Positions 1 to 64,000 of a DNA stretch of 64,000 nucleotides are shown here, piece after piece. The notes under the pieces are model-generated. The model was not told the DNA's origin. It worked only from the letters and a program-made list of their open reading frames with translations, and did not search any database. Source of the DNA: an uncultured delta proteobacterium (GTDB lineage Bacteria > Desulfobacterota > Binatia > Binatales > Binataceae); assembly GCA_963808235.1 (NCBI GenBank), contig CAWEEQ010000004.1, positions 1,696,001-1,760,000 on the forward strand. Reading direction: 5' to 3'. Each line of letters starts with the position of its first letter. The first letter of the stretch is position 1. The translations under genes were made by a program, and so were the position numbers.

Positions 1-223
1 ACCGTTGGGCCGCGAGGCAGGCGGCTGGATACTCGTTGAGGGGACGAAAGAAGTGGTCGGTTGGAATGATACTGACTCCTGCGCGCCGGTCGCGAATCCC
101 CTTCGCGAGGGTCGACTTTCCCGCGCCCGCGGCGCCGTCGATGGCGACGAATAGCCGCTGCCCGTTCTTCATCTGGCTATCGATAAGCGAGCCGGCCGCG
201 CTAACCATGCGGTCGAGATTCAT
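1..223 (-). CDS. Uridine kinase-like P-loop kinase (5' part only, runs off window)
   Basis: Manual translation MNLDRMVS...FVAIDGAAGAGKSTLAKGI...IIPTDHFFRP: Walker A followed by a D-x-F-F motif typical of the uridine kinase family. Confidence 0.75.
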   Translation of the reverse strand, partial: MNLDRMVSAAGSLIDSQMKNGQRLFVAIDGAAGAGKSTLAKGIRDRRAGVSIIPTDHFFRPLNEYPAACLAAQR

Positions 224-369
224 CGCCTAACCTTTCGGTTCGTTTATCGGGGTCAATCCAAATAACAACCAAAGCTGCCCACCACCCTCTGTATATTTTG
301 CAATTCTGACACAAATCTGAAAGGGGCGGGCTTTGTACGACGCTGTTTTTTCTAGATTTTTAACCGCTT

Positions 370-396
370 TGAAACTGGCATTATCGATGCTTCGTA
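370..396 (+). promoter_or_regulatory. Candidate sigma54 -24/-12 promoter, overlapping an ECF-like TGAAAC-N17-CGTA
   Basis: CTGGCATTATCGATGCT with GG at 377-378 and GC at 389-390 (GG-N10-GC), about 70 bp upstream of the ATG at 458. Confidence 0.45.
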
Positions 397-457
397 GGTC
401 CTATGTGAGACGTATTCTCACGCCACTTTTCTTCGCTTATCGAGGAGGTAACCAGGA

Positions 458-775
458 ATGAAACTTCGGACAATACTCACCGCCGCGGCGCTGACGGCCA
501 TGTTTGCGATCGCGCCGGTGGTGGCACATGCTCACGACCACGATGGTGACTGGGACGACCATCACGTTTGGCACGACTCCGGGTGGTGGCACGACAATCG
601 CCCCGGGTGGGTCTGGCAACATCACCCCGAGTGGGCGGAGCGACACGACGAATGGCGTCGCAGCGATGGCGACTGGGATGACCATCATGTTTGGCGTGAC
701 CGCGGTTGGTGGTACGAAAACCATCCGGAATGGGTCCGCGAACATCATCATGACTGGGTCCGATGGCGTGACTAA
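458..775 (+). CDS. Secreted His/Trp/Asp-rich two-repeat protein
   Basis: Signal peptide ending AHA, purine-rich RBS, two copies of DGDWDDHHVWxDxGWWxxNxPxWVxxHHxxW. Confidence 0.85.
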   Translation: MKLRTILTAAALTAMFAIAPVVAHAHDHDGDWDDHHVWHDSGWWHDNRPGWVWQHHPEWAERHDEWRRSDGDWDDHHVWRDRGWWYENHPEWVREHHHDWVRWRD

Positions 776-794
776 CGAAAGTAGTCCGTTTTCG

Positions 795-878
795 TTTGCG
801 CGAGCGCGAACACGGGCTTGGAGCATCCGGGATAGTCCCGCGAGCGCTCCGGCCCCCGCGCCTCGCGCAAATTTTTTT
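795..878 (+). terminator. Long hairpin followed by T-tract (probable intrinsic terminator)
   Basis: TTTGCGCGAG.CGCG ... CGCGCCTCGCGCAAA followed by a run of T, directly after the 458-775 gene. Confidence 0.55.
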
Positions 879-999
879 ATACAGACCTTCGAGCCGGTTA
901 AGTTCGACGCCGGCCCGAGCGAGCGTCGCACCTCCCCTCAACCCCTCTGCTTGGACAAGGCGAGGAGATTTGGTAATTCCCGAAGCCGGGGAAACCGCG

Positions 1000-1530
1000 A
1001 TGAAAGAGTCCGATCCGCCGATTCGCAGTGATGCGGCGCCAAGGGCGAGCAGGCCGTTCATGCCCGGCTATGGAATCCTCGAAGCGAGCGGCGGACGTGG
1101 GCTGCTGCCGTGGAGTTGGGCGGTCGAGCGGCTTACCAGTTCACGCAACTATTGGGTCGCGACCACCTGGCCCGACGGACGGCCCCATTGCGTGCCGGTT
1201 TGGGGCGTATGGATCGACGGCGCGTTCTACTTCAGCAGCGGCGAGCAGTCGCGCAAGGCGCGCAATCTCAAGCTGAATCCACGCTGCGTGATATGCCCGG
1301 AGAATGGCGACGAAGCGATCTCGCTCGAAGGAGTTGCGGCGACGGTTTTGGACCCGGCGGCGATTACGAAATTCATCGCGGCTTACAACCCCAAGTACAA
1401 CTGGGATCTCACTCCAGAGACTGTGAAGGCGCTGGGACTCGTATTCGCGGTTCGTCCGCGCAAGGTCTTCGCATTCAATGACGCCCCGGGGGAGTTCCAG
1501 ACCACCGCGACGCGATGGGAATTTGACTGA
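1000..1530 (+). CDS. Pyridoxamine 5'-phosphate oxidase-like split-barrel flavin/F420-binding protein
   Basis: YWVATTWPDGRPHCVPVWGVW...SRKARNL..NPRC motif. Confidence 0.85.
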   Translation: MKESDPPIRSDAAPRASRPFMPGYGILEASGGRGLLPWSWAVERLTSSRNYWVATTWPDGRPHCVPVWGVWIDGAFYFSSGEQSRKARNLKLNPRCVICPENGDEAISLEGVAATVLDPAAITKFIAAYNPKYNWDLTPETVKALGLVFAVRPRKVFAFNDAPGEFQTTATRWEFD

Positions 1531-1555
1531 GCATCGCGCAATCGGGTGACTTCGC

Positions 1556-2341
1556 TCAGCCCTTGTTGTACTCGTCGTGGCGGCGCCACCAGTAACCTGT
1601 CTCGTTGCGCCCCTTGGGGGCGCGGTCCAGCCACTGGTACGCTCCCCAGAGAATGTCCAGCCCGCGCGCATAGGTGGAATAACTGTGGTAGATGATTCCG
1701 TCCTCGAGCACGAACGCGCTCATGCCCGGCCTCTCGCGCGCGTAGGTGGCCACGTCGGTGCCGGTCATGGCAGCGCCCTTAGCGGCGCCCTCGGGTGTCG
1801 CGTGCGAGGGTATTCCCTCGCCGCCGCGTGACTGCAACGCCGCCTGGCGCCGGTAGTTGTATTCGACGGCCCCCGCGCGCTGTTGCTCTTCGGTGAGCGA
1901 GACGTTGAAGTCGAAGTTGAAGTCGCCGCCGAAGGAGGACGCCCAGGGAAACGTCCACCCCATCCGCCGCTTGTACGCATTCAGCTTTGCAAGCGGCGCC
2001 CGCGACACCGCCGAAAGCGTGACGCCGTGGTTGGCCAGGTGGACGACGTAGTGGTCGAAACCGTCCGCGATCGCCGAGCAGGACGGACACCCCGCCGTGT
2101 AGTCGGGCCCGAACATGAAGTGGTAGAGGAGGAGCTGCGAGCGCCCTCGGAAGAGGTCTGCCAGCGAGGCGCTCCCGTCGTCGGTCTCGAATCGATACGT
2201 TTTGTCGATCGGGACCCACGGCAGTTCCTGACGTCGCCGCGCCAACTCGTCGCTGCGCCGTGTTAGCTCCTTCTCTTCCTTGAGCAGCTCGAGCCGGGCT
2301 GCAAGCCACTCTTCGCGTGTCCCGGTGATGTGCTTCGTCAT
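1556..2341 (-). CDS. DUF899 family thioredoxin-like protein
   Basis: REEWLAARLELLKEEKELTRR, YHFMFGP...GCPSCS, YSTYARG, WLDRAPKGRNE. Confidence 0.92.
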   Translation of the reverse strand: MTKHITGTREEWLAARLELLKEEKELTRRSDELARRRQELPWVPIDKTYRFETDDGSASLADLFRGRSQLLLYHFMFGPDYTAGCPSCSAIADGFDHYVVHLANHGVTLSAVSRAPLAKLNAYKRRMGWTFPWASSFGGDFNFDFNVSLTEEQQRAGAVEYNYRRQAALQSRGGEGIPSHATPEGAAKGAAMTGTDVATYARERPGMSAFVLEDGIIYHSYSTYARGLDILWGAYQWLDRAPKGRNETGYWWRRHDEYNKG

Positions 2342-2421
2342 TGTTCTCTCCTTCAGTAATTATGCCCGGAGAATCGCGACGAGGCGATTTCGCTTGAAGG
2401 AGTTGCGGACGGCGTCGGCCG

Positions 2422-2862
2422 TTACGACGCGTGCGAGTGCGACGGCCCGCGGTGACGAGTGCCGCCCGCGTTGCGCAGGCTAGACAATGCGCGATGCCGG
2501 CGCATCTGGTAACGGCGCGACGGGAGATCGTGGATTGTTATGATCTCGAGCCGGGCAAGCAGGCGATGCGACTCGATCCCGAGCGCATCGCATAGATTCT
2601 CGAAACTGAAGACTCCCGCGCGTCCCGCAACCGCGCTGCCCTTATTCTCAAACCAGTTTCTGACCTCAACGAACTCTCGCTTGCGCTCGCGCTCGGTCGC
2701 GCCTGCGTTTCTGAGATAGCAGCGGATCGCGTCTTCCAGAACCGCCATCAGGAGCTTGAGTTCCCCCTCGAGGGTACTGTTTCGGCGGACCAGGTCGGTA
2801 TATTGCGCGGGCATCAGGATTCCCGCGTCGGGTGTCGTTTCCACTCGCTGATTGTGGCGCAT
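2422..2862 (-). CDS. Hypothetical protein
   Basis: Coding-like ORF with ILMPAQY...LKLLMAVLEDAIRCY...VRNWF...FSFENLCDALGIE; start codon uncertain. Confidence 0.75.
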   Translation of the reverse strand: MRHNQRVETTPDAGILMPAQYTDLVRRNSTLEGELKLLMAVLEDAIRCYLRNAGATERERKREFVEVRNWFENKGSAVAGRAGVFSFENLCDALGIESHRLLARLEIITIHDLPSRRYQMRRHRALSSLRNAGGTRHRGPSHSHAS

Positions 2863-2901
2863 AGATGTTTCGGGAGAATTAACTCTGAGGGCGCGATCCA
2901 T

Positions 2902-2961
2902 GAACTACACGACTTGGGACCACATGACTTGGAATTACACGACGTGGAATTACATGACGTG
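2902..2961. repeat. Four degenerate 15-bp tandem repeats spanning the stop codon of the RMD1-like gene
   Basis: GAACTACACGACTTG / GGACCACATGACTTG / GAATTACACGACGTG / GAATTACATGACGTG. Confidence 0.85.
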
Positions 2962-3774
2962 CGGTACCTCGAGGATCACTTCCAGCAGGATCAGCAGCAC
3001 CACCACGACTTCGAGCACTACCAGACGGCGATCGCGCGCGACGTCGAGCACGAGGACCAGCGATTCCTGGATACTCTGCAGCTTGCTGGTCAGCGCCGCG
3101 TAGCGATCGACGAGATCGAACTCACCGCGCAGCTCGTCGTAGATTCGGTCCATCGCAGGGTCGTCCCACGCAGCGTCGGGCTTGTCGAGCAGATGCAGGA
3201 CGGCGAGGACCTCGGTGCGGGTGGAGATCGCCTCACCGATAAATCGATGCATGGGGCGAACTCGGAACGGCACGGTGCCGCGCGATTCGAGGCGCTCGAC
3301 CAGCTCCGCGGTGCGGAGAAATAGATTTTCGACAATTTGCTCGTAGTATTCCATCGCCGCACTCTGCGCGACGATTAGCGCGACGATTCCCGCGCGCGCG
3401 GGAGTGAGCTTGTCGACCCGCAGCATCCCCTCGTCGGAGATGCCGATTTGGGCATCGGCATCCTCGAGCACCGAGTATTCCTCACGGATGACCTTGGTCG
3501 TCAGCTTGGGCAGGACTTGCGTGAGCCGCGCAAGGACGCGTTCGCGATGCTCCGCGGGGACATCGTGGGTGACGATCGCACCGAAAGGAAAAATATACAG
3601 CCCGCCCTCCGGCTCGATTGGGACAAAGAGCTCGAGCGGCGAACTCCGCGCCTCAGGAAAAGAGCGGCTCATCTGGCGCAGCGAGAAATTCTCCTCGAAT
3701 GCGGCCGCATAGAACTGATGAATCCGGCTCGGCAAATCCTGTGCTCCTGATGTTCGCACTCGCTCGACAGTCAC
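2950..3774 (-). CDS. RMD1/DUF155 family protein
   Basis: IFPFGAIV, AQSAAMEYYE, LLDKPDAAWDDP, C-terminal LEVVVVLLILLEV transmembrane helix; GTG start inferred. Confidence 0.85.
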   Translation of the reverse strand: MTVERVRTSGAQDLPSRIHQFYAAAFEENFSLRQMSRSFPEARSSPLELFVPIEPEGGLYIFPFGAIVTHDVPAEHRERVLARLTQVLPKLTTKVIREEYSVLEDADAQIGISDEGMLRVDKLTPARAGIVALIVAQSAAMEYYEQIVENLFLRTAELVERLESRGTVPFRVRPMHRFIGEAISTRTEVLAVLHLLDKPDAAWDDPAMDRIYDELRGEFDLVDRYAALTSKLQSIQESLVLVLDVARDRRLVVLEVVVVLLILLEVILEVPHVM

Positions 3775-3802
3775 TCGTCTATCTGTCAATAGTTTCAGCC
3801 CC

Positions 3803-5578
3803 ATGGCGTCGAGGAAAGCGTTTCCGAATCGCGCTGTCGCCGCGTCCGCAGCATGTATCCTGATATGCATATTTCTGATCGGGCAGGCCGATGCGCAAGA
3901 TTCCTCCAGGCGTGTGGCGAGATCCGGGTCCACCACGGATTCGGCATTCAAGGCGCAAACGCACGAATTCATCGAAGAGGATTTGCGGCTTTTCCCGCAG
4001 CGTGCGACTGCGCTCGGCGATCATAGATACGACAATCGGCTCAATGATCTCTCCGCGGACGGCTTCGACCGGGTTCTCGTCCATGCCAGAAAGTGGCTGA
4101 AGACGTTCGGCGGTGACAATCCGCGCGACCTGTCGCCCGCAAATGAAGCGGATCGCGAATGGCTGATGGCGGATATCGATGGCGATTTGCTCGATATCGA
4201 ACAGCTTCGCAGCTACCAGCGCGATCCTGGAATGTATTTGCCGACGGCGGCGGTGAACAACCTCGTCAAGCGCGACTTCGCGCCGCTCGCAACCAGGATG
4301 AACTCGGTGACGGCGCGCGAAATCGCCGCGCTCAAAAATCTCGAAGCGGCACGGCGCAATCTGAAGCCCGCGCTGGCGCCAAAAGTCACCATCGACATCG
4401 CGCTGCAGCAGATGCCGGCGACGCTCGGCTTCTTCCGCGATGACGTGCCAGCCGCGTTCGCGAAAGTCGCCGAGGGTCCCGACAAGCGAGCATTCGTACA
4501 GGCGAATGCAAGCCTGGTCGCGGCGATCGAAGACTACGCGCGATGGCTCAAGAGCGATCTCATGCCCACGGCCTCGGGCGACTATGCAATCGGCGCCGAC
4601 GCGTACCGCAGAATGCTGAACGACGCCGACATGGTCGACCTGCCGCTCGAGAAACTCGAACAAGTCGGGGAGACCGAACTCGTGCGGCTTCGCGATGACT
4701 TCCGCAAGACCGCGGCGCTGATCGATCCGACGCGCTCGCCGGCAGAAGTGATGGAATCACTCACGCGGGCTCATCCCGACACGGCGCACGTCATTCCAAC
4801 TGTGGCCGCAGGCCTCTCCGACATTCGCGCATACGTTCTCGCGCATCATCTCGCCACAATCCCGTCGGATATCCTGCCGATGGTACGTGAAACTCCGCCG
4901 TACGCTCGCGCGACCACGTTCGCCTCGATGGATTCGCCGGGACCATTCGAAAAAACAAGTGAGGCATTTTATTACGTCACGCTTCCCGATCCGTCGTGGC
5001 CCGATGCGAAAAAAGAGCAGCTGCTCGCGTTCTATTCGGCGCCAAGTATTTCGGACACCTCGGTGCACGAAGTCTATCCGGGTCATTACGTGCAGTTTCT
5101 CAACAACCGGATGAATCCAGACGTGGTCCGCCAGGTTTACCATTCGGGCGCCGAGGTCGAAGGATGGGGACTTTACTGCGAGCAGATGATGCTCGACGAG
5201 GGACTTCATGGGAGCGATCCGAAATACCGCCTGGCGCAGTTGCAAATGGCGCTGATGCGCGCGTGCCGGTACCTGGTCGGAATCAGGATGCATACGCAGG
5301 GTATGACGGTGGACCAGGCGGCAAAGTTCTTCGAGGACAATGCTTACCAGACTCCGCATAACGCGATGGTCGAAGCGCTGCGCGGGACCGAAGACCCCGG
5401 CTATCTGCGTTACCAGTTGGGCAAGTTGATGATTCTGAAGTTGCGCGAGGACGTCCGCAAACAGCAAGGCGCTGCATTCGACCTCGGTAAATTTCACGAC
5501 GCGTTTCTGCGCCAAGGCGCGATTCCGGTCAAGCTTATCCGCCGCGCGATGCTCGGAAACGACGGTCCCCTGCTCTAG
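3803..5578 (+). CDS. DUF885 family secreted protein (metallopeptidase-like)
   Basis: Signal peptide, HEVYPGHYVQ and EGWGLYCE motifs, FDLGKFHDAFL C-terminus. Confidence 0.9.
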   Translation: MASRKAFPNRAVAASAACILICIFLIGQADAQDSSRRVARSGSTTDSAFKAQTHEFIEEDLRLFPQRATALGDHRYDNRLNDLSADGFDRVLVHARKWLKTFGGDNPRDLSPANEADREWLMADIDGDLLDIEQLRSYQRDPGMYLPTAAVNNLVKRDFAPLATRMNSVTAREIAALKNLEAARRNLKPALAPKVTIDIALQQMPATLGFFRDDVPAAFAKVAEGPDKRAFVQANASLVAAIEDYARWLKSDLMPTASGDYAIGADAYRRMLNDADMVDLPLEKLEQVGETELVRLRDDFRKTAALIDPTRSPAEVMESLTRAHPDTAHVIPTVAAGLSDIRAYVLAHHLATIPSDILPMVRETPPYARATTFASMDSPGPFEKTSEAFYYVTLPDPSWPDAKKEQLLAFYSAPSISDTSVHEVYPGHYVQFLNNRMNPDVVRQVYHSGAEVEGWGLYCEQMMLDEGLHGSDPKYRLAQLQMALMRACRYLVGIRMHTQGMTVDQAAKFFEDNAYQTPHNAMVEALRGTEDPGYLRYQLGKLMILKLREDVRKQQGAAFDLGKFHDAFLRQGAIPVKLIRRAMLGNDGPLL

Positions 5579-6357
5579 CTCGCCGCTGCCGCTCGCATCA
5601 GAGTCAACAGTCCGACGATCAGCAGCACACTGCTGAAGTACAATCGCGCGTGGCGCTCGGAGGGCAGCATCTGGGCAAACTGCGGGCCGATCTGTCCTCC
5701 AATCACGACCGCAGGGATCGCCCAGATTGTGATTGCGATTATCTGCGGCAAATCGCTGCGAAGCTCTGCAACCAACGACGGACGCATCCGGCCGATCGCC
5801 GACGCCATGCTGGTAAAGAAGATAATCATCACAAGCGAGCCGATTGCCGCGCCGGGCGTGCGACTCGATCGATGGCGGATAACGGAAGGCATCGCGAGAA
5901 TTCCGATGCCGATCGAGATGAGCCCGGTAAGCGCGCCACCGACGAGCGCGATTGAAGCGGGCACGCGGTCGTGGCGGATGCCCTCGGCACGCATGCCGAG
6001 CGCACGAGCGCCGATCACGACGCTGTACACAATCAGAAACGCACCGAAGAGTGCGACCAGGATTGCTTGATTGACGAATGCTGACGCCCAGCCGCCGGCT
6101 ATCGCCGCAGGTATCGCGAACACCAGGTAGCGGCGCACCAATGGGCCATCGTAGCTGCGATCGCGCCAGTTGCGAATCACGCCGCTGCCGAATCCGAAGA
6201 GCATAGTAAGCAGGCCGAGCCAGAACGCGAGCGGCGCATCGAGTTTGAGCCAGAGCAAATATACCGGCACCCACAACGTCGCGCCGGACACGCCCGCGGA
6301 CATCACGAGTGTGCCGATCGCGATGCCGACGGGGAGCAGGAACCAGTAGTGGAGCAA
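5575..6357 (-). CDS. Sulfite exporter TauE/SafE family membrane protein
   Basis: About 8 TM helices; GVSGATLWVP and GLISIGIG repeats. Confidence 0.85.
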   Translation of the reverse strand: MLHYWFLLPVGIAIGTLVMSAGVSGATLWVPVYLLWLKLDAPLAFWLGLLTMLFGFGSGVIRNWRDRSYDGPLVRRYLVFAIPAAIAGGWASAFVNQAILVALFGAFLIVYSVVIGARALGMRAEGIRHDRVPASIALVGGALTGLISIGIGILAMPSVIRHRSSRTPGAAIGSLVMIIFFTSMASAIGRMRPSLVAELRSDLPQIIAITIWAIPAVVIGGQIGPQFAQMLPSERHARLYFSSVLLIVGLLTLMRAAAAS

Positions 6358-6424
6358 GAAGGTTTCGACTAAGCCGGGCGAGCGCCGCGCGCCAGACGCT
6401 TCGTACCTCAGTAAAACGCGAACT

Positions 6425-7027
6425 CTACAGCGACGCCTTGATCGGACGGCCGGCGATCACCTCGTCGATGAGTCCGTACTCGACCGCCTGCGCCGCAGAC
6501 ATGAAGTTGTCGCGGTCGGTGTCTTTCTCGATCTTCTTCACGTTCTGGCCGGTGTGATGCGCCAGGATCTCGTTCAGGATCTCGCGCAGGCGAAGCGCCT
6601 CACGCGCGTGAATCTCGATATCGCTCGCCTGCCCTTCGAATCCGCCGGAGACCTGATGAATCAGAATCCGCGAATGCGGCAGCGAGTAGCGCCTGCCCTT
6701 GGCGCCTGCGCAAAGCAGCAGCGAGCCCATGCTGGCGGCTTGCCCCACGCATAGGGTCGAGACCGGCGGCTTCACGAATTGCATCGTGTCGTAAATCGCC
6801 AGACCCGCAGTGACCGAACCGCCCGGCGAGTTGATATACATATTGATCTCGCGTTCGGGATCTTCGGATTCGAGAAACAGGAGTTGCGCGGTGACCAGGT
6901 TAGCGACGTCATCGGTGACGGTGCCGCCCAGGAATACGATTCTGTCCTTGAGCAGCCTCGAGTAGATGTCGTAAGAGCGCTCGCCGCGTCCGGTCTGCTC
7001 GACTACATATGGAACCAGTACACTCAT
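6425..7027 (-). CDS. clpP: ATP-dependent Clp protease proteolytic subunit
   Basis: [34 protein letters not shown]. Confidence 0.98.
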
Positions 7028-7063
7028 GAATACCAAGGTACTATTTGGATACAGCTATAGGAA

Positions 7064-7600
7064 GTGGCGATGAGGTTCAAAAGGAATAGCCCGCTCTGGC
7101 AACGATCGTTGATGCTCGCGTCGGCGATGTTCTGGCCGTTGATGTGCGTTGCGAAGGCATCGGCGGCGCCGCCGATGGACAAGCACTACTATTTGCCCGA
7201 TGCGGCAGGATCGAAGATTGTGTCGGTCTCCAAGGAAGGGAAGCCGGAGGCGGAAGTGATCGTGCTGACCGAGGCGGTTGCGATCAAGGAAACCGGCCCG
7301 AAAGAGACGGTTGCGAAGTTCGGCGAGGTCTACGCGTTCTCGCCCACGTTTATCGCGGTTCGGCGCGAGCAGCCCACGATGCTGACATTTTGGAATCTGC
7401 AGCCCGACGACGAGCATGACTTCATGCTCACGGCGCCCGACTCGCGCGTGCTGATGCATCTGAAACTGCTACCGCTGACGAAGACCTCGTACGTATTCAC
7501 GTTTCACGAGGAGGGAATCTTCAGCTTCTACTGCGCGGTGCATCAGCCGGAGATGAACGGGCAGATCCTCGTACTGCCTGCCGCGCAAGCGAAAAACTAG
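7064..7600 (+). CDS. Secreted cupredoxin-domain protein
   Basis: Signal peptide; type-1 copper ligands EHDF ... FYCAVHQPEMNG. Confidence 0.85.
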   Translation: MAMRFKRNSPLWQRSLMLASAMFWPLMCVAKASAAPPMDKHYYLPDAAGSKIVSVSKEGKPEAEVIVLTEAVAIKETGPKETVAKFGEVYAFSPTFIAVRREQPTMLTFWNLQPDDEHDFMLTAPDSRVLMHLKLLPLTKTSYVFTFHEEGIFSFYCAVHQPEMNGQILVLPAAQAKN

Positions 7601-9048
7601 CGTGCGGATTCGATCGGGCGGACTGCGGCGTTCAGGCGATCGACGGTGCGGCGCTTGCCGAGGACTCCGATCACTTCGTAGATCCCGGGGCTCACGGTGC
7701 CGCCGGTGATCGCGACGCGGACCGGCTGCGCGAGCTGTCCGAGCTTCAAGTTGAATCGGGCGAGCACGTCCTCGAAGACCGCCTGCGCCGACGCTTCCGA
7801 GAGTTCGCCTTCGTGCGCTTCGACCGCCTCGGCCAGCGCGCGCATCGGTTCCAGGATCTCGGGCTTCAGGAACTTGGCCGCCGCCTTTGGATCGATCTCG
7901 ATTTGATCCTTCAAATAGAACGACGCGAAGTCGGCCAGCTCGAGCAGCGTTTTGGCGCGCTCGCGCAGCGTCGCGAGCATTTTTTCGAGCCATGCGTCGT
8001 CGCCGGGAATAGGAAATCCGCGCTTCTCGATGAACGGCCGGACCTCGTGCGCGAGCTGCGCGAGCGGACGTTCCTTCATGTAATGGAAATTCAGCCACAG
8101 CAATTTTTCAGGATTGAAAATGCCGGGCGATTTGCCGCATGCGTCGAAGTCGAAGAACTCGACCAGCTCGGGCTTCGAAAAGATCTCCTGATCGCCGTGC
8201 GACCATCCGAGCCGCGCCAGGTAGTTGAGCATCGCCTCCGGAAAATACCCGCCGGCGCGATACTCGCTCACCGAGGTCGCGCCGTGGCGCTTTGAGAGCC
8301 GCTCGCCGTCACTGCCGAGCACTTGCGGCAGATGCGCAAATGCGGGCGGCGTGAATCCGAGCGCCAGCGAAATCTGGATTTGCCGCGGCGTATTCGTCAC
8401 ATGATCGTCGCCGCGAACGACGTGCGTCACCTTGAAGTCTGCCTCGTCGACGACGGTCGTGTAGTTGTAGGTCGGCGCGCCATCGGATCGCATAATGATC
8501 AGATCGTCGAGCTCGGCATTGTCGAACACGGTGCGGCCGCGGACCAAGTCGTCGAGAACCGTTTCACCCGCCAGAGGCATCGCAAAACGAATCGAATAAT
8601 TGCGGCCGTCCGCGCGATCGGGAAGCGAGAGGTCGAGCGGAAAATCGAGCCCGCGGCATTTGCGATCGTAAACCGGCTTGCGATGCTCCTTCTGCGCCGC
8701 TTTGCGCTTGGCGTCGAGTTCCTCGGGCGTGCAGTAGCAGGGATACGCCTTGCGCTCGCGCAGCAACTGGCGCGCGCATTCGCGATAGCGGTCGCTCCGG
8801 TTCGATTCGAAATAGCGCGGGTCGGGCGGACCCTCGTCCCATTCCATGCCGAGCCATTTCAGATCGGCCAGGATCTCTTCGAGCGATTCGGCCGTCGACC
8901 GCACGCGGTCGGTATCGTCGATCCGCAGGATGAACTGGCCGTGGGTGTGGCGCGCGTACAGATATGCGAACAGGCCCGAACGAACGTTGCCGATATGCAG
9001 CGAGCCGGTCGGACTCGGCGCGAAACGAGTGCGGACGGCCACTGTCAT
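7597..9048 (-). CDS. gltX: Glutamate--tRNA ligase
   Basis: RFAPSPTG, HIGN, LSKRHG motifs and anticodon-binding domain. Confidence 0.97.
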   Translation of the reverse strand: MTVAVRTRFAPSPTGSLHIGNVRSGLFAYLYARHTHGQFILRIDDTDRVRSTAESLEEILADLKWLGMEWDEGPPDPRYFESNRSDRYRECARQLLRERKAYPCYCTPEELDAKRKAAQKEHRKPVYDRKCRGLDFPLDLSLPDRADGRNYSIRFAMPLAGETVLDDLVRGRTVFDNAELDDLIIMRSDGAPTYNYTTVVDEADFKVTHVVRGDDHVTNTPRQIQISLALGFTPPAFAHLPQVLGSDGERLSKRHGATSVSEYRAGGYFPEAMLNYLARLGWSHGDQEIFSKPELVEFFDFDACGKSPGIFNPEKLLWLNFHYMKERPLAQLAHEVRPFIEKRGFPIPGDDAWLEKMLATLRERAKTLLELADFASFYLKDQIEIDPKAAAKFLKPEILEPMRALAEAVEAHEGELSEASAQAVFEDVLARFNLKLGQLAQPVRVAITGGTVSPGIYEVIGVLGKRRTVDRLNAAVRPIESAR

Positions 9049-10577
9049 TCCCACTCGATGGTCGCGGGCGGCTTTGACGTGATGTCGTAAACGACGCGGT
9101 TGACGCCCTTCACTTCGTTGGTGATCCGGCTGGACACTCGTGCGAGGAAGTCAGGATCCAGCCGCGCCCAGTCGGCGGTCATTCCGTCGAGTGATTCGAC
9201 CGCTCGAATCGCGATCACGCTTTCGTAGCTGCGCCCGTCGCCCATCACCCCGACCGTCTTCAGCGGCAGCAGCACGGCAAACGCCTGCCATAGTTTGAGT
9301 CCGAAGCCGGCGGCGGAAGTTTCCTCCATGACGATCGCGTCGGCGCGGCGCAGCAGATCGAGTCGTTCGCGAGTGACCTCGCCGACGATTCGGACCGCGA
9401 GTCCGGGGCCAGGGAACGGCTCGCGATCGACAACTTCCGGCGCGAGCCCGAGTTGGCGGCCGGCCTCGCGCACTTCGTCCTTGAACAACTCGCGCAATGG
9501 CTCCACGAGCTGGAGATGCATCAGCTCGGGCAATCCGCCGACATTGTGATGACTCTTGATCACAGCCGACGGTCCCTTAAACGACACCGACTCGATCACG
9601 TCGGGGTAGAGGGTACCCTGGCCTAGAAATTTTGCGTCGCCGAGCGCACGCGCCTCTTTTTCGAAGACCTCGATAAACGTATGGCCGATGATGCGGCGCT
9701 TCTTTTCGGGATCGAGTACGTCGGCGAGCCGCGAGATGAAAAGATCGGACGCGTCGACGACGCGCAAATCCAGACCGAGCTGGCGCGCGAAGACGTGCTC
9801 CATGCGCTCGCGCTCGCCGGCGCGCAAAAGACCGGTGTCGACAAAAACCGATTCGAGACGCGCGCCTATCGCGCGATGAATCAGCGCGGCGGCGACCGAA
9901 GAATCGACGCCACCGGAAAGGCCCATCAGGACTTTGCCGGCCGGGCCGACCTGGGCGCGTATTTCGGCAAGCTTGGTCTCGACGAAGTTGGCCATCGTCC
10001 AATCGCCGGGCTCGCTGCAAATGTTCAGTACGAAGTTGCGTAGCACGCGCGCGCCGCACGGAGTGTGCACCACTTCGGGATGGAACTGGATGCCGCGGAT
10101 ACGGCCGTCGCGAGTCTTGAAGGCGGCGTACGGCGAGTTGCCGCTGTGCGCGATGGACGTGAGCGAGTCGGGAATCGCCTCGACGCGATCGCCGTGGCTC
10201 ATCCAGACGCGATGCTCGCGGCCGGCGAGTCCTTCGAAGAGCGCGTCGTCGCCATCGATGGTCAAGGTGGCGGGTCCGTACTCGCGCGCGCGCGATCCCA
10301 CGCTGCGGGCGCCCATGTGCTGCGCGATAACGTAGAGGCCGTAGCAGATTCCGAGCACCGGACAGCCAATCTTGAGCACCTCGTCCGAGATATCTGGTGC
10401 GTTTTCCTCGTACAGGCTCGCCGGTCCGCCGGAAAGAATTATCCCGCGCGGGTTCAGCGCGCGGATTTTCTCCGGCGCGAGATTGAACGGATGAAGCTCG
10501 CAATACACGTTGGCCTCGCGCACGCGGCGCGCGATTAACTGGGTGTATTGGCTCCCGAAATCAAGAATCAGGATCAC
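9045..10577 (-). CDS. guaA: GMP synthase (glutamine-hydrolyzing)
   Basis: ILDFGSQYTQLIARR, SGGVDS, IKSHHNVGGLP, KPPATIEWE. Confidence 0.98.
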   Translation of the reverse strand: MILILDFGSQYTQLIARRVREANVYCELHPFNLAPEKIRALNPRGIILSGGPASLYEENAPDISDEVLKIGCPVLGICYGLYVIAQHMGARSVGSRAREYGPATLTIDGDDALFEGLAGREHRVWMSHGDRVEAIPDSLTSIAHSGNSPYAAFKTRDGRIRGIQFHPEVVHTPCGARVLRNFVLNICSEPGDWTMANFVETKLAEIRAQVGPAGKVLMGLSGGVDSSVAAALIHRAIGARLESVFVDTGLLRAGERERMEHVFARQLGLDLRVVDASDLFISRLADVLDPEKKRRIIGHTFIEVFEKEARALGDAKFLGQGTLYPDVIESVSFKGPSAVIKSHHNVGGLPELMHLQLVEPLRELFKDEVREAGRQLGLAPEVVDREPFPGPGLAVRIVGEVTRERLDLLRRADAIVMEETSAAGFGLKLWQAFAVLLPLKTVGVMGDGRSYESVIAIRAVESLDGMTADWARLDPDFLARVSSRITNEVKGVNRVVYDITSKPPATIEWE

Positions 10578-10698
10578 TAAACGATTCCCGCCACGGCGCG
10601 ATTGAAGATGATCACGAAATTGCCTTGAGAAAGAAATATACCGGACACGACGCGCGGTAAGAAACCGGCCGCGCGGCGCGCATCAACAGCCGGCATCG

Positions 10699-12162
10699 TT
10701 AGGCGCGTGCGGACTTCTTCGCCGGCCGCGGACGGCTCGGACGCTTGCCTCGATTTCCGGCGGGAGGAACACCCTTCACCCAGGAGCGTCCGGTGCGGCG
10801 AAAATCAAGCCGCAGGGGCGTCCCGACCAGCGCCAACGATTTGCGAAACCGCGATTCGAGGAAGCGCACATAATGCGCCGGGATACCGCGCTCGACGTTG
10901 GTGAAAAATCGCAAACGCGGCGGCGCGCTCGCGACCTGCGTCACGTACATCAGATTGAGCTGTCGGCGATCGACCTGCGGCGGATCCATCGCAGCGGTCG
11001 CTTCGGCAAGAGTACGATTGAGAAGCGAGGTTTGAAACTTCGCGCGCCACGAATCTCCCGCGAGAGTCGCAGCCTGAATGATTCCGTCGACCCCGTCGCC
11101 GGTGACGGCCGAAGTGAAGAGCATCGTCGCGTAGTCGAGAAAGGGGTAACGCTCATGCGCATCGCGCATAAAGGTTGCAACCTTGCGTCCAAGCTTCGCG
11201 GCTGCGTCCCACTTGTTGCACACGATCACCATCGCTCGATCGTTGCTGTCGGAGAGACGCGCGAGGCGCACGTCCTGGTCGGTGATACCTTCGGTCACGT
11301 CGATTACCAGAAGCACCACGTCGGCGCGCCGAATCGTTTCGATCGCGCGGCCGACCGAATGATGCTCGAGCTCGCCCTCGACTCGCGGCGGGCGGCGGAT
11401 TCCGGCGGTATCGATCAGCAGCACCTCGCGGCCGTGCGCGGAAAGACTCACGTCGACGGGATCGCGCGTGGTGCCTGGAGTCTCGTCGACGATCGCGCGA
11501 TCGAAACCCGAGAGGCGGTTCAGCAACGAGGACTTCCCGACGTTGGGGCGTCCGATCAGCGCGAGCTTAAGGTCCGGGTGCTGTGCGACGGCGTCGTCTC
11601 GCTCCGGGAGCTTCGCGACGACCTCATCGAGAAGTTCGTCGACACCGCGTCCATGCGCTGCCGAAACGAAAAACAATTCGTCGGCGCCAAGCTTGTAAAA
11701 TTCCGCGGCCTGGGCTTCATTCCCGGGCCGATCGATCTTGTTGACCGCCATGATGAGCGGGCACCCGGTTTCGCGAACGAGCGCGAGCGCTTCAGCATCG
11801 GCGTTGCTGAGTCCCGACTTGCCGTCGAAAATAAACACCACCACGTCCGCAACACCGACGGCGGCAAGCGCCTCGCGCACGATTCGCTCGGTCATTCGCT
11901 CGCGCCCGCCGAGCTCGAGTCCGCCGCTATCCACGAGCACGAACTCACGCCCGCTGTGTTGCGCGCGCGCGAAGTTGAGATCGCGAGTGGTGCCTGGAAT
12001 CGCGCTGGTGATAGCGCGGCCGCCCTTCGCGATTCGATTGAAGAGCGTCGACTTGCCCGCATTCGCGCGCCCTACCAGCACAACCGCGGCAAGGCCTTCG
12101 GCCGCAAGCCGTCGAGCTTCAACGCCGGCGCCTGCTGCCGCCGATCTGCGCGGCGCGGTCAT
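10699..12162 (-). CDS. der: Ribosome biogenesis GTPase Der/EngA
   Basis: Two tandem GTPase domains (GRANAGKSTLFN, GRPNVGKSSLLN) plus KH-like C-terminus. Confidence 0.96.
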   Translation of the reverse strand: MTAPRRSAAAGAGVEARRLAAEGLAAVVLVGRANAGKSTLFNRIAKGGRAITSAIPGTTRDLNFARAQHSGREFVLVDSGGLELGGRERMTERIVREALAAVGVADVVVFIFDGKSGLSNADAEALALVRETGCPLIMAVNKIDRPGNEAQAAEFYKLGADELFFVSAAHGRGVDELLDEVVAKLPERDDAVAQHPDLKLALIGRPNVGKSSLLNRLSGFDRAIVDETPGTTRDPVDVSLSAHGREVLLIDTAGIRRPPRVEGELEHHSVGRAIETIRRADVVLLVIDVTEGITDQDVRLARLSDSNDRAMVIVCNKWDAAAKLGRKVATFMRDAHERYPFLDYATMLFTSAVTGDGVDGIIQAATLAGDSWRAKFQTSLLNRTLAEATAAMDPPQVDRRQLNLMYVTQVASAPPRLRFFTNVERGIPAHYVRFLESRFRKSLALVGTPLRLDFRRTGRSWVKGVPPAGNRGKRPSRPRPAKKSARA

Positions 12163-13052
12163 AGTCCGAACTCCGCGAGCTTGCGCGGATCGCGTGTCCA
12201 GTCTCGCTCGACCTTCACAATCACCTCGAGGAACACGCGCGCACCGAGAATCTGTTCGAGCTCGAGCCTCGCCGCGGTGCCGATCTCCTTGAGCGTGCGA
12301 CCGCCGGCGCCAATCAGCATCCCTTTGTGCGATTCGCGATCGACGACGACCGTCGCGCGAATCTTCTTCAAGTTGCGCTCCGCGTCCTCTTCGAAATTTT
12401 CGACCCTTACCGCGGTCGAGAACGGAATCTCCTGGCGCATCGTGAGAAATACTTTCTCGCGCACGATCTCCTCGGCGATCATCCGCTCGGTCTGATCGGT
12501 GTACTCGTCGGGCGACATCAGCGCCGGGCTTATCGGAAGCATGCGCTTGATCGTGACCAGCAACTCGTCGACGTTCTCGCCGGTGCGCGCGCTGATCGGC
12601 ACGATCTCGGCGCCGGGAAAGCCGCGGTTGATCTCCTCGATGGTCGGGAGCAGCCGCGCCCGCGCGACGCGATCGATCTTGTTGATCACCACGATCGTCG
12701 GATGCTTGAGCGCGCGAATATCCACCAGCACCGCGCGATCGCCGGCATTCAGACTCTCGCCCGCCTCGACCAGGGCGAGAATGACTTCGCCTTCGGCGAG
12801 CGCGCGCCGCGCCACCTGCACCATCCGATGGTTCAGTTCTTTCTTCGGAATATGAAGCCCCGGCGTATCGATCAGCAGGAGTTGCGCGTCGGGGTCGCTG
12901 CGGATTCCCAAAATGCGCCGGCGCGTAGTTTGCGGGCGCGGCGTCACAATCGCAACCTTGTGCCCGACGATTCGGTTTACCAGCGTCGACTTGCCAACGT
13001 TGGTGCGACCGCCCACCGCGACGAAGCCTGCCCGATGCGCGCCCTCAGCCAT
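12159..13052 (-). CDS. era: GTPase Era
   Basis: GRTNVGKSTL, PQTTR, DTPG, NKID, KH domain KGMLIGAGG. Confidence 0.97.
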   Translation of the reverse strand: MAEGAHRAGFVAVGGRTNVGKSTLVNRIVGHKVAIVTPRPQTTRRRILGIRSDPDAQLLLIDTPGLHIPKKELNHRMVQVARRALAEGEVILALVEAGESLNAGDRAVLVDIRALKHPTIVVINKIDRVARARLLPTIEEINRGFPGAEIVPISARTGENVDELLVTIKRMLPISPALMSPDEYTDQTERMIAEEIVREKVFLTMRQEIPFSTAVRVENFEEDAERNLKKIRATVVVDRESHKGMLIGAGGRTLKEIGTAARLELEQILGARVFLEVIVKVERDWTRDPRKLAEFGL

Positions 13053-13788
13053 TGCGCTCACCGCGCTCCTCTTCGATCTGGTCGAGCGCGAGGCGCGCAG
13101 CAGCCTGCTCGCTCTGCTTCTTGCTGCCGCCCTCGCCCACCCCGAGATCGCGGCCCGCAATTCTGATCCGGCTGGTGAAGCGCTTGGCGTGATCGGGTCC
13201 TTCGGTCGCGATCAGTTCGTAGACCGGCTGCGCGCGGTAGTGGCGATACGCGATTTCCTGCAGCTCGGTTTTGTAATCACGTTCGGCTGCCGGGCCGCCG
13301 ATGTCGTCGGTGAACAGCCGCTCGACCACCTGCTGCGCCGGAGTCAATCCCGAGTCCATATAAATCGCGCCGATCACTGCTTCGAACGCGGCGGCGAGAA
13401 TCGAGGTCTTCTCGCGTCCGCCGCTTTTTTCCTCGCCCTTACCGAGTCTCAGCATCTCATTCAACTCTATTGATTGCGCTTTCAGAGCCAGCGTGCGCGC
13501 ATTGACGATCGAAGCTCGCTGCTTCGAGAGCGGGCCCTCCTTCGCAGTCGGAAATTTCCGCATCAGCAGGTCGGCGATCGCAAGATCGAGGACCGCATCG
13601 CCAAGGAATTCCAGACGCTCGTAATGAAAATCGCTGCCGACCGCCGCACTCGGATGCGTCAGTGCCGTTTCGAGCAACTGCGCCCTGGTGAAGTTGTAGC
13701 CGAGCGTGCGCTCGATCTTGGTGCGAGATTTTTCAGGAGGCTCGGCTGGCGGCAGTACCGGTCGCGCACGCCCGAACAATCTCCCCAC
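13045..13788 (-). CDS. rnc: Ribonuclease III (start uncertain, overlaps the mtaB 3' end)
   Basis: ERLEFLGDAVL signature and dsRBD DYKTELQE...GGSKKQSEQAAA. Confidence 0.95.
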   Translation of the reverse strand: MGRLFGRARPVLPPAEPPEKSRTKIERTLGYNFTRAQLLETALTHPSAAVGSDFHYERLEFLGDAVLDLAIADLLMRKFPTAKEGPLSKQRASIVNARTLALKAQSIELNEMLRLGKGEEKSGGREKTSILAAAFEAVIGAIYMDSGLTPAQQVVERLFTDDIGGPAAERDYKTELQEIAYRHYRAQPVYELIATEGPDHAKRFTSRIRIAGRDLGVGEGGSKKQSEQAAARLALDQIEEERGERNG

Positions 13789-15064
13789 CCAGTTGAGCCC
13801 CTTCAACGGTTGACGCCTCCACCTCGACTTCATGATTTGTCAATTCATCGGGCCCTTGGGTCAATACCCGGATGTAGTTGCGGCTATAACCGCTCAGCCT
13901 GCCATCGGACCCGCGTTCTTCAAGTAATACGTTAAGTTTTGTCCGATTGAAGCGGGTCGCGAATTGAATCCGCTTGGCCTCGCCAAGACTGCGCATCGCC
14001 GCCGCTCGCCGCTTGATGTCGGCCGGCTTCACCCGGTCGGCAAACTTCGCCGCCGTCGTGTTCGCTCTGACCGAATAGGGAAAGACGTGAAAGTAGGCGA
14101 GCGGAATCGCCTCGACGAAATTAAAGTATGATTCGAAGTGACGCTCGCTCTCACCGGGAAATCCCACGATCAAGTCGGTTCCGATCGCGGCGTCTGGCCA
14201 TGCGTCGAGTACTCGGTCGACGCGCTCGCGAAAATAATCTCGCCGATAACGGCGCCGCATCCGGGACAAAATCTCGTCGTCGCCCGCCTGCAGCGGCAGA
14301 TGAAGATGCGGACAGAACTTTCCACTTCGCGAAATCACTTCGATTATCCGGTCGCTCAACTCTTCGGGATCGAGTGAACTCACGCGCACGCGCTCGATCG
14401 GGCATCGCTCCGCGATCATTTCAAGCAAGTCCGCCAATTCGACTTGCGGGTCGAGGTCCTTGCCGTAGCCGCCGAGATGAACGCCCGAGAGAATGACTTC
14501 CTTGAAGCCGCGCGCGTGCAGATCATCAAGCGCGGCAATCACGCGGCGCGGCTCGACACTTCGCGAGGTGCCGCGCGAAAATGGAACGATGCAGAACGTG
14601 CAGAACTGATCGCATCCTTCCTGCAATTTCAAAAAGGCGCGGGTGTGACCGTCGAGCGCGACTGCTGCCAGTTCAATCGGCGCTTTCTCCTTGCGCAAGT
14701 TGCTGACCATGATGCGCTCGCCCGCTCCTGAAGCCGCCGCCCGCTCCAGGTCGTCGAGCCTGCCGAGTCCAACGACGGCATCGACTTCGCGCGCTGCTGC
14801 CAACACGTCAGGACTCGCCTGCGCCAGGCATCCGGTCATGACAATTCGCGCGCTCGGATTGAGTCGCCGCGCACGGCGCGCGATTCTCAAACTTTCCGAA
14901 TCCGCGCGATCGGTGACCGTGCAGGTATTGACGATATAGACGTCGGCCTGCTCGTTGAATTCGCGCCGTTCCATCCCGCGCGAACGCAAGCGCGATTCAA
15001 TGATCGCCGAGTCGTACTGATTGACCTTGCATCCGAGCGTTGCGATTGCGAAGCGCGTTGGCAT
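13733..15064 (-). CDS. mtaB: tRNA t6A37 methylthiotransferase
   Basis: TLGCKVNQYDS, VNTCTVT, radical SAM CDQFCTFC. Confidence 0.93.
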   Translation of the reverse strand: MPTRFAIATLGCKVNQYDSAIIESRLRSRGMERREFNEQADVYIVNTCTVTDRADSESLRIARRARRLNPSARIVMTGCLAQASPDVLAAAREVDAVVGLGRLDDLERAAASGAGERIMVSNLRKEKAPIELAAVALDGHTRAFLKLQEGCDQFCTFCIVPFSRGTSRSVEPRRVIAALDDLHARGFKEVILSGVHLGGYGKDLDPQVELADLLEMIAERCPIERVRVSSLDPEELSDRIIEVISRSGKFCPHLHLPLQAGDDEILSRMRRRYRRDYFRERVDRVLDAWPDAAIGTDLIVGFPGESERHFESYFNFVEAIPLAYFHVFPYSVRANTTAAKFADRVKPADIKRRAAAMRSLGEAKRIQFATRFNRTKLNVLLEERGSDGRLSGYSRNYIRVLTQGPDELTNHEVEVEASTVEGAQLGGEIVRACATGTAASRAS

Positions 15065-15072
15065 TGCGATTG

Positions 15073-16182
15073 TCAGTCCGCCTCGAGCGCGCGCTCGATA
15101 AATCCGCCGCCAAGCACTTCATCGCCGCGGTAGAAGACGCATGCTTGCCCCGGCGTCACTGCCGGACCGCTCGCGATAAAGCGCACTTCGGCGTGCCGCG
15201 ACGAATCGATTCGCATCGTCGCCGGAATAGCAGGATGCCGATAGCGGATCTTTACTTCGACCCGCACTTCGGCACCCGACACAATCGAATCATCGACCAG
15301 GCTGACTCGCTCGGCGGTCAAGCCGCGCGCATCGAGACAGTCGCGCGATGCGACTACGACCTCGCCCGACTCGGGCCGAATCTCGCGCACGTAAAGGCGT
15401 TCTCCAGTTGCGACTCCAAGACCGCGGCGCTGCCCGACGGTGAAGCGATGCACCCCCGCGTGCTCCGCAAGCCTGTTTCCCGCGCTATCGACTATCGCGC
15501 CGGCGCGGATTTGCTCTGGCGCGCTTGCGCGCTCGACAAATCGCGCGTAGTCGCCATCTGGCACAAAGCATATTTCCTGGCTCTCGGGCTTGTCCGCATT
15601 GGCGAGGCCCAGCGCGCGCGCACGGGCGCGAACTTCGGTCTTGGTGATTGCGCCCAGCGGAAAAAGCGTGCGCGCCAGCTCGGTCTGTCCGAGCGTGAAA
15701 AGAAAATATGATTGATCCTTGGAATCGTCGGCGGCGCGCATCAGGTGGAATCGGCCGTCGGCGCCATTCTCGATCCGGGCGTAATGTCCGGTCGCGACGA
15801 AATCGGCCTCGAGCGCATGCGCACGGCTCCACAAGCGGTCGAACTTAATTTCGCGATTGCACATCACGCATGGATTCGGAGTGCGCCCGCCCAGATATTC
15901 GGAAACGAAGTTATCGACAACGCGCGCCGCAAATTCGGCGCGCAGATCGATCACGTAAAAGGGAAAGTCCATCCGCTCCGCGACGCGGCGCGCATCTTCA
16001 AAGTCGTCATGCGAGCAGCATGTGCCGCGCCGCTTTGCGGCCGGCGCCCCAACCGGCGCAGACGGCTCTGGCGCTAGACGCATCGCGACTCCGACCACGT
16101 CGTAGCCCTGCTCACGCAGAATTGCCGCGGCCACGCTGCTGTCCACGCCGCCCGACATCGCGACCAGTACCCGCGCGCTCAT
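15073..16182 (-). CDS. mnmA: tRNA 2-thiouridine(34) synthase
   Basis: AMSGGVDSSV, PNPCVMCN, KDQSYFL, TPGQACVFY. Confidence 0.97.
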   Translation of the reverse strand: MSARVLVAMSGGVDSSVAAAILREQGYDVVGVAMRLAPEPSAPVGAPAAKRRGTCCSHDDFEDARRVAERMDFPFYVIDLRAEFAARVVDNFVSEYLGGRTPNPCVMCNREIKFDRLWSRAHALEADFVATGHYARIENGADGRFHLMRAADDSKDQSYFLFTLGQTELARTLFPLGAITKTEVRARARALGLANADKPESQEICFVPDGDYARFVERASAPEQIRAGAIVDSAGNRLAEHAGVHRFTVGQRRGLGVATGERLYVREIRPESGEVVVASRDCLDARGLTAERVSLVDDSIVSGAEVRVEVKIRYRHPAIPATMRIDSSRHAEVRFIASGPAVTPGQACVFYRGDEVLGGGFIERALEAD

Positions 16183-17348
16183 CGCAGCGAGACCTCAACG
16201 TCAGGTTCGGCGGCTGCGACGCGCCGCCACACCTTCGCGATGATTGTGCTGGCTGCATCGATCTCTGCGGCGGTGGTATTCCATCCGAGGCTCATTCGGA
16301 GCGAACTGCGCGCGGCGGCGCGGCTGCGGCCCATCGCGAGCAACACGTGGGACGGCTCGACGGCTCCTGCTGCGCACGCCGAGCCCATCGAGACTTCCAC
16401 GCCCTCCAGGTCGAGCGCGATCAGCATGCTCTCCCCGAGCACGCTGGGAAACGTCAGGTTCAACGTATTGGGAATTCGCCCGAGTAACGGACCGTTGAGC
16501 TTGAGTCGCGCGATCGCCTCGCGCAATCGAGCCAGGAGCGTGGCGGTCAGCGCTCCAACGCGAGCCGTTTCAGCCGGCATCGCATGCATGAGCGCCTCCG
16601 CTGACGCGCCCATCGTAATCGCACCGAGCAGATTCGGCGTTCCCGCGCGCCGGCCAGACTCTTGCGGGCCGCCGAAAATCGTCGGAGCAAAACCGGCTGC
16701 GTCACCAACATATAGCGCACCAATTCCCGCCGGCGCGCCAAACTTGTGACCGCTAATCGTCATCAGATCGCATCCGAGCGCGTTTACGTCCACACCGATT
16801 CGGCCAATCGCCTGCGCCGCGTCGATATGAAAGATCACACCGGCGTCGCGGCACGCAGACTTAAGCGGCGCGAGCTCCTGGATCGTCCCGACTTCCGAGT
16901 TGGCAAGTCCAAGCGTTACAAGAGCGGTATCGCGATTCGATCCGATCGCATCGAACACGCGCGTCGGGTCGATGCGACCATCGGAATCCGTCGCGACGCG
17001 TACGATCTCGAAACCGCGGCGCTCGAGCTCGAGGAGCGGCGCCAGGATCGATGAATGCTCAATCTCGGAAGAAATAATCTTGCGGCGCCGGGTTGCCGCG
17101 GTGACCGCGCCGAAGATCGCGATGTTGTTCGATTCGGTGCCGCCGCTGGTGAAAAGGATTTGCCGCGCGTCCGCACCAACTATCGCGGCGACTTGTCCGC
17201 GTGCCACTTCAAGCATCCGGCGCGCGTGTTGGCCTGCGCGATGCACCGACGAGGGATTGCCCGCCGCTTCGGCTACGAAGCGCGAAATCGCTTCCGCCGC
17301 CTCGGGTCTCAGAGGAGCGCCCGCGTTATGATCAAGATAAATCGGCAT
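16179..17348 (-). CDS. Cysteine desulfurase (IscS/NifS family)
   Basis: IYLDHNA, GNPSSVH, TSGGTESNN, SGHKFG, GSAC. Confidence 0.95.
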   Translation of the reverse strand: MPIYLDHNAGAPLRPEAAEAISRFVAEAAGNPSSVHRAGQHARRMLEVARGQVAAIVGADARQILFTSGGTESNNIAIFGAVTAATRRRKIISSEIEHSSILAPLLELERRGFEIVRVATDSDGRIDPTRVFDAIGSNRDTALVTLGLANSEVGTIQELAPLKSACRDAGVIFHIDAAQAIGRIGVDVNALGCDLMTISGHKFGAPAGIGALYVGDAAGFAPTIFGGPQESGRRAGTPNLLGAITMGASAEALMHAMPAETARVGALTATLLARLREAIARLKLNGPLLGRIPNTLNLTFPSVLGESMLIALDLEGVEVSMGSACAAGAVEPSHVLLAMGRSRAAARSSLRMSLGWNTTAAEIDAASTIIAKVWRRVAAAEPDVEVSLR

Positions 17349-17431
17349 GGATGGTTTGGTACGCCTTCAATGAAGCGACTAGCCTACCCTACTGCGACTT
17401 TCCGCAAAAGCACGCTCCGATGGTAATAACG

Positions 17432-18622
17432 ATGGCGACTGACAACGGAAATGTAATCGTAATCGGAGCCGGTGTGGTCGGATGCTCGATTGCGTTTCAT
17501 GTGGCCCGCGCGGGGGCGAAAGTGCGCGTGTTCGACAAAGGCGGAATTTGCGCCGGAATGTCGGCACGATCGGGCGCCCTGGTCCGGATGCATTACACGT
17601 TTGCGCCGGAAGCCGAACTTGCGTGGAAGAGTCATCGCTACTTTCAGAATTGGAGCGAGCTGGTCGGTGGGCGATGCGGCTTCGTTCGGACCGGGTTTGC
17701 AGTCGTCGTCGATGAGCACAATCGCGGGCGCTTGGGCGCGAACGTTGCGATGCTCCAACGCGTCGGCGTCGCCACTCAAATCCTTACTGCGGAACAATTG
17801 AAGAAGCTCGAGCCCGAGGCGTTCGTCGACGACGTCGCGCTGGCCGCGATCGAGCCACGGAGCGGATACGCGGATCCGATCGCGACCACCGAATCGTTCG
17901 CGGCGGCAGCGCGCAAGCATCGCGCGGAGTTCTCGCTGAATGCGCCAATTGCCGGGATTGCGCATCGCGGCGGACGTGCGGTCGGCGTGATCGACGGCAG
18001 TGGACGCACCCATGAGGCCGACGCGGTATGCGTCGTGGCCGGACCATGGACCGACGCGCTTCTGGCGCCACTAGGACTGCGTATCGGAATAAGGAACGAG
18101 CGCGCGCAGGTCGCCTTCTTCAAGCGGCCTCCTCAACTCAAACATTTCATCTACATTGACACGATCGCCGGCAGCTATTTTCGTCCGCACGGCAGCGATC
18201 TGACGCTGGCGGGGCTCGGCGGATGGAAACCTGAACCGGAGCCGGACCCCGACAATTTTCGCGAGTGCAATGACGACGACTTTGTCGCCGCCGTGCGCCG
18301 CCGATTGGCGAAGCGAATTCCCGCGATGGCCGACGCGCCTTACGCAGGCGGTCATGCTGGAATCTACGACGTGAGTCCCGACGGCCGCGCAGTGATGGGC
18401 GCAGTGCCGAACGTCACTGGACTTTTCGTCGCGGCAGGATTCAGCGGCACCGGATTCAAGACCGCGCCCGCGGTCGGAGCGTCACTTGCCGAGTTAATCC
18501 TCACCGGCACCAGTAAGACGGTGGACCTGACGCCGTTCGGGTTCGAGCGAATCTTAAGCGGGCGAATGATCGAGAGTGAGCACGAATACGAGATGGGCGC
18601 GGGCTTCGGCCACAAGCTGTGA
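17432..18622 (+). CDS. FAD-dependent oxidoreductase (DadA/sarcosine oxidase beta family)
   Basis: VIGAGVVG Rossmann motif, AGFSGTGFKTAPAVG. Confidence 0.9.
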   Translation: MATDNGNVIVIGAGVVGCSIAFHVARAGAKVRVFDKGGICAGMSARSGALVRMHYTFAPEAELAWKSHRYFQNWSELVGGRCGFVRTGFAVVVDEHNRGRLGANVAMLQRVGVATQILTAEQLKKLEPEAFVDDVALAAIEPRSGYADPIATTESFAAAARKHRAEFSLNAPIAGIAHRGGRAVGVIDGSGRTHEADAVCVVAGPWTDALLAPLGLRIGIRNERAQVAFFKRPPQLKHFIYIDTIAGSYFRPHGSDLTLAGLGGWKPEPEPDPDNFRECNDDDFVAAVRRRLAKRIPAMADAPYAGGHAGIYDVSPDGRAVMGAVPNVTGLFVAAGFSGTGFKTAPAVGASLAELILTGTSKTVDLTPFGFERILSGRMIESEHEYEMGAGFGHKL

Positions 18623-18643
18623 GAGATTGAATTCGCGCGCCGG

Positions 18644-19363
18644 CTAGCTTTTATTGGCGAGGACTCGATCGGGCGTCGGCGGATGATGCTCGCTGACCTT
18701 GTCTTCTAGGCAGTCCTGCCGCTCCTCGATCTCTTCCATCCGCACGCCGATCCGATTGAGCTTGTCGATCAAGTTACCCATCGCGCGCGCGACCGGGTCG
18801 GGCAGCTTCGCGTGATCGAGTTCCATCACGTCATGCCGCGCGTTGTCGCCCTCGATTACCTTTCCGGGGATGCCGACGATCGTCGACCATGGCGGCGCCG
18901 ACGAAACCACCACCGCGCCAGCGCCGATCCTGCTGCCTTCTCCGATTCGCACCGGCCCGATCACCGACGCGCCCGCGCTGACCATGACGTGATCCTCGAG
19001 GGTTGGATGGCGCTTCTCTTTCTTCAGGCTGGTGCCGCCGAGCGTGACGCCCTGATAGATCAGCACGTCGTCGCCGATTTCCACGGTCTCGCCGAACACG
19101 ACGCCCATTCCATGATCAATGAATAAGCGCCGGCCGATTCTCGCGCCCGGGTGAATCTCGATGCCCGTGAGCCAACGCGAGAGTTCGCTGACCATTCGGC
19201 CGAGCAGCTTGCAGTGATGCTCCCAGAGCCAGTGCGCGAGGCGATGAAACCAGATCGCATGCAGTCCCGGGTACGCGAGCACGACTTCGAGCGTGGTGCG
19301 CGCGGCGGGGTCGCGGTCAAAAACCACCTGGATGTCTTCCCGGATTCGGTTCATCACATCCAT
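18644..19363 (-). CDS. cysE: Serine O-acetyltransferase
   Basis: [31 protein letters not shown]. Confidence 0.96.
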
Positions 19364-19391
19364 GGCACGTTCCTCTATTGTCCGCGCCGCG

Positions 19392-21065
19392 TCACGCCTT
19401 CGGATGCGACGCGTGATTGTTTTCCGCAGACTTCGAGCGCGGACGCACGCCGTTGCGCTTGGACGCCGCCGCCTTGCTGCGCGGCTTCACATGATCCTTG
19501 TGCAGCTTGTATTCGACCGAGTCAACCAGCGCCTGCCAGCTCGCCTCGACGACGTTGCTCGAAAGTCCCACCGTGCCCCATCGCCGCTTGCCGTCGGTGG
19601 ATTCGATAAGCACGCGCACTCGCGCCTCGGTGCCCGCGCCGTTGTCCAGCACGCGGACCTTGTAGTCGACGAGTTGCATCGCCTCCAGATTCGGATAGTA
19701 CGGCAACAGCGCGTGCCGCAAAGCGGAATCGAGCGCGTTGACCGGTCCATTGCCAATCGCGGAGTTGCGCGTGCGCGCGCCGTCGGGACCCTCGATCACG
19801 ACCACCGCTTCGCTGAATGGCGCCTGGTCTTCGTGCCACTTGTCGTCGAACACCCGGAAGCTGACGAAATTGAAATGCTCTCTCGTCATCCCGAGCGTCC
19901 GCAGCATCAGGAGTTCGAACGACGCGTCGGCGCCATCGAAGGTATAGCCCTCGGCTTCGAGCCGCTTTAGCTCGTCGAGCAGCAGCGCGATCTTTTCGTT
20001 TGAGGTGTCGAGCTCGAGTCCGAACTCTTTTGCCTTGTACGCGATATTCGCGCGGCCCGACAGCTCCGACAGGACCACCCGCCGATCGTTGCCGAGCAGC
20101 GCCGGGTCGATATGCTCATAGGTGCTCGTATTGCGCTGAATGCCCGAAACGTGAAGCCCGCCCTTGTGCGCAAACGCGCTCCGACCGACGTACGGTTGAC
20201 GCGCGAACGGCGTGATGTTGGCAAGCTCGTAGACCAGGGTCGAGACTTCGCGCATCGTCTTGAGCTTCTGCGGCGGCACGCAATTGTAACCGAGCTTCAA
20301 CTGCAGATTGGCGATCACCGAGACCAGGTTCGCGTTGCCGCATCGCTCGCCGAAGCCGTTGATCGTGCCCTGCACCTGCGAAGCGCCACCGTGCACTCCC
20401 GCGAGCGTGTTGGCGACCGCCACTTCCGAGTCGTTATGACAATGAATCCCGATCGGACAGTTCACCGCTGCACGCGCCGCGATTACGCCGGCTTCGATCT
20501 CATGCGGCAGGCGTCCGCCGTTGGTATCGCAAAGCGCGATCAGCGTGACGCCCGCGTCGGCAACCGCCTTCAGGCACGCGAGCGCATACTCAGGATTATG
20601 GAAATAGCCGTCGAAGAAATGTTCGGCGTCGAAAATCGCCTCGTCGAAGTTTTTGGTCAGGAAGGCGATCGTGTCGTAGAGGATTTCGAGATTCTCGTTG
20701 AGCGGGATTCTGAGCGCCTCACGCACATGCATGTCCCACGTCTTGCCGACCACCGTCGCAACTGGAGTCTCGGCGCGCAGCAGCAGTTGCAGATTGCGAT
20801 CGGCCGAGGCGCGCACTCCGGAACGTCGGGTCGCACCGAACGCCGCGATCTTCGCGTGATGAAGCTTGCTCTTCTTGATCTGCTTGAAAAATGCGGCGTC
20901 GCGCTCGTTCGAGCCCGGCCAGCCGCCCTCGATATAGTCGAAGCCAATCTCGTCGAGACGCTCGGCAATCGTGACCTTGTCCTCGATAGTCAGCGAGACG
21001 TCCTCGGACTGGCATCCATCGCGCAAGGTCGTGTCGTAAACCTGGATATGTTTTGCATCCGCCAT
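19392..21065 (-). CDS. cimA: Citramalate synthase
   Basis: [42 protein letters not shown]. Confidence 0.93.
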
Positions 21066-21070
21066 CGGAC

Positions 21071-22312
21071 TCAAACGCTCTCCGCCGGCGCAGAGTGAGC
21101 GGCGCCGTTGATAAACGCGTCGTGCAGCGCGCGCATCGCAAGTTCCCCGTACTTCGAGTTGACCACCACCGAGACCTTAATCTCCGAGGTCGAAATCATC
21201 TCGATATTAATCCGTTCCGTCGCCAGCACCTGGAACATTTTCGCCGCGACTCCGGCATGGGTTCGCATCCCGACTCCCACCACCGAGACCTTGGCGACCT
21301 GGTCCTGATGCCGCACGCCCGCCGCGCCGACTTCGCGCTCGATCGCGGTCATGAGTTGGAGCGCGCCGCGCAAGTCTTCCCGGCCTACGGTAAAGGTCAT
21401 GTCGGTGCGGCCGTCGGCACTGGCGTTCTGGATAATCATGTCCACCACGATTCCGGCTTCCGCGATCGGGCCGAAAATCCGCGCCGCGAGACCGGGCCGA
21501 TCCTCGACGCCGGCAACCGTGATCTTGCTCTGGTTCTGATCGAGCGTAACTCCCGAAACGAGCACATCCTCCATGGACAAATCCTCTTTGCCGACCCACG
21601 TTCCCGCGGCTTCGTGGAAGCTCGAGCGGACGACGAGCGGCACATTGTAACGGCGGGCAAGTTCAACCGAGCGAGTCTGCAGGACCTTCGCCCCGAGTCC
21701 GGCCATCTCGAGCATCTCATCGTATGAGATGCGCCCGAGCTTTCGCGCTTTCGGACAAACATTGGGATCGGCAGTATAGACGCCGTCGACGTCGGTGTAG
21801 ATTTCGCACGCGTCGGCTTTCAGAGCGGCTGCGAGCGCGACCGCGGTAAGGTCCGACGCGCCGCGCCCAAGCGTCGTGATATCGCCCTCGGAATTCACGC
21901 CCTGGTAGCCCGCCACCACAACGATTTGGCCCTCGCCGAGTGCGCGCATGATTCGATCGCACTGCACCGACTTGATTCGCGCGCGGCCATGATTCGAATC
22001 GGTCGCAAGGTTCATTTGAAATGCAAGAAACGAAACTGTCCGATGGCCCATCGATTGGAGCCGGATCGCGAGCAGCGCGGCCGAGACCTGCTCTCCGGTC
22101 GCGACCAGCATGTCAGTCTCGCGCGCATCGGGCGTCTCGCTGAGCTCGCTTGCCATCTTGAATAGCCGGTTGGTCTCACCGGCCATCGCGGAAACGACGA
22201 CGACCAGCGAATCGCCGCGCTCGCGCGATTTGGCCGCGCGCTCGGCGACGGCCTTGATCCGCTCGATCGAGCCGACCGAAGTCCCGCCGTATTTTTGAAC
22301 AATCAACGCCAT
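21071..22312 (-). CDS. lysC: Aspartate kinase
   Basis: VQKYGGTSV, TTLGRGASD, two ACT domains, ISTSEIKVS. Confidence 0.96.
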   Translation of the reverse strand: MALIVQKYGGTSVGSIERIKAVAERAAKSRERGDSLVVVVSAMAGETNRLFKMASELSETPDARETDMLVATGEQVSAALLAIRLQSMGHRTVSFLAFQMNLATDSNHGRARIKSVQCDRIMRALGEGQIVVVAGYQGVNSEGDITTLGRGASDLTAVALAAALKADACEIYTDVDGVYTADPNVCPKARKLGRISYDEMLEMAGLGAKVLQTRSVELARRYNVPLVVRSSFHEAAGTWVGKEDLSMEDVLVSGVTLDQNQSKITVAGVEDRPGLAARIFGPIAEAGIVVDMIIQNASADGRTDMTFTVGREDLRGALQLMTAIEREVGAAGVRHQDQVAKVSVVGVGMRTHAGVAAKMFQVLATERINIEMISTSEIKVSVVVNSKYGELAMRALHDAFINGAAHSAPAESV

Positions 22313-22406
22313 CGAAAACGGCCCAATCCCTTGAGAAATTGGGGTAATCGATAATTATGAGCGGAAACAGGGGCTCAAACCAGCCCCCTCTCGCGGAGGT
22401 AGTGTC

Positions 22407-22757
22407 CTAATTTGACTTCCAGCCGCCTTTTGCGCCGTCGAAGTGGTGCACGCGTGCATGCGCTACGACCTCCGGAGTCATCAGCCGCGCATTTACGCCC
22501 ATGCGGTTGTACGTTTTGTCCGCCGCTTCCCAATGGGTAACGCAGCCGCATCGCTTGCAGCGATGAAATTCCAAGATCCTCCGACCCCACATGTAGATGT
22601 CGGTCTCGTCTTTCGTTACTTGCACTTCTTTGGGCGAATAGTAGGCCCAGAGTGCGCCGTAGCGTCGGCAGATGGTGCAATTGCAATCCGTTACCTCTTC
22701 CGGAGCGCGACTAGTCTCAAAACGCACTGCGCCGCAATGGCACGAGGCCTCGATCAT
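22407..22757 (-). CDS. GFA/CENP-V family protein
   Basis: CHCGAV, CNCTIC, CKRCG zinc motifs. Confidence 0.92.
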   Translation of the reverse strand: MIEASCHCGAVRFETSRAPEEVTDCNCTICRRYGALWAYYSPKEVQVTKDETDIYMWGRRILEFHRCKRCGCVTHWEAADKTYNRMGVNARLMTPEVVAHARVHHFDGAKGGWKSN

Positions 22758-22804
22758 TTCGTTGGCCACTTTAGTCTCCTTCACTCCGCATGCATCCCTC
22801 TGCA

Positions 22805-22965
22805 ATCAATTCGCCGACCGACCATAGCCGATCCGTCACGCCAGCGGCCATCGCGGGCGCGCAGCGTAGCGATTCGTGGACGCTGCAGAAATTGTAGAAC
22901 GCGATCCAAGGCGCGACAGCGGCACGGTGGTTTTGGAGTTTTCTGGGAAATCCATTCGTCAATGA
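22805..22965 (-). pseudogene. C-terminal remnant of an IS1-like DDE transposase
   Basis: LTNGFPRKLQNHRAAVAPWIAFYNFCSVHESLRCAPAMAAGVTDRLWSVGEL resembles the RLTNAFSKK..NH...YNFCR.H..L..TPAMAAG transposase C-terminus; no N-terminal part present. Confidence 0.75.
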
Positions 22966-23542
22966 AGCCGCGCTCGCGTTCCGGAAAAAGAAAGGCACGC
23001 GGTGGCTTCACCATGAGGGCATATTTGCCAAGCGTGCCTTCGGCTCCACGGGGAGTGTGTAGCCGACGATCCTTTTTTAGCCAACGCGCGCGGTAGCCGC
23101 CAATCCAATTAGGTTCCTTTCGTTACACCGCATGCAGATTGATTTATTCCGCCCGTTTCCGTCCCGGCAAATAGCACCGCGTGTTCTAATGACGCTACCA
23201 GTGCTAGGCGGGGCTGAAATGACGACAGTGCCCCTCCTGGACCGGGACTCGCGAACCTGCGTGCGGTTTCGATTCCTCGATCTTGCGCCCGTCCTACTGT
23301 TTTTTGGGGACTTGCCACAAGTGTGCGAAATTCGTACAGTTTGTATGGGTCCATCGTGGTCCGAGCGCCAGTGGGTCGGTTAGCCCCCCTTTTCCGATCT
23401 GCTGGCGCTTCCTTTTTCCGATTGTCCAGACTTTTCGTGTTCGCTGTCGCCGCCCTCCCTCCCAAGGCTGGCGTGATGCCGTAACGTTTGCTCGCGTCGG
23501 ATGTTGTATAGATGAGCCTCACGCTCACGCGGAGATAAAACG

Positions 23543-23887
23543 ATGCCTTTCATCGACACTCGCGAATTGAAGACCATCGAGCGCCTCCCCGGTTGGAAGG
23601 GCCGCTATTTCGACTCGAACAACATGACCTTCGGGCATTACGTGTTTGAATCAGGTGCGACGATCCACGAGCACTCGCATCTGAACGAGGAAGTCTGGAA
23701 CGTCGTCGAGGGTCAGCTTGAAGTGACGATCGGCGGCGAGGCGCGGATCGCCGGTCCCGGGTGTGTCGCGATCGTGCCGCCCAACACCCTTCACTCCGTG
23801 CGAGCGATCAGTGACGGGCGCGCGATAGTCGTGGACCATCCGCTGCGCGCGGAGATGGGCGGGAACAAAGCAGCAGAGTCAAAATAG
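23543..23887 (+). CDS. Cupin domain protein
   Basis: HEHSHLNEEVWNVVEG ... IVPPNTLHSV. Confidence 0.92.
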   Translation: MPFIDTRELKTIERLPGWKGRYFDSNNMTFGHYVFESGATIHEHSHLNEEVWNVVEGQLEVTIGGEARIAGPGCVAIVPPNTLHSVRAISDGRAIVVDHPLRAEMGGNKAAESK

Positions 23888-23897
23888 GCCATCCATC

Positions 23898-24164
23898 ATG
23901 AAGACACGCCACGCAGCCGCGCTCGCGCTTGTGGGCTGGTATCTGATGATCCCGCCTCAGACCAGCCATGATCAGCAGACGTTCGACGATCATGCGCCAC
24001 TCGCTAGCTGGTTCGTATTCAGCGCTCACGACGCCGCTCACGAATGCGAAGGAGCGAAGTTTTTGAATCGCGAAGCGCACAAGCAGAGCGGAGATCCGAT
24101 GAAGGCCGCGCTGGACTCGGCGCAATGTATCGCGACCGACGATCCGCGTCTGAAGGGCAAGTAG
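23898..24164 (+). CDS. Small exported hypothetical protein (RHAAALALVGWYLM...CIATDDPRLK type)
   Basis: 88-aa ORF filling the gap between the cupin gene and tsaE; hydrophobic N-terminus; two Cys. Confidence 0.8.
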   Translation: MKTRHAAALALVGWYLMIPPQTSHDQQTFDDHAPLASWFVFSAHDAAHECEGAKFLNREAHKQSGDPMKAALDSAQCIATDDPRLKGK

Positions 24165-24168
24165 ACGC

Positions 24169-24672
24169 TCAGGCGAAGCGGAGCTTCAACTTGGAAATAA
24201 TCTCGGCGTGACGACCGCCGCTCGCGCTGAACTCGATCCGACGCAAGTTCGCGCCCGCGTAGCTGATTCTCACCGACAGATAGTCCATCCCGGACCCTTC
24301 GCGCAGGCGCTCGAACCATTCGACCGCCGCGATCCCCTCGGAGAACAGGTACTCGCGAAGGCCCAAGTCGTCCAGACCGACCGTGTCGAGGCGGTAGAGA
24401 TCGATGTGGAATAGCGGCAAGCGCCCATGATGCTCCTGGATCATCGTGAAGGTCGGGCTCAGGATATCTTCCTCGCGCAGCATGAGCCCGCGCGCGAGAC
24501 CCTTGATGAAGCAGGTCTTGCCCGCGCCCAGATCGCCGATAAGCCCGAGCAGCTCGCCGCCTTCGAGGATCGAGGCAAGCCGCCGTCCCCACGATTTGGT
24601 CTCGTGAGGCGAATGGCTCTCGATGATCAGCGTGATCAGCGCTGCTCCGGATTGCGTTGCGGCATTAGCCAT
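24169..24672 (-). CDS. tsaE: tRNA threonylcarbamoyladenosine biosynthesis ATPase
   Basis: GDLGAGKT, SPTF, HIDLYRL, VEW. Confidence 0.96.
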   Translation of the reverse strand: MANAATQSGAALITLIIESHSPHETKSWGRRLASILEGGELLGLIGDLGAGKTCFIKGLARGLMLREEDILSPTFTMIQEHHGRLPLFHIDLYRLDTVGLDDLGLREYLFSEGIAAVEWFERLREGSGMDYLSVRISYAGANLRRIEFSASGGRHAEIISKLKLRFA

Positions 24673-24705
24673 TTCAATTACTCAGTCGATTATATGGTAG
24701 CGCAA

Positions 24706-26262
24706 CTATCGCGATAGTGCTTCCAGTGCCGCAGGCAGCTCGTCGATTAGATCGCCCGCGATATAGCCGACGTGGCCCATCCTCGCCGCAACCCGATCCG
24801 CCGCGTGCCCGTGCACGAAAACGCCGAGCGCGAGCGCGTCGAGCGGTGCCATGCCCCGCGCCAGCATCGCACCGACGATGCCCGAGAGCGCATCGCCCAT
24901 CCCGGGCGTGGACATCCCGGGGTTTCCGCTCGAGTTGACGTAGATGTCGCCGCTCGGCGACGCGATTACTGAGTGCGCCCCCTTGATCAACACCGTCGCG
25001 CCGGTGCGCTCGGCCAATCGACGCGCCGCGGTGATCCGATCGTCGTTAATGACTTCGCTAGTCACGTCGAGCAAGCGCGCGGCTTCTCCCGGATGAGGCG
25101 TCAGGACGACCGCGCCTCGCGCTCGTTTGGCGGTCTCGCATCCAAGCTCCGCGAGCGCATTCAGCCCGTCAGCGTCGAGCAGCAATGGCCGCGCTACTTC
25201 GCACGCGTCGACGAGCAGCCATTCGACGAGTCGCCGCGTATCGTCGCTAACGCCGATTCCGGGACCCGCGATCAGCGCGCTCTTGCCCGCCAGGATCATC
25301 TTCAATGCGTCCGGCGCGTGACCACCATCAAAGTGCCCGTCGCGATCGGCGACCGGCTCGGTCATCAGCTCGGCCTGTCCGGCGGCGACGATCGACGCCA
25401 CCGTTTCCGGGACCGCAGCCGTGACGAGACCCGCGCCGGTCCTGAGCGCCGCACGCGAAGCGAGAAGTGCTGCGCCCGATTTTCCGCGCGCGCCGGCGAT
25501 TACCAGCGGATGCCCAAACATTCCCTTGTGCGAGTTCTCCCCACGCGGGCTCAGAAGATGGCGAATGTCCGCGCGCTCGAGGAATCGGCCGCGCGGAGCT
25601 ATCTCTTCGATCGCATGCGCGGCGAAACCGATATCGACGACGCGCAACTCGCCTGCGCACTCCGCGCCGGGGTACGAAACGTGGCCGAACTTTGCGAAGC
25701 CGAACGTAACGGTCAATGCCGCGCGGACTGCCGCGCCCATGATTGCTCCGCTGTCGGCGTTCACTCCCGACGCGATATCGACTGCTACGATCGGAACTCC
25801 AAATGACTCGACAATTTCGATCGCGCGGCGCGATGCACCCTTAACTTCGGCGTTGAGTCCGGTCCCGAAGATCGCGTCGATAACAGCGCTGGGCGCCCTT
25901 CCGAGCGCTACTCTTTCGAGAGCCTCCGCGTCGCCCGCCTCGATCACTTCGCCGCCCGACGCCATGAAATCCGCATGCGCGCGAGCTGCGTCGCCCTTCA
26001 AATCGGCCACGCGTCCGAGCACCGCCGTCCTCACCCCGAAGCCGTCGCGCATCAGGCGACGCGCCGCGACCAATCCGTCGCCACCGTTATTGCCCTTGCC
26101 CGCGACGACCAGAACGTCGGTCGTCGATTCAGGAAATCGCTCGACCAATGCGTCCGCGACCGCCTCGCCCGCGCGCGTCATCAGGGAGTACGACGCGATG
26201 CCGTATTTTTCCTGGCTGATACGATCGAGTTCGCGGCTTTCGGCGGCGTTGAGCAAAATCAT
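24706..26262 (-). CDS. nnr: Bifunctional NAD(P)H-hydrate epimerase/dehydratase
   Basis: GKGNNGGDG, DAIFGTG, LDADGLN, LTPHPGE, GMGDALSG. Confidence 0.95.
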   Translation of the reverse strand: MILLNAAESRELDRISQEKYGIASYSLMTRAGEAVADALVERFPESTTDVLVVAGKGNNGGDGLVAARRLMRDGFGVRTAVLGRVADLKGDAARAHADFMASGGEVIEAGDAEALERVALGRAPSAVIDAIFGTGLNAEVKGASRRAIEIVESFGVPIVAVDIASGVNADSGAIMGAAVRAALTVTFGFAKFGHVSYPGAECAGELRVVDIGFAAHAIEEIAPRGRFLERADIRHLLSPRGENSHKGMFGHPLVIAGARGKSGAALLASRAALRTGAGLVTAAVPETVASIVAAGQAELMTEPVADRDGHFDGGHAPDALKMILAGKSALIAGPGIGVSDDTRRLVEWLLVDACEVARPLLLDADGLNALAELGCETAKRARGAVVLTPHPGEAARLLDVTSEVINDDRITAARRLAERTGATVLIKGAHSVIASPSGDIYVNSSGNPGMSTPGMGDALSGIVGAMLARGMAPLDALALGVFVHGHAADRVAARMGHVGYIAGDLIDELPAALEALSR

Positions 26263-26360
26263 CGTCAGTAGTCCCGGTAAAAATATTACACCATGATCGC
26301 GACTCACGAATGCCCATGACGCTGGACTGGTTCATTCGCTCTGCTAGCCTCGATGTCTAA

Positions 26361-27134
26361 ATGATTCGGCTCAGCGTCAACGTCAACAAAGTTGCACTCT
26401 TAAGGAATGCACGCGGCGGAAATCTTCCCGACGTGGTTACCGCGGCGCGCGCCTGCATATCCGCCGGATGCCACGGGATAACGGTTCATCCGCGTCCCGA
26501 CGCGCGGCATATCACTTTTCGCGACGTTTTCGATCTCGCCGCGATGCTGACCGTCGAATTCAATATCGAAGGCTACCCGAGCGCCGAGTTTCTCGACCTG
26601 GTGGTCAAAGTGCGGCCGACCCAGGCGACGCTGGTGCCCGACGCTCCCACTGTGCTGACCTCGAATGCGGGATGGAATCTGAGCGCCGGCGCCGATTGGC
26701 TGCGCGACGTGCTCGCGCGACTGCGCGACGCGGGCATCCGAACCAGTCTCTTCATGGAGCCCGACCCCCATCAAATCAGGCGCGCGCAGAAACTCGGCGC
26801 GGATCGGATCGAGCTATACACCGGCCCGTACGCCGCCGCTTTCGGCACCCCCGGCGGCAACAAGATTCTCACGGCGCATCGCGAGGCGGCGCATCTCGCA
26901 CGCGAAATCGGACTCGGCGTCAACGCCGGCCACGATCTCGATCTCGTCAACATCCCGGCGTATGCGCGCGCGGTCAAAGGCTTGCAGGAAGTCTCGATCG
27001 GCCACGCGCTGATCAGCGACGCGCTTTACATGGGCCTGACGCGCACGGTGAAGGCGTATCTGAAGGCGCTGGGCTCAACGCCGCCCGGTGGCGCGAAGCT
27101 CGAACGGGTGAGACGACCTCGTCTACTTAATTGA
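26361..27134 (+). CDS. pdxJ: Pyridoxine 5'-phosphate synthase
   Basis: LSVNVNKVALLRNAR, GITVHPRPDARHI, NAGHDL, EVSIGHALI. Confidence 0.96.
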   Translation: MIRLSVNVNKVALLRNARGGNLPDVVTAARACISAGCHGITVHPRPDARHITFRDVFDLAAMLTVEFNIEGYPSAEFLDLVVKVRPTQATLVPDAPTVLTSNAGWNLSAGADWLRDVLARLRDAGIRTSLFMEPDPHQIRRAQKLGADRIELYTGPYAAAFGTPGGNKILTAHREAAHLAREIGLGVNAGHDLDLVNIPAYARAVKGLQEVSIGHALISDALYMGLTRTVKAYLKALGSTPPGGAKLERVRRPRLLN

Positions 27135-27155
27135 AATTGATCCGGATCGATCCGG

Positions 27156-28523
27156 TCAGAGCACGCCGGCAGATTTGCGGATCGCGGCGCCGATTTCATC
27201 GGCCATCGTTTTGATCTGGCCGGCGTCCTCGCCCTCGACCATCACCCGCGCCATCATCTCGGTTCCGGAATATCGCACCAGCAGACGGCCACACCCCGCG
27301 AGCCGGCGCTCTGCGTCGGCGATGATTCGCTGCACGTCGGGCATCTCGCCGAGCGGCACGCGTTGGCGGACGCGCACGTTCTCGAGGACCTGGGGCACGC
27401 GGCGCATCGCGCGCAGCTCGCTAAGCGGGCGGCCGCTCTCGGAGAGCATCGCCAGCACCATCAACGCGCTGATAAGGCCGTCGCCAGTGGTGGAATGATC
27501 CATGAAGATCACGTGGCCCGACTGCTCGCCGCCGAGATTGTAGGAATTGAGCCGCATCTCCCGCGCCACTGCGGGATCGCCGACTTCGGTGCGGACCAGG
27601 CGCACGCCCGCGTCGCGCAGGGCGATTTCGAGTCCGAAGTTGCTCATCACGGTCGCGACCACGGCGTTGCCGGCGAGCTTGCCGTCGGCGGAGAGCTTGC
27701 GCCCGAGCATCGCCATAACGTCGTCGCCGTCGTACACTTCGCCGCGTTCATCGATCAGCATCACACGATCGCCGTCGCCGTCGAGCGCGATACCGACGTT
27801 TGCATGCTCGCGGAGAACCGTTTCGCGAATCAGGTCCAGGTGCACCGCGCCGCAATTCAAGTTGATATTCTTGCCGTCGGGATCGACCGCGACCGCGACC
27901 ACGTCGGCGCCCAACTCCTCGAGTGCATCGGGCCCCACCTTGTAGGCCGCGCCGTTGGCGCAGTCTATCGCGATCTTGAGCCCGTCCAGTCCAGCGTTGC
28001 GCGGCAGGCAGTTCTTGAGGAACACCAGGTATCGTCCGAGGGCGTCATCGATCCTGGTGGCCTTGCCGATGTCGTCGGCGCGGGCGCGATACTTCGCTAT
28101 GTCCGCATCGTCGAATACCAGCTCTTCGATGCGCTGCTCGGTCTCGTCGTCGAGCTTGAATCCCTCGCGCGAGAAAAATTTTATTCCGTTGTCCTGGAAG
28201 GGATTGTGCGAGGCTGAGATCACCACGCCCGCGTCGGCGCGCATGCTGCGGGTCAGAAACGCAATTGCCGGAGTGGGCAACGGACCCACCAGCCAGACAT
28301 CCACGCCCATCGAGCAAATCCCCGATTCCAGCGCGGTTTCGAGCATGTAGCCCGAGAGCCGCGTATCCTTTCCGATCAAAATGCGGCGATGACGCCCCGC
28401 GTTGTTTCGGAATACGTATGCGAGCGCCCGGCCGAGCCGAAGGGCGGTTTCAGAAGTAATCGGCTCCTGGTTGGCGACTCCGCGGACGCCGTCGGTGCCG
28501 AACAATTTACGATGGGTGCTCAT
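27156..28523 (-). CDS. glmM: Phosphoglucosamine mutase
   Basis: FGTDGVRG, ISASHNP, DGDGDR, GGEQSGH. Confidence 0.97.
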   Translation of the reverse strand: MSTHRKLFGTDGVRGVANQEPITSETALRLGRALAYVFRNNAGRHRRILIGKDTRLSGYMLETALESGICSMGVDVWLVGPLPTPAIAFLTRSMRADAGVVISASHNPFQDNGIKFFSREGFKLDDETEQRIEELVFDDADIAKYRARADDIGKATRIDDALGRYLVFLKNCLPRNAGLDGLKIAIDCANGAAYKVGPDALEELGADVVAVAVDPDGKNINLNCGAVHLDLIRETVLREHANVGIALDGDGDRVMLIDERGEVYDGDDVMAMLGRKLSADGKLAGNAVVATVMSNFGLEIALRDAGVRLVRTEVGDPAVAREMRLNSYNLGGEQSGHVIFMDHSTTGDGLISALMVLAMLSESGRPLSELRAMRRVPQVLENVRVRQRVPLGEMPDVQRIIADAERRLAGCGRLLVRYSGTEMMARVMVEGEDAGQIKTMADEIGAAIRKSAGVL

Positions 28524-29490
28524 CGCCGCTGGTGACTAGCCTCTCCCGATACATCCTGAGTCTAACCTTGTCAGGCGACTGGCGCACCAACTGCATCCCC
28601 TTGGGCAGCGCGACCTGCAAAGGCAATTCGTGCGAGCCTGGCTCCAGGCCATCGGCATCCACGTAGGCGAGGCCCTTGGCGTCAAGCGTTGCGAGGCGAG
28701 TCGCGGGGCCACGAATCGTCAGCGTTGCCTGTTTGGGATCGACTCGAAACTTGAAGTCGCTGTCCTTGACCTGAACCTCGATCGCGCGGAATTCGCGATC
28801 GGTGATCATTTCCGAGACACTCACCTTTGCCTGCACGCGACCGGTGGAGAGTCCTACCGCTGGATCGGGCGGCGCGATACCTACCGTTCGGTTGGCGTCC
28901 GTGCTCAGGCCGTGCAGATCGAACGGCTCGGTGCCGATCGAGGTAAGCGGAGCGACGAAGCGGCTCGGGCCCATCGCAGTCACGCTCGGGGGGGTAATCT
29001 CGACTGACGAGATCTCATAGCCCGGCGCGACCTTGCGTTCGACCGAAAGATGGACCGGCAACTCACGAGTGATGTTGTGATCGATATCGAGCGCGAGTTG
29101 ATCGGGCGAGATGCTGGTTACGGTGGTCCCGCGCTTCGTGTTGAACATCGCGGGGAAGATCTTGAACTCCGACTGGCCGAAGGCGACTCCGGACAGGTCG
29201 AGCTTGAGCGTCATCTGTTCCGGATTCATAAGCGACAGAATCGTCCGCGGGCCGGAGACTTCAATTTTCACAAAATCGGGCGGATGATTCATGATCACCA
29301 TATCGGGCGGAAGCAGGCGGTAACTGATCGGGACGGTGAGCGACTCGACCGAGCCCTGCTCGCCGGCATTGACGAATACCCAGAGTCCCAGCGCGAGCAT
29401 CAGCGCCAGGAGGCGAAGGCCGGCGTTGCTAACGCGGAGCCGCGGCGCTCCACGAATCGCGAATGGCCTCATGAACTTCCCGAGTTTCAT
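28507..29490 (-). CDS. cdaR: CdaR/YbbR-like regulator of diadenylate cyclase
   Basis: N-terminal TM (LLALMLALGLWVFV), YbbR-like repeats, position between cdaA and glmM. Confidence 0.85.
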   Translation of the reverse strand: MKLGKFMRPFAIRGAPRLRVSNAGLRLLALMLALGLWVFVNAGEQGSVESLTVPISYRLLPPDMVIMNHPPDFVKIEVSGPRTILSLMNPEQMTLKLDLSGVAFGQSEFKIFPAMFNTKRGTTVTSISPDQLALDIDHNITRELPVHLSVERKVAPGYEISSVEITPPSVTAMGPSRFVAPLTSIGTEPFDLHGLSTDANRTVGIAPPDPAVGLSTGRVQAKVSVSEMITDREFRAIEVQVKDSDFKFRVDPKQATLTIRGPATRLATLDAKGLAYVDADGLEPGSHELPLQVALPKGMQLVRQSPDKVRLRMYRERLVTSGDEHPS

Positions 29491-29501
29491 TTTGCGCGGC
29501 C

Positions 29502-30254
29502 CTAGCCCGGCAGCTTCCTCAGCGTCGACAGTACCCCGGCCGGTTCCACTCCACGAGTAAGGACGCCGCCGCGCGCGAGCGAAATTGTTCCATCTTCCTC
29601 GGATACCACCAGCACCACCGCGTCGCTGTCCTCGCTCATCCCGATCGCCGCGCGATGACGCGTGCCGAGCGATAGGCTCACGCTCGTATTCTGCGACAAT
29701 GGCAGCAGGCACGCCGCGGCCAATATGGTGTCCCCGCTGACGATCACGGCGCCGTCATGCAGCGGAGAGCCGTTCATGAAGATTGTTTCCAGCAACTCGG
29801 GCGAGACCTTCGCGTCGATAAAGCGGCCACTCTCGACAAACTCGGCAAGACCATCGTCTTGCTCGATAACGATCAGCGCGCCGACTCGGCGCGCCGACAG
29901 CCACGCCACCGCAGTGGCGATTTCGTCGGCCGCAGTGACGGCCGCGATGTTGCGCCCGAAGAACGATCTCGCACCGACCCGGGTCAGCGCACGGCGTATA
30001 TCGGCCTGAAAGATCACGACCAGTATCACGAACAGCGAACTCAGAAAGTTATTCAGCAACCAGTTGAGCGTGAACAGTCCCAGTACCTGCGACGCCACGA
30101 ATGCGCCACCAACGATAACCATCCCGAGCACCATCTGCATGGTGCGGGTGCCGCGAATCAGCAGTGCGACGCGGTAGATCACGTACGCGACGATCAGTAC
30201 GTCGAGAAGATCCTGCCACCTCGGTGGCGGTATCATTGGAATGTAACTATGCAT
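29502..30254 (-). CDS. cdaA: Diadenylate cyclase
   Basis: Three TM helices, GALIV, SPLHDGA, GTRHRAA, VVSEEDG. Confidence 0.95.
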   Translation of the reverse strand: MHSYIPMIPPPRWQDLLDVLIVAYVIYRVALLIRGTRTMQMVLGMVIVGGAFVASQVLGLFTLNWLLNNFLSSLFVILVVIFQADIRRALTRVGARSFFGRNIAAVTAADEIATAVAWLSARRVGALIVIEQDDGLAEFVESGRFIDAKVSPELLETIFMNGSPLHDGAVIVSGDTILAAACLLPLSQNTSVSLSLGTRHRAAIGMSEDSDAVVLVVSEEDGTISLARGGVLTRGVEPAGVLSTLRKLPG

Positions 30255-31128
30255 CGCGCCTGAAACGCCGGTCCCGGCCCGCGCTCGCCGCGGCCATTCG
30301 CACCACCGATACGGCCGCGCTAACGTCGTGCACTCGCACGATCGATACGCCGCTTGCGATCGCGAGCGCATTCACCGCCGCCGTACCAAGCTCCAACTCG
30401 CGCTCGCTCGCGCCGGCTATCCTGGCTACGAAAGTTTTTCGCGACGCGCCCACCAATATCGGATAGCCGAGCGCGCACAGCGCGGGCAAGGCGGCGATCA
30501 ACTTTAGATTATGCTCAGCAGTTTTAGCGAAGCCTAGACCCGGATCGAGCACGATTCGCAAGCGCGCGATTCCCCAAGCTTCCGCAAATCGCGCGCGCTC
30601 AGCCAGGTAGTTCGTGACTTCGCGGACCACGTCGCGGTAGCGCGCGAACTTGATATGGTCGGCGGGACCGCCGCGCATATGCATCAGCACCACCGCGCAT
30701 TTCGTATCCGCGGCAAGCCGCCCCATTTCGGGATCGTGCCCGAGCGCGGTCACATCGTTGATGATCGCAGCACCCGAATCGAGTGCGATACGGGCGACCG
30801 CAGCGCGTCGCGTATCGATCGAGAATGGAATCCCAAGCTCCCGCCCAAGCCGCGCGAGGACCGGGCGCACCCGCTCCAACTCCACTTCGACCGGGACTTC
30901 ACGTGCACCCACCGGCTTGGTCGATTCGCCGCCTACGTCGATCAGGTCGGCGCCGGCGGCCTCCATAGCGAGTGCATACTCGAGTGCGCGGCCTGGATCG
31001 AGGTAGCGCCCCCCGTCCGAGAACGAATCGGGAGTGACGTTGAGCACGCCCATGACCGCGGGAAACTTGATGACCCTGCCGTCGCGAAGTTTCACACTTG
31101 TGGGAATCGCGCGCGATGTCTCACGCAT
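30247..31128 (-). CDS. folP: Dihydropteroate synthase
   Basis: MGVLNVTPDSFSDGG, DPGLGFAK, SRK, RVHDV; start uncertain. Confidence 0.96.
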   Translation of the reverse strand: MRETSRAIPTSVKLRDGRVIKFPAVMGVLNVTPDSFSDGGRYLDPGRALEYALAMEAAGADLIDVGGESTKPVGAREVPVEVELERVRPVLARLGRELGIPFSIDTRRAAVARIALDSGAAIINDVTALGHDPEMGRLAADTKCAVVLMHMRGGPADHIKFARYRDVVREVTNYLAERARFAEAWGIARLRIVLDPGLGFAKTAEHNLKLIAALPALCALGYPILVGASRKTFVARIAGASERELELGTAAVNALAIASGVSIVRVHDVSAAVSVVRMAAASAGRDRRFRRDA

Positions 31129-31276
31129 GCCGGAGCTACGAACCGAGTTGGGGATTTTAACCGCGCGCATCGGACCTGCCAGCCTCCGCTTGCCCCGCAT
31201 CCACGCACGTTCGTCGCGGAAAATAACCGCGCCGCAGACCCGATCGATTTACACGCTTAGCTGATCGCTGAAGCGT

Positions 31277-33205
<1,929 letters not shown>

Positions 33206-33255
33206 GCTACAGAAAAAGTATCATGCCCGTTCACACGCACGCAACGAGGTGCGTG

Positions 33256-34650
33256 CTAGACCGCGATTTCACGCGCCTCAACGCGCAGTATAATTTCCGA
33301 TGCTTCCGTGACCAGCGCGGCGCTCCCACGCACGAGCCCCGGCAGCCACGCGACCTCGCCGCCAATCGTAACGATTGGAAAGCGTGCCCGGCTTGCGCGC
33401 GGCAGCTTCCGATCGATAAACACATCCTTAACCTTGCGCTCGCCAACCATTCCAAGCGGCGTCACCCGATCGCCGCGAATAAAGTTGCGGACGACGATCC
33501 CGGAGCCTCGAGTCTCCGCCGCATCGAACCGCGCAACCCGCAAATCATCCGGCGCCGACAGGCCGCCGGCCGCGATTGTCGACGCCTCGAAGCGGTAGCC
33601 CGCCGCTTCGACAGTCGTGATTCCGTCGAGACTCAGGCGCACCGAGAACGCCTCGGCATTCGCGGGCGTCGTGTTAACGACGCGGAGAAAATTGTACTCG
33701 CGCTCGGCACGCCATCCATTTGGGAGGTTGATTGAGTCGCTCGGACCGCCTTCGAGAACCAGACGCCGGATCGCCTCTAGATGCGCCCGCGTGATTCGCC
33801 GCAGCGACACCATCCGCTCGTTAAGATAAAGACGCAGCACGGTCATCTGCAGCGCGGGTGCAAGCGATGCGAATCGCGTCACGTCGACCGCGCCGTCATC
33901 GCAACGCATCGCGCCAAGTTCAATCGATCCAGCGGCGACCATGAAGTCATCGACCGAGCGCATCTCAGCCGCGACTTCGGAGAGCCTTCGCGCAACGCTC
34001 GGCGCGTACTCGCGCTCGAGCATCGGAATCAGCTCGTGGCGAATCCGATTGCGCAAAATCGCCGACGACCGATTACTCGAGTCCTCGACGAACTCAATTG
34101 CGCGCTCAGCCAGGTACGCGAGAATCTCCTCGCGAGAAAGCGCAAGCATCGGCCGAAGCAGCCGACCCGGCCCACGCGCAGCCATCGCTGACAACCCCGC
34201 GATTCCTGCGCCGCGGAACATCCGCATCAGCACGGTCTCAGCCTGATCGTCCCCATGATGAGCCAGCGCAATAAAGTCAGCGCCAACATCGTCGGCAGCA
34301 CGATTCAAAAAGCGATACCGCTCCTCGCGCGCCCGCTCCTCGAGATTCGCCGAGCCAGCCTCGAGCCCTTGGGCACGCTCCACGACCAGCACAACCGCAA
34401 GCCGCGCACACGTCTCGCGCACGAAAGCCTCGTCACGATCAGACTCAGCGCCGCGAATCCGATGGTTCAAATGTGCGGCCGCAACTTGCATCTCGAAACG
34501 CTCCCGAAGCGCAAGCAATACGTGAGTAAGCGCGACGGAATCCGCCCCACCCGAGAGCCCAATCAGGATCTTCGCCCCACGCGGAATCCGAGCCCGCTCA
34601 AGTGCCGCCGCAACCGCATCCAGCACTGCTTTTTCGGCATCACGAGACAT
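33256..34650 (-). CDS. tilS: tRNA(Ile)-lysidine synthetase
   Basis: SGGADS, HLNHRIR, HHGDDQAET, RNRIR. Confidence 0.96.
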   Translation of the reverse strand: MSRDAEKAVLDAVAAALERARIPRGAKILIGLSGGADSVALTHVLLALRERFEMQVAAAHLNHRIRGAESDRDEAFVRETCARLAVVLVVERAQGLEAGSANLEERAREERYRFLNRAADDVGADFIALAHHGDDQAETVLMRMFRGAGIAGLSAMAARGPGRLLRPMLALSREEILAYLAERAIEFVEDSSNRSSAILRNRIRHELIPMLEREYAPSVARRLSEVAAEMRSVDDFMVAAGSIELGAMRCDDGAVDVTRFASLAPALQMTVLRLYLNERMVSLRRITRAHLEAIRRLVLEGGPSDSINLPNGWRAEREYNFLRVVNTTPANAEAFSVRLSLDGITTVEAAGYRFEASTIAAGGLSAPDDLRVARFDAAETRGSGIVVRNFIRGDRVTPLGMVGERKVKDVFIDRKLPRASRARFPIVTIGGEVAWLPGLVRGSAALVTEASEIILRVEAREIAV

Positions 34651-34698
34651 AGCGATGAGGTTATCCCCGCCCCAAAACCGCATCAACGGCCATCCTCC

Positions 34699-35025
34699 TC
34701 ACCGCGCCATCCGATCGAGCAGATTCAATATCACTCCGATACCCGGGATATTCACCTCGAGCTCCTCACTGAGCGTACGAATCACTCGCACCCTATGAAG
34801 CGCATCGCGATCGTACAGCGGCTCCACGCGATGCTCCCGCTGCTCGATTCGCGCCGGCGCGAGAAGATCCTCCTGCTCCCAAATTGAGAGCTGCCGCTCG
34901 CTGATTCCGCACATCGAGCAAAACACGCTCCGGCTCACCAGCACGACTTCGCCGCGAGCGCCGCGACTACGTTTGCGTAGCAGCTTGGATACCGCCGAGC
35001 TTGAGGATGAACTTCGCCTCGCCAT
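34699..35025 (-). CDS. CbpM/MerR-type chaperone modulator
   Basis: HTH plus ELEVNIPGIGVILNLLDR; immediately downstream of a DnaJ/CbpA-like gene. Confidence 0.8.
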   Translation of the reverse strand: MARRSSSSSSAVSKLLRKRSRGARGEVVLVSRSVFCSMCGISERQLSIWEQEDLLAPARIEQREHRVEPLYDRDALHRVRVIRTLSEELEVNIPGIGVILNLLDRMAR

Positions 35026-35060
35026 GTGTTCGCGTCAGGTCCGCTTCACTTCGTAGTCAT

Positions 35061-36179
35061 TCATTTTGTAGCCATCATGTCGGCGCGAGGATCCGGAACT
35101 CCGCGTGCCTTCAGATGCTCCGCGAGCTGTTCCATCAGCGCGCGCTCTTCGGCAGTCAGGTTGGTCGGCGCGAGCACTTTCAGTTCGTAGAGCAGGTCTC
35201 CGGCCGGTTCCTTTCCGCGCGCAGGCAGGCCTCGCCCACGCAGGCGCATCACGCGGCCGGTCTGGCTTCCCGCGGGAATTTTGAGCGATACGCGGCCGTC
35301 AACGGTGGGTGCGGTGATCTCGGCGCCGAGCGAGGCTTCGTAATCCCAGACGGGCAACTGCACGCGGATATCGCGCCCCGCGATCGCGAAGACGGGATTT
35401 GGCTCGATACGAACGGTGAGGAACAGGTCGCCATTTTCCTCCGGACGCGGCGCGCGACCGCCCTGCCCCTTCAGCCGAAGCTGGGTGCCGTCCGCCGACC
35501 CAGCAGGTATCGACACCTCCAGAGTCCGCCGATTTCGCACCACTCCATTTCCGCCACAGGTCGGACACGGCTCGGCCGAGCGAATCACCCGGGTCTTGCC
35601 GTGGCGCTCCTCGCGCGCGACCATCCCGCTGCCGCCGCAGGTAGAGCACTCATCTTCGGCGATCAGATCGAGGCGTTGTTTGGCGCCTTTGATCGCGTCG
35701 GCGAGCGGAATTTTCACTTCCGCGCGGAGATCGGGCGCGCGCGGGGGCTCCGAGGCGAACTCGAATCCTTCAAATCCGCGCGACGCGCCGCCGCGGGAAC
35801 GGCTCGGGCCGCGCCGCGCGCCGCCGCCAAAAAACTGGCCGAAAAAATCGCTGAAATCTCCGAAGTCGGCGCCCCCGCCGCTGCGCGCTCCTCCGCCGCC
35901 AGCGGCCGATTGTTGACGCGCGTAGCGGCGCATCATCTCTTCCTGCGACACGCCATGCTCCCAATCGGCGCCCAGCTCGTCGTATTTTTTGCGCTTTTCG
36001 GGGTCGCCGATTACCTGGTACGCCTCGTTGATTTCCTTGAACTTGACCTCGGCGTCCTTGTTGTTGGGATTGACGTCCGGATGATGCTTCCGGGCGAGCT
36101 TCCGATACGCACTCTTAATCTCAGCCTCGCTGGCAGTGCGCGGAACTCCGAGTGTTTTGTAGTAATCGCGAAATTCCAT
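35061..36179 (-). CDS. DnaJ/CbpA-family co-chaperone
   Basis: J domain with HPD, G/F-rich linker, two CxxCxGxG motifs, DnaJ C-terminal domain. Confidence 0.93.
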   Translation of the reverse strand: MEFRDYYKTLGVPRTASEAEIKSAYRKLARKHHPDVNPNNKDAEVKFKEINEAYQVIGDPEKRKKYDELGADWEHGVSQEEMMRRYARQQSAAGGGGARSGGGADFGDFSDFFGQFFGGGARRGPSRSRGGASRGFEGFEFASEPPRAPDLRAEVKIPLADAIKGAKQRLDLIAEDECSTCGGSGMVAREERHGKTRVIRSAEPCPTCGGNGVVRNRRTLEVSIPAGSADGTQLRLKGQGGRAPRPEENGDLFLTVRIEPNPVFAIAGRDIRVQLPVWDYEASLGAEITAPTVDGRVSLKIPAGSQTGRVMRLRGRGLPARGKEPAGDLLYELKVLAPTNLTAEERALMEQLAEHLKARGVPDPRADMMATK

Positions 36180-36254
36180 CTGGAATAATCAGTAGCTATA
36201 GTTAGTCGGTATCTATCGAAACATACTCAGTTACGCGCCCTGCACCTTCCGGTT

Positions 36255-36278
36255 CCGCTTCCCCTAAGGGAAGCGGAG
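36255..36278. terminator. Intergenic hairpin downstream of the ccm operon
   Basis: TCCGCTTCCC-CTAA-GGGAAGCGGA perfect 10-bp stem. Confidence 0.5.
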
Positions 36279-36308
36279 AAAGTTCTGGGGGCATAAGTTC
36301 GCCCCACT

Positions 36309-36512
36309 TCACAACTGCGGTGGAGAATCGTCCCGCATCTCGGCCTTAGACTCCCCTGCCTTCTCCGCAAGCGCTCTGAGCCGTGCCTCGAGCCGCCCGA
36401 CCTCCGCGTCCAGCGCCAACTGCCGCCGCCATATAAATACCACGTACAAAAAAATCACCGCGAAAATAATACTATACGCAGCAAACAGGTACCCGAAGTG
36501 ATCCATGCTCAA
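36309..36512 (-). CDS. ccmD: Heme exporter protein D
   Basis: Small single-TM protein (YLFAAYSIIF...) with a charged tail, following ccmC. Confidence 0.8.
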   Translation of the reverse strand: MSMDHFGYLFAAYSIIFAVIFLYVVFIWRRQLALDAEVGRLEARLRALAEKAGESKAEMRDDSPPQL

Positions 36513-36521
36513 TCCATTACC

Positions 36522-37244
36522 CTATCGGTCGCCCGCCGCTGCAAACGCAAATGCTATTTGCGTAGCCACTCGATTAAGGCGAGTCCGGGTCCTCATCTGC
36601 GCAAACCGGAGCATCAGGAGCCATGCCCATAGCGCGGTCATCGCGGTCAGAGAGACCAGCAGCGTCGCAATCATCCGCGGATCCTCGAGCCCATGACCGC
36701 CCTGCCTGGTGACCAGCACCGCCGGATGTATCGTCCTCCACAACCTTACCGAGACGATCACGATCGGCACGTCGAGCGCCGCGACGATTCCGATCACCGC
36801 CGCAAACCGCGCAACCTGGGAGCTCTCCTCGGCGCTCGCCCGCATCAACAAGTACCCGCAATACATCAACCACAGGATAAAGGTGGTCGTGAGCCGCGAA
36901 TCCCAAGTCCACCATACACCCCAAATCGGCCGCGCCCAGATCGAACCCGTGACCAGCATCAATGTGCAGAAGATCATCCCGGTCTCCGCCGCCGCGTATC
37001 CAAGATCGTCCCAGATCTGATCGCCGAGCCACAGATAAAGCGCCCCCGCCACAGCAACCAGCCCAAACGCCGCGAACGCAACCCACGCACATGGCACATG
37101 AAAATAAAAAATCCGCTGCACGATCCCCTGGTCTGCTTCAGTAGGCACGTAGTCGAAGATCATGAACAGCGATGCGATCATCAGTGCGAGCGTGGCAAGG
37201 CCAAACCAGTTTCGAGTCGAGGTGTTCACAAAATCAATCCTCAC
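36522..37244 (-). CDS. ccmC: Heme exporter protein C
   Basis: IFYFHVP, WARPIWGVWWTWDSRLT (WWD domain), TIHP. Confidence 0.95.
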   Translation of the reverse strand: MRIDFVNTSTRNWFGLATLALMIASLFMIFDYVPTEADQGIVQRIFYFHVPCAWVAFAAFGLVAVAGALYLWLGDQIWDDLGYAAAETGMIFCTLMLVTGSIWARPIWGVWWTWDSRLTTTFILWLMYCGYLLMRASAEESSQVARFAAVIGIVAALDVPIVIVSVRLWRTIHPAVLVTRQGGHGLEDPRMIATLLVSLTAMTALWAWLLMLRFAQMRTRTRLNRVATQIAFAFAAAGDR

Positions 37245-37905
37245 CTACCACATGCTCGAACAGCAGGTAACCGGCGGTGACGAATAGTACGTCGAATGCG
37301 ATCATTATCTTGAGCCAGTCGCTCATGGACGCGAGCGGCGCGCCCGACAGCGCGGCGACACTCGCCTTGACTCCGGCTATCAGAGCCGGCGCGAATATAG
37401 GCACTGCGAGTATCGGCAGAATCATATCGCCTGTGCGCGTATGACCAGTCGCCGCGGAGAGCAGCGTCGCCAGCGCCGAAAATCCGAGCGCACCGAGCAT
37501 CAGTATCGGCGCAAGACGAATCAGCGCGGCGCTGAACTCAAGATTGAAGAACAACACCATCAGAATAACCGCGCCCGCCTCCGCCGCCGCCATGAAGGTA
37601 AACGCCACCGCTAGCTTGGCCGTGTAAAGCGTCCCCGGATCGAGTGGACTCAAGAGCAGGCCGCGGATAGCGCCGTTCTCGCGCTCGGCCGAAAGCGCGC
37701 GCGTCGCGCCGACCAGCCCGGAGAATACCATCGCGACCCAGAGCGCGCCCGCGGCCGTATCGACGCTCCGAACCCGCGCCGCATCGAGTGCGAATACCAG
37801 CACCACCAGCACCAGCATCGACATCGCGAGCAGCGCGAGCGTGCTATGCCCTCCGCGCGCTTCGAGCCTCAGATCCTTCCGAATCACGGCTGCAAAAGCT
37901 GACAC
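37234..37905 (-). CDS. ccmB: Heme exporter protein B
   Basis: RKDLRLEAR, ERENGAIRGLL, about 6 TM helices, operon position. Confidence 0.92.
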   Translation of the reverse strand: MSAFAAVIRKDLRLEARGGHSTLALLAMSMLVLVVLVFALDAARVRSVDTAAGALWVAMVFSGLVGATRALSAERENGAIRGLLLSPLDPGTLYTAKLAVAFTFMAAAEAGAVILMVLFFNLEFSAALIRLAPILMLGALGFSALATLLSAATGHTRTGDMILPILAVPIFAPALIAGVKASVAALSGAPLASMSDWLKIMIAFDVLFVTAGYLLFEHVVGED

Positions 37906-37914
37906 GATGCGCGC

Positions 37915-38622
37915 CTACCGGCCGAGCAGCGTGCGAAGCCGCATGCCGAGCCGGACCTCCTCTTTTTCTTCCTCGATGAGCGGCATCAAGCGGCCATGCT
38001 CGAGTTCGAACACTTCGAACTCCAGACCGCTGATTTCATGCACTGTGTGCGCGGTCGCGAGCACCGTTGCGCCACGATCGATCGCACTTGCAATCAGCGC
38101 CGTGACGGTGGACACACCTCCAGCGTCGAGCGCCGCCAACGGCTCGTCGAGCAGCAGCAGAATCGGGTCGGCGAGCATCGCGCGCGCGGCCGAGAGGCGC
38201 TGCTCCATGCCGCGCGAGAAGACGCGGATTCGCTCATCGGCAAATTCGGCCAGCCCTACACGCTCGAGCCACTGCGCGGCGAGCGCGACTGGATCGGCGA
38301 GCGAATACAACTCCGCATAGAACTCCAGATTCTCGCGCGCGGTCAGGTTCGGATACAAAAAACTCTGATGCGCCATCAGGCCGATTCGCCGCCGGTAACG
38401 CGCGCCCAACTTCCGTGTGTCCTGCCCGAAGACGATCGCGCTCCCTTTACTCGGCGCTTCAAGCCCGGCAAGGATTCGCAGCAAGGTGGATTTGCCCGCG
38501 CCATTGCCGCCTATTACAAACGCGCCGCGGCCCGGCAGCAGCCGGATATCCACGTCGCGCAGCACGGGCGCAAGCCGGTAAGTCTTCGCAAGTCCGTGCG
38601 TCTCGACGACCGGCGCCGCCAT
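37915..38622 (-). CDS. ccmA: Heme ABC exporter ATP-binding subunit
   Basis: GGNGAGKST, FSRGMEQR, LLLDEP; operon position. Confidence 0.9.
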   Translation of the reverse strand: MAAPVVETHGLAKTYRLAPVLRDVDIRLLPGRGAFVIGGNGAGKSTLLRILAGLEAPSKGSAIVFGQDTRKLGARYRRRIGLMAHQSFLYPNLTARENLEFYAELYSLADPVALAAQWLERVGLAEFADERIRVFSRGMEQRLSAARAMLADPILLLLDEPLAALDAGGVSTVTALIASAIDRGATVLATAHTVHEISGLEFEVFELEHGRLMPLIEEEKEEVRLGMRLRTLLGR

Positions 38623-39146
38623 CACTCGGTCCAGTTGGTCGCGCGGGCCGGGGTCTGCTTGATTGCGGCCCCACACTCGGCGCAGAAGTTCGAGTCGGGC
38701 GCGCTGCGCGTGCCGCATTGCGGGCAAAAGCGAATCTTGCGCGACGATGACGGCCGCGGGACCTCATGATGCACCACCAGGGTCGGAACCGTGTCGGTGC
38801 GGCGCGGCAGCGGCGTCTTGCGCGTCGCGTCGGCGAGCGCAACTACCGACGCCTGCTTTTTCGCCGCCTCGGCGCGAAGCCGTTCGACCTCGGTCATCGC
38901 CGTCAAGGCGCGATTTTCGAGCGCGGAATGCATCGAGTTGTAATCGTCGTCTGACAGCTTGCCCATCTCGCGGTCGAACTCGAGTTCGTGCAGCCCCTGC
39001 ACCGCAAGCGAGCGCTGATGCTCACAGCGCTCGACTTGAAGCTCGCCCGCACTCTTGGACCGCTCGCGGCTAAGTCCGATCCCGAGCGGCGCCGCAACGA
39101 ACAGCGCAACTCCGGCGACAATCAACGCGGCGGCGACGATAAACAC
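38622..39146 (-). CDS. CcmI-N-like membrane protein with C-terminal zinc ribbon
   Basis: TM, LHELEFDREMGKLSDDDY, then CPQCG...FCAECG. Confidence 0.75.
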   Translation of the reverse strand: MFIVAAALIVAGVALFVAAPLGIGLSRERSKSAGELQVERCEHQRSLAVQGLHELEFDREMGKLSDDDYNSMHSALENRALTAMTEVERLRAEAAKKQASVVALADATRKTPLPRRTDTVPTLVVHHEVPRPSSSRKIRFCPQCGTRSAPDSNFCAECGAAIKQTPARATNWTE

Positions 39147-39150
39147 TCCG

Positions 39151-39675
39151 CTACCTTTGCTCCTTGAGCTCCTTTTCCAGTTTGCGCCTAAGTTCGGGAG
39201 CGAATGAAGTGGGCGGCGTCACCGGAATCGAGCCCGCCGGAAGCGAATCTGACGCAGAGCGCCATCGCCCGAATGCGAATACGATCAGTCCGCCGCCGAC
39301 AAAGAGTGCGATAAACGGCATCGTCCACGCGAGCAGGTTGAAGCCCTCCGCGGTCGGCGCCGACAAAACTTTCTCGCCATACTTATGCCGATAGAAGGCG
39401 ATTATCTGCGCGCGTCCCATCCCCTTGCCGATCATCTGATCTATCTCGCCGCGCATCGGCACCGAGAATCCGCAAGTCGGCATGTTGCAATTGGCAACCG
39501 TCAAACCGCATCCGCATTGGCAGGTCAGACTCTGAGAAACCTCGGCATTCGTCGTCTTTTCCGCCGCAAATGTTTCACGTGAAACGTAACTCAGTTCAGG
39601 AGAAAGAAAAGCGAAGGCTGACAAAGTCGCAATCATTGTCAGGAAGAGCCGCATCGTGATTCGACGCCGGTTCAT
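39151..39675 (-). CDS. ccmH: Cytochrome c biogenesis protein CcmH-like
   Basis: LTCQCGC..C....C, YGEKVLSAP, LLAWTMP followed by TM. Confidence 0.85.
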   Translation of the reverse strand: MNRRRITMRLFLTMIATLSAFAFLSPELSYVSRETFAAEKTTNAEVSQSLTCQCGCGLTVANCNMPTCGFSVPMRGEIDQMIGKGMGRAQIIAFYRHKYGEKVLSAPTAEGFNLLAWTMPFIALFVGGGLIVFAFGRWRSASDSLPAGSIPVTPPTSFAPELRRKLEKELKEQR

Positions 39676-41709
39676 CAGTCGCCTCCCGGCGCCGCGTCGC
39701 CGACCGCCGTATCCGTAGCCGGTGCGCGCTCTCCGGCACCGCTGAGAGCGGCGGCAATCGCTGCGCGCTCGCGTACGTTCGGCCACATCACGATGACCGT
39801 GCCGAGGACCATCAGCAGACCGCCAGCCCATAGCCAGAAGACCAGCGGGGTCAGAAACACCTCGAAGGTCGCGGTCTGTCCGGTGTCGTCGATTCCCGCG
39901 AGCACGACGTACAGGTCGGCGATCGGCGTCGAACGGATTGCGACTTTAGTCGCTGGCTGCTGCGGGCGTTTGTAGAAGAGCTTGGCCGGTTCCATCACGG
40001 TAACTTCGCGACCGTCGGCGCGGAGCACCTCGACGCGCGCGGTCGCGCTCTCGAGATGCGCCGTTTCGATTTGACTCGAGACCTAGAAAGCGGAGCGTGA
40101 ACGATCCGATCGTGAAGCTCTGGCCGGGATGCACACTCTTCTTCACGTCGGTGCGGAAGAACGACGAGCCGACAATTCCGACGAATGCGACGATCACGCC
40201 GACGTGGATTATGTAGCCGCCGTAGCGCCGATTATTTTTCGCGACCAGGTTGATAATCGCTTTGGCGCGCGGCTCGGAAACCATATGCCGGCGCGCGTTC
40301 ATCCCGCGGCGGAACTCGACGATTATCGTGCCCATCACGAATGCGGCCAGCGACAGCGCGGTCAGCACGTACCATTGTCGAAGGCCGGACGCGGCCGCCA
40401 CTACCCCGGTCGAGACGCCGAGGATTACCGGCGCGGCAAAACTTTTGAGCAGGTTGTCGGCGGTGGTGCGCCGCCATGCGATCAGCGGGCCGACTCCCAT
40501 CAGAAATACCAGGCCCAGCGCGAGCGGTCCGTTGACGCGATTGAAGAACGGCGGTCCGACCGTGATCTTCACGCCGCGCACCGCTTCCGAGAGCACCGGG
40601 AAAATCGTTCCCCAGAAAACCGCGAATGCGATCCCAACCAGGAACAAGTTGTTGAACAGGAACGCCGCCTCGCGCGACAAGTACGATTCGAAATCGGCGG
40701 GACTGCGCAATTGATTGGAACGGAAGATCAAAAGCGCGCTATACGCCAGCGTCACGACTATGAGGAAGCTGAGGAAGTATGGACCGAGTCCTGATTGGGT
40801 GAACGAATGGACCGACGAGATGACGCCGCTGCGGGTGATAAAGGTGCCAAAGAGCGTCAGTCCGAATGCGAGTCCGATCAGCGACAGATTCCAGATCTTC
40901 AGCATGTCCTTGCGTTCCTGGATCATCACTGAATGAAGGTACGCGGTCATCACGAGCCACGGCATGAAGGCGGCGTTCTCGACCGGATCCCACGCCCAGT
41001 AGCCGCCCCATCCGAGAACTTCATAGGCCCAGCGCGCGCCGAACATGTTGCCAAGGGTCAGGAAGAACCAGGAAAAAATCGCCCAGCGCCGAGTGGTACG
41101 AATCCACGCGTCGTCGAGCTTGCCAGTCATCAGTGCGGCGGCGCCGAACGCAAACGGCACAGTGGCACTGACGTAACCGGTGTAGAGCGACGGCGGATGA
41201 ATCGCCATCCAATAGTTCTGCAAGAGCGGATTTAAGTCGGACCCTTCGGCCGGAATCGTTGCCAGGAGATCGAACGGCCGGGTCACGAAATTCAGCATCC
41301 CGAGAAAAAAGATCGCGACTCCGGCCATGACCGCGAGTGCGTAGGGCGCGATATCGGGATTGCGACGCCGATTCTGGAACGCCGCAATCGAAGTGAAAAT
41401 CGAGAGCAGCCACGTCCAGAACAACAACGAGCCTTGCTGCCCGCCCCATAACGACGTGAACTTGTAGACCGTCGGAAGCGTGGTGCTGGAATATGCAGCG
41501 ACGTACTCAAGCGAGAAGTCGCTGCGCAGCAAGCCGGTCCACAGCGCGATGACCGCGATCGTGACCATCGCGCACATCGCCCACAATGCGTGACGGGCGC
41601 TCACCACGAAGTCGGGCGCATCGCGGCGCACTCCGTAGATATTCGCGATAATCGAATAGACGGCGAGGATCAGCGCAATCGCGAGCGCAAGTTTGCCAAG
41701 TTCCGGCAT
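39675..41709 (-). CDS. ccmF: Cytochrome c heme lyase CcmF, frameshifted near 40070
   Basis: WGGQQGSLL, IHPP, WGGYWAWDPVEN, SVHSF; reading continues in another frame as IETAHLESATARVEV...PLVFWLWAGG. Confidence 0.93.
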
Positions 41710-41725
41710 CAACAAAAACCCGCGA

Positions 41726-42178
41726 CTATTGTGATTGCTTGGGCTGGTACTTGGAAGGGCAACTCGTCATCACTTGGCTCGCGATGATGACGCCGCCGGC
41801 GCCGAGTTTGCCCTCGACTATAACGTCGCGGCCGGGCGCGAGCATATCGGGTTTCGGCTGTCCGGCGCAGTAAACGGCGAACGAAACGGGATCGGTCGCA
41901 TTGACGCTGACCGGCCGCACGGGCTCAGTCGAGGCAGGGTCGGGGATCGGTACGATCACGAATTTCAAAGTGAGGGTATTCGGCTCCCAGCTGATAGTGC
42001 CGGCCTTGACCCGGCCGGCGACGCGAATGGGCTCGCTGCCGAGCTCGGCCCGGCGCGCGCCGACTTCATCTACGGTGAGGTAGTACTCGGACGTGCTGCG
42101 AATCGCGCTTACGATCAAGTAAGCGATCGCAAGGACGATCAGGGCACCGCCGATGTAGAATCGAGGCCGCATCCGCAT
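41726..42178 (-). CDS. ccmE: Heme chaperone CcmE, CxxxY type
   Basis: N-terminal TM, YYLTVDE, IRVAGRV, VIVEG, C-terminal CPSKY. Confidence 0.92.
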   Translation of the reverse strand: MRMRPRFYIGGALIVLAIAYLIVSAIRSTSEYYLTVDEVGARRAELGSEPIRVAGRVKAGTISWEPNTLTLKFVIVPIPDPASTEPVRPVSVNATDPVSFAVYCAGQPKPDMLAPGRDVIVEGKLGAGGVIIASQVMTSCPSKYQPKQSQ

Positions 42179-42496
42179 TGCATAACTATATTCGAGATTT
42201 CAGCGGAGTGCATTCGTCGGCGGTCGCGGCATTTTAAGCGCCACCCTCACCTGCGCTCTTCCGTAAAAGTAGAACGTCGATACTATTCGTTGCTAAGGGC
42301 CTTCGCCGGCGGCTGCCCGGATCCCCGGTAGTGCGGCCAACTACTCGCTGGCCGGCTGGCGACGAAGGTCTCGAGCGACGCCAGCGCCGGCCCGATGCCA
42401 TCTCGAAACATCTGGGGATAGCCGGAGTCCTCGCCAAAATTGCGAAGGTCTCGGCGCGGCCTCTGCCTGCCAGGGCGAGGCTATTCAGAAATGACC

Positions 42497-42527
42497 GGGC
42501 GCCGAGCGAGGTTATCGCTCGGCGCCC
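42497..42527 (-). terminator. Hairpin downstream of His-Pro repeat gene 1
   Basis: GGGCGCCGAGCGA-GGTTA-TCGCTCGGCGCCC; nearly the same hairpin follows the paralog. Confidence 0.65.
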
Positions 42528-42545
42528 TTCCGACAAACTAAGTGC

Positions 42546-43307
42546 TTAGTGCTTCTGATCGTAGTGGCGTTCGGCGGCCATGTACTTGTACGGATGCGAC
42601 TTCCAGTCGCGACGAGCTACCGGATGCGTCTGCAGGTACTCATGCAGGCCCGGGTGATTCTCGACGTAGGTGTGATTGTCCACCAGCCCCGGATTCTTCT
42701 CCAGTTGCTGTGAGACTTCGGGATGCGAGTCCATGTACTTGTCGGTTGTCGCTAAGGGATGCGGACCGTTCCACTCGGTGTGGTTGTCGTAGTAGTGCTC
42801 ACGAGCCATGAAACGGTCCGGGTGATTCTGGAGCTCGCCTCGGACCTCCGGATGATTCTTGAAGTACTCGTCGAGTCCCGGATGAGTAGCCAGGAACTGC
42901 GGGTTGTCGACCAGCCGCGGGTCACGACCTAGCTGCGCTGCTACTTCGGGATGCTCGTCCAGGTAGCCATTGTCGAACCGGCCGACTTCGCCGCGCGTGA
43001 TTCCGTAGCCGCGCTCGCCGAAGTGGTCATGGCGCCATTCGTCGCTCATAAACCGGTATGGATGCTGCTGTAGGTCCTGTCTGACCTCCGGATGATTCTT
43101 GAAGTACTCATCGAGTCCCGGATGAGTAGCCAGGAACTGCGGGTTGTCGACCAGCCGCGGGTCACGACCTAGCTGCGCTGCTACTTCGGGATGCTCGTCC
43201 AGGTAGCCGTTGTCGAAACGAGCTATCGGACCAGCAGCCGCGATCGACACCGTGCCGATTGCGCCGGCTAAGATTAACGTTCCGAAAGTTTTTACGTACC
43301 GTTTCAT
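42546..43307 (-). CDS. Secreted His-Pro tandem-repeat protein (3 repeats)
   Basis: Signal peptide; repeats of YLDxHPEVAxQLxxDPxLVDNPxFLAxHPGLxEYxxxHPxxR; RBS AGGAG. Confidence 0.88.
   Translation of the reverse strand: MKRYVKTFGTLILAGAIGTVSIAAAGPIARFDNGYLDEHPEVAAQLGRDPRLVDNPQFLATHPGLDEYFKNHPEVRQDLQQHPYRFMSDEWRHDHFGERGYGITRGEVGRFDNGYLDEHPEVAAQLGRDPRLVDNPQFLATHPGLDEYFKNHPEVRGELQNHPDRFMAREHYYDNHTEWNGPHPLATTDKYMDSHPEVSQQLEKNPGLVDNHTYVENHPGLHEYLQTHPVARRDWKSHPYKYMAAERHYDQKH
42843..43217. repeat. 135-bp intragenic direct repeat (42843-42977 and 43083-43217)
   Basis: Two copies 240 bp apart with two mismatches, both synonymous. Confidence 0.9.
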
Positions 43308-43394
43308 GACTCGTCTCCTCTGCTGAATGCCGCGGCCTGTCATCCGCGAGTTATCTTCCCGATTCATCGGTAGTCTTCGCTTACTCGATGTTAG

Positions 43395-43421
43395 GACGGA
43401 GCTCGGGCCGGGTTCGTTTAC
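43395..43421 (-). promoter_or_regulatory. Putative ECF sigma promoter
   Basis: Minus strand GTAAAC-GAACCCGGCCCGAGCTC-CGTC upstream of the gene starting at 43307. Confidence 0.65.
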
Positions 43422-43490
43422 TTCGCGAAGCAGGTTCGTTTACTTAGTTCAGGTGGATGAGTGAGAGCGGTCTTCTGGGGAGGAATGTTT

Positions 43491-43514
43491 TCCTTGCTTC
43501 GCTCGGATGACACA
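43491..43514. repeat. Degenerate solo copy of the TGTCAT-type REP
   Basis: TCCTTGCTTCGCTCGGATGACACA versus TCCCTCGGCTTCGCTCGGGATGACACA in the outermost right repeat of the nuclease locus. Confidence 0.65.
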
Positions 43515-43588
43515 GGGTGTCCGCGACAATTCGCGCTCGTTGCTCGAAGAAGCAGGGATTGGTAGGGAGCTAGCTGCAGAAATGCGAC

Positions 43589-43616
43589 GGCGCCGAGCGA
43601 GGTGTCGCTCGGCGCC
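43589..43616 (-). terminator. Hairpin downstream of His-Pro repeat gene 2
   Basis: GGCGCCGAGCGA-GGTG-TCGCTCGGCGCC. Confidence 0.65.
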
Positions 43617-43648
43617 GCTCTGATCGCCGACGTGCGCGGTCCTATACT

Positions 43649-44158
43649 TTAGTGATGCTGTTGGTAGGTCTTTTCGGCCGACATGTATTTGTTGGGATGC
43701 TCCTTCCAATCGCGCCGCGCGGTCGGATGACTCTGAAGGTAGTCATGCAGTCCCGGATGACTCGCCACGAATTCGGGATTATCGACCAGTCCCGGATTCC
43801 TCTCGAGCTTCGCTGCGACATCAGGATGATTGTCCAGGTAGCGATCGCTAGTCGCTAGCGGATGGGACCCGCCGTGGCCAAAGTACCCCTGCTCGTGAGC
43901 CATGAAGCGGTCGGGATGCTCCTTGATCTCGCGGCGGACTTCCGGATGTGACTGGAAGTACTCGTGGAGACCCGGATGATTCGCGATGAAATTCGGGTTG
44001 TCCACCAAGCCCGGATCTTTCTGCAGGCGTTGCGCGACTTCGGGATGGCTGTCCAGGTATCCCCAGTCGAAATTACTGACCGGGTTTTGGGCGAATGCCG
44101 CCGTGCTCATGGCGCTCGCCAAAATCAGGGCTCCGAAACCTATTGCGTACCTTTTCAT
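43649..44158 (-). CDS. Secreted His-Pro tandem-repeat protein (2 repeats), paralog of 42546-43307
   Basis: Signal peptide ending AFA; same repeat motif; RBS AAGGAG. Confidence 0.88.
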   Translation of the reverse strand: MKRYAIGFGALILASAMSTAAFAQNPVSNFDWGYLDSHPEVAQRLQKDPGLVDNPNFIANHPGLHEYFQSHPEVRREIKEHPDRFMAHEQGYFGHGGSHPLATSDRYLDNHPDVAAKLERNPGLVDNPEFVASHPGLHDYLQSHPTARRDWKEHPNKYMSAEKTYQQHH

Positions 44159-44251
44159 CACCTGTCTCCTTTGCTGCCTCGGCGTCGCCGCCGATCTGTT
44201 TCCCGATCTCACTTTTCACGTCTTCGGGATTGCCCTCGCTGTCGATACTTA

Positions 44252-44277
44252 GACGCAGCGCGGGCGGGTTCGTTTCA
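44252..44277 (-). promoter_or_regulatory. Putative ECF sigma promoter
   Basis: Minus strand TGAAAC-N16-CGTC (TGAAACGAACCCGCCCGCGCTGCGTC), SigW-like. Confidence 0.7.
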
Positions 44278-44316
44278 CCCACTTTTCGTAAAAAAGAGTT
44301 TATTTCATGGAGGCAA

Positions 44317-44343
44317 GTAAACGAAGACCCCCCGGTTTTCGTC
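44317..44343 (+). promoter_or_regulatory. Putative autoregulatory ECF promoter
   Basis: GTAAAC-GAAGACCCCCCGGTTTT-CGTC upstream of the sigma gene. Confidence 0.65.
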
Positions 44344-44462
44344 AAATAGGTAGGGAAAATGTAACATCGGTCCCCAGGCTGATACGAAATTGCCGGCCGC
44401 GGACCGAAGATTCAGTCTGGTCCGTAGCCGCCACAAAGGCTTAAAGCGGCAGACTGACCCAG

Positions 44463-45029
44463 GTGGAGCCTTCCGATGAGGAGTTGTGCAGGAGAATCGC
44501 CGAGCGCGATGCACAAGCATTCGAGCTCATGGTGGACCGCCACCAGGCGCGCGCGTACCGGCTCGCATCGTCGATCCTTGGCAACGAGGCCGACGCGCGC
44601 GATGTCTCCCAGGACGCGTTCATCCGGCTTTACGAATCGGCGGGCAGTTTCGACGGCCGTTCGCGCTTTTCGACCTGGTTCTACCGGATCCTGGTCAATT
44701 TGTGCATCGATAATCAACGGCGTAATCGATGGTGGCGGCGGCTGGTACCGCTGGCGAGTTCCGGCGATGATCCCACGGAGCCGAGCTTCGATCCGCCGTC
44801 GGGTGAAGCTGGCCCAGAGGGGTCGGCGATGCTGAGCGAATCGATAAGCCGGCTTCGGCCGGCACTCAAAAGACTCTCACCGCAGCAGCGAGCCGCGGTG
44901 CTGTTACAGACGCAGGAAGGTTTCACGAGCCGCGAAATCGCGGCGGTGCTGAAGTGCTCGGAAAACACGGCGCGCGTGCATGTGCATCGCGCGATCGCGC
45001 AGCTAAGAAAGCTGCTGCAAAACGACTGA
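44463..45029 (+). CDS. ECF sigma factor
   Basis: DARDVSQDAFIR, FDGRSRFSTWFYRILVNLCID, region 4 EIAAVLKCSENTARVHVHRA. Confidence 0.95.
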   Translation: MEPSDEELCRRIAERDAQAFELMVDRHQARAYRLASSILGNEADARDVSQDAFIRLYESAGSFDGRSRFSTWFYRILVNLCIDNQRRNRWWRRLVPLASSGDDPTEPSFDPPSGEAGPEGSAMLSESISRLRPALKRLSPQQRAAVLLQTQEGFTSREIAAVLKCSENTARVHVHRAIAQLRKLLQND

Positions 45030-45052
45030 ACTGAAGCGACCAGTTATCGAAA

Positions 45053-45616
45053 ATGGCTGCCACCGATCATCCCGACTTCGACCTGGTGCCGTATATCCGC
45101 GGCGAGTTGAGCGCGGACGAACGTGTGCAGGTCGAGCGCCATCTCGAACACTGCGCGGATTGCCGCGAGTCGGCGGCGGCGTCGGCGGCGATTCTCGCGC
45201 AGGTGTCGCGCGCGATCGATGAAGTCCACTCGCCCGATTGGAGCGAGTATCGCGCCGAGTTGCATCGCAAGCTTGCCGATAGGCAATCCGGTGGCCCGGC
45301 GGCTCAGCGATGGTGGCCATCTCAACTTCGCGTGCCGTCAATCAAATGGCCGGCGATGGCGCTGGCGGGTGCGGTAACGGCGATACTCGCGGTTGCAATC
45401 GTGACGCATCGCGGCACCGGTCTGGAAGCGCCGGGAGTCGAAGAGCTCGCGATGGATCAGGAGATGAGCGGTGCGGACATGAATGACGCCGATGTTGGCT
45501 TGCTGGCCAACTATCGCGTCGTCGAGCATCTTGACCTGCTCGAGAACTATGAGCTGATCGAGCATCTGGACGAGCTCGGGCCCGGGGATCGCCAGAACCA
45601 TGAAACTTCATCGTAA
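45053..45616 (+). CDS. Zinc-binding anti-sigma factor (zf-HC2) with single TM
   Basis: HLEHCADC (HxxxCxxC), TM helix, short extracytoplasmic tail. Confidence 0.9.
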   Translation: MAATDHPDFDLVPYIRGELSADERVQVERHLEHCADCRESAAASAAILAQVSRAIDEVHSPDWSEYRAELHRKLADRQSGGPAAQRWWPSQLRVPSIKWPAMALAGAVTAILAVAIVTHRGTGLEAPGVEELAMDQEMSGADMNDADVGLLANYRVVEHLDLLENYELIEHLDELGPGDRQNHETSS

Positions 45617-45962
45617 AGTGGTTGCGATCATGATTCTGACGACCACCCTGATCATCGTCGAAACCCATCAAGCGTCGGCGCAAGACGCTCCGCCCGATCT
45701 TAACATGTTGATGAACCTAGACTTGTTCGCATCACGCTCGAAGGCGCGCAACGATGCGCCCGGCACAGGAACGCCGGGAATAGCGGATGCTGCCGCGCCT
45801 GGGGCGGACGATTCGATGTTCGCGCAGATACGCGCGCTGAGCGCGATGGGCTATCTCGGCGACAACGCCGATTCGGCAAGAGCCGCGGCGCCTGGGAACG
45901 CGAACGGCGATGTCGCGCCGTCGAGCCTGCCGACCAAGGGCGTCGAGGATCAGCAGCGATGA
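45600..45962 (+). CDS. Secreted hypothetical protein
   Basis: Signal peptide; overlaps both neighbours as expected in an operon; LNMLMNLDLF motif. Confidence 0.75.
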   Translation: MKLHRKVVAIMILTTTLIIVETHQASAQDAPPDLNMLMNLDLFASRSKARNDAPGTGTPGIADAAAPGADDSMFAQIRALSAMGYLGDNADSARAAAPGNANGDVAPSSLPTKGVEDQQR

Positions 45963-46546
45963 CAGCTCGAATCCGAAGAGTCAGTGTATTCATGCTCGCG
46001 ATGTTACTATTCGCCGGCTTCCCACTGACGAATGCCGCGCGTGCGCAAATGACTCCAGATGTGGAGCCGTCGACGGACGCGGAACGCGCGCTGGTCGCGC
46101 AGCATCCGAAAGAATGGGCACGACTCGGTCCCGAACAGCGCCGCCGGGTGCTCGAGAATTATCAGCGGTGGCAGCAGATGCGGCCCGAAGAGCGTCAAGC
46201 GGCGCAGCGGAACTTCCAGGAATTTCGCAATCTCCCGCCCGAAGAACGCCGGCGCGTGATGGAAGGGCTGCACAGGTGGCGCGCGCTTCCCCAGGCGCGC
46301 CGCGACGAATTGCAGCAGGATTACGCGCGTTACCGGCGCCTGCCTCCCGACGAGCGCGACAAGGTGATGCAGCGATACCGCCAATTCGAGCAGCTTCCTC
46401 CCGCGCAGCGAGAGCGGGTGCTCGCGAACTATCGTCGCTGGCAACAGATGACGCCGCAGCAGCGGATCGAGGCTCGGCGCCGATTCGGCCAGCGGCGGCG
46501 TCCCTATCAAGCGCCTCGCGCACAGCCTCACGAACAGACCGAATAG
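45959..46546 (+). CDS. DUF3106-like periplasmic helical repeat protein
   Basis: Signal peptide; 18-aa repeats W/FxxLxPExRxRVxxxxxR. Confidence 0.85.
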   Translation: MTARIRRVSVFMLAMLLFAGFPLTNAARAQMTPDVEPSTDAERALVAQHPKEWARLGPEQRRRVLENYQRWQQMRPEERQAAQRNFQEFRNLPPEERRRVMEGLHRWRALPQARRDELQQDYARYRRLPPDERDKVMQRYRQFEQLPPAQRERVLANYRRWQQMTPQQRIEARRRFGQRRRPYQAPRAQPHEQTE

Positions 46547-46723
46547 ACCAATCGCATCTGTCTCATAAGACGCGACTGCGCGCGCGAGATCGCACCGCTC
46601 TCGCCGAATTATTCCGATCGCTTGTAAACGAGCTTGAGCCCGGGCGCGTCCTACACTCCGATCGCACATTTATTCAACTCGATTGCGCGGGCAATCGACC
46701 TGGAGTCGAGGAGGAAGACTTTT

Positions 46724-47896
46724 ATGTTTGGAACATCACGATTGAAATGGCCTGCCGCATTGATGGCCGCGCCTGTCGCGCTACTGCTCGCATCGGGAGT
46801 GGCGCGCGCGCAAACGTTCAGCGCCGCACTTGTTCAATGCAGGGCGGTTGCAAAGCCGGCGACAATTGCGGGCTGTGCCGGAGTCAATGATCCACTCAAG
46901 CGAGGCATCGCTACGATCAACGACATGGGTGACGTTACCGTCGCAGTCGATGGTGCCGCGACCAACACCACCTACGCCGTCGCATTCGTTTCCGGCGATG
47001 GCACTCAATCCACTTCGCTCGGCAACCTGATGACCGGCCCCAAGGGCGACGGCGCGATCAGGCACGACGCATTCTTCAAATTCGGAACCGTGGGCGCGGG
47101 CAACGTGGTGCTTAGCACCGCCGCCGGCGAGGAGTTCGTGACCGGGATAACAATCTCCTCCGACGGGCTCGAATCGAGTCCCGACTTCCAGCCCGGCCTG
47201 GTCCGCTGCGCGGACGTGACCGTGCCCGGGATTCTTTCATCGTGCGGAAACGATCCTTTGACCAGCGGCCGTGTCAACGTCGAAAACGACGACGGCGCGC
47301 TCTTGATCCGTGTCAATGGCGCCCGGCCCAGTACCAGTTACACGGCCATCCTGCGCTCGACGGGAGGCACCACGATCGCTCTTGGAACGGTGGGCCCGAC
47401 CAACAGCCATGGCTATGCCACCCTGACCGTACCGACTGAATTTGCCGCGAGCACGATCGCGTCCGGATCTATCGTGCTCCAGAACGGTACCACCGACGAG
47501 TTCCTGTCCGGATTCAAGGTGGATCAGAAGTTCGTGCGGCCGAAGGTCGCAGTCTCGAACCTGGTGCGATGCGCCGACGTGACCGATCCGACGGGCCTCG
47601 TATGCGGGAGCGATCCACTTGATAGCGGCGCCTACGAGGTGAACAGGACCGGCCAAATCGGCGTGTTCGTGACCGGTGCGGAACCGAGCACGAACTACGA
47701 AGTGTTCTTCCGCCCGCTCGACAATTCCGGTGACGTGGATACCGGCCTTGCACTGCCGACCAACACCGATGGCAACGCCGTGGCGGGTCCGCATGGGTTC
47801 TTCCCCGCAGATACGGTTGCCTCGGGAACCCTGGTCGTGAAGCGGCAGGGAGTTGGGCAACCCGATGAGTTCGTAGCTGGCTTTACAATCCGCTAA
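46724..47896 (+). CDS. Secreted protein with three Cys-paired beta-rich repeats
   Basis: RBS GAGGAGG, signal peptide, three copies of LVxC...C..DPLxxG...GAxxxTxY...EFxxG. Confidence 0.85.
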   Translation: MFGTSRLKWPAALMAAPVALLLASGVARAQTFSAALVQCRAVAKPATIAGCAGVNDPLKRGIATINDMGDVTVAVDGAATNTTYAVAFVSGDGTQSTSLGNLMTGPKGDGAIRHDAFFKFGTVGAGNVVLSTAAGEEFVTGITISSDGLESSPDFQPGLVRCADVTVPGILSSCGNDPLTSGRVNVENDDGALLIRVNGARPSTSYTAILRSTGGTTIALGTVGPTNSHGYATLTVPTEFAASTIASGSIVLQNGTTDEFLSGFKVDQKFVRPKVAVSNLVRCADVTDPTGLVCGSDPLDSGAYEVNRTGQIGVFVTGAEPSTNYEVFFRPLDNSGDVDTGLALPTNTDGNAVAGPHGFFPADTVASGTLVVKRQGVGQPDEFVAGFTIR

Positions 47897-47919
47897 AGCG
47901 TGCCTTGCACGGATCTATC

Positions 47920-47951
47920 GGCGGGCGGCTCGTTGAATCGGGCCGCCCGCC
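47920..47951. terminator. Hairpin between convergent genes
   Basis: GGCGGGCGGCTCG-TTGAAT-CGGGCCGCCCGCC. Confidence 0.6.
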
Positions 47952-47976
47952 TCGTTGCCTAAGAATAGTTGACGGT

Positions 47977-48822
47977 TCAGCCGTCGGAGTCGTCGTCGGA
48001 ATCGGGGTGGCGATCGTCGAGAGGTCCAAAGGCGACACCGCGCTTCGATGCGCGGATGAAATCTACCATCTCGACAACTTCGGGACAGGCGAGCGCGTCG
48101 GCCGACTTCGCGAAGCGCTCGATGGCGAGCTTCAAATTCTGCCGCGCGCCGAACAGCGCCGTGAACGCATGGCGGAGCGCGTGAATTGACTTCGACGGAA
48201 CGCCCGCGCGCTTCAATCCGATCACATTGATCCCGCGCAGCGTGTGCGTGCCGTCCATGATGCAGAAAGGCGGCACGTCGCGGCTGGTCCGCGACAGCCC
48301 GCGCATCATCGCGAGCCGCCCGATTCGGGTGTACTGATGAACGACGCAGTTGCCCGAGACCAGGACCCGGTCGCCGACTTCGACCCATCCCGCGAGCAGC
48401 GCGCCGCCGGCGATGATCGTCGAGTTGCCGATCCGGCAGTCATGGGCGACGTGAGAATTCTGCATCATGAAGTTGTCGTCACCCATTGTGGTGATGTCGC
48501 CGCGCTCGCTGCCGCGATGCACCGTCGAGTATTCGCGGAACACGTTCCGATTGCCGATTTTTACCCGGCGCGCCACCCCGGTGTAGGTCAGATCCTGCGG
48601 CTCATCGCCGATCACGACGCCCGGGTGAAGAACGTTTTCGGCGCCGAGTTCGGTGATGCCCAGAATTGTGACGTGACCTATCAGGCGAGTGCCCGCGCCG
48701 AGGCTGATTTTCCCATCGAGCAGGCATAACGGGCCCACCTCGACGCCGGGAGCCAGTTCGACTTCGGGACCGACGACCGAGCTCGGATGAATCCGCGGCG
48801 GCGCAGTCGCCGTGCCACTCAA
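47977..48822 (-). CDS. lpxA: Acyl-ACP--UDP-N-acetylglucosamine O-acyltransferase
   Basis: Hexapeptide repeats, GDEPQDL, REYSTVHRG, HVAHDC, VHQY, DVPPF. Confidence 0.92.
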   Translation of the reverse strand: MSGTATAPPRIHPSSVVGPEVELAPGVEVGPLCLLDGKISLGAGTRLIGHVTILGITELGAENVLHPGVVIGDEPQDLTYTGVARRVKIGNRNVFREYSTVHRGSERGDITTMGDDNFMMQNSHVAHDCRIGNSTIIAGGALLAGWVEVGDRVLVSGNCVVHQYTRIGRLAMMRGLSRTSRDVPPFCIMDGTHTLRGINVIGLKRAGVPSKSIHALRHAFTALFGARQNLKLAIERFAKSADALACPEVVEMVDFIRASKRGVAFGPLDDRHPDSDDDSDG

Positions 48823-49019
48823 TTGAGGAGCCTGCGCTTTTTCAAGACATCGGGATCGTCGTCGGGATGCTGGTGGTCGGCGGGCTCCGGCTCATCGGTC
48901 TCGTAGTCGCCGGAGACCCAGGTGCCGAGATCGATCAACTGGCATCGCTCGGAACAAAAGGGGCGAAAGCGATTCGCCTGCGACATGTCAGCCGGTTTTT
49001 TGCAATTGGGACAGGCCAT
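48819..49019 (-). CDS. yacG: DNA gyrase inhibitor YacG
   Basis: CPNC...RPFCSERCQLIDLGTW. Confidence 0.93.
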   Translation of the reverse strand: MACPNCKKPADMSQANRFRPFCSERCQLIDLGTWVSGDYETDEPEPADHQHPDDDPDVLKKRRLLN

Positions 49020-49152
49020 CGTACTTCGACCCGCAATGCAATCTGCTAGTCCAGCTACGCCGAGAATTGCCAGATGAACGCACGCAGCGCAAATGCGATC
49101 GGCGCGAGGAGTATCGCCGACTCCTCGCGCCGCAGCCGACCACTGCCTTTGC

Positions 49153-49467
49153 TTACGGGTGCGAGCCGCGCATAACGAAGACGCTGCCCTTTGGTCCGAT
49201 GCGTATGCAGTTGACGTCGGTGCGATTAAACTCTGGCGTGCACATCGGCTGATCGACCGCCGGGCACTTGTACAGGTTCGCTTCGAGCTGCTGGCACTTT
49301 GACAGATCGAAGTTCACTGCGATGGGCGCTTCGGTCGGCTGAGCCGCGTTCTGGTCCGAGCATCCGCCGAGCGCGAGCATCCCGAGCGATGCGGCCAGCG
49401 CCGCCGCCGATATGATTCCGCGCCTTCGCGCGCGCGCTTTCGAGACAAGGTCTTTTCCGGTCTGCAT
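49153..49467 (-). CDS. Small Cys-rich lipoprotein
   Basis: Lipobox LGGC, four further Cys, RBS AAGGAG. Confidence 0.75.
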   Translation of the reverse strand: MQTGKDLVSKARARRRGIISAAALAASLGMLALGGCSDQNAAQPTEAPIAVNFDLSKCQQLEANLYKCPAVDQPMCTPEFNRTDVNCIRIGPKGSVFVMRGSHP

Positions 49468-49662
49468 CGAGTTCTCCTTCCGTTCCAGTTGATAGGGTCA
49501 TCCCCGTTCGCAACCCTCAAACCTAGCCGCCTCGGCGTCTGAACTCGCGCCGCTGATACTCTGACGGATTCTAATACACCATAGGCGGGCTGCCCAAAAG
49601 AGGGGCTGAAGGCGGGAATTCCGTACATTGCGCGCGCTTACGTTGCGCGTCAGGCGGGCTGG

Positions 49663-51870
49663 CTACCTGAACGGTACGGCAAACCAGATCACCGCTAACG
49701 GGGGCATCTCGATTGCGATCGAATATGGGAGTCCTTGCCATGGAATCGCGGCTGCTTCCACGCCGCCCATGTTGCCGACGTTAGATCCGCCGTACGCTGA
49801 CGAGTCCGTATTGAGTATCTCGCGATACCATCCGGGACTCGGCACACCGACGCGCAAGCGGCTGCGGGTCACTGGCGAGAAGTTGCAAACGCAAATGACG
49901 CGGCGGCCGCTCGCGGGCGCAATCCGCATGAACGCAATCAGGTTGCTGTCGGCGTCATCCGCTTCGATCCATCTGAAGCCCGCGGGATCGGTGTCGGCCT
50001 CCCACAGTGCCGGCTCGTCGCGATAGATGCGATTCAAGTCGCGCACCAGGAGTTGGATCTCGCGATGGTCGGGATAATCGAGCAGGTTCCAGTCGAGGCT
50101 CGAGTCGTGATCCCACTCTTTCCACTGGCCGATCTCTTCACCCATGAAAATAAGTTTCTTGCCCGAGCGCGCCCACATGTAAGCAAACAGCGCGCGCTGA
50201 TTTGCGAACTGGCGCCATCGGTCGCCGGGCATCTTCGAGAGCAGCGCGCGCTTGCCGTGCACGACCTCGTCATGCGACAGCGGCAGCACGAAGTTTTCAC
50301 TCCACGCGTAGAGGAGGCCGAAAGTGAGATCGCGATGATGAAATTTGCGATAGATCGGATCGAGCGAGAAATACTCCAGCGTGTCGTGCATCCATCCCAT
50401 GTCCCACTTGAAGCCGAATCCCAGCCCGCCCATGAATACCGGTCGGCTGACTCCAGACCACGCGGTGGATTCCTCGGCGATCATCATGATGCCCGGATTC
50501 AGGCGATACACGTCCTGGTTGAGCTTTTTGATAAACGAGATCGCTTCGATATTTTCGCGTCCGCCAAAGACGTTCGGAATCCACTGGCCCTCGCGCCGCG
50601 CGTAGTCGAGATAGATCATCGAGGCGACTGCGTCCACGCGCAGCCCGTCGGCGTGGAACTCGCCCAGCCAGTAGAGCGCGCTGGCAGTCAGGAAATTGCG
50701 CACCTCGGCGCGCCCGTAGTTGAAAATGTAGGTGCCCCACTCAGGATGATCGCCCTGGCGCGGATCCGCGTGCTCGAAGAGCGCGGTTCCGTCAAAACGT
50801 CCAAGGCTGAATTCGTCCTTTGGAAAGTGCGCCGGGACCCAGTCGAGAATCACCCCGATGCCGCGCCGATGCATCTCGTCGATCAGGTAGCGCAAGTCGT
50901 CGGGGCTGCCGTAGCGAGCCGTCGGCGCGAAGTAACCGCTGACCTGGTAACCCCACGAGCCGCTGAACGGATGCTCCATAATCGGCATGAACTCGACGTG
51001 AGTGAATCCCATTCGGGTCACGTAGTCGCCGAGGATCGGCGCCATCTCGCGATACGAGAGCGGCCGATGATTCTCCTCTGGCACGCGGCGCCAGGAGCCA
51101 AGATGAACCTCGTAAATCGAGATGGGAGCTTTGATCCATTCGCGGCGCGCCCGCTCTGCGAGCCAGTCCGCGTCGTGAAACTGGTAGCTTGATTTGTACA
51201 CGACCGCGGCCGTCGCCGGCGGCGCTTCCATCGACTGCGCGAACGGATCGCTCTTCAGCAGAAGCCCGCCGTCGCGGGTGCGTATTTCGTATTTGTATTT
51301 GAATCCCGCGCCGACCCCGGGAATGAACAGCTCCCAGACCCCGGTGCTTCCGAGCGTGCGCATCATGTGGATCCGGCCGTCCCATTGGTTGAAGTCGCCG
51401 ACCACGCTGACTCCGCGCGCGTTGGGCGCCCAGACCGCGAATGACACGCCGGAGATCCCTTCGACCTGGCGCAAGTGCGAGCCCAGCTTGTCGTAAACGC
51501 GATCGTCCTTCTGTTCGCCCCACAGATAAATATCCAGATCGCCCAGCGTCGGCATGAACGAATAAGGATCGTGGATCGTGATCGATGCGCCGTCGGGATA
51601 GTGAATCGTAAGCTGATAGGGGAAGACTTTCGTGCGTCCATCGACCACCCCTTCGAACAGCCCGGCCGGGTCGCTCATCCGCATCGGTCGCGGCGGTTCA
51701 CCCTCGATCAGCAGCTCAATCCGCGAGGCCGCGGGCCGAAACGCACGCACCACAACGCGCTTGCCCTCGGGATGCGCGCCGAGAAGCGAATGAGGATCGT
51801 GATGCTGCAGCGCGAGCAGGCGTTCCAGGTCTCCGCGCGGCGCTGGTGATGAGCGAGTTTCCGCCTTCAT
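49663..51870 (-). CDS. glgB: 1,4-alpha-glucan branching enzyme
   Basis: FAVWAPNA, YEVHLGSW, DWVPAHF, RVDAVASM, LSHDEVVHGK. Confidence 0.97.
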   Translation of the reverse strand: MKAETRSSPAPRGDLERLLALQHHDPHSLLGAHPEGKRVVVRAFRPAASRIELLIEGEPPRPMRMSDPAGLFEGVVDGRTKVFPYQLTIHYPDGASITIHDPYSFMPTLGDLDIYLWGEQKDDRVYDKLGSHLRQVEGISGVSFAVWAPNARGVSVVGDFNQWDGRIHMMRTLGSTGVWELFIPGVGAGFKYKYEIRTRDGGLLLKSDPFAQSMEAPPATAAVVYKSSYQFHDADWLAERARREWIKAPISIYEVHLGSWRRVPEENHRPLSYREMAPILGDYVTRMGFTHVEFMPIMEHPFSGSWGYQVSGYFAPTARYGSPDDLRYLIDEMHRRGIGVILDWVPAHFPKDEFSLGRFDGTALFEHADPRQGDHPEWGTYIFNYGRAEVRNFLTASALYWLGEFHADGLRVDAVASMIYLDYARREGQWIPNVFGGRENIEAISFIKKLNQDVYRLNPGIMMIAEESTAWSGVSRPVFMGGLGFGFKWDMGWMHDTLEYFSLDPIYRKFHHRDLTFGLLYAWSENFVLPLSHDEVVHGKRALLSKMPGDRWRQFANQRALFAYMWARSGKKLIFMGEEIGQWKEWDHDSSLDWNLLDYPDHREIQLLVRDLNRIYRDEPALWEADTDPAGFRWIEADDADSNLIAFMRIAPASGRRVICVCNFSPVTRSRLRVGVPSPGWYREILNTDSSAYGGSNVGNMGGVEAAAIPWQGLPYSIAIEMPPLAVIWFAVPFR

Positions 51871-51923
51871 TTCCTACTTCAAAGTCTAAACGATAGATTC
51901 AATCCGCGCGAACCGATCCTCTT

Positions 51924-51951
51924 TAGTGGCACGGGCGTCCCTGCCCGTGAT
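51924..51951. repeat. REP-like palindrome, family 2, copy 1
   Basis: TAGTGGCACGGGCGTCCCTGCCCGTGAT, identical to 62020-62047. Confidence 0.85.
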
Positions 51952-51964
51952 AAATGCGAACACG

Positions 51965-53206
51965 ATGGCATCGACGCCGAACCAATCTCCAGCGAACGCA
52001 ATAATCGATCCATTAATGGGCCAGCTCGAGGTGCTCGAGCCGGGAATCGCGATGTTTCACGGATTTGCGAATGTCGCGTTCGCGTACGGGCGCGGCGAGA
52101 TGATCGTCGTCGATACCAGTTCGCGGCAGATGGGCCCAATCGCGGTGCGCGCGATTCGCGAGGTCAGCCAGGAACCGTTCGCGTTCCTGGTCTATACGCA
52201 TGGGCATGGCGATCACGCTTTCGGCACCGAGGCGTTTATCACCGACGCGCTCTCGCGCGGCCATGCGCGGCCCAGAATCTGGGCGCACGAGGACGTGACC
52301 GCTCGCTTCAGGCGCTACGCGCTCACCCGCCAATGGCAGGCGCATATCAACCGCCTCCAGTTCGGCACGATGTTGCGGCTCGACGATATGTTCAGCGAGA
52401 AGTCATTCAGTTATCCAGACCTCGTATATCGCAACACGCAATTTCTTGACCTGCTCGGCGAGCCGGTGGAATTGCATCACGCGATGGGCGAGACGGACGA
52501 TGCGACGTGGGTCTGGATGCCGACCCGGAAACTCGCGATGGTCGGCGATCTGATCGTCTCTTCGATGCCGAACACTGGCAATCCGAACAAGGTGCAACGC
52601 TACACGCTCGAGTGGGCGCAAGCGCTCGAAGCGATCGCTAAATGCGCTCCACGCATTGTGCTGCCGGGACACGGGCCGGCATATCGCGGTGAAGAGCTAT
52701 GCGACGAAGTGCTCCGCGAAACGGCGCGCGCGCTCAGAATCATCCACGACGAAGTCGTGCGACGCCTAAACGCCGGCGAATGGCCGGTAGATATAATTGA
52801 AGCCGATATTTCGTTACCCGCCGATCTCGCCGCGAAACCATACCTGCGGCCAATCTACGGATGCGTCCCGTTCGTAGTGCGCGACGTTATCCGACGCTAC
52901 GCAGGATGGTGGTCCGGCGAGCCGTCGCAGATGTTTCCGGCATCGCGCAAGGATCACGGCGGTGACTTGGTCGCGCTATGCGGCCGCGACGCGATGCTCG
53001 CAAAGGCCCGCGCGCTGAAGGACGAAGGCCAGTTGAAGCGCGCGCTAGCGATCGCGGAGATCGCGCTGGACGCTGATTCATCCGACAAGGATGCGGCGGT
53101 TCTAAACGCAGAAATCCTCGAAGCGATGGCGTCAGCCGAGCAATCGTTCATCGCCCGCAACTTCTTCGCAGGCGCAGCCCGCCAACTCAGAGAGCGTACG
53201 AAATAG
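51965..53206 (+). CDS. Alkyl sulfatase-like MBL-fold hydrolase
   Basis: THGHGDH, GETDD, LPGHG, YAGWWSG dimerisation region. Confidence 0.88.
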   Translation: MASTPNQSPANAIIDPLMGQLEVLEPGIAMFHGFANVAFAYGRGEMIVVDTSSRQMGPIAVRAIREVSQEPFAFLVYTHGHGDHAFGTEAFITDALSRGHARPRIWAHEDVTARFRRYALTRQWQAHINRLQFGTMLRLDDMFSEKSFSYPDLVYRNTQFLDLLGEPVELHHAMGETDDATWVWMPTRKLAMVGDLIVSSMPNTGNPNKVQRYTLEWAQALEAIAKCAPRIVLPGHGPAYRGEELCDEVLRETARALRIIHDEVVRRLNAGEWPVDIIEADISLPADLAAKPYLRPIYGCVPFVVRDVIRRYAGWWSGEPSQMFPASRKDHGGDLVALCGRDAMLAKARALKDEGQLKRALAIAEIALDADSSDKDAAVLNAEILEAMASAEQSFIARNFFAGAARQLRERTK

Positions 53207-53235
53207 CTCAAGCTACATTTCTGGCGCGTCTTTAA

Positions 53236-53741
53236 TCATTGTGTCATCCCGAGCGAAGCCGAGGGACCCCGGATCTTTCTCGACGCCGATCACTTCGACC
53301 CCGCTTAAGGCGCGCGGAGCCGAGCAGCTCCGAATCCGTTGCGTCACTCGGAGCTCAAACCAGCCCATGCCGGATTCATCGATTCGATCAGTAATTTCTG
53401 CCGCTTCTTTTCATTGTGTCATCCCGAGCGAAGCCGAGGGACCCCGAATCTTTCTCGACGCCGATCACTTCGACCCCGCTTAGGGCCCGCGGAGCCGAGC
53501 AGCTCCGAATCCGTTGCGTCACTCGGAGCTCAAATCATCCCACTCGGGATTCATCGATTCGATCAGTAATTTCTGCCGCTTCTTTTCATTGTGTCATCCC
53601 GAGCGAAGCCGAGGGACCCCGAATCTTTCTCGACGCCGATCACTTCGACCCCGCTTAAGGCGCGCGGAGCCGAGCAGCTCCGAATCCGTTGCGTCACTCG
53701 GAGCTCAAATCATCCCACTCGGGATTCATCGATTCGATCAG
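53236..53741. repeat. Left arm: three 175-bp tandem units (IR + last 48 bp of nuclease gene + flank-like junction)
   Basis: Units start at 53236, 53411 and 53586 with TCATTGTGTCATCCCGAGCGAAGCCGAGGGACCCC. Confidence 0.95.
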
Positions 53742-53984
53742 CTTGATTTTCTTCGCACGCGTCCAATTCTTCAGTTGCTTTTCGCGCGAGATAGCTGCGG
53801 ATGCATCCGCGAATTCTTCGAACCAGACTAGCCGAGAAATGTTGTAGGTGGCGGTGAACCCAGGCGTCACCTTGATCCGATGCTCATTCATGCGCCGGGC
53901 CAGATCGTTCGTTACTCCGATGTAGATGGTGCGCGATGGGCTCGCGGCGATGTATACGAAGAAGGAGGAGCGTGCTTTGCCCAT
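53694..53984 (-). CDS. Stand-alone GIY-YIG family nuclease
   Basis: FVYI...IYIGVTNDLARRMNEH...AISREKQLKNWTRAKKIKLIESMNPEWDDL; conserved Tyr, Arg, His and Glu present. Confidence 0.95.
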   Translation of the reverse strand: MGKARSSFFVYIAASPSRTIYIGVTNDLARRMNEHRIKVTPGFTATYNISRLVWFEEFADASAAISREKQLKNWTRAKKIKLIESMNPEWDDLSSE

Positions 53985-53996
53985 AGGCAGCTCGGC

Positions 53997-54194
53997 TCAG
54001 CGTGCCCCAAGCGAGGCCGAGGTGGCCGGCGTCGAGAAAGATCCGGGGTCCCTCGGCTGCGCTCGGGATGACACAAAGAAATGACACCGAAATAATGCGA
54101 TGCGCCGGGCTAGATCGTTCGTAACTCCGATGTAGATGGTACGCGATGGGCTCGCGGCGATGTATACGAAGAAGGAGGAGCGTGCTTTACCCAT
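53997..54194 (-). pseudogene. Truncated GIY-YIG copy (31 N-terminal residues plus repeat-derived tail)
   Basis: MGKARSSFFVYIAASPSRTIYIGVTNDLARR then diverges; lacks the conserved His and Glu. Confidence 0.7.
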
Positions 54195-54206
54195 AGGCAG
54201 CTCGGC

Positions 54207-54404
54207 TCAGCGTGCCCCAAGCGAGGCCGAGGTGGCCGGCGTCGAGAAAGATCCGGGGTCCCTCGGCTGCGCTCGGGATGACACAAAGAAATGACACCGA
54301 AATAACGCGATGCGCCGCGCCAAATCGTTCGTTACTCCGATGTAGATGGTGCGCGATGGGCTCGCGGCAATGTATACGAAGAAGGAGGAGCGTGCTTTAC
54401 CCAT
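54207..54404 (-). pseudogene. Second truncated GIY-YIG copy with the same 65-aa translation
   Basis: Same peptide as 53997-54194 despite 7 nucleotide differences. Confidence 0.7.
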
Positions 54405-54484
54405 AGGCAGCTCGGCTCAGCGTGCCCCAAGCGAGGCCGAGGTGGCCGGCGTCGAGAAAGATCCGGGGTCCCTCGGCTTCGCTC

Positions 54485-54577
54485 GGGATGACACAAAAAT
54501 AACTCGGGATGATACAAAGATGAGATGACACAAAGATCAAATGACACAAAGATGAAGTGATACACAAAGATGAAGTG
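54485..54577. repeat. Decaying short tandem copies of the REP terminus (ATGACACAAA)
   Basis: GGGATGACACAAAAAT, GGGATGATACAAAGAT, GATGACACAAAGAT, ATGACACAAAGATG, ATACACAAAGATG. Confidence 0.85.
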
Positions 54578-54617
54578 GCACGGAAATAACGCGCGCGTGA
54601 GAAACAACGGAAAAAAT

Positions 54618-56885
<2,268 letters not shown>

Positions 56886-56968
56886 GATGAGCTACCCATC
56901 TTACCAGCTTTTGATTTCGTGCCGAATGCCCACGGTCTTGCGCTCATTTTGTGGGCTCCGTAGATGCC

Positions 56969-57024
56969 TGTGGATAAGTGTATCTGGCAGCCGAAGTCCG
57001 ACACTTCAACCCTACTTATCCACA
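56969..57024. promoter_or_regulatory. Two perfect, inverted DnaA boxes upstream of uvrB
   Basis: TGTGGATAA at 56969-56977 and TTATCCACA at 57016-57024. Confidence 0.75.
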
Positions 57025-57235
57025 AGCATGCTGCTCCCGATGGTCAAAGATGACCATCCAAGGGGCTAAAAAATCTCGCATTTTCCGGTCCCGACGTGTT
57101 GCATTCTCGTTACAAATATAACTATATTTCCCCGTCAATTGGGTGGGGATCGTAGATTATCCGGCCGCCATTGTGTTCTGGGGGCATTTAGAGGGGTTCG
57201 TACGCGCAGACACGCACTTGGGTGAGGAGGAGTCC

Positions 57236-57949
57236 ATGAGCTGGAAATCAAGGTTTGTAAGGTCGATCGCGGGCCTTTTAGGCATCGCACTGCTCGCGGT
57301 CAATATGACCGGATGCGCCTGGGTCGAGAGGCCGCGCCATTGGGATGGATGCGCCATTGGGGGCGCCCTGCTCGGCGCAGGTATCGGCGCCGCCTCGGGT
57401 ATCGTCATCGTCGACAACACCCGCGGCCATACTGAAACTGCCAAGAGCGCCAAAGTCTATGCTGGCGTAGGCGGCGCTCTTGCCGGTGCGTTGATCGGCG
57501 GCGTCGCGGGCCATTTGATCTGCGATCCTCTGATCCCGCCACCACCGCCTCCTGCACCGCCACCACCTCCTCCGCCGCCGCCACCTCCGCCACCGCCGCC
57601 ACCGGCTCCGGTGAAGTTGATCCTGCGCGGCGTACACTTCGACTTCAACAAGTCGAAGATCAGGCCGGGTGATGCCGCCGTTCTGGATGAGGCCGCGTCC
57701 ACGCTGAAGGCCAATCCGAACGTCACGGTGAACGTTAACGGTTACTGCGACGCGATCGGCGGGGTTGACTACAACCTCAGACTTTCCGATCGGCGTTCCA
57801 ACGCGGTCGTGGATTACCTGGTGAACGCGGGCATTCCCGCCAGCCGGCTGATTCCGCATGGCTACGGCAAGAGCGACTTCGTAGCCACCAATGATACGGC
57901 CGAGGGCCGCGCTCAGAACCGTCGCGTCGAACTGGTGCCCAACCAGTAA
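57236..57949 (+). CDS. OmpA-family lipoprotein with glycine zipper and poly-Pro linker
   Basis: RBS GAGGAGG, lipobox MTGC, FDFNKS, NLRLSDRR, GRAQNRRVE. Confidence 0.92.
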   Translation: MSWKSRFVRSIAGLLGIALLAVNMTGCAWVERPRHWDGCAIGGALLGAGIGAASGIVIVDNTRGHTETAKSAKVYAGVGGALAGALIGGVAGHLICDPLIPPPPPPAPPPPPPPPPPPPPPPPAPVKLILRGVHFDFNKSKIRPGDAAVLDEAASTLKANPNVTVNVNGYCDAIGGVDYNLRLSDRRSNAVVDYLVNAGIPASRLIPHGYGKSDFVATNDTAEGRAQNRRVELVPNQ

Positions 57950-57976
57950 GTTCGAGTCAAGTCTGGATCTGTGAAA

Positions 57977-58018
57977 GCGGCCGTAGTCCCATAAAATGGG
58001 GCTGCGGCCGTCTTTTTT
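57977..58018 (+). terminator. Intrinsic terminator
   Basis: GCGGCCGTAGTCCCAT-AAA-ATGGGGCTGCGGCCGT followed by CTTTTTT. Confidence 0.8.
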
Positions 58019-58111
58019 CCGGCTCGGGTCGCTAGAGGTTCTGTTCGCCTCGTAGGAGCATTTATGTACATGCTGACGACAGGGCGCACTTCTGATGTGG
58101 GGAGCATCATT

Positions 58112-58708
58112 ATGACGACCATAAAGCTAAGGGGAACAAGAGCCATCTTCGCCGCACTGACGGTCTCGGCGGTTATTCTCATGATGCCGTCGCATGGCCG
58201 GTCGCAAGTCGCGGAGCCCGCGATCGCGGCCGCCGACGCGCAGGCGGCAATCGCGCCGCAGAGCGAGAGCGCCGCCACCACCGGCAGCACGTCTCCGTCA
58301 GGGCGCAAGACACTGCGTCAGCGGGTCAAGTCGCTGGTCGAGCGGCTGACGCCCGAGCGCATCAAGCTCAATCGCGACTTCAAAGTCGCATCTGCCGAGT
58401 TCCCGGACTTCTGCAAGCACTGGGAGCAGAATCTGCACGACCGCGAGGTGAACAACCTCAACAAGCTGAACTTCAGCCCGAAGGACGGTTTCGAGACCGC
58501 CACTTACACTGGCTACGGCAAGATCTCCGCATGCGAGTCGCATCAGTCAAAGGACGGTTACTCGATCGGCAAGCTCTCGTACGAGGAGTTCGTCTACTAC
58601 GTCGTCGGCAAAACCAGGGAAGAGGCGCGCAGCGCCACTCCCAAAACGATCAGCGACACGCACACGACTGAGATCTTTCGCTGGGAAAAAAACAAGTGGT
58701 TCTACTAG
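58112..58708 (+). CDS. Secreted hypothetical protein
   Basis: Signal peptide, coding-like codon usage, two Cys, aromatic C-terminus (KWFY). Confidence 0.78.
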   Translation: MTTIKLRGTRAIFAALTVSAVILMMPSHGRSQVAEPAIAAADAQAAIAPQSESAATTGSTSPSGRKTLRQRVKSLVERLTPERIKLNRDFKVASAEFPDFCKHWEQNLHDREVNNLNKLNFSPKDGFETATYTGYGKISACESHQSKDGYSIGKLSYEEFVYYVVGKTREEARSATPKTISDTHTTEIFRWEKNKWFY

Positions 58709-58799
58709 GCCGCGGCAGCGCCTGAATCAAATCGGCCTGCACAGTTCCCGGACCCGATAAATCCGCCTTCGCTGATCGTCAGATCGATCGGGGTTCTCG

Positions 58800-58842
58800 C
58801 GTCACCTATGCATTCCTACCGTCACCTATGCATTCCTATCGT
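58800..58842. repeat. 20-bp tandem direct repeat upstream of the esterase gene
   Basis: CGTCACCTATGCATTCCTAC / CGTCACCTATGCATTCCTAT followed by CGTTGAC. Confidence 0.85.
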
Positions 58843-58995
58843 TGACGATCAGAACTACCGGTGCTAATAGCCTCCCCAGATCGTAGCAGGTCGCTGCTAC
58901 GGACTTTGTACTTCTTGGTCGTCTAACTCCATTTTCGCGGACGCGACCGGACAACTTCGGAGGACTCGCGGCCCGCTTTTCGGGGGTGACATTCG

Positions 58996-60663
58996 ATGAA
59001 AGTTTCGTGCGCAGAGAACCCGCGCGTCGGGCTGCTTATCGGCCTGCTCGCAATCACCTTCCTATTGATCGCGCAGCCGGCGTTCGCCACACCGGCATGC
59101 ACCGTCACGGCGCTGCAGGCGCTATTCCCACCTGCGACTGACACGACGATCACTTCAGCAACCCTGTCGGGAGCAAATTGCATCGTGAAGGGCGCGATCG
59201 CGACGACCTCCGGCACCCAGACCGGCAAAGTGCTCTTCGCAGTCGGACTGCCTGCGCCGGCAGCGTGGAACGGCCGTTTCGTGTTTGTCGGGGGTGGAGG
59301 TTTTCAGGGCAGCCTGCCCTCACCAACTGCACTGCTCCCGTTCGGTTTTGCGGAAGCCGTGACCGATACCGGTCATGAATCGATCTTTGGTCCCGCCGCA
59401 TCGCTTGACGGCAGCTTCGCCCTTATCGAGCCCGGCAATATTCCGAACATGGCCGCGATCGAGGATTTCGCGTATCGCGCTGTTCATCTCAGCACCGTCG
59501 CGGGTCAGAGCCTGACCAACCAGTACTACGGCTCGCCGATGTTCTCGTATTTCGACGGATGCTCGACGGGTGGACGCCAGGCGCTGGTCGAGGCGCAGAA
59601 ATTCCCAGACGACTTCAACGGGATCGTCGCCGGCGACCCGGCAATCAGCGATCCGATCGCAGGATTTAACTGGAACGATCTGGCCCTGCTCACAGACTCC
59701 ACCGGTGACAGCTGGCTGCCGCCCGCCCAGATCGCTGTGCTCGATGCGGCCGTGACCGCCGCCTGCGACGGCTCTGACGGCGTGATCGACGGCTTGATCG
59801 AAGATCCGCGCCTGTGCAAGTTCGATCCGGCGTCGATCCAATGCAGCAAAAAGCTCACCTCCAACTGCCTCACCGCGGCGCAGGTCGCGACAGTCAAGAA
59901 GATTTATGCCGGCGCGACGACTCCCGACGGTACGCAGCTCTATCCCGGCTATTCGGCCAGCAACCCGGGCGGCAACGACGGATGGGAGCTGTGGATTACC
60001 GGATTTGCGCAACCGCCCGACGGATTCGGGGTCGACAATCCGTACGGCGTCGTTCCCGCATCGTTCGGCGCCGCGCCGCTCCAGTTCTCGTTCCAGGACC
60101 AGTTCATGAAGTACTTCGTCTTCGATGACCCGTTGTACAATTCGCTCACTTTCGATTTCACCGATCCAACCCAGGTCGCGCTGCTCAACACGGTCATCAC
60201 GAATTTCAACTCCAACGGCGAGGACACCGACCTTTCGCCGTTCTTCGGCGCCGGCGGCAAGCTGGTCATGTACCACGGATGGAGCGATCCGGCGCTGACG
60301 CCGTTCGTCAGCGTGGACTACTACTCAGCAGTGGCCAAGACGCTCGGCGGCGGCTTCAAGCATCTGCAAGACAACGCGCGCCTGTTCATGGTGCCTGGGA
60401 TGCATCACTGCTCCGGCGGTCCTGGCCCCTACAACTTCGACCCGCTGTCTCCGCTCATCGCATGGGTTGAGACTGGGACCGCGCCCGACAGCATAATTGG
60501 CGAGGTACCGGCAGGCCCGCAGGCAGGTCGCACTTTCCCGCTCTGCCCGTTTCCGAGTCTCGCGGTCTTTCAAGGCGGCAACGTGAACGACGCGGCGAAC
60601 TGGGTGTGCAAGGCGCACACCAACCAACGCTTCGGCCATGGCAAAGGCCATCATCATGGATGA
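58996..60663 (+). CDS. Secreted tannase/feruloyl esterase family hydrolase
   Basis: WNGRF, TDTGH, GCSTGGRQ, YHGWSD, PGMHHC (CS-D-HC motif). Confidence 0.95.
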   Translation: MKVSCAENPRVGLLIGLLAITFLLIAQPAFATPACTVTALQALFPPATDTTITSATLSGANCIVKGAIATTSGTQTGKVLFAVGLPAPAAWNGRFVFVGGGGFQGSLPSPTALLPFGFAEAVTDTGHESIFGPAASLDGSFALIEPGNIPNMAAIEDFAYRAVHLSTVAGQSLTNQYYGSPMFSYFDGCSTGGRQALVEAQKFPDDFNGIVAGDPAISDPIAGFNWNDLALLTDSTGDSWLPPAQIAVLDAAVTAACDGSDGVIDGLIEDPRLCKFDPASIQCSKKLTSNCLTAAQVATVKKIYAGATTPDGTQLYPGYSASNPGGNDGWELWITGFAQPPDGFGVDNPYGVVPASFGAAPLQFSFQDQFMKYFVFDDPLYNSLTFDFTDPTQVALLNTVITNFNSNGEDTDLSPFFGAGGKLVMYHGWSDPALTPFVSVDYYSAVAKTLGGGFKHLQDNARLFMVPGMHHCSGGPGPYNFDPLSPLIAWVETGTAPDSIIGEVPAGPQAGRTFPLCPFPSLAVFQGGNVNDAANWVCKAHTNQRFGHGKGHHHG

Positions 60664-60694
60664 GCCCTGAGCCAGTCCTGCGGCCAACGACAAC

Positions 60695-60733
60695 GATGCG
60701 CCCCGCCGAGCGTAATGCTCGACGGGGCGCGTC
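60695..60733. terminator. Hairpin between convergent genes
   Basis: GATGCGCCCCGCCGAGCG-TAA-TGCTCGACGGGGCGCGTC. Confidence 0.6.
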
Positions 60734-60750
60734 CGTAAAATAGTAAAATC

Positions 60751-61991
60751 CTAATTCAGCTCCTTGCTGCTGTAGCCGAGGATTCGGCGCGCGACGATTA
60801 TCATGTTGATCTGCTGGGTGCCCTCGAAGATGTCGTTGATCTTCGCGTCGCGCATCCACTTCTCCACCAGCAACTTGCGCGAGTAGCCGAGCGGCCCCAG
60901 AATCTCCACCGCCTTCTGCGTGATCAACGTGACCGCGAGACCGGCCTTCGCCTTGGCCATCGAAGCTTCGAGGCTGTTGCGCTTGCCCATGTCGAGCATC
61001 CATGCCGCCCGCCAGGTGAGCAGCCGCGCCGCCTGCAGTTGCACTTCCATCTCCATGAAATCGCGTTCGACGGCGGTCAGATGCCGCGGTGAGATTCCGT
61101 AGCGGACCGCGACGTTCTGTTCCTTGAGGAAATCGCGCACGAAGTCGAGCGCCGCGCGCCCTACTCCCAGAGCCATCGCCGCGACGATCGGCCGGGTCGC
61201 GTCGAAGGTCGCCATCACGTCCTTGAATCCGCCCTCGCGCTGGACTTCGGGGCTGCCGAGAATCGAGTCGAACGGGATCCGGCAGTTGTCGAAGACGATC
61301 GCGGCGGTGTCCGACGCGCGGATACCGAGTTTGTTTTCAACCCGGACCACCGTCATGCCCGGCGTGTTATGCTCGACCACGAACGGCTTGATCCCCGGGC
61401 GTCCGGCGCTCTTGTCGACCGTCGCCCAGACCACGACGAAGCCTTCGGACTTCTCCGCCGCCATCTGGCCCGCGGTGCAGAAAATCTTGGTGCCGTTGAT
61501 CACCCAGTGATCGCCGTCGCGAGTCGCGGTAGTCGTGACCGCCGACGAATCGGACCCGAATCCCGGCTCCGTGATAGCCATCGCGCCCCACTTGGGCTTG
61601 CCGTCGCGAAAGCGTTTGAGAAAGCGCTCCTTCTGCTCGGGAGTTCCCGCCGCCATCACGGCCGCGCCGCCTAGTCCCGAGTTTGGAGTGGACAGGAACA
61701 GGCCCGCGTCGCCCCAGCACAGTTCCTCGGTGCTCAGCACCGTGTATAGATTGCGCAGCGCCGGACGGGCCGCGCCGCCGGCTTTGTCGCTGATTTTTTC
61801 TCGGCCTTGTTGTCTCCGACCTGCACGTCGGACATCGCCGACGCCTGCCACATCATTTCGAAAAATTGGGTCGGCTTTTCGTGCTCACGCTCGTCGTACT
61901 CGCGCGAGATCGGACGCATCATATGCTCCGACACTCCGTGATACATCTTGAGCCGGTTGATTACGGTAGGTTCGAGTTCGAAATCGATCAT
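60751..61991 (-). CDS. Acyl-CoA dehydrogenase, frameshifted at an A6 run near 61795
   Basis: MIDFEL N-terminus in one frame; EELCWGD, AMAITEPG.GSD, NGTKIF, IFEGTQQI in another. Confidence 0.9.
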
Positions 61992-62019
61992 CGTGATTTC
62001 TCCGCCGAGTTTCTTCTTC

Positions 62020-62047
62020 TAGTGGCACGGGCGTCCCTGCCCGTGAT
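62020..62047. repeat. REP-like palindrome, family 2, copy 2
   Basis: Identical 28-mer to 51924-51951, intergenic. Confidence 0.85.
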
Positions 62048-62049
62048 CC

Positions 62050-63160
62050 TCATACCGTTGCGATACCGTCAATCGCCGCAAATCCGCGCGCGTTCCGGAG
62101 CCACATCTCGACCGGATGCTCGCGGATATAGCCGTGGCCGCCGAGCACCTGGACCGCATTGTCGGTGACCTTGAGCGCGCTCGCCGCGACGTAATTCTTC
62201 GCGAGGTAGCTCTCCCGCAGCGCGTCGCCGCCCTTATCGAGATGCGACGCCGCTTCCCAGACCAGCAGGCGCGCCGCGTCGGTCTCGATCGCCATGTCGG
62301 CGAGGATAAACGCGATCGCCTGCTTGGTCGCGATCGGTACGCCGAACGCCTTGCGCTCTTTCGCGTAGTCGCGGGCGTATTCATACGCGGCGTTCATCAC
62401 CCCGACTCCCATCGCGGCAAACGCGACCCGCGACTCGCTCATCAGGCGCGAAAAGTTGATTCCCTTGTCGCCGCCGAGACGAGCATCTGCGCCGACGCGG
62501 CAGTCTTTCAAAGTAAGTTCGTAAGTCGCGAGACCCTTGAGTCCCATGTTCTTCTCGCGCTCGGAAATCGTGAGTCCGGCAGTCGCGCGGGGAACGATGA
62601 ATGCGCTGACGCCGGCGAGCCCCGCACTCGCGTCGGTCGCCGCGTATAAGAGGATCGTTTCCGACTCGGCTGCGACCGGCACGATGCATTTGGCGCCGTT
62701 CAGGATGAAGCCGCCGCCGTCTTTCCTGGCGGTAACTTGCAGCCCGGTCAGATCGAAATCGAATCGCGGTTCCATCACCGCCGCGGTGGCCGCGACCGGG
62801 TCTGCGCCGGTGAACGCTTTGAGGTACTTTGCGCGCTGATCGTCAGTGCCCATCTCGATTATCGGAAACGCAAGCAGCCGCGGCGCGAGCACGTGCAGAG
62901 CGATCGACAAATCGCCGAAGCCGAGTTCCTCGGCGACGATCGCCCCGGTCACCGCCGAGCGCGCATCGCCACCGCCGCCGAACTTTTCCGGGACCGGCCC
63001 GCTGACGAGCCCGAGTTGCCACGCCTTCGCGACCAGCGCGCGCAGGAATCTTGCCGCTCTCATCTGCCGGACGCGCAGCGGGACGAATCTCCTCGCGCGC
63101 AAACGCCCCCACGCTGTCGCGAATCATCTGTTGTTCTTCACTGAGTTCGAAGTCGATCAT
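62050..63160 (-). CDS. Acyl-CoA dehydrogenase, frameshifted near 63040
   Basis: MIDFELSEEQQMIRD...ESGKIP in one frame; ALVAKAWQLG...ERKAFG...QVLGGHGYIREHPVE in another. Confidence 0.9.
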
Positions 63161-63490
63161 GAATTTCGGCGGTATCCTCCCGCTGAATTTAGTAATTGAG
63201 AGTACGCACTTTACGCAATTTCCCCAAGTCCCGCATCAGCGCCACTACGCCGAGAGTCCCGCACCACCCGCGACGATTCGGAGCACCCTTGATGACATCG
63301 TCCCCGTCCGTTGCCATCGAGCTCGGATTTCCGTTTTCTAAGCCACCTACGAATTTGATAAAATGACGCAAGCCCTTGATAGACATGGCTTTGGATGCGA
63401 CCACCTCAGCACGGAGGTGGAGCGGCGGTGGTATCGGACAAACATCCTGCAATGCGCCTCGCGGTTGTGAACTAGAGGAGAATCGCGTCA

Positions 63491-64000
63491 ATGCCTGATG
63501 GAAAGTCGGCTGAGTCCGCTGGCAAATCCCCCCACGAACCGGCGCCATCTGCACCGACGCCGGAGGCCGATGCGCCAATCGCGCGAGCCCCAACCGGGAA
63601 GCAGCCTCAAAGGCGGCCACTGTGGATGTGGATCGCCGGCGGTGTGCTTCTCCTTCTGGCGCTATACGAGGCCATCCCGTGGGCCATCACTGCCGTCAGA
63701 ACAGAGTCGACAGACGACGCCTACGTTAACGGACACGTCACGTTCGTGGCGCCGCGGGTGCCTGGTCAAGTCGTGCGTGTGCTGGTGGACGACAACAATC
63801 GGGTGCGGAAGGGCGACCTACTCGTGCAGCTAGACAAAGAGCCGTACCAGGTCAAGGTCGAAATCGCGCAAGCTGCGCTGTCGGTTGCACAGGTCGGCAT
63901 TGTGACAGCACAAGCAAAAGTTCGGAGCCTTGAGAGTTTGGCGCGCAGCCAACGGTTCGATCTGGCAAATGCTGCGCAGAACCTCAACAACCAAGTCGCC
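63491..64000 (+). CDS. HlyD/EmrA-family efflux adaptor (5' part, runs off window)
   Basis: RBS GAGGAG; manual translation MPDGKS...WMWIAGGVLLLLAL...ESTDDAYVNGHVTFVAPRVPGQVVRVLVDDNNRVRKGDLLVQLD. Confidence 0.92.
   Translation, partial: MPDGKSAESAGKSPHEPAPSAPTPEADAPIARAPTGKQPQRRPLWMWIAGGVLLLLALYEAIPWAITAVRTESTDDAYVNGHVTFVAPRVPGQVVRVLVDDNNRVRKGDLLVQLDKEPYQVKVEIAQAALSVAQVGIVTAQAKVRSLESLARSQRFDLANAAQNLNNQVA

Follow-up and report, generated by a model that had tools for sequence, protein, structure and literature searches.

REPtrons are reportedly genes for RAYT proteins (Y1 HUH transposases) flanked by GTAG-tagged REPs, an arrangement associated with the names Nunvar 2010 and Ton-Hoang 2012. GIY-YIG homing endonucleases such as I-TevI or the Seg proteins carry a separate DNA-binding domain and cut double-stranded DNA at the empty allele. 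A small GIY-YIG nuclease for single-stranded DNA (ssDNA) together with its cognate hairpin repeat has been in print since 2025, when Chenal et al. (Nat Commun 16:2388; PMC11893778) described SsnA, a single-domain GIY-YIG protein of 94 amino acids. Proteins of this family bind their hairpins (called NTS or SRM) as ssDNA only and cut a few nucleotides upstream of them, and four out of four purified homologues bound and cut their own hairpin repeat. SsnA itself neither cuts double-stranded DNA nor binds RNA, and recognition by Ssn depends on sequence as well as structure (PMC11893778). The genes are reported in a repeat-ssnA-repeat layout, with a flanking SRM at 71% of homologues and SRMs on both sides at 42%, and the gene is present in 81% of those genomes whose SRM count exceeds 200 (PMC11893778). 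The role demonstrated in Neisseria is the restriction of incoming transforming ssDNA, while maintenance or spread of the repeats by Ssn enzymes is put forward as a hypothesis only, in the Discussion of that paper (PMC11893778).

An older line of work by Di Nocera, De Gregorio and Rocco (BMC Genomics 2013;14:522; PMC3733652) describes CGTC-tagged REPs, a group said there to have no dedicated transposase. Their tag is "changed to TGTC" in many members, stems of 8–9 pairs open with two complementary A-T positions and have loops of 4–5, a CCA tail follows, and dimers in opposite orientation occur; Neisseria dRS3 is listed among them as CGTC-1 (PMC3733652).

Here we describe a locus in a window of 64,000 nucleotides, the whole stretch of DNA that was analyzed, from the genome of a soil bacterium. 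Our analysis indicates that its small GIY-YIG gene very probably encodes a site-specific ssDNA endonuclease of the Ssn family and that the inverted arms around it carry the cognate Ssn-related hairpin motif. Because the Ssn system was published in 2025, the locus confirms that work and founds nothing. An earlier sequence-only reading of the locus had stated that no mechanistic description was known to it, which the paper by Chenal et al. corrects. New here are a class of hairpins with tandem G.A, which by hand comparison escapes the published search string, the triplication of the arms, and the observation that these hairpins correspond to the CGTC-tagged REPs that in 2013 were said to be without an enzyme.

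The nuclease gene, its arms and its neighbors

The ssn-like gene occupies positions 53694–53984 on the reverse strand and, as the sequence-only reading had it, stands alone: the sole domain of the 96-amino-acid product in a profile search is Pfam GIY-YIG PF01541 (E 1.5e-14, residues 8–80), with no further family above its cut-off and no DNA-binding or transposase domain. On this protein, TIGR01453, the NCBIfam model for group I intron endonucleases, stayed below its cut-off (17.5 bits vs 56). In an alignment of 15 sequences, the catalytic residues Y11, Y21, R30/R31, E68 and N87 are invariant. The protein resembles the Ssn family (CDD cd10448) in being a single-domain GIY-YIG protein of ca. 95 residues with the catalytic Tyr/Tyr/Glu, and its Y11, Y21 and E68 correspond to Y6, Y17 and the cofactor-binding E64 of Nm SsnA by motif position, not by direct alignment. 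An AF2 model forms a single compact domain (pLDDT 90.3) whose best PDB structure matches are the UPF0213 protein BH0048 and the Slx1 nuclease domain (rmsd 2.4 Å over 73 columns; entries of the fold matches 1zg2, 1ywl and, for Slx1, 6seh), and a PDB search by sequence returned UPF0213 entries only. The window nuclease thus shares its fold with UPF0213/YhbQ-like proteins and with Slx1, which according to PDB entry titles cuts branched and structured DNA, but Slx1 requires Slx4 and carries a further domain. With GIY-YIG homing endonucleases it shares the catalytic domain, the free-standing small gene and a patchy distribution, yet it consists of the catalytic domain only. Its closest homologues are acidobacterial. 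It has 58% identity to the protein at locus L074 of Granulicella rosea, a species listed with an SsnA/cd10448 homologue by Chenal et al. (PMC11893778 Supplementary Data 4).

A repeat search finds inverted arms of 98 nt with 86% complementarity at 53581–53678 and 53987–54084, in agreement with the repeats first noted at 53589–53680 and 53985–54076. One of them touches the start codon and the other stops 13 nt from the stop codon, as had been read from the sequence. The gene-proximal left arm (53581–53693, forward strand) is a repeat of ca. 95 nt that carries a tagged hairpin at its distal 5' end (core 53590–53622) and a second small hairpin close to the gene stop. The gene-proximal right arm (53985–54084, reverse strand) is an inverted copy of the left arm and abuts the start codon (core 54043–54075), so that the tagged hairpin core lies at the gene-distal end of both.

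Both arms are part of tandem arrays, which the sequence-only reading had not described. The left array (53236–53760, forward strand) comprises three units of 175 nt with 100/95/88% identity, each made of a T-rich leader, the arm and the last ca. 49 nt of the gene; the third unit continues into the intact gene, and tblastn detects a 3' gene fragment. The right array (53890–54519, reverse strand) has three units of 210 nt (100/98/90% identity) composed of the first ca. 95 nt of the gene, the arm and a trailer of ca. 24 nt. It contains two truncated 65-amino-acid ORFs (53997–54194 and 54207–54404) that repeat the first 31 residues of the nuclease, these N-terminal fragments having 91% identity, and a 5-nt microhomology can be read at the unit junction. 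In total, the locus has six hairpin cores, three per side, instead of two. The outermost left one (53240–53272, forward strand) shows the TGTC tag, a stem with tandem G.A, a triloop and a C-rich tail, and it is followed on the same strand by cores at 53415–53447 and 53590–53622; on the right, the outermost core at 54463–54495 (reverse strand) is accompanied by those at 54253–54285 and 54043–54075 on the same strand. Directly outside the outermost right hairpin, a degenerate 16-nt tandem repeat without assigned strand (54509–54582) consists of partial copies of the tag-bearing terminus, and a similar tail adjoins a second ssn-like gene of the genome (paralog 2). Short-read contigs of run X1 match the right array perfectly across its two internal junctions and, outside 53316–53585 in the left array and 54504–54611, where they give no cover, contain no joints or alternative forms of the locus. 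Local tandem duplication, whether or not it involved the nuclease, is the simplest account of the triplicated arms.

Open reading frames and domain searches identify the neighbors as an MBL-fold alkyl-sulfatase-like gene (51926–53206, forward strand) and uvrB (54618–56885, reverse strand). That the two converge on the nuclease unit and that no transposase, integrase or RT accompanies it had already been noted in the sequence-only reading, and both observations hold, with no such ORF in 51000–57000. Searches against PHROGs and PADLOC returned no families. The sulfatase gene and uvrB are adjacent in 7 of 16 genomes of the same genus, and the nuclease gene is present between them in four of these seven (the window and the genomes that we label G005, G011 and G007). 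The site occurs in relatives without the gene as well: G013 and G002 have hairpins only, and G004 has neither.

Hairpin structure and its relation to published motifs

The window hairpin consists of five Watson-Crick pairs, a conserved tandem G.A, two more pairs and a 3-nt loop. Its outermost pair is an A.C mismatch in the window variant and A-T in 32 of 38 aligned instances. To these 38 instances, which had been chosen without a pairing criterion, we applied a covariation test with 500 shuffles. Paired cells made up 94.7% vs 82.0% in the shuffled alignments, and 47 cells were changed on both sides vs 14.1 (each reached in 0 of 500 shuffles), while slid-alignment controls paired at 13–50% and G-U occupied just 4 of 266 cells. 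The stems covary and the hairpin is under structural selection. Nearest-neighbor folding as DNA gave -2.2 kcal/mol for the window hairpin (z +1.4), and neither this hairpin nor the window arm folded better than shuffles, in contrast to a classical hairpin variant at locus L042 that is clearly stable (z -4); the structural case for the window hairpin is therefore one of covariation, not of folding energy. Generic hairpins of at least 5 bp were found after 11% of occurrences of the 5-nt tag word vs 11–13% for scrambled words, and motif-based scans replaced this generic scan.

Similar to the Ssn system, the window gene lies between hairpin repeats that are inverted and oriented and have a conserved 5' tag outside the stem and a C following it, further repeat copies in the genome number in the tens to hundreds, and the repeat variant is specific to each homologue. 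It differs in its host, which is neither Neisseria nor Wolbachia, in the hairpin architecture of five pairs, tandem G.A, two pairs and triloop, in the placement of this hairpin within arms of ca. 95 nt that hold a second one, and in the tandem triplication of both arms with gene-end fragments in a genome with four paralogs. Compared by hand, the degenerate string published for SRM searches fails to match the window hairpin at any of the three allowed offsets, with an A where the arm needs C/G/T or an earlier failure. It therefore represents a variant motif class, which does not make it less probable that it works like an SRM. The different class of the cognate hairpin probably also accounts for the low published SRM enrichment in such phyla, which is only 1.06–1.67-fold in four gene-bearing acidobacterial genomes (PMC11893778 Supplementary Data 4). 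The pairing of nuclease and hairpin thus holds in a phylum with almost no enrichment by the published motif search, and repeat counts as well as gene-repeat associations in such phyla have probably been underestimated.

The window hairpin also resembles the CGTC-tagged REPs in its unpaired TGTC tag, the A-T stem start and the C-rich tail. Unlike theirs, its stem of 5 + 2 pairs is split by the tandem G.A and closes in a 3-nt loop instead of having 8–9 uninterrupted base pairs and a 4–5-nt loop, and the tandem G.A class apparently falls outside the four CGTC-tagged REP families described in that paper (PMC3733652). The classical geometry adjoins homologues of the nuclease in other phyla. Among 124 hairpins beside homologous genes, the tag is TGTC in 99 and CGTC in 18, 111 start with AT, and 31 have stems of 8–9 bp. 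Ssn-related motifs and the CGTC-tagged REPs of the older work are one and the same, and the two literatures seem to have been unjoined so far: the paper by Chenal et al. does not cite the older one, "Di Nocera" having 0 occurrences in its text (PMC11893778), and it is not one of the 8 papers in which "CGTC-tagged" occurs.

Hairpins beside homologous genes and across genomes

We compared 75 homologous loci from many phyla using a strict TGTC motif and a looser definition by GTC tag. With the strict motif, inward hairpins flank 42 of 75 genes on both sides and 60 of 75 on either side, vs 3/70 and 1/70 in distant control windows. The GTC-tag definition raises these counts to 54 and 70 of 75; outward hairpins lie on both sides at 15 loci, and controls give 3–10 of 68. 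The homologues, for which the sequence-only reading had suggested such a test, mostly share the flanking tagged hairpins. The placement is orientation-specific at median distances of 76 and 63 nt from the gene. Across 80 loci there is no conserved neighbor gene, the largest non-self cluster comprising three loci.

Four ssn-like genes are present in the genome of the window, each between inverted hairpins of its own variant with the tag outermost. In three other genomes, hairpins lie on both sides at 11 of 14 paralog loci, and by inspection the arms of one paralog match each other and differ between paralogs of the same genome. Several nuclease-hairpin pairs with distinct specificities are possible per genome, which would be useful for mining orthogonal ssDNA cutters. 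The window genome contains about 70–95 hairpin copies. Searches gave 38 copies of the core within six mismatches, 78 loci by blastn, and 69 matches to the motif pattern vs 0 for a reversed-pattern control, which puts the motif far above chance. Besides dispersed copies there are doublets and other tandem arrays, among them those on contig C4 at 1002100–1002831 and 1538832–1539261. With regard to replication-strand bias, the strand ratio of 52:23 has no clean switch, and the main contig shows little GC skew.

Gene and repeat tend to occur together, as the sequence-only reading had expected. In a sample of 301 genomes of the same phylum, the gene is found in 18 of 31 genomes with at least five motif copies vs 56 of the 270 others (odds ratio 5.3). 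Among 151 alphaproteobacterial genomes, gene and repeat are found together in 31 and are both missing from 94, while 10 contain just the repeat and 16 just the gene (odds ratio 18); one genome with both, G368, is unpublished, and this cell is 30 without it. Fisher p-values overstate these associations because of the non-independence of related genomes. The gene went undetected in the motif-rich genomes G013 (35 copies, 82% complete), G324 (57 copies), G439 and G455, while few or no motif matches were found in 56 gene-bearing genomes of the own-phylum sample and 16 of the alphaproteobacterial one. Repeat-rich genomes mostly carry the gene, and the association is not absolute.

This organization is like that of REPtrons in that a single-copy nuclease gene lies between inverted REPs, every REP family has a gene of its own, inheritance of the gene is mostly vertical and the REPs are dispersed as singlets, doublets and clusters (PMC3733652). 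An ssDNA hairpin with an unpaired 5' tag is recognized by REPtrons and, by analogy with Ssn, would be recognized by the window protein. It is unlike them in its tag (TGTC vs GTAG) and in its enzyme, a GIY-YIG hydrolase vs an HUH tyrosine transposase from an unrelated superfamily. Since GIY-YIG catalysis proceeds without a covalent intermediate, it offers no intrinsic strand transfer, unlike that of RAYT.

Predicted activity and alternative explanations

By analogy with the four assayed homologues, binding of the window protein to the folded hairpin would require the tag-bearing strand to be single-stranded. The elements recognized may include the TGTC tag in its unpaired state, the first pairs (A-T/T-A), the stem and the C directly after it, and the cut would fall a few nucleotides 5' of the tag, i.e., in the T-rich stretch outside each arm. 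Because Ssn recognition also depends on sequence, activity on the window hairpin variant cannot be assumed. In the cell, the protein may restrict repeat-carrying ssDNA or modulate its recombination, as in Neisseria, and it may also, or instead, belong to a domesticated repeat-nuclease pair.

A REPtron-like layout with a non-HUH nuclease, in which this protein would be the cognate enzyme of the surrounding TGTC-tagged hairpins, is supported by the four paralogs with their own hairpin variants, the inward-pointing hairpins at 70 of 75 homologous loci, the covarying stems and the co-occurrence of gene and repeat, as well as by the lack of any Y1/RAYT gene (PF01797) in the whole genome in a search where control genomes did match. 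This is the part of the sequence-only reading that stands, and it is already in print. Its extension to an enzyme maintaining or spreading TGTCAT-type REPs is a hypothesis, as it is in the work of Chenal et al. (PMC11893778).

Such a spread would follow if gene and repeats formed a REPtron-like pair, domesticated or still selfish, in which the nuclease nicks chromosomal ssDNA at the hairpins (e.g., at replication forks) and repair copies, duplicates or spreads the repeats. We regard this as possible though doubtful. It would fit the layout shared with RAYT REPtrons, the paralog-specific hairpins, the dispersed copies with their doublets and arrays, the triplication of both arms and a 2-unit duplication of arm and gene start at paralog 4. 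The partial tag-end repeats begin just outside the tag, which is the Ssn cutting position (PMC11893778), congeners have anywhere between 0 and 81 hairpin copies, and the genomes G195 and G288 have many repeats with the gene only broken or fragmentary. The CGTC-tagged REPs are moreover said to be without a dedicated transposase (PMC3733652), and Chenal et al. themselves raise the hypothesis (PMC11893778). However, a hydrolytic GIY-YIG enzyme is itself unable to rejoin DNA, and the genome copies include no near-identical dispersed long ones that would mark a recent burst, long arms being 75–89% alike across the genome. Tag fragments were counted upstream of 5 of 42 copies vs 6 of 42 in a control window that is contaminated by tandem arrays, with a genome expectation of ca. 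1.3%, a count that favors neither side. The gene has kept its place at a single syntenic site in four of the seven genomes with that gene order, and the X1 contigs hold no alternative forms in the parts of the locus that they cover. A role of this kind would add to the Ssn explanation and does not exclude it.

We consider it rather unlikely, and put it forward tentatively, that the arm triplication, the microhomology at the right junction and the short tag-end repeats are in-vivo scars of the nuclease cutting the ssDNA of its own chromosome. All three features are located at the Ssn cutting position. If so, Ssn enzymes would do more than restrict incoming DNA and would drive local duplication as well as the genome-wide spread of the entire superfamily of CGTC/TGTC-tagged REPs. 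The "dedicated enzyme" that eluded Di Nocera et al. would then have been identified, and the G.A-type hairpin would represent another mode of recognition, missed by published searches in Acidobacteriota, Chloroflexota and others. The triplicated arms are in any case a concrete place for asking whether Ssn enzymes reshape their own chromosome.

Very unlikely is a housekeeping endonuclease like UvrC or Cho that acts in nucleotide excision repair and has REP-type terminators or regulatory elements nearby by chance. Its appeal comes from the location of the gene directly downstream of uvrB on the same strand, in the window and three congeners, from a fold like that of the Slx1 and UvrC nuclease domains, and from the repair role that Martins-Pinheiro et al. 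(2007; PMC1839093) proposed for three small COG2827 genes of Caulobacter, one with an SOS box. But neither a repair gene nor any other gene is conserved beside the 80 loci, the distribution is patchy (74 of 301 own-phylum and 47 of 151 alphaproteobacterial genomes), and the 1–5 gene copies per genome each have their own hairpin, orientation-specific and at fixed distances. Characterized homologues are also inactive on double-stranded DNA (PMC11893778).

Also very unlikely is a free-standing homing endonuclease gene or conventional TIR transposon that inserted into pre-existing REPs, with the repeats as targets and neither products nor partners. The presence or absence of the gene at the same sulfatase-uvrB site among relatives, which follows up the suggestion of empty sites there, and the patchy taxonomy with 50–64% protein identity across phyla would agree with it. 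However, the protein has no DNA-binding or transposase domain, homologues do not cut double-stranded DNA (PMC11893778), and no target-site duplication is seen in the window or on comparison with the relatives' sites, in keeping with the first reading. A mere target would not explain why arms match each other and differ between paralogs. Syntenic orthologues have diverged as vertical descent predicts, with dN/dS of 0.09–0.16; purifying selection acts on the nuclease gene, which has long been resident at this site.

The weakest alternative, that the hairpins act as RNA in stabilizing or terminating the nuclease mRNA (5'/3' UTR) and other transcripts without any protein-DNA relation, can draw on the T/C-rich stretch after the hairpin and on the argument that many REPs are found in transcripts and in positions downstream of genes (PMC3733652), but it is extremely improbable given that Rfam has no match at E <= 1 in 53100–54700, promoter and terminator scans give nothing beyond chance at the hairpins, SsnA does not bind RNA (PMC11893778), G-U pairs are rare in the paired cells, and the inverted arrangement places only one arm in sense orientation per transcript.

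A predicted Ssn nuclease between triplicated arms

The nuclease ORF (96 codons, 53694-53984, minus strand) lies on contig C4 of a 4.59-Mb genome of 60% G+C in four contigs, of which the window covers C4 1696001-1760000, and its sole domain is GIY-YIG (PF01541, E 1.5e-14). Its convergent neighbor is an alkyl-sulfatase-like gene (51926-53206, plus strand) with an MBL-fold and an alkyl-sulfatase dimerisation domain, beyond which a long minus-strand ORF at 49663-51870 encodes what looks, judged from its translation, like a glucan-branching enzyme. On the opposite side, a full-length uvrB (54618-56885, minus strand) is encoded on the same strand as the nuclease gene, which lies 633 nt downstream of it. 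The AF2 model of the nuclease is confident (pLDDT 90.3), and Foldseek placed UPF0213 BH0048 first, followed by the nuclease domain of Slx1, which superposes with an rmsd of 2.4 Å across 73 columns at 27% identity, with the UvrC N-terminal domain ranked lower; a profile search of PDB sequences returned only two UPF0213 structural-genomics entries.

The inverted repeat around the gene that had been noticed in the sequence-only reading was recovered by a repeat search as 53581-53678 against 53987-54084 (98 nt, 86% complementary). These arms are part of larger arrays: on the left, three tandem 175-nt units (53236-53760) each comprise a T-rich leader, the ca. 95-nt arm and the last ca. 49 nt of the gene, while on the right three tandem 210-nt units (53890-54519) each combine the inverted arm with the gene's first ca. 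95 nt and a ca. 24-nt trailer, so that the protein's first 31 residues are repeated in two truncated 65-aa ORFs. The right array adjoins a degenerate 16-nt repeat (54509-54582) made of partial copies of the tag-bearing end, i.e., the end with the unpaired TGTC or CGTC 5' of the hairpin stem. Because the trailer end and the gene share a 5-nt microhomology at the unit junction, as read from the sequence, the right array is compatible with a tandem duplication that arose through microhomology and later expanded. Both of its internal junctions are bridged without mismatch by contigs from one metagenome run (independent or source); the left array had no coverage.

This architecture matches a recently described family. 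According to the available text of Chenal et al. 2025 (PMC11893778), SsnA of N. meningitidis, a 94-aa single-domain GIY-YIG protein, binds the NTS hairpin, which derives from dRS3, solely in ssDNA and on one strand only, cuts a few nucleotides upstream of it, leaves dsDNA and RNA untouched and lowers transformation by NTS-bearing DNA. The same text reports flanking hairpin repeats (SRMs) for 71% of SsnA homologues and on both sides for 42%, the gene in 81% of the genomes that contain over 200 SRMs, and cleavage of their own repeat by all four purified homologues; it likens the NTS-ssnA-NTS layout to IS and REP/RAYT elements and derives a domestication hypothesis from this (PMC11893778). The locus is thus a predicted Ssn nuclease gene together with the hairpin repeats cognate to it. 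The earlier inference that the nuclease is the cognate enzyme of the TGTCAT-type REPs beside it was right in light of this system, the accompanying idea that such a system might be new to the literature no longer holds, and a role of the nuclease in spreading the repeats is a hypothesis. Beyond the published work, we can report that both arms are tandemly triplicated together with gene-end fragments and that short tag-end repeats lie exactly where Ssn-type enzymes cut.

The repeats themselves have an older description. Di Nocera et al. 2013 (PMC3733652) defined CGTC-tagged REPs, in which the TGTC tag is frequent and the first pairs are A-T, with stems of 8-9 bp, loops of 4-5 nt, a CCA tail and opposite-orientation dimers, and included Neisseria dRS3 as a member; these REPs are stated there to lack a dedicated transposase, and the available text does not mention GIY-YIG. 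SRMs belong to one and the same family as CGTC-tagged REPs, and a term search of the available text of Chenal et al. 2025 returned no citation of the 2013 classification.

Hairpins at homologous and paralogous loci

A word-indexed search returned 1280 homologues, and the best 120 of these are 65-136 aa long with PF01541 alone in all but one. Taking one genome per species, a relative was encoded in 591 of 600 candidate stretches, and the best 80 loci were kept; these span Acidobacteriota, Chloroflexota, alpha-, delta- and gammaproteobacteria, cyanobacteria, Firmicutes, Bacteroidota, Ignavibacteriota, CPR lineages and others. In an unbiased local alignment, the upstream flank matched the reverse-complemented downstream flank above the 95th percentile of mismatched-locus controls at 44 of 78 loci, and almost all of the aligned segments were tagged hairpins. 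Among the 75 loci with full 260-nt flanks, 60 had inward hairpins with the strict TGTC motif on at least one side (49 upstream and 53 downstream, including 42 with both), compared with 3/70 and 1/70 in distant control windows. With a looser GTC tag, inward hairpins were present upstream in 62, downstream in 62, on both sides in 54 and on either side in 70 of the 75 (outward hairpins: 26, 31 and, on both sides, 15 of 75; control windows: 3-10/68), and five loci had no flanking hairpin. Of 124 hairpins, 99 carry a TGTC tag and 18 a CGTC tag, and 111 have a stem starting with A-T; the median tag distance is 76 nt to the start codon and 63 nt to the stop. No other gene was a conserved neighbor across the homologous loci. 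These independent counts closely reproduce the figures of Chenal et al. 2025.

The window's genome encodes four GIY-YIG paralogs (57-67% identical). All lie between inverted hairpins whose tags are outermost, and every paralog has a hairpin variant of its own; at paralog 4, the arm and gene start are duplicated in two units. A whole-genome search found no Y1/RAYT gene. Of 14 loci in three other genomes that each have 4-5 paralogs, 11 had hairpins on both sides, one on a single side and two on neither, and by inspection the arms are alike within a locus and unlike between paralogs of the same genome. We can report, again beyond published work, several putatively orthogonal gene-hairpin pairs per genome. 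Paralog 3 (C4:2935137-2936330, outside the window) has at least eight copies of its own variant within 1.2 kb, among them a second copy of its arm and 5' leader directly upstream of the next gene, for which reason the arm might carry promoter activity.

Selection on the hairpin and co-occurrence with the gene

In the window's hairpin class, five Watson-Crick pairs are followed by a tandem G.A, which is conserved, and then by two further pairs and a triloop. Covariation was assessed in 38 distinct instances chosen by tag, two GA steps and tail C, with no pairing criterion. Pairing occurred in 94.7% of cells compared with 82.0% after shuffling and both-sided changes in 47 cells compared with 14.1, each level being reached by none of 500 shuffles, while slid controls gave 13-50% pairing; the hairpin is under selection. 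Since the tandem G.A is asymmetric with respect to its own complement and G-U occurs in only 4 of 266 cells, the data suggest that the functional form is one of the DNA strands. In thermodynamic folding, the window variant did not stand out (-2.2 kcal/mol, z +1.4); a clearly stable structure (-9 kcal/mol, z -4) was obtained for the classical variant, with an uninterrupted 8-bp stem, at homologous locus L042. Compared by hand, the window's class is off the published SRM search string, and SRM enrichment is only 1.06-1.67-fold in four acidobacterial genomes carrying the gene (PMC11893778, Supplementary Data 4, available part), so the cognate motif in such phyla was probably missed.

Gene and repeat co-occur across genomes, a relation that the sequence-only reading had proposed to test. 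In the same genus, a strong gene match was present in 15 of 18 genomes (absent in G004, G013 and G014) with motif counts of 0-81; the unpublished genome G018, included in these tallies, has three genes and no motif with the pattern used. Across the phylum, where 74 of 301 genomes carry the gene (E <= 1e-15), it was found in 18 of the 31 with at least five gapped-pattern copies compared with 56 of the 270 others (odds ratio 5.3). Of the motif-rich genomes without a strong match, five were checked: G195 has a stop-interrupted copy, G288 a fragment, G053 a divergent copy, and G324 and G013 nothing. In 151 alphaproteobacterial genomes, the repeat was sought with a covariance model built on the classical hairpin, with matches counted up to 47 per genome. 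Gene and repeat occurred together in 31 (30 without the unpublished G368), the repeat alone in 10, the gene alone in 16 and neither in 94, and the gene was present in 26 of 33 genomes with at least five matches compared with 21 of 118 others. The p-values of these co-occurrences (3e-12 and 3e-5) overstate the case because kin are not independent.

History of the site and the repeat

A sulfatase orthologue is present in 15 of 18 same-genus genomes and adjoins uvrB in 7 of 16, window included. A search for empty sites between the two genes in relatives had been proposed from sequence alone: an orthologous nuclease gene (73-76% identical) is present at four of the seven sites, two hold hairpins only and one holds neither. 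These syntenic orthologues and dN/dS values of 0.09-0.16 (three intact orthologues, dS near saturation) show that the gene has long resided here under selection and did not arrive recently. In G007, which has 39 motif copies, a 16-nt internal tandem duplication frameshifts the syntenic gene (L100) and splits it into two frames, and it is likely a pseudogene. The gene-less site of G013 (L096), where ca. 9 nt of one arm's tag-bearing end are joined directly to a complete inverted hairpin, looks like either a deletion footprint keeping both termini or a minimal doublet. Triplicated arms occur in the window's genome only, G011 having single ca. 95-nt arms. In G005 only (L092), an extra minus-strand ORF of ca. 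110 codons lies between the sulfatase and nuclease genes.

Across the window's genome, the hairpin core occurs 38 times at up to six mismatches, blastn with the arm finds 78 loci, and a 17-nt IUPAC pattern gives 69 matches compared with none for its reversed control. Stem classes differ by compensatory changes (43, 24, 11, 9 and 4 copies when sorted by the first four stem letters), a T-rich run is common just 5' of the tag (at least five T within 10 nt upstream in 35 of 42 copies), and short partial copies of the tag-bearing end, judged by eye, precede some copies. Elsewhere on C4 there are opposite-orientation doublets and, outside the window, two further three-unit tandem arrays with the hairpin repeat, at 1002100-1002831 (283-nt units, each a +/- doublet) and 1538832-1539261 (189-nt units); the nuclease locus is therefore not the only place where sequence around these repeats is triplicated.

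Several hairpin copies outside the window (C4 near 459400, 2504720, 3025480 and 3027050) have, immediately downstream, a short telomere-like G/T-rich repeat with a small palindrome in front of it, possibly another mosaic component of the repeat clusters. A separate long G+C-rich palindromic repeat, unrelated to the tagged hairpin, adjoins the sulfatase gene in G004 (L099) and G011 (start of L094) and recurs on C4 near 630700. In contigs of metagenome runs X1 and X5, from other places or organisms, a left-type hairpin is joined to a right-type one across only 36-38 unrelated letters, and short gene-less doublets of the repeat are thus common in soil metagenomes.

Follow-up and report, generated by a model that had tools for sequence, protein, structure and literature searches.

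Truncated copies of an Ssn-like GIY-YIG nuclease gene in repeat-anchored tandem arrays of a Binataceae genome

Results

The nuclease gene and its neighbourhood

We analysed a window of 64,000 nucleotides (positions 1,696,001 to 1,760,000 of contig CAWEEQ010000004.1, assembly GCA_963808235.1) from an uncultured member of the Binataceae. The source genome is metagenome-assembled and comprises four contigs totalling 4.59 Mb, and its nearest named relatives are Candidatus Binatus MAGs. On the minus strand at 53694–53984, the window contains an intact gene for an Ssn-like, single-domain GIY-YIG nuclease of 96 amino acids (Pfam PF01541 at residues 8–80, E = 1.5e-14; no other domain above threshold). 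The gene is located between uvrB (54618–56885) and a gene for an alkyl-sulfatase-like protein with a metallo-beta-lactamase fold (51926–53206), and it is surrounded by two inverted arms of 98 nt (53581–53678 and 53987–54084) that are 86–87% complementary. The genome encodes three paralogues of the nuclease, with a protein identity of only 57–69%.

Alignment indicated that Y11, Y21, R30, R31 and E68 of the 96-aa protein are invariant across 19 relatives. The spacing from Y21 to E68 is 47, the same distance as between the corresponding Tyr and Glu positions given in the main text of PMC11893778, and these residues are candidates for the catalytic ones. No NCBIfam profile matched the protein above its cut-off, and the nearest solved structure was the UPF0213 protein 1ZG2, with a weak E value of 0.0064. 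A homing endonuclease of the I-TevI GIY-YIG type, which would have an additional DNA-binding domain and be located in an intron or stand free in a phage genome, was rejected on account of the length of only 96 aa, a TIGR01453 score of 17.5 bits against a cut-off of 56, and the lack of an Rfam intron; an Rfam scan of 53100–54700 (E up to 1) returned no intron or other RNA family. A scan for sigma-70-like promoters found none on the gene strand, the intact gene included, and one on the opposite strand. Two terminator-like sites in the junction fillers were no better than those in shuffled sequences.

Anatomy of the two arrays

Tandem Repeats Finder and a repeat finder revealed one array on each side of the gene, 210 bp × 3 on the 5′ side (53890–54519) and 175 bp × 3 on the 3′ side (53236–53760). 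Read in the orientation of the gene, the 5′ part leads from uvrB through flanking sequence and a stutter of repeat starts into two units of repeat, upstream region, codons 1–32 and filler. The centre comprises repeat, upstream region, whole gene, downstream region and repeat. The 3′ part consists of two units of filler, last 15 codons, downstream region and repeat, followed by flanking sequence and the alkyl-sulfatase-like gene.

All 5′ features are on the minus strand. The 5′ arm adjoining the gene consists of the upstream region and the repeat (53985–54075, with GTCAT at 54072–54068). Next to it lies a junction filler of 23 nt, termed x (54076–54098), which connects the repeat to fragment A, resembles the uvrB-side flank and shows one difference to the second copy of the filler (54096 versus 54306). 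Fragment A (54099–54194) comprises codons 1–32 of the gene with three private changes, all silent, and its ORF (53997–54194) continues into filler and repeat. The middle copy of the upstream region and repeat (54195–54285) was delimited by repeat comparison, and the second copy of filler x (54286–54308) by unit comparison. Fragment B (54309–54404, with its ORF at 54207–54404) again comprises codons 1–32; it is the outermost copy and the most ancestral one, and carries one private change, which is silent. The outermost copy of the upstream region and repeat (54405–54495) is followed by a stutter of 16–18-nt units that resemble truncated repeat starts (TGTGTCAT...; 54496–54593), assigned to repeat family D3 and showing a period of 16 at 54509–54574, and then by the uvrB-ward flank. 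Over the 91 nt of upstream region and repeat, the gene unit and the fragment A unit show 0 differences, and there is one difference to the outermost unit (54269/54479), whose state at 54479 is that of the orthologous locus L013. The initial annotation was therefore right that the inverted-repeat part within the two ORFs is identical and that every unit keeps the upstream sequence of the gene, with 0–1 differences. In each ORF, half of the 65-aa peptide results from reading on into filler and repeat sequence.

On the 3′ side, the inner copy of repeat and downstream region forms the 3′ arm (53590–53693, plus strand, GTCAT at 53593) and was delimited by repeat comparison. It is followed by the inner copy of a second filler, termed sp (53567–53589, plus strand), which is related to the flank on the side of the alkyl-sulfatase-like gene and is identical to its middle copy (53392–53414, plus strand, delimited by unit comparison). 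The middle 3′ fragment (53519–53566, minus strand) comprises the last 15 codons and the stop, has no start codon and differs from the gene at 0 of 48 nt. The middle copy of repeat and downstream region (53415–53518, plus strand) shows two differences to the inner copy. The outer 3′ fragment (53344–53391, minus strand; LIESMNPAWAGLSSE followed by the stop) differs from the gene at 5 of 48 nt, and its three private changes are one silent change and two replacements, which include D to G where the residue is normally acidic. The outermost segment of flank-like filler, repeat and downstream region (53215–53343, plus strand) ends 9 nt past the stop of the alkyl-sulfatase-like gene.

The symmetry of two 5′ and two 3′ fragments would be expected if three whole elements, each made up of filler, repeat, gene, repeat and filler, had been inserted one into another at the same position in the gene, like Russian dolls, with the fragment pairs being the remains of formerly working elements that had diverged elsewhere. 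Such nesting would directly explain the silent-only divergence described below; on either side, divergence is greatest in the outermost copy, and the units end at filler sequences that are weakly inverted. However, the central 146 nt (codons 33–80) are missing from both outer elements, so that the same replacement would be needed twice, no target-site duplication is visible, and the genome contains no near-identical copies of the element, only the three paralogues at 57–69%. For these reasons a self-nested transposable element was rejected as the main model. In addition, if the two were of the same age, fragment B with 1 private change in 96 nt would be too clean beside an outer 3′ fragment with 3 such changes in 48 nt, and simple head-to-tail arrays bounded in the same way relative to the repeat are also found at sites that offer no scope for nesting. 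We consider nesting very unlikely.

A dispersed SRM-like repeat

The arm is a copy of a dispersed repeat with 74 core-motif matches in the genome (87 blastn matches of the 116-nt arm). All 24 other genomes searched within the genus contain the repeat, versus 0 of 16 genomes of other families; this set includes the unpublished G018 and G023. It begins with a T-run and TGTGTCAT, and has a 4-bp stem around a GCGAAGC-type loop. The sequence GCGAAGC forms a stable DNA mini-hairpin. Over the 74 copies, the stem covaries among four Watson–Crick-compatible forms (TCCC/GGGA, TTCT/AGAA, TTCC/GGAA and TCCT/AGGA), and nearest-neighbour folding of the repeat predicted no stable hairpin (−3.3 to −3.4 kcal/mol, z +1.2 to +1.5).

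Ssn nucleases and their NTS/SRM repeats were described by Chenal et al. 2025 (PMC11893778) for SsnA of Neisseria meningitidis. According to the main text of that paper, the enzyme has about 94 aa and a single GIY-YIG domain, is encoded between inverted NTS/SRM repeats and recognises the repeat only in single-stranded form; cleavage is likewise confined to single-stranded DNA and falls a few nt upstream of the repeat. The catalytic residues of the N. meningitidis enzyme are given there as Y6, Y17 and E64, the enzymes are reported as monomers, the system is reported to modulate recombination in Neisseria, and the criterion for the family is CDD family cd10448 (PMC11893778).

The degenerate SRM pattern given in that main text has 0 matches at our locus and 26 genome-wide, one of which is a copy of the repeat described here; within 500 bp of the nuclease gene, 15 of 165 related loci have any match to it. 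The core motif of our repeat occurs within 500 bp on both sides at 29 of these 165 loci. Since the published pattern has no match at the locus, we term the repeat an SRM-like variant. Judged from its sequence, the locus is an Ssn-type system with a putative hairpin repeat that is a variant of NTS/SRM, matching the architecture in the main text of PMC11893778.

Repeat-anchored arrays elsewhere

Other arrays containing the repeat were found in the same genome at C4:1538816–1539385 (189 bp × 3) and C4:1002008–1002836 (about 283 bp × 3), together with shorter pairs. In all seven arrays with real downstream homology, the homology between unit 1 and unit 2 stops 9–21 nt upstream of GTCAT by a window criterion and within 28 nt by eye. 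Direct repeats containing the repeat in this genome thus start 9–28 nt upstream of GTCAT and run downstream into whatever follows. An array of 147 bp × 2 in another species (L183) starts 24 nt upstream, and loci from other phyla have head-to-tail repeat arrays of 45–66 nt that start 0–3 nt upstream.

In the array at C4:1002008–1002836, the repeated stretch includes the 3′ end of a gene resembling Gp27 of phage Mu, reading GLSPNTADQIRAVLMEI and stop in the gene versus GLSTDVANPIRAVLMEV and stop in two further copies. The repeat part of this array is nearly identical among the units, the gene-fragment part is about 35% diverged, and the genome contains no donor for the gene fragments. At the nuclease paralogue C4:658758–659024, the repeat and the start of the gene are duplicated upstream. 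The fragments at the nuclease locus are one case of this repeat-anchored duplication process. In every array the repeat parts are near-identical whatever the divergence of the remainder, and they are therefore unusable as a clock. The initial annotation had missed that the inverted repeat is an Ssn-type repeat found genome-wide, as well as the 3′ fragment array and the general pattern of repeat-anchored duplication.

Similarity near the repeat also bears on the possibility that the fragments are under indirect selection, in that break repair by annealing or conversion would fuse fragment sequence into the working gene and damaging changes would then be purged. The 210-bp direct repeats lie immediately upstream of the gene, their repeat-proximal parts are homogenised (0–1 differences in 91 nt), and the array at C4:1002008 likewise has near-identical repeat parts alongside strongly diverged gene fragments. 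However, exchange at a rate sufficient to impose selection should also erase the silent-site divergence of 16–24%. By symmetry, the 3′ fragments should be shielded as well, but replacements are present in the outer one. Only a slight probability attaches to this explanation.

Silent differences between the 5′ fragments

The initial annotation had reported that the two 198-bp ORFs (53997–54194 and 54207–54404, minus strand) differ only at synonymous sites. Comparison of the ORFs reproduced this exactly, with differences at 54096, 54108, 54111, 54113, 54123, 54141 and 54159 (each versus the position +210), in codons 33, 29, 28 (two positions), 24, 18 and 12, all seven of them synonymous, and with identical 65-aa peptides. 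As differences between copies of the nuclease gene, six of the seven stand, namely those in gene-derived sequence (codons 12–29); the remaining one, 54096, is in the 23-nt junction filler. The four silent sites at which each fragment had been said to differ from the intact gene in codons 1–31 were found as well. Codon 32 is ATG in the intact gene and ATC in both fragments.

The earlier estimate that roughly a quarter of random substitutions are silent also proved accurate, with 73 of the 288 possible single changes in codons 1–32 being silent (0.253). The probability that six of six differences are silent by chance is 2.7e-4, or 2.1e-4 when weighted by mutation class, and fragments A and B are separated by a dS of 0.29 with a dN of 0. 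With these values, plain neutral decay of two dead copies fits poorly, as had been argued, and on its face the silent-only pattern is statistically more than chance.

We ran the check for polishing errors that the initial annotation had called for. Both haplotypes recur in short-read contigs of two studies, with no other letters at the variant sites. Contigs of run X1 match 54066–54189 (junction and fragment A) and 54276–54399 (junction and fragment B) with 0 other letters, and X4, a run of another study, contributes a contig that matches 54300–54492 exactly. The population is present in runs X1–X5. The depths of these contigs were 3.2–4.4 versus a flank depth of 3.5, and a contig of the intact type (53609–53905) had a depth of 3.54. 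Run X1 is possibly the sample of origin, hence its support is not fully independent. Since haplotypes A and B occur in independent contigs, the differences stem neither from polishing nor from strain variation of a single copy. An artefact of assembly or polishing, or strain variants of a single copy placed side by side, might be suspected in a metagenome-assembled genome of four contigs. It has next to no probability here, with both haplotypes exact and junction-linked in runs of two studies and all three haplotypes at near-flank depth, and the short-read contigs that reproduce the haplotypes led us to rule out a strain mixture or polishing error.

Relatives and polarity of the changes

A metagenome contig of 2,047 bp (L013) carries the orthologous locus, comprising the end of uvrB, the nuclease gene and the alkyl-sulfatase-like gene, with one element and without fragments or arrays, which indicates that the arrays arose after the L013 split. 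The nuclease of L013 shares 90% identity with the 96-aa protein, and the dS values relative to L013 are 0.43 in uvrB, 0.74 in the alkyl-sulfatase-like gene and 0.33 in the nuclease gene. We polarised the changes in codons 1–32 with L013 as the outgroup and 14 further relatives as guides, comparing 18 sequences.

The resulting tree was (L013,(B,(A,gene))). Fragment B has GGT2, TTG28, GCG29 and Ile32 in common with L013; as Ile32 is common to the fragments and L013, the ATC at codon 32 of the fragments is probably gene-derived. Four of the eight changes in the gene part fall on the working-gene lineage, two silent ones on the stem of A and gene, and one silent change plus I32M on the gene branch. 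The private changes of fragment A are three silent ones (codons 18, 24 and position 3 of codon 28), and that of fragment B is a silent one in codon 12. About half of the silent differences are thus on the working-gene lineage, and half of the puzzle is gone without selection on the fragments. On either side of the gene, the oldest copy is thus the one farthest out, which fits successive duplications beside a gene evolving under selection.

The four fragment-private changes are all silent, with a chance probability of 0.016 given their mutation classes. Fragment B has accumulated one change versus four on the working lineage, where a ratio of about 4:1 the opposite way would be expected under neutrality (binomial probability 0.028, calculated by hand). 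The fragments could nevertheless be dead relics, the changes on the working lineage being silent through ordinary selection and the few fragment-private ones through luck. Several observations favour such an outcome. Only four changes are left after polarising, three of them C>T or G>A, and 19 of the 34 possible C>T changes are silent; the fragment-private changes are mostly G/C to A/T at G+C-rich third positions (GC 78%, versus 47–53% elsewhere). Other array fragments in the genome do carry replacements, and the finding was itself selected from a large scan for its odd look. Against this, the probability is still 0.016, fragment B evolved more slowly than neutral, and the private changes are all in the 96-nt gene part, with none in the 114 nt of filler and repeat except 54096. 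We regard luck of this kind as unlikely, though not strikingly so.

The initial annotation had suggested that the N-terminal peptide is expressed and selected, for example as a dominant-negative regulator. Translation of the 65-aa ORFs, with purifying selection on the N-terminal 32 residues and a role such as regulation or inhibition of the nuclease, would account for the absence of replacements among the six gene-part differences, for 0 of 4 on the fragment-private branches and for a dS of 0.29 with a dN of 0. Each fragment also retains the ATG together with the 91-nt upstream region of the gene, and the outer 3′ fragment, which lacks a start, carries replacements. However, we found no positive support for the suggestion. 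Partial gene copies nearby occur at one of 166 related loci, namely this locus, and matches to the 5′ part only were found in this genome alone among 47 genomes of the genus (including the unpublished G018 and G023); this rarity speaks against conservation of a function. Among 18 matches in the protein collection, none was another copy of the 65-aa peptide. Two thirds of the fold and the presumed catalytic residue Glu68 are missing from the fragment, read-through into filler and repeat supplies half of the peptide, and no sigma-70-like promoter precedes it on the gene strand, though the intact gene has none either. Ssn enzymes are described as monomeric in the main text of PMC11893778, which leaves little room for a dominant-negative partner. 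A selected peptide therefore seems quite unlikely to us. A predicted complex of fragment and nuclease scored 0.14 (mark 0.32), which is no evidence either way. The 13 sequencing runs listed include none with RNA, which likewise speaks neither for nor against expression.

Source of the fragment variants

The other proposal of the initial annotation, that the fragments were copied from other functional alleles, fits better than a selected peptide in that four of the eight changes lie on the working lineage, but the expected donor was not found in the genome. The recommended BLAST search for donor alleles (tblastn and blastn on the genome) returned only the three paralogues at 57–69%, and the variant codons were absent from the two of these three whose codons were inspected. 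The haplotype of fragment A, defined by CGT18, GTT24 and CTA28, occurs as a whole in none of the 18 compared sequences, and CGT18 and CTA28 occur together only in L023.

Fragments A and B share one junction and were therefore already truncated when they split. Consequently, later rewriting from full-length alleles, selection, or luck is needed for the four private silent changes. A candidate route for rewriting is recombination with full-length alleles of related strains, none of which was found in the compared sequences. Conversion from the working gene as the sole process was rejected, since it cannot create fragment-private variants.

We also considered the 36-aa P0007 as a second case of a break point after codon 32 and rejected it. 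Its tail, ENIA followed by the stop, is the +1 frame of a G010-type gene, and P0007 thus looks like a frameshift rather than a junction. A search of 165 genomes from the order did not recover the DNA that encodes it.

Discussion

Our best explanation, which we hold tentatively and at just under an even chance, is that the fragments are relics of repeat-anchored duplications and that their differences were mostly filtered in full-length genes. From the boundaries of the units, a cut or nick by the nuclease upstream of the repeat may start each duplication. Slipped re-priming after a break and re-ligation of a displaced strand are general mechanisms of duplication, and repair by either could duplicate the sequence from the cut onward. 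Repeated events next to the working gene would displace older copies outward, so that the copies would form a time series of a gene under purifying selection. The silent differences would have arisen in full-length working genes, either in the lineage of the gene itself or in alleles later exchanged by recombination, and the fragments themselves would be by-products. The repeat parts may stay alike through selection for recognition or through short-tract conversion.

Besides the four silent private changes, the slow change of fragment B, the missing donor and the lack of a match to the published SRM pattern, two further points run contrary to this explanation. The outer 3′ fragment, which is untranslatable, has replacements in two of its three private changes versus 0 of 4 in the translatable 5′ fragments (Fisher p ~0.14, calculated by hand), a contrast that selection on a peptide would produce but that is not significant. 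In addition, filtering in a full-length gene needs later conversion, since the fragments were already truncated at their split. A broader proposal combines copying from one end, primed by the nuclease cut and spreading the repeat together with downstream DNA, with captured gene front ends that are translated and selected or are refreshed from alleles of other strains via repeat-flanked recombination; we judge this combination decidedly improbable.

The first description of Ssn nucleases and their repeats dates from 2025, and it raises the questions of what the system does outside Neisseria and how its repeats multiply. Units that always start just upstream of the repeat and drag gene ends along would be a concrete, testable footprint of repeat multiplication, and such arrays would link a single-strand nuclease to local duplication. 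If cut-primed copying is true, they would be the first genomic footprint of the spread of Ssn repeats. Divergence at silent sites only is a small anomaly, but a genuine one. Should further strains show it too, the repeat-side fragments would either be in use or be regularly refreshed from working alleles; if it fails, the locus would be an ordinary member of the Ssn group with duplication scars.

Comparison with known systems

The system here resembles Ssn/SRM, as presented in the main text of PMC11893778, in having a single-domain GIY-YIG protein of about 95 aa whose gene lies between inverted copies of a directional repeat. As in NTS, the repeat starts with GTCAT, followed by a short stem, a GCGAAGC-like loop and a CCCGG tail, and its copies, most of them intergenic, number in the tens to hundreds. 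It differs from the repeat of that main text in that its stem has two G/A mismatches and in that it often extends to about 95 nt. Tandem arrays and gene fragments are absent from the main text of PMC11893778, where 'tandem' occurs 0 times. New here are the repeat-anchored arrays that capture gene ends, which that main text does not contain and for which literature searches found no precedent. The searches covered GIY-YIG genes with inverted repeats or mobile elements and UPF0213 relatives, and yielded nothing on such arrays.

In REPIN/RAYT systems, a REP-associated tyrosine transposase is encoded as a nuclease gene in single or low copy, flanked by inverted copies of the short hairpin repeat that it supposedly spreads. 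Vertical inheritance at a fixed locus is common to both, the uvrB-side locus being found again in L013. By contrast, the enzyme here is a GIY-YIG nuclease rather than a Y1/HUH transposase, the repeat units are directional, and the head-to-tail arrays carry neighbouring DNA.

The pilS cassettes beside pilE in Neisseria are tandem, truncated, silent copies of an expressed gene that supply amino-acid variety. Both systems have tandem truncated gene copies with conserved repeats between them and avoid damaging changes. Here, however, both fragments encode identical peptides and thus have nothing to donate; a silent-cassette variation system, which requires variant segments, was rejected on this ground.

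Insertion sequences and MITEs with terminal inverted repeats are alike in that the gene lies between long inverted repeats and that repeat pairs without a gene occur, such as the unit of about 190 nt within the array at C4:1002008. They differ in that the element here has neither a target-site duplication nor near-identical full copies, and its locus is orthologous in a related species.

Sequence states of the repeat arms

The region immediately upstream of the nuclease gene (window 53985-54030) contains a 16-nt patch that reads GGCCACCTCGGCC at the window locus and differs by four transitions both from L013, the orthologous locus of a related organism, and from the window locus's own 3' arms. 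This patch is common to all three 5' units; these units were therefore homogenised or else arose after the four transitions. In the inner 3' repeat, window position 53622 is A, whereas contigs from the short-read runs X1 and X2 have G, the state of both the outer 3' copy and L013; the population is therefore polymorphic at this site.

Between the outermost repeat and uvrB lies a short-unit stutter (window 54496-54593) of four to five 16-18-nt units, each consisting of TGTGTCAT and a short T-rich tail. One unit extends as far as TGTATCATCCCGAG, and the units look like aborted repeat starts. L013 has a comparable but shorter stutter.

Elsewhere in the window, within the gene for an OmpA-family protein (57143-57949), an 18-21-nt tandem repeat (57536-57603) encodes a run of approximately 25 prolines.

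Other arrays and paralogues in the genome

Exactly three units were found in each of four arrays in this genome (G000). The array at C4:1002008-1002836 (L186 809-1637) has three units of ~283 bp, each of which includes two inverted copies of the repeat with no gene between them (~190 nt) and a copy of the final 17 codons of a phage Mu Gp27-like gene that lies upstream. The two fragment copies share one sequence, which is ~35% diverged from that of the gene; no donor for them was found elsewhere in the G000 genome. The three units of the array at C4:1538816-1539385 (L185 817-1386) are 189 bp long and 99% alike, and begin 17 nt upstream of the repeat.

A paralogous nuclease gene with 57% identity (C4:658590-659206) also has a duplicated start: the repeat and the gene's initial 20-30 nt occur again 116 nt upstream, with ~45 nt of unrelated sequence separating the duplicated parts. 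The surroundings of a third paralogue (C4:2935100-2936500) carry a different short repeat, arrayed downstream of the gene as 35-nt perfect copies, which suggests that each nuclease paralogue has its own repeat family.

Nuclease gene and core motif in relatives

Within the genus, broken relatives of the nuclease gene were found at L002/L175 (G010:C127) and L003 (G007:C47) and in the protein P0007, their defects comprising two in-frame TGA codons, a frameshift, and a product of 36 aa whose length and sequence are consistent with a 1-nt frameshift. Loss of this gene is evidently frequent. The core motif of the repeat also forms head-to-tail arrays at loci of relatives from other phyla (L033, L034, L041, L078, L101 and others), with 2-5 copies spaced 45-66 nt apart and the boundaries between units falling 0-3 nt upstream of GTCAT.
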